From: Octopus sinensis
Taxonomy: Eukaryota
Assembly (NCBI RefSeq): GCF_006345805.1
Contig: NW_021823842.1
Location: 1-20,810, forward strand
Length of the DNA: 20,810 nucleotides
Direction of reading: 5' to 3'
Position numbers and translations under genes: made by a program. This document shows, piece by piece, positions 1 through 20,810 of the stretch. Each line of letters starts with the position of its first letter. The stretch's first letter is position 1. The notes beneath the pieces are model-generated. The model was not told where the DNA came from and ran no database searches. It saw only the letters and a program-made list of their open reading frames with translations.

Positions 1-61
1 ACGGACGAAATACAGTTAAGCATTTCGCCTGGTGTGCGAACGATTCTGCCAGCTCGCCGCC
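1..61 (-). mobile_element. SINE family A, 5' head only (cut by window edge)
   Basis: Reverse complement of GGCGGCGAGCTGGCAGAATCG..., matching the heads at 1891 and 17367. Confidence 0.8.
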
Positions 62-154
62 TTGCTCATATATTTCAAAACACCCTATATATACACTGAT
101 TCCTTTTTATGGTAACTACTTTTCTCCTGGTTATTAGTTTATATGTTTATATAC

Positions 155-406
155 GATCGCGGTTTCGATTCCCAGACCGGGCGTTGTGAGTGTTTATTGA
201 GCGAAAACACCTAAAGCTCCACGAGGCTCCGGCAGGGTTGTGGTGGCGATCCCTGCTGTACTCTTTCGCCACAAATTTCCCTCACTCTTTCTACTGTTGG
301 CCTGCTCGCTTAGCCAACGAGGTGGCGTCATTTGAAGGCTAAAAACAATGCGAAGCGCATTGTGACCATCAATGTGTAACAACATCTGATAGCCTGGTCG
401 GTGATA
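155..406 (+). mobile_element. tRNA-derived SINE family B, 5'-truncated
   Basis: Collinear with the full copy at 6995-7300; starts at the B-box-like GGTTTCGATTCCC. Confidence 0.8.
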
Positions 407-1170
407 TACACATATGTGTATAATAAGTGAAGAGTGGAGTATAAGGCACTGCATACACTCCATGTTTGAGAAATGTTTCAACAGCGTGAAGGTGACCAAT
501 AAAATATGTCTATAGATATGAATAATATCAAGGATTTTGTCATAGGCACTGTAATGTAAATGACAAAATTGCTCCAGCGGTCATGTACGTGTATGTTCTC
601 ATAATTGTCACATTTAACAACCTGATTGACTGTAACAGGCAATGAGATATTCTTTATTGATCTGTTTTTAAATCTCTTTGCATGTAATTTTATTCGTTTA
701 ATCCAATAATTTACGAATTTGTCCATTTTAATGGCTTGTATCATAATTAGTTTTAAATATTTGTTTTCGTTATATTATGGAATACATCGGCAATGCTCAT
801 TGCGTTCAGATTTGGACATACTTGGATTTACGAGTACAAGTCCTCATATAAGAATTTATGTATGTGTATGTGCGAGCTTTTGTGTATGAGTGTATGTGTG
901 TGTTCTCTATGAACAACACGAGTGTGTATGAAGATATGTAAATATATACGCATGTCTGAGTGCTTGTATGTATATTTGAGCATATGTGCGTGTACGTATG
1001 TAGGTGTATACATTACGTAAATGTTTCGCCATAAATCTTTCGGCCATGTAGTCTCTTAAAGACTTTCTGCCAAACGAAATTTGTAAAATGTATTTATACT
1101 CATGCTCTGAAAAGTGCTTTTATTTCGTTTCTCGCAAATAGATATTAGGTATTCTATAGACTCGAAACGG

Positions 1171-1219
1171 GAGTAGATGAAACAGGGGACAACTGATGAA
1201 GGGAATATTCTTTATGTTG
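1171..1219 (+). repeat. 49-bp dispersed repeat fragment, copy 1
   Basis: GAGTAGATGAAACAGGG(G)ACAACTGA(T/A)GAAGGG(G)AATATTCTTTATGTTG recurs at 13451-13499. Confidence 0.75.
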
Positions 1220-1242
1220 CCTGTCTGAGACACAACACCAAG

Positions 1243-2594
1243 CTCATGGGATTCTTGCTTGGAGACTTTAGACAAACCCTTCTCGTGGTTCCAAAAGGGA
1301 CAAGAGCTGATGCTAACATAAAGTCGTCCTACCAATGGAGCTGTGTGCAAAAGCTGAGACTCCCAACCAACTTGAGACTGCAGCTCAGTCGTGATGAGGC
1401 AGAGAGAACCTTTTCAAAGAACTGTTGGACGCCGGTAATGGCACTTCGACTGGCGAGAAGAATGGCCGAGTAAGCTTGCATTTTGGACATATGGTGTCTG
1501 ATTTAAAGGAACTAATGAATAAGGTGTTTCCTAACCTGAGAAATCAGTTCGTTCACAGACCACAACTGGTTGAAAACCCGTGCCATTTTAAGATCCAAAG
1601 ATCAGGTGTTGATTTCAACATCAAACTTCTGGAACAGTTGCCAGGTGAGCGTCACACCTACAATTCCATTGACAGTGTACTAAACATGGATAAAGCTGTG
1701 AATTAACCATCTGAATTCTTGAATAGTCTAACACCACCCTGTCTCCGACCTCACAACTTTCACCTCAAGATTGGGGCACCATTTATGCCGCTTCGAAACC
1801 TCGATCCACCACATCTTTGCAATTGCTCACGACTTATGATAAAGAAGATGATGCTAACAATCTTGGAGAGAACAATTTTGGCTGGTAAAGGCGGCGAGCT
1901 GGCAGAATCGTTAGCACGCCGGGCGAAATGCCAAGCGCTATTTTGTCTGCCGTTACGTTTTGAGTTCAAATTCCGGCGAGGTCGACTTTGCCTTTCATCC
2001 TTTCAGGGTCGATTAAATAAGTACCAGTTACGCACTGGGGTCGATATAACCGACTTCATCCGTGTGTCTGTCCTTCTTTGTCCCCTCAGTATTTAGCCCC
2101 TTGTGGGTAGTAAAGAAATAAGTTTTTCGTCTGTCGCTACGTTCTGAGTTCAAATTCCGCCGAGGTCGACTTTGTCTTTCATCCTTTCTGGGTCGATTAA
2201 TTAAGTACCAGTTACGCACTGGGGTCGATGTAATCGACTTAATCCGTGTGTCTGTCCTTGTTTGTCCCCCCTATGTTTAGCCCCTTGTGGGTAGTAAAGA
2301 AATAGGTAAAGCAAGCGGTGAGCCTGTATTCGTTCCTAGAATCCTACTTATTCCATCGGATATGCCTTTCCAGGACAAGCGCCTACAATTCCCATTGAAA
2401 TTGAGTTTTGCAATGAGCATTAACAAGGCCCAGGAGCAGTCCTTGAATATGGTGGGTCTGAACCTCGCGGAAGCAGTTTTCTCCCATGGCCAACTTTATG
2501 TGAGATGCTCAAGTGCCGGCAATCCTAACCATTTGTTTATTTAAGCCCCACAAGGAAACACCAAAAATGTTAATCAAAAAGGTCTGCAAATTTA
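1243..2594 (+). pseudogene. Helitron RepHel, C-terminal Pif1-family helicase remnant (frameshifts, stops, SINE insertion)
   Basis: Translated fragments show Pif1/Helitron motifs: GDFRQTL..PKGTRAD (from 1261), NSLTPP.L.PH..HLKIGAP.M.LRNLDPP.LCN.SRL, PRI.LIPSDMPFQ.KRLQFPLKLSFAMSINKAQ.QSL, FSHGQLYV..S. Confidence 0.92.
1891..2304 (+). mobile_element. SINE family A, full copy (1891-2120) plus tandem 5'-truncated copy (2121-2304), inserted in the Helitron
   Basis: tRNA-like head, GAGTTCAAATTCC B-box, tail GTGGGTAGTAAAGAAATA; GGTAAAG duplicated at 1884-1890 and 2305-2311. Confidence 0.9.
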
Positions 2595-3213
2595 ATAAGA
2601 TTCACCAAATCATCAGGTATTTATTATTTAACTGTAACATTTGTAAGTGTTGTTAATGTACTGATAAGCTACATGTTATTTTATTTTGAAATCTATATGT
2701 AAATTTATTTATATGTCTACAGTTAAACTAAATGTCAGTCTGTTTCTACATTCATTGTAAATCTATTTCAACACTAGCGCCCCTGAGGGTAATATTCTTT
2801 TCAGAGTAATTTACTTTGAATTGTTATTATCTCATATCCGATTAACCTGTTATTACGCAAAATGCTTCACAATTTTGGTATACATAGCCTACAGGTATTT
2901 CCTCCTAAGTTCTATATACTCTGGGAACGCATTAAAGCCCTTTTCGGGGCTACTTTATTTGAATTCTTACTATCAGATAACTAATTTCATATTATTACGT
3001 AACTGACTTCACGATTTGGGTATTCATAACTTATGGGGATTTCCTAAAAACAAGATCCTCTGTAAAACAGTTCCTTATTCTCTGTAAATGCACAAAAAAC
3101 ATTTTAAGGGCTACATACTTTGAATTGTTGTTATTAGATTAGCGAAACAATTATGAGAACGGAACCAAGGGATAAGCCCCGCTTTTCCGAGAATTTCTGT
3201 GTACATCATCTAG
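2595..3213 (+). mobile_element. Putative Helitron 3' non-coding region ending in CTAG|T
   Basis: Follows the helicase stop; CTAG at 3210-3213 is followed by T and a TA tract; the subterminal hairpin is not clearly recognisable. Confidence 0.4.
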
Positions 3214-3227
3214 TATATAATATACAC

Positions 3228-3231
<4 letters not shown>

Positions 3232-3274
<43 letters not shown>

Positions 3275-3281
3275 TATATAT
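3232..3281. repeat. (TA)n microsatellite
   Basis: Direct reading. Confidence 0.95.
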
Positions 3282-3436
3282 TAAAAATAAATATAAGAGA
3301 GTGGTCACTATATGGCTCACTCTAACACCAGTTAATCCAAAAGGTTTCAATCACAAAATACATGTTTCCCATGAAAGTCAGTACGATTGTTAGCTCACGC
3401 GGACAGGGCAAATAAAAAATACAAAAATACAGATTA

Positions 3437-3518
3437 TTTTGGGACAATTGTTTCGCTATTAATGAATTAAATGTAATTTTACTTACAAAAAAATCCACTT
3501 GTAGCTCCTCAGCCAAAA
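3437..3518 (-). ncRNA. Type I hammerhead ribozyme, unit 1 (core intact)
   Basis: Minus strand: TTTTGG-CTGAGGA-GCTA...TAGC-GAAAC-AATT-GTC-CCAAAA; predicted cleavage 3' of C at 3443. Confidence 0.85.
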
Positions 3519-3965
3519 CTATCTGGATGAAATCCACTCAATCACACGCCAGATTTTACCATAACGATAAATACGCGTGTGGTTCATTGATTACATCCGA
3601 CGTTAATTTCAAATGCCCCAACTAACAGCGCGCCAAATTTTCACGGAAAACAAATACAAGCATTTAGAAATAAATGCAGCATATTATAATTAATTAATAA
3701 GGGTGAGAGAATTAGATACTAATTAATATATATCTATTCTACACCAAGTGGCCTAGTGCTCCGAGAACCTGGATTATTATAATATTTTATAATATATTAT
3801 AATATTTTACAGAAATATAAATAAGAGTGGTCACTATATGGCTCACTCTAGCACCAGTTAATCCAAAAGGTTTCAATCACAAAAATACATGTTTCCCATG
3901 AAAGTCATACGATTGTTAGCTCAACCACGGACAGGGCAAATAAAAAATACAAAAATACCAGATTA

Positions 3966-4052
3966 TTTTGGGACAATTGTTTCGCTATTAATGAATTAAA
4001 TGTAATTTTACTTACAAAAAAAATCCACTTGTATCTGGTCCTCAGTCCAAAA
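3966..4052 (-). ncRNA. Hammerhead, unit 2 (stems I and II disrupted by small insertions)
   Basis: Plus strand GTATCTGGTCCTCAGTCCAAAA replaces the consensus GTAGCTCCTCAGCCAAAA. Confidence 0.6.
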
Positions 4053-4503
4053 CTATCTGGATGAAATCCCCTCAATCACACGCCAATATTTTACCATAAC
4101 GATAATACGCGTGTGGTTCAATTGATTACAATCCGACGTTATAATTCAAATGCCCCAACTAACAGCGCGCCAAATTTTCTGGAAAACAATACAGCATTTA
4201 GAAATAAATGCAGCATAATTATAATTAATTAATAAGGGTGAGAGAATTAGATACTAATTTAATAGTATATCTATTCTACACCAAGTGGCCTAGTGCTGCT
4301 CCGAAACCCTGGATTATTATAATATTTTATAATATATTATATATTTTTACAAAATAATATAAGAGAGTGGTCACTATATGGCTCACTCTAGCACCAGTTA
4401 ATCCAAAAGGTTTCAATCACAAAAATACATGTTTCCCATGAAAGTCAGTACGATTGTTAGCTCACACGGACAGGGCAAATAAAAATAACAAAAATACAGA
4501 TTA

Positions 4504-4583
4504 TTTTGGGACATTGTTTCGCTATTAATGAATTAAATGTAATTTTACTTACAAAAAAATCCACTTGTAGCTCCCCAGCCAAA
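4504..4583 (-). ncRNA. Hammerhead, unit 3 (core CUGGGGA, stem III loop 1 nt shorter)
   Basis: Same frame as unit 1 with A6G and a 1-nt deletion. Confidence 0.6.
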
Positions 4584-5031
4584 CTATCTGGATGAAATCC
4601 ACTCAATCACACGCCAGATTTTACCATAACGATAAATAACGCGTGTGGTTCAATTAATTACATCCGACGTTATAATTCAAATGCCCCAACTAACAGCGCG
4701 CCAAATTTTCACGGAAAACAAATACAGCATTTAGAAATAAATGCAGCATAATTATAATTAATAATAAGGGTGAGAGAATTAGATACTAATTTAATAGTAT
4801 ATCTATTCTACACCAAGTGGCCTAGTGCTCCGAGAACCTGGATTATTATAATATTTTATAATATATTATAATATTTTTACAAAATAATATAAGAGAGTGG
4901 TCACTATATGGCTCACTCTAGCACCAGTTAATCCAAAAGGTTTCAATCACAAAAATACATGTTCCCATGAAAGTCAGTACGATTGTTAGCTCACACGGAC
5001 AGGGCATAAAAAATAACAAAAATACAGATTA

Positions 5032-5111
5032 TTTTGGGACAATTGTTTCGCTATTATGAATAAATGTAATTTTACTTACAAAAAAATCCACTTGTAGCTC
5101 CTCAGGCCAAA
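5032..5111 (-). ncRNA. Hammerhead, unit 4 (core intact, 1-nt insertion at stem I)
   Basis: Plus strand CTCCTCAGGCCAAAC versus consensus CTCCTCAGCCAAAAC. Confidence 0.65.
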
Positions 5112-5562
5112 CTATCTGGATGAAATCCACTCAACAATCACACGCCAGATTTTACCATAACGATAATACGCGTGTGGTTCAATTGATTACATCCGACGTT
5201 ATAATTCAAATGCCCCAACTAACAGCGCGCCCAATTTTCACGGAAAACAAATACAGCATTAGAAATAAATGCAGCATATTATAATTAATTAATAAGGGTG
5301 AGAGAATTAGATACTATTTAATAGTATATCTATTCTACACCAAGTGGCCTAGTGCTCCGAGAAACCTGGATTATTATAATATTTTATAATATATTATAAT
5401 ATTTTTACAAAATAAATATAAGAGAGTGGTCACTATATGGCTCACTCTAGCACCAGTTATCCAAAAGGTTTCAATCACAAAAATACATGTTTCCCATGAA
5501 AGTCAGTACGATTGTTAGCTCACACGGACAGGGCAAATAAAAAATAACAAAAATACAGATTA

Positions 5563-5643
5563 TTTTGGGACAATTGTTTCGCTATAATGATTTAAATGTA
5601 ATTTTACTTACAAAAAAATCCACTTGTAGCTCCTCAGCCAAAA
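5563..5643 (-). ncRNA. Type I hammerhead ribozyme, unit 5 (core intact)
   Basis: All core nucleotides and stems I-III present; C17 at 5569. Confidence 0.85.
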
Positions 5644-6004
5644 CTATCTGGATGAAATCCACTCAATCACACGCCAGATTTTACCATAACGATAAACGCG
5701 TGTGGTTCACTTGATTACATCAGACGTTATAATTCAAATGCCCCAACAAACAGCGCGCCAAATTTTCACGGAAAACAAATACAGCATTTAGAAATAAATG
5801 CAGCATAATTATAATTAATTAATAATAGGGTGAGAGAATTATGCTGCATTTATTTCTAAATGCTGTATTTGTTTTCCGTGAAAATTTGCGCGCTGTAAGT
5901 TGGGGCATTTGAATTATAACGTCGGATGTAATCAATTGAACCACACGCGTATTTATCGTTATGGTAAAATCTGGCGTGTGATTGAGTGGATTTCATCCAG
6001 ATAG

Positions 6005-6085
6005 TTTTGGCTGAGGAGCTACAAGTGGATTTTTTTGTAAGTAAAATTACATTTAATTCATTATAGCGAAACAATTGTCCCAAAA
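6005..6085 (+). ncRNA. Type I hammerhead ribozyme, inverted unit 6 (core intact)
   Basis: TTTTGG 6005-6010, CTGAGGA 6011-6017, GCTA 6018-6021, TAGC 6064-6067, GAAAC 6068-6072, AATT, GTC 6077-6079, CCAAAA 6080-6085. Confidence 0.87.
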
Positions 6086-6533
6086 TAATCTGTATTTTTG
6101 TTATTTTTTATTTGCCCTGTCCGTGTGAGCTAACAATCGTACTGACTTTCATGGGAAACATGTATTTTTGTGATTGAAACCTTTTGGATTAACTGGTGCT
6201 AGAGTGAGCCATATAGTGACCACTCTCTTATATTTATTTTGTAAAAATATTATAATATATTTAAATATTATAATAATCCAGGTTTCTCGGAGCACTAGGC
6301 CACTTGGTGTAGAATAGATATACTATTAAATTAGTATCTAATTCTCTCACCCTTATTAATTATTATAATTATGCTGCATTTATTTCTAAATGCTGTATTT
6401 GTTTTCCGTGAAAATTGGCGCGCTGTGTTAGTGGGGCATTTGAATTATAACGTCGGATTAATCATTGAACCACACGCGTATTTATCGTTATGGTAAAATC
6501 TGGCGTGTGATTGAGTGGATTTCATCCAGATAG

Positions 6534-6615
6534 TTTTGGCTGAGGAGCTACAAGTGGATTTTTTTGTAAGTAAAATTACATTTAATTCATTAATAGCGAA
6601 ACAATTGTCCCAAAA
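6534..6615 (+). ncRNA. Type I hammerhead ribozyme, inverted unit 7 (core intact)
   Basis: Same motif; GTC at 6607-6609, 530 nt after the unit 6 site. Confidence 0.87.
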
Positions 6616-6894
6616 TAATCTGTATTTTTGTTATTTTTTATTTGCCCTGTCCGTGTGAGCTAACAATCGTACTGACTTTCATGGGAAACATGTATTTTTG
6701 TGATTGAAACCTTTTGGATTAACTGTGCTAGAGTGAGCCATATAGTGACCACTCTCTTATATTTATTTTGTAAAAATATTATAATATTTATAAATATTAT
6801 AATAATCCAGGTTTCTCGGAGCACTAGGCCACTTGGTGTAGAATAGATATACTATTAAATTAGTATCTAATTCTCTCACCCTTATTAATTAATT

Positions 6895-6949
6895 ATATAT
6901 ATATATATATATATATACATCCATATATACATAAATATATATATATATT

Positions 6950-6994
<45 letters not shown>
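6895..6994. repeat. (TA)n/(TG)n compound microsatellite
   Basis: Direct reading. Confidence 0.95.
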
Positions 6995-6995
<1 letters not shown>

Positions 6996-7300
6996 GAGGC
7001 GCAATGGCCCAGTGGTTAGGGCAGCGGACTCGCGGTCCTGTGATCGCGGTTTCGATTCCCAGACCGGGCGTTGTGAGTGTTTATTGAGCGAAAACACCTA
7101 AAAGCTCCACGAGGCTCCGGCAGGGGGTGGTAGCGATCCCTGCCGTACTCTTTCACCACTCTTTCTCCCACTCTTTCTTCTGTTGGCCTGCTCGCTTAGC
7201 CAGCGGGGTGGCGTCATTCGAAGGCTAAAACAATGCGAACGCATTGTGACCAGTGATGTGTAACTACATCTGATGGACTGATTGGTCACGTGATCACGTG
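6995..7300 (+). mobile_element. tRNA-derived SINE family B, full-length
   Basis: A-box TGGCCCAGTGG and B-box GGTTTCGATTCCC, followed by a non-tRNA body shared with 155-406. Confidence 0.85.
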
Positions 7301-7325
7301 ATATATATATATATATATATATAAT

Positions 7326-7372
<47 letters not shown>
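7301..7372. repeat. (TA)n microsatellite
   Basis: Direct reading. Confidence 0.9.
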
Positions 7373-7373
<1 letters not shown>

Positions 7374-7709
7374 ATGCGTATACGTGCACGTATTTTTATT
7401 TATCTTAGCACTTGAATGCATTCGCTTATTTCTCTTTTTCCGGTATATTTTTCTCCTTAAAATTCTTTCAGTTTCTCGATGAGACTATTTGAAGTATACA
7501 CATTTTTGAAGTGCTCCTTCAATTGTAATTTTCAATCGAACTTTCGAGAATGAATTGTAATTTACTCTGTATAAAGAAACAAAACGCGACACTTGAAGTT
7601 AGTTTGTTAAGTGGCACGCGCACAACTCTCCACAATTCACTGAGTTTCGTAAATTTCTACCGAATAAAAATAATAAATAAACAATAAAATAATTAATTAT
7701 ATACTTACA

Positions 7710-8105
7710 GGCCGAGGCGTGGCTATGTGGTAAGAAGCTTGCTTGCCAACCACATGGTTCCGGGTTCAGTCCCACAGTGTGCCACCTTGGCCATGTATCT
7801 TCTGCTATAGCCACGGGTCGACCAACGTCTTGTGAGTGGATTTGGTAGACGGAAATTGAAAGAAACCCGTCTTAGATATATACATATATTTGTGTGTGTG
7901 TATCTGTGAGTGTACGTGTGTGTGTGGTTATGTCTATGTTTGTCTCCCCATCATCACCAACCGGTGTTGGTGTGTTTACGTTCCAGTAACTTAGCGTTTC
8001 GTCATATGAAACCGATAGAATAAGTACTAGGCTTTAAAAAATGTTCTGGAGTTGATTTTTTCGACTAAAAGGCTTTGCTCCAGCATGACTGAAATAAGTA
8101 AAAGA
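7710..8105 (+). mobile_element. tRNA-derived SINE family C with internal TA/TG tract and tail
   Basis: Head GGCGTGGCT.TGTGGTAAG..GGTTCAGTCCC, CORE-like ACCTTGG(G)C segment, tail ...TGACTGAAA.AAGTAAAAGA; homologous to 19557-19940. Confidence 0.85.
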
Positions 8106-8269
8106 GTATATACACATGCGTATATACATACACGTGAAGGCGTATATGCATATATATACGCAAAGTTACTATTTATACTTTAGTCGGACCAGTCCATCTC
8201 CCGTAAGGGGGCGTCGTAACTCTCATCACAACAAGCACCCATTCTAACTCTTATATATATATATATATA

Positions 8270-8764
8270 CCGTAAATCCTCGAGTATAATCTGCCCTAGA
8301 GTATAATACGCAGGGGATTTTTAGGGGGCTGTTCTTCTGAAAAACCTAAACCTTGTGTATAATACGCATCCCTTCTCTAACTGAGTCAAGGAGGTCTGTA
8401 TAACGTTTGTAAAAATATATACGGTAATGTTCTTTATTATCATTATATAATGCAAACGCGAAGCTTTTTTGTGTATTTTGTTTGCAGAAAATAAAGAAAT
8501 AACAGTAATAAGGTTTAATAAATGTTGCTTATTGCAAGTTATGGATGATTATTTTATGACTTCATTGCTTTCAGGCTTAGATTAAGGTAATTTCGTGCCC
8601 GACACCAGAAAATGCGTCTGAATAAACATTGCCAGACAGCAAATAGAGACTCGGACATTGCTTACAAAATAATTTTCGTTTTTAACCTCGCATATAGTAC
8701 GCACTAGGGATTTTGACCTTTAAAGTTTGGGAAAAAAAATGCGGATTACATCCAGGATTTAGGG
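8270..8764. mobile_element. Non-autonomous TIR element (Tc1/mariner-pogo type, TA target)
   Basis: Left end TA|CCGTAAATCCTCGAGTATAATCTGC; right end GCGGATTACATCCAGGATTTAGGG|TA is a degenerate reverse complement; TA tracts on both sides. Confidence 0.7.
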
Positions 8765-8815
<51 letters not shown>

Positions 8816-8864
8816 AATACTAAATTTCTAAATCTCTCGTAGAGACATGTACGGTGGTGGGGCG

Positions 8865-9124
8865 ATAGAATGGTTGTATACTGTCAATCTAATACGCTGT
8901 TTAGCCCTGGGAAGCATCGACGCCTCCTGATGGCTTTGACACATTTTTCCTGTGTCCTTATATACATTTACGAAGGGGAGACAAATACCCTTCGTAAATG
9001 TATAAGGACACAGGAAAAATGTGTCAAAGCCATCAAGAGGCCTCGATGCTTCCTAGGGCTAACAGCGTTGGTGTACCCCCTACTGTCACGTTCATGTTAG
9101 ATTGACAGTATACAACCATTCTAT
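8865..9124. repeat. Fold-back inverted repeat (arms 8865-8977 and 8988-9124, 10-nt spacer)
   Basis: Arms are near-perfect reverse complements; the right arm has ~27 extra nt (9069-9096); element 8811-9124 lies between TA tracts. Confidence 0.9.
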
Positions 9125-9930
9125 ATATATTTATATATATATATATATATGTATGTACATATATATATGTGTGTGTGTGTGTGTGTGTACATACACATAT
9201 ATACATTTACATATGCCTATATAGCGACATATTTCATCTGACTTTTCATTATCTGATTTTTCTATTTTTACATCTATTTATCTAACTCCTTTGCTGTCGT
9301 GTCTCTCTCTCTCTCTCTGTATGTGTGTATACATGTATATAGTTCTTACTAAACGTGTTTCTTTGTTAATCTCTTTATCAGTCTGACTGTTGAGTCTGTA
9401 TTTCCATGGCTCTGTATTCCTGTTGAATAGATTTGAGAATAAAAAGAATTGAAATATTTGATAATAAATCTAAGTTCATAATTAACTTTTAAAAATGAAG
9501 AATTAATGATTAAGTATTTAAGAATTTAAACATAAAATATCAAGATAATCTAAAAATATTAATGTATTTTTAATAATTATTTTCATAATTAATATATGAA
9601 CTAGAAAATATATACACTGTGAATGCTTCAATAACGGAAAGAAGACAATTATGGTTATATGAGTTAATATGGAAATGAGAATAAATGTGAAAATTATATT
9701 TGTAACAAAAATAATAATATAAATAGAAAATATATATAACTCAAATATAATGAGAAAATAATGAATAGATATGTAATGAAGAACAGAAATAAATGTTGTA
9801 TATGCAGCATATAGTATGTAACGAAAATATAGCATAAAATGAACCAAGGAAGTGATGGAAAATGATATGTCTAAGAAAAGCAAATATATGTGGGTATGTA
9901 TCTATGTATGCATGCATATATATATATATA

Positions 9931-10156
9931 TATTTCTTTACTACCCACAAGGGGCTAAACACAGAGGGGACAAACAAGGATAGACAAACGGATTAAGTCG
10001 ATTACATCGACTCCAGTGCGTAAATGGTACTTAATTTATCGACCCCGAAAGGATGAAAGGCAAAGTCCACCTCGGCGGAATTTGAACTCAGAACATAACG
10101 GCAGACGAAATACGGTGCGCATTTCGCCCGGCGTGCTAACGTTTCTGCCAGCTCGC
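9931..10156 (-). mobile_element. SINE family A
   Basis: Full-length reverse-complement match to 17367-17589. Confidence 0.9.
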
Positions 10157-10173
10157 ATGCATATATATATATA

Positions 10174-10192
10174 TCTATTATATTTAATCCGT

Positions 10193-10225
<33 letters not shown>

Positions 10226-10390
10226 ATATCTTCTAGGATCTCGGGCATCCTCCATCCGATTGCGCTCAAATTTGATATGTAGATACCGACGGTATCAGGG
10301 CGTGTATAAGTCTTTAAAAAATTACAAACATCGATTCCAGGTGAGAATGTGATCGATAAAGCCGTGGGAATGTGCATTTGTACGCGCTAG
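10174..10390 (+). mobile_element. Short non-autonomous Helitron-like element (217 bp)
   Basis: A|TC 5' end at 10174, (TCTG)n tract near the 5' end, CTAG|T 3' end at 10387-10390, no TSD; 3' hairpin weak. Confidence 0.65.
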
Positions 10391-10501
10391 TACATCAGCT
10401 GTTGCGATCGATACTACGGTACGCGAGAAAAATGCACGTGTTGTTTGCGCAAAAAAAAAAGCCAGCTGGCTTGAAATAATGCCACAAAATGCAGTATATT
10501 T

Positions 10502-10608
10502 AAGAGACCAAAAAAGTAAGATGCAAAAGAGATATTTTCTTCAAACTTGGCATGAAGGAAGGAAAGACTATTTGGTTTCTCAAGAAGTTTTTTGGGGGAT
10601 AAAATCGT
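10502..10608 (+). repeat. ~107-bp segment with an inverted copy at 11562-11670
   Basis: AAGAGACCAAAAAAGTAAGATGC...GATAAAATCGT matches the reverse complement of 11562-11670. Confidence 0.85.
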
Positions 10609-11561
10609 TTTTCTTTGGAATAGAAAAAAAGTCTATCTTTATTTCTTCCTTTGCTGGTGTCTCAAATCTAGGTTTAATCAGTATTTCTCAAAGGGGAGAC
10701 CTATGAAACGGTCGGACAAGTTGTTTTGAGAAAATTTGGTTTAAATGTTTGACAATTCAACACCGTCTATTGGACAAGGGGGGGCGTTTTGCTCGTATAT
10801 ATATATAATATATATATAGATATATATATATATATATTCATGCATATATACATACCCACATATATTTGTTTTTCTTTTTATTAGACATATCATTTACCGT
10901 CACTTCATTGTTTCATTTTATGCTGTATTTACGTTACATATTATATGTTCCATATACAACATTTATTATGTATGTATGTAAGTGCGTGTGCGTATACACA
11001 CATACGCATAATCGTATATGCATGCATACTTTTATGTAAGACATATGTATGCATATATTAAACTAGTAGGCTTTCTAAGATGATTTGTGGGAAATTTTTA
11101 CGTAAAATATTATTGATCGATGTATATTGATTTAGCCAATCTGTCTCAGAAGGTAACTGTTCCCCTGTCGATGCTTTCAGAACAACTCAGACTTATCTCT
11201 TATTAAATACCGTAAAATTCTGAATATAAAAGATGTATCAACAGAAAAAAGATGGATAAATACAACTAGGCAGATATATATATATATATAAGAAAAACAG
11301 TTATATGGGGAAATAGCTAAATATATCGAATCTATACATTTGTGCCTGATAAGCCAGTATGTATACATAACACTATATTATAAACACTTCGATTAATAAG
11401 CTCCAAATAATCTCAGATTTAGCAGATCTCTAGTCATAGGATTTCCAACACACATGACGTTGTCAAAGCTTTCATATATAATCTTATATGTCTATATTAT
11501 CAATTTGCCAAATAAATTCTGGTTTGTCGACAGGGTGATTTGATTGTCTAATAAGTCTCTT

Positions 11562-11670
11562 ACGATTTTATCTAAAAAAAAAAACTTATTGAAAAACCAA
11601 ATAGTCTTTCCTTCCTTCATGCCAAGTTTGAAGAAAATATCTCTTTTGCATCTTACTTTTTTGGTCTCTT
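11562..11670 (-). repeat. Inverted partner of 10502-10608
   Basis: See partner. Confidence 0.85.
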
Positions 11671-11771
11671 TCAAACTATTATAATTCTTTGTTGGTAGAG
11701 AAGGCTAATTTGTGTGCGTGTGTGTGTGTATGTATGTGTGTGTGCGTGAATGTAAGTGGGTATGTACAATC

Positions 11772-11965
11772 TATTTTTTACGCGTTTCAGCAATTTGATT
11801 GCGCCCATGCTGGTGTGCCGCCTTGAAGAATTTCTAGTCGAACGAAACGACCCCAGTACATATTTTCTTCTCTAAGCCTGATACTTATTCCATCGGTTTC
11901 TTTTGGAGAACCGCTACGTTATGAGGATATAAACACTGCAATACCGGTTGTCATGCGGTGGTGTC
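11772..11965 (-). mobile_element. SINE family C tail fragment, diverged
   Basis: Reverse complement resembles the ACAACCG..GGTG...GAATAAGTA..GGCTT...CCAGCATGG tail of 19790-19940. Confidence 0.65.
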
Positions 11966-12064
11966 ATACTTAGATATATATGTGATGTATACACACGTGC
12001 ATACATGTGTGTCTATCGGTATGCTCTTTTAAGCATGGGTGTATATATATATGTGTGTGTGTGT

Positions 12065-12377
12065 GTGTGTGCTTGGTACATGTGAGCATGTGTATGTGTA
12101 AATGACTGAGTATGCGTGTGCGTACTTATGTGTAGGTGTACACGTGTGTATATATGAGTGCGTTTATGAATGTGTGCTTGCGTGTACGCATGGGTATATA
12201 TGAGAGAAGGTGGTTGATGTGTGGTTCGATAAAATTAATAAAGTGATTACTGAAGCATGATAAACTCTTTGTAGCAAGTCAGTGATTTGAAACCGTGTCT
12301 CACTGGATGATGTCATTTCACTTTTGATAAACTCGGTCAGAAGAGCTAACCCACTAATATGTGAGGAAGTAGGTGAA
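12065..12377 (+). repeat. ~315-bp segment with an inverted copy at 14135-14458
   Basis: Shared unique block TAAACTCTTTGTAGCAAGTCAGTGATTTGAAACCGTGTCTCACTGGAT... plus an alignable degenerate TG tract. Confidence 0.85.
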
Positions 12378-12431
12378 TATATATATACATTGGTGTGTGT
12401 GTGTGTCTGTGTGTGTGTGTGAAGTTATGTA

Positions 12432-12600
12432 TATATACGGCGGCTTCTTTTAGTTTCCGTCTGTCAAATCCACTTGCAAGTCTTTGGGCTGTCCAAAACT
12501 GTAATAGAAGTCATTTGACCAAGGTACTGCGCAGAGGGGTTGAACCCAGAACCATGTAGTTGGAAAGTAAACTTCTTACCGAACACCCACACTTGCGCCT
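12432..12600 (-). mobile_element. SINE family C head
   Basis: Reverse complement of the head at 7710. Confidence 0.8.
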
Positions 12601-13176
12601 ATATAAATGTGTGTGTTGTGTGTGTATGGGTGTGTGTGTGTGTGTGAGTGGATTATCATTTTCTATCTGTTTATCGCATTCTGCCCGACGTATGCGTAAT
12701 GTATGTATATGTCCAGTCATATATGTAAATAATGCAATTTTATTGCTTTTTTCTGACAAGTCACAAAGCTGTGGACCAGTCACAAAGCTGGTCCACATAT
12801 TATACCTCTCTATTTTAAAGTAATCAATAACCCTTCAATAAACCTTCAACTTTTTATGCCATAAACCTTAGATTCTACCGGACGCTTATCCACACTCCAC
12901 CACGAACATCACTCCCTTCCCCCAAATCCACATATTTTTCCTTCCCAATCAGATTTCTCTTTTTAAGCACGTTCCTCCTATTCCTGAACAAGTCGTTCTT
13001 TGCCGATTCCTCTCAGCTTCAATTGTGTCCAATTAGTGATTAGTCTAAGGGCGTAAAATTTTTTTTTTTCTCATTTCTCGAAAAAGGACATTTTCCGAAG
13101 CGTCAGTTTTCCAATGGAATCGAATCTTCAAAAAACTATTTCTTTTTTACCAATGAATGCAACCGACGGAGTACCA

Positions 13177-13179
<3 letters not shown>

Positions 13180-13232
<53 letters not shown>

Positions 13233-13251
13233 GCGTGTGTGTGTATGTATG

Positions 13252-13290
<39 letters not shown>
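13180..13290. repeat. (TA)n(TG)n(TA)n microsatellite
   Basis: Direct reading. Confidence 0.95.
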
Positions 13291-13292
<2 letters not shown>

Positions 13293-13450
13293 CAGCCCTC
13301 ACCTTTGTTTTTACTGTATTTTTACTGTTTTGTTCTCACTGTCCTAGTCTCACTGTCCTGGACTCGCAAAAAATCCCAAATTTTATTTAATTTGCTTGCG
13401 GGAAGGATTGTTTCAAAGAAGTCGCGTCTTGTCCTTGCCTTCGTAGCGTT

Positions 13451-13499
13451 GAGTAGATGAAACAGGGACAACTGAAGAAGGGGAATATTCTTTATGTTG
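13451..13499 (+). repeat. 49-bp dispersed repeat fragment, copy 2
   Basis: Matches 1171-1219. Confidence 0.75.
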
Positions 13500-13810
13500 T
13501 ATGCCTCGTTTCTCTGTTTGTTTTTTTGGTTGTTCGAAAAAAAGTTCGTTTCTATATTTTTGTTTTTATGTTTCCGTTTCTTATTTCGTTCAACGTTTTC
13601 TTTTATGTCCTGTACTCATATATGCATGTATATATATATGTATATGTAGGTATGTACATATATGTATGTATATATGCATATAATTATATATGTATTCTAC
13701 ATATGTATATATATATGTATATAAACTACTATCAACGTATACATATTATATAAAATGTGACCGCGTGTGTACCGTTAGCGATTTTTTCCCTCTGTCTTCC
13801 CTTCTCCTAT

Positions 13811-13845
13811 GTTTCCGACGAAGAGCTCCGCTCGAAACGTTAAAC
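13811..13845 (+). ncRNA. Minimal type I hammerhead motif (Penelope-type), U4C core variant
   Basis: GTTT-CCGACGA-A-GAGC-TCC-GCTC-GAAAC-GTT-AAAC; lies in a ~190-bp segment (13752-13942) between TA tracts. Confidence 0.65.
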
Positions 13846-14134
13846 CCCCCTTCTTTCCTTCTTTCCTGAGCGTCCAATAATACTATATTTGTTCCACGTC
13901 CTCGCGTTATTGTGCTTTTTCGTGCTTTCATGTTTGGATTACTATATATATATATATATATATATATACACTTGACACACCACGCACACACACACAAATG
14001 CACTATACACCTCTATACACACTACCTACTCAACATATACCACATAGAAATACACAAATATTTAGACGCTCACAGATAAACCTATTGTGTGAAACTAAAG
14101 TGGGTAAATATTTACTCTGTTCTCTTGTTCACCT

Positions 14135-14458
14135 TTCACCTACTTCTCCACGTATTAGTGGGTTAACACTTCTGACCGAGTTTATCAAAAGTGAAATGGC
14201 ACTATCCAGTGAGACACGGTTTCAAATCACTGACTTGCTACAAAGAGTTTATGGACGCTTCAGTAGTCTCTTTATCAATTTTATCGAACGACGCACATCA
14301 ACCGTCTTCTCTCATATACATCCATGCGTACACGCAAGCACACATTCATAAACGCACAGGCACTCTTATATATACACACTTGTACACCTACACATAAGTA
14401 CGCACATGCGTACACGGTTATTTGCATATACACATGCTCGCGTGTCCCAAGCACACAC
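14135..14458 (-). repeat. Inverted partner of 12065-12377
   Basis: See partner. Confidence 0.85.
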
Positions 14459-14464
14459 GCACAT

Positions 14465-14594
14465 TATATATATATATATTTATATATATCACGGTGATAT
14501 ACATATATATGTATATATAATATGCATATATATATATGTGTATATATATATATATATGCATATATATATATGTATATATATATGTATATATAGG

Positions 14595-14628
<34 letters not shown>

Positions 14629-14718
14629 TATAATATGTATATATATATATGTATATATAGGTAATATATATATATATATAATATATATATATATATTATA
14701 TATATATATATATATATA
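14465..14718. repeat. Long imperfect (TA)n tract
   Basis: Direct reading. Confidence 0.95.
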
Positions 14719-14868
14719 CAAAAAGCAATAAAGATTCAAGTTAATTTAAATGAATTTACTTGAATATGGTACCTAACTTAGATGCACCAAAAAAAAACTA
14801 TACTGTTTTAACAATACAGTAATGTGGGGTGATTATAAGCGAGAAAGAAGCAAAAGAATGGATAGGTC

Positions 14869-14957
14869 TTTAGTACAATCGTTTCATACAAGGACAGGCT
14901 TTATTAAAAGTTGTAAAAATTACAGCATATAAATGTGTCCCGTACTCATCAGCTAAA
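14869..14957 (-). ncRNA. Type I hammerhead ribozyme, second family (core intact)
   Basis: Minus strand: TTTAG-CTGATGA-GTACGGGACA...TGTCCT-T-GTAT-GAAAC-GATT-GTA-CTAAA; cleavage triplet GUA; G10.1 pairs with U. Confidence 0.78.
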
Positions 14958-15027
14958 ATACATGTGAGTTCTCTAGACATCCTAGTGGTTAGCCTTAACC
15001 ACTAGGATGTCTAGGAACTCACATGTA

Positions 15028-15117
15028 TTTTAGCTGATGTGTACGGACACATTTATATGCTGTAATTTTTACAACTTTTAATAAAGCCTGTCCTTGTATG
15101 AAACGATTGTACTAAAA
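15028..15117 (+). ncRNA. Hammerhead second family, mirror copy with A9U (CTGATGT)
   Basis: TTTTAG 15028-15033, CTGATGT 15034-15040, GAAAC 15100-15104, GTA 15109-15111, CTAAAA 15112-15117. Confidence 0.65.
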
Positions 15118-15149
15118 AACCTATCCATTCTTGTTGCTTCTTTCTCGCG

Positions 15150-15167
15150 TATATATATAATATATAT

Positions 15168-15229
<62 letters not shown>

Positions 15230-15262
15230 GTATGTATATATATATGTATATATTTATATATA
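15150..15262. repeat. (TA)n/(TATG)n microsatellite
   Basis: Direct reading. Confidence 0.95.
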
Positions 15263-15677
15263 GACCCATGCTTATAAGCATAGCGATAGTCACAGTCCAT
15301 ACAAATACACACACAATACTACAATACATACGACAGGTCGGGGTCTTCTAAGCACTGTTACAAACAACGGAAGTGAACGAGAACGTCATAACTTGGTGTG
15401 CATCCGTGGCAGAGTTCAAGGTCAAATCTGTACCAAGCGGCTTCATTCTGCTACTTAAGCTCCGTTACCATAGCAACAGAGCCGATACTTTTTGAAGAAA
15501 GACATCCAAGAGAATGTTTACGAAGTAGCTGCTCGGTATCCTCCACAAAAACAAAAAAAAAAGGAGTTCCGAAAATGTTTCCTTCAAATGGAAACGATAC
15601 AGGATAAAGCGTGTAGCTTCAGAATGGGACAACTTCGAAGGAGGTTGAATGCTGAATTGATATGTGCTGCAATTTTC

Positions 15678-16103
15678 GGATCTTTTCGGTTTGAACGGCA
15701 ATTTTTTCTAGCGGTGTCATATGAATTTGTCACCCATAATTATGACCCTAGTATCGAGCTATTGCATTTCAATCTGTTTTAGGGTTAGGGTTAGTTAGGG
15801 TTGGTTAGGGGAATGGTATCTTTTTTTCTTCACTATTGTAAATAAACCCAATCTGTTTCTTAAACGAGGGACATATCCATACGGCACAGAATGTTTTCAC
15901 CTCAATAGACGTCATTGATTGGTTGAAATTGCAGAAACTGTAGAAAAAAAAACCAACAAATATCTTACAAACTATAGAATTTTCTCAATAAAGCCAAGAG
16001 TAAAAGATGTTTTATAAACACATTCTACCAGTATACGAAGTTTTAAAGTGATTAGTTACGTGGAAATTATTTTAAAGCACTGCCGTTCAAACCGAGAAGA
16101 TCC
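15678..16103. mobile_element. MITE with 23-bp TIRs and 8-bp TSD (hAT- or Merlin-like)
   Basis: TIR GGATCTT(T/C)TCGGTTTGAACGGCA at both ends; flanks CAATTTTC (15670-15677) and CAGTTTTC (16104-16111). Confidence 0.85.
15779..15810 (+). repeat. Degenerate TTAGGG telomere-like tract inside the MITE
   Basis: TTAGGG TTAGGG TTAG TTAGGG TTGG TTAGGG. Confidence 0.85.
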
Positions 16104-16177
16104 CAGTTTTCTTTTTGTAGGACCAGTACCGATACTTTTTTTATTAGATCCCGTTTAAATAGCATTAATACGTACTC

Positions 16178-17100
16178 ATGAAGGCGCATAGCTCAGTAGT
16201 TAGAGCGTCGGCTTCACAAACATGAGGTAACGAATTCGATTCTCAGACCGGGCTGTGTTGTGTTCTTGAGCACGACACTTTATTTCATGTTGCTCCATTT
16301 CACTCATCTGCAGAAATTAGTTGCGACACCAATGGTGCTAAGTTGTATCGGCCTTTGCGTTTCCCTTGTATAACATCTGTAGTATGGAGAGGGGAGTTTA
16401 GTATGCATGGACGATTGCTGGTTTTCCATAAAGAACCCTGGCAAGAATTGTACTTCTGAGGGGAACGTTTTAGATGCAATCCCATGGTCATTCAACACCG
16501 AAGTGGAATCTTTACATTTTCCCCATACATGTAAAGGTGTGGAGAGGTGAGGCGGGTATGCATGTGTGACTGCTGGTCTTCCATAAGCAACCTTACTCGG
16601 ACTTGTTCCTTGGAGGGGAACATTCCAGGTGCAATCCCATGGTCAGTCATGACCAAAGAGGGTATTTACCCTTTACTCTATGTACATATAATGGTGTAGA
16701 GAGGTGAGACTGATATGCATGGGTGACTGCTGGTCTTCCATGAAAAGGCTGCGAGCTGGCAGAAACGTGGGCACGCCGGGCGAAATGCTTACCGGTATTT
16801 CGCCTGCCGTTACGTTCTGAGTTCAAATTCCGCCGCGGTCGACTTTGCCTTTCATCCTTTCGGGATCGATAAATTAAGTACCAGTTACGCACTGGGGTCA
16901 ATCTAATCGACTTAATCCTTTTATTTGTCCTTGTTCGTCCCCTCTATGTTTAGGCCACCCCCCCCCCCACATGTGGGAAATAAATATGCTGGTCTTCCAT
17001 AAACAATCTTGCCCGGTCTAGTTCCTTGGAGGGGAACTTTCTAGGTGCTATTCCATAGTCATTCATGACCGAAGCGTGGTCTTTACCTCTTGTCCTTTAC
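16178..17100 (+). mobile_element. tRNA-derived SINE (family D) with three ~155-bp tandem tail units
   Basis: A-box TAGCTCAGTAG, B-box-like ATTCGATTC, CORE-like TTCTTGAGCA.GACACTT; tail marker T(G/A)GAGAGG at 16385, 16540, 16697. Confidence 0.75.
16747..16986 (+). mobile_element. SINE family A nested in the third family D tail unit
   Basis: TGCTGGTCTTCCAT duplicated at 16728-16741 and 16987-17000 (TSD). Confidence 0.85.
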
Positions 17101-17366
17101 TACGTACACACAGTGATATACGCATGTATGTGACTGTGTGTGAGTGCATATCATACTCAAATACATACACATGAATTCACATACCCTAACAAAACCATAT
17201 AACAAACAATAACAAACACTTAACCATATGCCCCTACATACACACATGCCGCCGAATGATAATATACACAGTAGATGGCTGCAAGACCACAAATATACAC
17301 GTGTACTCACAACTGTCACACATACACTTTTATATACATATACATATACTTATACATATACCTTAT

Positions 17367-17589
17367 GGCGGCGAGCTGGCAGAATCGCCGGGCGAAATGC
17401 GTAGCCGTATTTCGTCTGCCGTTACGTTCCGGGTTCAAATTCCGCCGAGGTCGACTTTGCCTTTCATCCGTTCGGGGTTGATAAATTAAGTACCAATTAC
17501 GCATTGGGGTCGATGTAATCGACTTAATCCGTTTGTCTGTCCTTGTTTGTCCCCTCTGTGTTTAGCCCCTTGTGCGTAGTAAAGAAATA
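17367..17589 (+). mobile_element. SINE family A
   Basis: Full head-to-tail match to other copies. Confidence 0.9.
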
Positions 17590-17727
17590 TATATACATAT
17601 ACCTCTTGCGTATATATATGCCACGCTGCTGTATATATTGTGGTGTACGATGAACACGGACACTCACAGACACAATACACGTAAACAATATATACACACA
17701 TCACATATGTATGAACATCACGGTATG

Positions 17728-17999
17728 GATGTTGTTATACATCGCTAGTCACGACGCACTTAACATTGTTTTAGTTTTCGAATCATGCCATTTTCGCTGC
17801 CTCGCTGAGCAGGCCAACATTTCCTCTCTTGGGATGGCATTTCCATCTCAGGGTTACCTCTTTACAGCTGAGTGGACTGGGGCAACATGAAATGAAGTGT
17901 TTTACTCAAGAACACATCTCTCCGTCCAGTCATTGAATCGAACCTACAAAATCACGATCGTGCGTGCAATATCCTAACCATTAGGCCACGCGCATTCAC
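17728..17999 (-). mobile_element. tRNA-derived SINE with D-like head and core and a B-like tail
   Basis: Reverse complement: GTGAA.GCGCGTGGCCTAATGGTTAGG...TGTTCTTGAG.AAAACACTTCATTTCA...TGTTGGCCTGCTC...CTAAAACAATG. Confidence 0.75.
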
Positions 18000-18001
18000 G
18001 A

Positions 18002-18002
<1 letters not shown>

Positions 18003-18044
<42 letters not shown>

Positions 18045-18251
18045 GTGTGGTGTTGTGTGTGTGGTTCAATGCGTTTATGTATGTACCTATATATGTACAT
18101 GCATATACATACATACATACACACACACACACGCACACACACATATATATGTATATATATATATATGTATGTATGTAATGCATGTATATATTTATATAGA
18201 GAGAGAGAAGGGAGATAGATAAATCGATAGATAGATAGATAGATAGATAGA
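18003..18251. repeat. Compound microsatellite TA/TG/CA/GA/(GATA)n
   Basis: Direct reading. Confidence 0.9.
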
Positions 18252-18715
18252 CATTCTGCAGAGTAATTCATCTAAATATAAGACAAAACCAAACGTATTG
18301 TCAAGAGCTCATAAAATATTTAAAGCAATCGGCATTTCAGAATATATGATTAATGACTTGAGTGACTGACAAATAATGGATTTGAAGCAAAAAAATATAT
18401 ATTATTCCACATATGACAAATGTAGTTTTTATCTTCAATTTCTGAGACGACTCTTGTATAGTTTTTACAGAAAAAAAATTGCGTCTTCAGCGACTGACAT
18501 AAGACAAAGTGGAATGTGGCTATATTGCAAACGTATTTTTATTTTCTTTTGCTATTCTTGTTGACCTTAAAACAGAACCTATCAAACGATTCGGAATTCG
18601 TGGACGACTCGGTCTGTGTCTATGGACCACGAACCACAAGCATTACGAAGCTCCTATTAAGACCTCTGAACTTTTCAACCATTATACATACAAAACTTAC
18701 AAAGTAATGTTTAAA

Positions 18716-18970
18716 TATGTTTCTTTATTAGCCACACAGGGCTGCACACAGATGGGACAGATTACACAGTAGAGCTTTTCTTTTTGGGGAGAAAAAAAAA
18801 AGTGGGGTCAGTTTTCGATCAAAAGGGATCGTAAAAGGGAAAGGAAAAAATACGGATCAATAAGGATCGTGTATCACAGAAATGTCATGATGTAGTGTAA
18901 AGGGGGAAGCAGATAAGGTTTATCCGTGAAAAGAAAAGCCTACGGAAAAGACCACGGTAACCTCGGTCAA
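18716..18970 (-). mobile_element. Probable LINE 3' end sharing the SINE A tail
   Basis: 18720-18759 matches the SINE A tail at 33/40 nt, while the upstream sequence is not SINE-like; LINE identity is inferred. Confidence 0.45.
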
Positions 18971-19227
18971 TAATCTTACATGTTACCACATTCGTTTGCA
19001 AGTAGGTAACCCTCTGTTTTAAATTTTTCCAAGTTCATAGGACTATGCTCAAGGTGGCTTAATATAACTATACATAATAAACGAAAGTAATTATTAAATA
19101 TAGCTATACATATAAAGGAAACGTGTTATACAAAAGATATCCCAATTTGTTGAAAATTCCAAAAACTAAGGCAAAAATACCGAAAATTGCTCAATAAAAT
19201 CAATATAATTTTATGCCAAAATCCACA

Positions 19228-19410
19228 TAAGCCGATTTGCTGCTGATGAGAGACATTCGTAAACCGAGGTCTTATTGTATCCTGTACCAACAGTTTCGTT
19301 CAAATAACCAGGAAGGCATTTCTTACGCTTCACTACATCAAAATCCTCATGAACAACATACAATGAGACCTCGGTTTACGAATGTCTCTCATCAGCAGCA
19401 AGTCGGCTTA
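19228..19410. repeat. 53-bp inverted repeat pair (19228-19280 and 19358-19410), Tigger/pogo TIR-like
   Basis: Arms differ at 2 positions; TA|CAAT(G/A)AGACCTCGGTTTACGAA resembles pogo-type termini. Confidence 0.7.
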
Positions 19411-19556
19411 CGAACAATTTTTCGAACATATAACGTCTCGAGTGACAAACGGTGTCTCGAATAACGAACCCGAAAGTCGGCAACAATAGTGTTCGCGACA
19501 AGCTGAAAGTATCATCAAGAGAGAGTTGCAGTTTAGCTTTCGCTCAGTACGCATTC

Positions 19557-19940
19557 CTGTGTGGTAAGAAGCTTGATTACGAACCACATGGTTCCAGGTT
19601 CAGTCCCACTGTGTGGCACCTTCAGCAACTGTCTTTTACTATAGCATCTGGCCGACCAAAGCCTTGTGAGTGGATTTGGTAGACCGAAACTGAAAGAAGC
19701 CCGTCGTATATATGTATATATGTGTATAAATGTATGTATGTGTGTATATGTTTGTGTGTCTGTGTTTTTCCCCCCAACATCGCTTGACAACCGACGCTGG
19801 TGTATTTATGGCCCCGTGACTTAGCGGTTCGGTCAAAGACCGATAGAATAAGTACTAGAGAATAAGTTGTGGAGTCGATTTGTTCGATTAAGGCGGTGCT
19901 CCAGCATGGCCACAGTCAAATGACTGAAACAAGTAAAAGG
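19557..19940 (+). mobile_element. SINE family C, slightly 5'-truncated
   Basis: Collinear with 7710-8105. Confidence 0.85.
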
Positions 19941-19972
19941 GTAGAGAGTAAGAGTATATATATATATATATA

Positions 19973-20129
19973 TACGATAGGCGTTCAATTTCCGTCTACC
20001 GAATCCACACAGATGACTTTGGCAGGCCCGAAGCGATAGTAGAAGACACTTACCAAAGGTGCCACGCAATGGGACTGAACCCAGAACCATGAAGCTGGGA
20101 AGCAAACTTCTTACCCGACAGCCACGCCT
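19973..20129 (-). mobile_element. SINE family C head
   Basis: Reverse complement of GGCGTGGCTGT.GGGTAAGAAG...GGTAGACGGAAA. Confidence 0.85.
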
Positions 20130-20241
20130 ACGCTTTTGTGCGTATGTGTGTGTGGTGTGTGTGTGTGTGTTTATACGGAAGCGTGTACGAATGTATGTGT
20201 ATTCGTATATATGTATATACATATCAAACTTTATCCTACTA

Positions 20242-20466
20242 TATTCTTTACTACCCACGAAGGGCTAAACACAGAGAGGACAAACAAAGACAGACAAACG
20301 GATCAAGTCGATTATATCGACGCCAGGGCGTAACTGGTACTTATTTAATCGACCCCGAAAGGATGAAAGGCACAGTCGACCTCGGCAGAATTTGAACTCA
20401 GAACGTAGCGGCAGACGAAATACTGCTTAGATTTTCGCCTGGCGTGCAGACGTTTCTGCCAGCTCG
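20242..20466 (-). mobile_element. SINE family A
   Basis: Reverse-complement match to other copies. Confidence 0.88.
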
Positions 20467-20810
20467 ATATCCGTTAAACAGAACGTACGTTTAATAGAAC
20501 CTACCTACACGACAGCATAAGCTAGAAATTAGAGCGTTGTAATTTAGAACACTGGTTCTTTGGTGATGTTAACAGATTCAAGGCTTATATATACTGAAAG
20601 CAAAATATTTGTTAACTTTATGATTATTGTATGTCAAACGATGCATGTTCATATTGTGTTAAATATATCAGGTGTACCATGCATAGTCGAACGTATTACA
20701 ATCGCATGGTTGTATAAATATAGTAATGTATAGACATATATATTGAACCCGGTCTTGCGCACACGTACACGCCAGTGTATATGTGTGTGTGCGTGTATGT
20801 GTATGTATAC

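Follow-up and report, generated by a model that had tools for sequence, protein, structure and literature searches.

The window, a stretch of 20,810 nucleotides from Octopus sinensis, carries an array of repeats with hammerhead ribozymes (HHRs), referred to as array A, with the following layout.

3232–3281, no strand: (TA)25 microsatellite, adjoining the 3' end of the left block
3274–6895: array A, seven units of ~530 bp, five on the minus and two on the plus strand
3274–5836, minus strand: left block, delimited by repeat spacing, cleavage frames and unit alignment
5568–5038, 5037–4510, 4509–3972 and 3971–3443, minus strand: the left block monomers, cleavage to cleavage
5790–5857, no strand: inversion centre, with perfect palindromic arms of 21 nt
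5837–6895, plus strand: right block, in the opposite orientation to the left block
6080–6609, plus strand: monomer of 530 nt, the only one of five that lies between two intact HHRs
6894–6966, no strand: (TA)36 microsatellite, adjoining the 3' end of the right block

A tandem array had been proposed for this locus from the letters alone (hereafter the sequence-only reading), and the seven direct-repeat units of ~530 bp are indeed present; the array is, however, not a simple tandem, as five plus two units are placed head-to-head. The direct-repeat spacing is 526–540 bp over 3274–5835 and 529–530 bp over 5836–6895, and the five complete monomers measure 529, 538, 528, 531 and 530 nt from cleavage to cleavage, in keeping with the 528–538 nt expected earlier. 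The array is absent from the TRF output for the sole reason that the longest period of that program is 500, and it was found through direct-repeat families. Read in the sense of the HHR, the RNA of the left block runs from its 5' end at 5836 to its 3' end at 3274 and comprises a 5' partial unit, four complete monomers and a 3' partial unit of 169 nt, while the right block consists of a 5' partial unit (to 6079), the monomer 6080–6609 and a 3' partial unit of 286 nt. The 5' ends of both blocks meet at the inversion centre, 26 nt out of register, where the arms 5790–5810 and 5837–5857 enclose a loop of 26 nt (5811–5836). The 3' ends point outward, and each outer end adjoins a (TA)n tract, a sequence type that makes up 3.35% of the window. 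These outer ends are out of cleavage phase and fall in UA-rich patches inside the unit, 169 and 286 nt past the site. The units have a GC content of 0.30–0.33 and diverge pairwise by 1.4–10% with no clear gradient; mirror pairs are not the closest (L1/R1 94.1% identity vs 98.6% for R1/R2). Many of the differences between units are 1-nt homopolymer indels, which could be assembly errors. Degenerate units were sought in the flanks 2600–3231 and 6967–7600, where only AT-rich noise aligned, and no further copies of the 530-bp unit occur elsewhere in the window.

The frames TTTTGGGAC (minus strand) and GTCCCAAAA (plus strand) locate C17 in all seven units, at 3443, 3972, 4510, 5038 and 5569 (minus) and at 6079 and 6609 (plus); this search of both strands recovered each of the seven cleavage sites predicted by the sequence-only reading, and with them a type I HHR frame in every unit (7/7). 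The copies are listed below.

3436–3519, minus strand: HHR A1, intact, C17 at 3443 (descriptor and pair table)
3965–4053, minus strand: HHR A2, degenerate (pair table)
4503–4584, minus strand: HHR A3, degenerate (pair table)
5031–5112, minus strand: HHR A4, impaired (pair table)
5562–5644, minus strand: HHR A5, intact, C17 at 5569 (descriptor and pair table)
6004–6086, plus strand: HHR A6, intact (Rfam RF00163, descriptor and pair table)
6533–6616, plus strand: HHR A7, intact, predicted cut after 6609 (descriptor and pair table)

The copy-by-copy pair table and a generic HHR descriptor agree with the earlier view that units 1, 5, 6 and 7 are intact. Copy A6 reads GUUUUGG-CUGAGGA-GCUA(long stem-loop II)UAGC-GAAAC-AAUU-GUC/CCAAAAU, the slash marking the predicted cut after 6079. 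In the intact copies all 11 invariant core bases are present, with the core CUGAGGA and GAAA and the cleavage triplet GUC; helix I consists of 7 bp, an A.A opposition and 5 bp (12 bp) and is open, which defines the ribozyme as type I. Stem II opens with G10.1–C11.1 (GCUA/UAGC) and is extended by tiers of 8 bp and 5 bp, such that stem-loop II spans an unusually long 50–51 nt between A9 and G12. Helix III is reduced to 2 bp (AC/GU) with the loop AAUU, and helix and loop together form the palindrome ACAAUUGU, whose self-duplex has a predicted energy of −7.8 kcal/mol; this palindrome probably marks ribozymes that act as dimers. As for the damaged copies, A2 carries an insertion of 4 nt and a C.C at the foot of its stem II, with one additional A separating its core from helix I, and A3 combines the core CUGGGGA (A6 to G) with a shortened helix I and a 3-nt loop III. 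In A4 the core is intact, and an indel displaces helix I to give C.C at 1.1/2.1; CUGAGGA ... GAAA ... GUC is thus kept in A1, A4, A5, A6 and A7. With three of the seven HHRs damaged, the array itself bears no mark of purifying selection.

The generic descriptor matched five times in the window, namely at A1, A5, A6, A7 and 14958–14868 (minus strand), compared with a mean of 0.003 matches per window in 300 dinucleotide-preserving shuffles; the pattern CTGANGA..GAAAC was found seven times against 0.19 expected. The sequence-only reading had suggested a comparison with the Rfam hammerhead models. Within a 116-nt slice, Hammerhead_1 (RF00163) did align at 6005–6085 from end to end (26.5 bits, E = 6e-5, model positions 1–45), placing ACAAUUGU on the palindromic helix III of the model, but the score falls short of the gathering score of 34 bits. 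No hammerhead, and no other Rfam family, reached its gathering score, and a search of 4.2 kb in E-value mode yielded no hammerhead, as only slices of ~120 nt give the match. The shortfall is probably due to the insertion of ~40 nt in loop II. Rfam Hammerhead_1 at default thresholds misses HHRs with a long stem-loop II, and such families are therefore probably under-counted. Matches to miRNA models at 5753–5893, which sit on the palindromic junction, were rejected as spurious. As a negative control, the core together with the base of stem II (CTGANGAGCTA-N(30-55)-TAGCGAAAC) was run on viral and metagenome contigs; helices I and III were missing in all 66 of the 66 matches, which also lack similarity to the unit and are therefore chance matches.

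The fifth match of the descriptor belongs to a second HHR element, B, which again consists of two inverted copies.

14720–14996, minus strand: element B1, with an intact HHR at 14958–14868
14997–15153, plus strand: element B2, an inverted copy placed head-to-head with B1

The HHR of B1, UUUUAG-CUGAUGA-GUACGGGACA..UGUCCUUGUAU-GAAAC-GAUU-GUA/CUAAAG, has the core CUGAUGA ... GAAA ... GUA and scores 16.8 bits with RF00163. The HHR of B2 (15030–15119) is inactivated by the change to CUGAUGU. The two copies are ~96% identical over ~155 nt and meet in a nearly symmetric centre (loop or offset of ~3 nt); their arms have diverged and differ in 3' extent, the 3' end of B1 adjoining (TA)n at 14465–14718 and that of B2 (TA)n at 15150–15262. 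Homology between array A and element B was considered and rejected, because their local alignment score of 24 lies within the range of the shuffles (22.8 ± 2.9). Outside the HHR the two share no sequence, while the architecture of the ribozyme is identical: a two-sided change from G-C to A-U distinguishes the two versions of helix I, stem II differs, again on both sides, in three of its first four pairs, and all invariant core bases are kept. Both loci share the same plan, head-to-head with 3' ends outward and (TA)n at both outer ends.

The linear monomer 6080–6609 folds with an MFE of −143.8 kcal/mol (z = −5.9), a stability reached by none of 100 shuffles; as a circle it is predicted at −138.5 kcal/mol, with 67.5% of its bases paired. 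The MFE structure includes both helix I and stem II of this ribozyme, and an HHR-compatible fold lies only 1.7 kcal/mol above the MFE. The three hairpins of the unit named in the sequence-only reading were located both in the sequence and in the MFE fold. The statement that the unit has no ORF holds in practice: the longest unit ORFs encode 71–75 aa, and a comparison of the 75-aa ORF with 5.8 billion proteins gave no homologue. Neither the array nor the sequence beside it contains a long ORF. The reverse transcriptase (RT) or GIY-YIG domain of a Penelope-like element (PLE) occurs in none of the window's ten longest ORFs, for which Pfam reported only Pif1_2B; the window does contain Helitron Pif1 fragments, for which Octopus species provide the best matches.

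Retrozymes are documented in cnidarians, bivalves, insects, amphibians and fish. In metazoans they consist of tandem repeats with type I HHRs, are low in GC, lack LTR, PBS and PPT, and are expressed as circRNAs, with PLEs as suspected mobilisers; the class has already been described in many invertebrates, including molluscs (PMC7229834). Every defining feature of a metazoan non-LTR retrozyme that can be assessed in the sequence of a locus was found here, and the assignment first put forward by the sequence-only reading is supported at this level by a type I HHR in each head-to-tail unit, the lack of LTRs and the non-coding nature of the repeat. It is therefore quite likely that the array represents a non-autonomous non-LTR retrozyme family inserted into the genome of an Octopus-like host. 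Further support, on which the sequence-only reading did not draw, comes from the palindrome in helix III and from an insertion architecture resembling that of PLEs. Other copies of the unit were found neither in viral and metagenome collections nor in the protein database.

By analogy with the retrozymes of coral, mussel and axolotl, we infer a life cycle in which transcription of the array would yield a multimeric RNA that is cut by the HHRs after GUC. In this step two HHRs would probably pair via ACAAUUGU/ACAAUUGU and cleave in the double-hammerhead mode, since helix III has only 2 bp and a palindromic AAUU loop. The decayed left block could at best release a tetramer of ~2.1 kb (5568–3443). 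Subsequently, the reverse transcriptase/endonuclease of a PLE may copy the RNA at nicked (TA)n into tandem cDNA, and the inverted block may arise by fold-back of the nascent cDNA. Along these lines, both loci in the window can tentatively be regarded as integration footprints of retrozymes, possibly left by PLE machinery through internal priming of circular or multimeric RNA on nicked (TA)n, rolling-circle reverse transcription and snap-back of the cDNA. The basis of this proposal is the set of outward 3' ends in (TA)n, the out-of-phase ends and the nearly symmetric 5' fold-back (loops of 26 and ~3 nt). On the other hand, mirror units resemble each other no more than other pairs do, which a simple recent fold-back does not predict. 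Independent twin priming as the origin of the inversions was ranked below fold-back, an order inferred from the near symmetry of both centres (offsets of 26 nt and ~3 nt).

The alternative that fares best is that of an ordinary mini- or satellite DNA that expanded as DNA, through unequal exchange or replication slippage, and in which the HHR is a relic and the inversion a palindromic duplication. The three damaged HHRs among seven would fit this explanation, as would a unit divergence of 1.4–10% without gradient in which mirrored units are not the closest pairs, the lack of further copies or transcripts in the viral and metagenome collections and the protein database, and the precedent of pDo500, an HHR satellite of ~500 bp long described simply as satellite DNA (PMC2837043). 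It leaves unexplained, however, why the unrelated element B has the same head-to-head, 3'-outward, (TA)n-flanked plan; moreover, wherever HHR satellites have been studied, in newt, cricket, coral and mussel, transcripts are made and undergo processing (PMC7229834, PMC2837043), and neither a monomer with z = −5.9 nor an HHR free to fold is expected of a neutral AT-rich repeat. We thus consider a plain satellite unlikely. That the array is the pseudo-LTR (pLTR) part of an autonomous PLE, a partial tandem whose coding body was deleted, rather than a separate family, appears more doubtful still. The pLTRs of PLEs do carry type I HHRs with minimal helix III and occur in tandem or inverted at microsatellites (PMC8557442), and the retrozymes of Xenopus are homologous to PLE pLTRs (bioRxiv 10.64898/2026.07.22.740005); seven complete or partial units with no ORF between them, a unit ORF without homologues and the lack of RT or GIY-YIG signals in the ten longest ORFs of the window speak against it. 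As retrozymes have been proposed to derive from pLTRs, the distinction is in part semantic.

The head-to-head inversion could be ascribed to a fold-back chimera of the long-read assembly, the true locus being a simple tandem. Perfect 21-nt arms with a short loop at 5790–5857 are what such a chimera may look like, and noisy long reads are suggested by the homopolymer indels seen from unit to unit, but the arms have unequal lengths (2.56 kb and 1.06 kb), diverge by 2–9% and lead into different unique flanks, and the same topology recurs at locus B, an independent case in which the arms have likewise diverged and differ in 3' extent, such that this explanation is very improbable. A chance HHR frame in an AT-rich repeat, copied seven times, can practically be dismissed: while the Rfam scores stay below the gathering threshold and the seven copies are not independent, it has to face a descriptor false-positive rate of 0.003 per window, an independent second HHR in the same window, the combination of 11 core bases and G10.1–C11.1 with 12 bp in helix I, three tiers in helix II and a palindrome in helix III, and the occurrence of helices I and III in 0 of 66 database matches to the core and stem II base.

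Two unrelated HHR elements within 20 kb thus share an insertion topology known from PLEs, which provides a handle at the level of sequence on which machinery, and which RNA form, mobilises animal retrozymes. If the proposed integration footprints are real, a mobilisation mechanism for retrozymes that is so far hypothetical could become testable directly from sequence.

Among the known systems, the LTR retrozymes of plants (PMC4918200) resemble the octopus array in being non-autonomous and bounded by HHRs and in having the same proposed circRNA intermediate. Their HHRs, however, are of type III and reside inside LTRs, whereas the octopus array has type I HHRs and no LTRs; furthermore, PBS and PPT, 4-bp TSDs and Gypsy-type mobilisation set the plant elements apart (PMC4918200). 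PLE insertions form tandems that are partial, with an inverted, 5'-truncated copy next to them, and favour microsatellites, including (TA)n (PMC8557442), and the hammerheads of their pLTRs are described in the same paper, which cites Cervera & de la Pena 2014, as type I with minimal helix III. The octopus array has all of this in common with PLEs, the type I HHR with minimal helix III, partial tandems, the inverted copy and the insertion at (TA)n, but it lacks an RT/GIY-YIG ORF and is made up of full repeated units instead of a coding body with a single pLTR at either end.

With the HHR satellites newt satellite 2, Schistosoma Sm-alpha and pDo500 the octopus unit has no sequence similarity, and these satellites form large blocks, in contrast to a seven-unit insertion between unique flanks. 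The satellite pDo500 of Dolichopoda, ~500 bp in length, with one HHR and multimeric transcripts that are cut to monomers (PMC2837043), comes close to the octopus unit in length and in its single HHR. Both single- and double-hammerhead modes of cleavage, the latter with a hybrid of two HHRs, have been proposed for the cricket satellite (PMC2837043). A very weak helix III with a palindromic tetraloop represents the amphibian-satellite type (PMC7229834), and ACAAUUGU implies a helix III of this type in the octopus HHR.

The metazoan non-LTR retrozymes (Cervera & de la Pena 2020, PMC7229834; Li, Clavereau & Pollet 2026) share with the octopus array one type I HHR per unit and the head-to-tail arrangement, as well as low GC, the lack of LTR and ORF, a self-paired monomer and an HHR that is free to fold. 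A helix III of 2 bp with a tetraloop occurs likewise in invertebrate HHRs. The unit length of 530 bp and the number of seven units lie inside the published ranges, with consensus lengths of 51–972 bp and at most seven units in 75% of families (bioRxiv 10.64898/2026.07.22.740005). As to PLEs in the host genus, Penelope-like families are reported from Octopus vulgaris (PMC13282606). Compared with known retrozymes, the stem-loop II of 50–51 nt is unusually long, and inverted blocks flanked by (TA)n are not mentioned in the retrozyme papers compared. No cephalopod retrozyme family was found described in the searchable literature. The octopus array is thus not a new kind of element but probably an additional family of a known class, through which the retrozymes would gain a cephalopod member.

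A repeat search recovered direct-repeat families spaced 526-540 bp between 3274 and 6895 (array A, seven units) together with long inverted repeats pairing 3274-5835 with 5836-6895. The tandem array proposed by the sequence-only reading therefore stands as a series of ~530-bp direct repeats, but it is not a simple tandem, being composed of two opposed blocks. TRF did not report array A because its period limit is 500. Position C17 of each hammerhead ribozyme (HHR), located in the window from the frames TTTTGGGAC and GTCCCAAAA, falls at 3443, 3972, 4510, 5038 and 5569 on the minus strand and at 6079 and 6609 on the plus strand, giving cleavage-to-cleavage monomers of 529, 538, 528, 531 and 530 nt; cleavage sites and monomer spacing agree exactly with those predicted earlier. 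A second HHR-bearing element, locus B, comprises the inverted copies B1 and B2.

Hammerhead-bearing features
5836 down to 3274, minus strand: HHR-sense RNA, left block of array A
5837 to 6895, plus strand: HHR-sense RNA, right block of array A
A1, A5 (minus) and A6, A7 (plus): HHR intact on copy-by-copy check
A2 (minus): stem II base broken
A3 (minus): core reads CUGGGGA
A4 (minus): C.C at 1.1/2.1
14996 down to 14720, minus strand: B1, head-to-head with B2
14958-14868, minus strand: HHR of B1, intact, UUUUAG-CUGAUGA-GUACGGGACA..UGUCCUUGUAU-GAAAC-GAUU-GUA/CUAAAG
14997 to 15153, plus strand: B2, ~96% identical to B1; HHR at 15030-15119 inactivated (CUGAUGU)

The RNA of the intact array A copies, the same four named intact before, reads GUUUUGG-CUGAGGA-GCUA[...]UAGC-GAAAC-AAUU-GUC/CCAAAAU and keeps every invariant core position, including G10.1-C11.1, A15.1-U16.1 and the GUC triplet. 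Helix I consists of 7 bp, an A.A mismatch and 5 bp, and helix II forms a hairpin in three tiers (4, 8 and 5 bp). A generic HHR descriptor, requiring ≥4 bp in helix I, ≥3 bp in helix II, a helix III and UH, found the four intact array A copies and one more site in the whole window, against a mean of 0.003 per window in 300 dinucleotide-preserving shuffles. As a negative control, the pattern of core plus stem II base gave 66 matches in viral and metagenome collections, and all 66 lacked helices I and III. Rfam returned no HHR at gathering thresholds, nor did an E-value search over 4.2 kb. In a 116-nt slice, Hammerhead_1 (RF00163) aligned end to end with 6005-6085 (26.5 bits, E = 6e-5); the score stays under the gathering value of 34, probably because of a ~40-nt insertion in loop II. 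The HHR-compatible fold is predicted to lie 1.7 kcal/mol above the minimum free energy (MFE).

Helix III of this ribozyme is limited to AC/GU but forms with the AAUU loop a perfect palindrome, ACAAUUGU, set by the Rfam alignment against ACGCGCGU of the model; its self-duplex is predicted at -7.8 kcal/mol. Among type I hammerheads, a very weak helix III with a palindromic tetraloop is characteristic of those of amphibians (newt/axolotl), which require dimer action for efficient cleavage (PMC7229834); for the cricket satellite pDo500, too, cleavage by a double hammerhead has been proposed (PMC2837043).

Outside the ribozyme frame, locus B is unrelated in sequence to the 530-bp unit (alignment score 24; shuffles 22.8 ± 2.9). 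The HHR architecture is identical in both and the core unchanged, while the stems of B1 differ from those of array A by paired changes: G-C to A-U in helix I and, in stem II, a replacement of both partners in three of the four leading pairs. Its helix III octamer, ACGAUUGU, can self-pair via G.U wobbles, and Hammerhead_1 scores 16.8 bits over the full model. A chance origin of the motif is untenable, since so rare a motif occurs twice independently.

Locus B repeats the design of array A: both are head-to-head, with outer ends in (TA)n. At the centre of array A two 5' ends meet in a hairpin (5790-5857, 21-nt arms, 26-nt loop), and its outward 3' ends adjoin (TA)25 at 3232-3281 and (TA)36 at 6894-6966. 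B1 and B2 join with a loop of ~3 nt, the outer ends of locus B lie in (TA)n tracts at 14465-14718 and 15150-15262, and B2 terminates where B1 reads UUAUAA. The outer ends of array A are off the cleavage phase, lying in UA-rich stretches of the unit 169 and 286 nt past a cleavage site. Perfect (TA)n of at least 6 repeats makes up 3.35% of the window, and by rough estimate both elements would lie inside such tracts by chance about one time in a thousand. Penelope-like elements (PLEs) form partial tandems, often with an inverted 5'-truncated copy directly adjacent, and prefer microsatellites, (TA)n included, as targets (Craig et al. 2021, PMC8557442); array A and locus B match this insertion signature. 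Two independent priming events could also account for the inversions, but fold-back (snap-back) of the nascent cDNA seems the likelier origin, both centres being nearly symmetric. As mirrored units of array A are not the most similar pairs, fold-back must invoke later divergence, gene conversion or assembly noise. A read-through transcript of array A would form kilobase-scale dsRNA.

In the Rfam E-value search, several miRNA precursor models (MIR6140, mir-559, MIR7502, mir-4524 and mir-759) match 5753-5893 on both strands, all far under gathering scores; these are rejected as miRNA genes, the matches arising from the long hairpin where array A inverts. An isolated 13-mer, TAGCGAAACAATT (3140-3152, plus strand), about 120 bp to the left of array A, is identical to the HHR 3' half (stem II 3' strand, GAAA, helix III), with GCTA ~30 nt upstream; because similarity to the unit does not extend further, it represents a chance match or else a very old remnant.

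Pairwise identity among array A units is 90-98.6%, many differences being single-base homopolymer indels. The ribozyme-inactivating changes in A3 and A4 are among these 1-nt indels, which are also typical of long-read assembly errors, and the real genome may hold more intact HHR copies. In the left block decay has set in, and 6080-6609 is the only monomer at array A with intact ribozymes on both sides. Its MFE is -143.8 kcal/mol (z = -5.9; none of 100 shuffles equally stable; antisense strand z = -5.0), and 67.5% of its bases are predicted to pair in the circular fold. The predicted MFE structure contains helix I of the HHR and its stem II hairpin, which fits metazoan retrozyme circles, in which the ribozyme is left free to fold (PMC7229834). 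The unit (GC 0.30-0.33) was said to have no ORF; indeed its ORFs do not exceed 75 aa, and the longest has no homologue among 5.8 billion proteins.

Beyond sequence-level anatomy, the life cycle can be inferred from the retrozymes of coral, mussel and axolotl (PMC7229834). By this analogy, array A would be transcribed into multimers, which would be cleaved by the HHR, probably in double-hammerhead form; the 530-nt monomer would be circularised by a host tRNA-type ligase and copied into tandem cDNA by the reverse transcriptase of a PLE, with nicked (TA)n DNA as primer.

The window as a whole consists of AT-rich animal DNA in which microsatellites and SINE-like repeats are dense.

Other repeats in the window
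1177-2544: decayed, frame-shifted Helitron-type Pif1 helicase (Pfam Pif1_2B domain)
1941-2307, 9931-10110, 16798-16956, 17410-17589, 20244-20420, both strands: ~180-bp SINE-like family
6997-7300: SINE-like element with tRNA-like head, directly right of array A, between (TA)36(TG)15 and (AT)37
16458-16741: 157-bp tandem duplication (TRF: 1.8 copies, 80% matches)

At 67-75% identity, the best protein matches of the helicase come from Octopus bimaculoides, O. sinensis and O. vulgaris, which marks the host as an Octopus-like cephalopod. The helicase is interrupted at 1941-2307 by a duplicated 184-bp insert of the SINE-like type; of the ~180-bp family the window holds six copies, which share 85-91% identity. 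ARAGORN called no tRNA on the tRNA-like head at 6997-7300, an element with a second copy at 155-402 (90% identical). Since (AT)n adjoins the right end of this element, some (TA)n tracts in the genome may be retroelement tails rather than pre-existing targets.

Array A displays every feature of the metazoan non-LTR retrozymes that can be tested on sequence, in line with the earlier retrozyme reading. Molluscan retrozymes are already documented in mussel (PMC7229834), and the annotation of O. vulgaris includes Penelope-like families (PMC13282606). In the literature searched, no description of octopus hammerheads or retrozymes was found, and the retrozyme papers (PMC7229834; bioRxiv 10.64898/2026.07.22.740005) make no mention of inverted arrays or microsatellite flanks. 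On these grounds, array A is a new family within an already known class. What it adds is modest: a long-stem-II HHR that slips under Rfam thresholds, and an insertion topology linking retrozymes to PLE-type integration. With seven units of 530 bp it is typical of metazoan retrozymes, whose consensus lengths span 51-972 bp with at most 7 units in 75% of families (bioRxiv 10.64898/2026.07.22.740005); pDo500 of cave crickets is likewise an HHR satellite of ~500 bp (PMC2837043).
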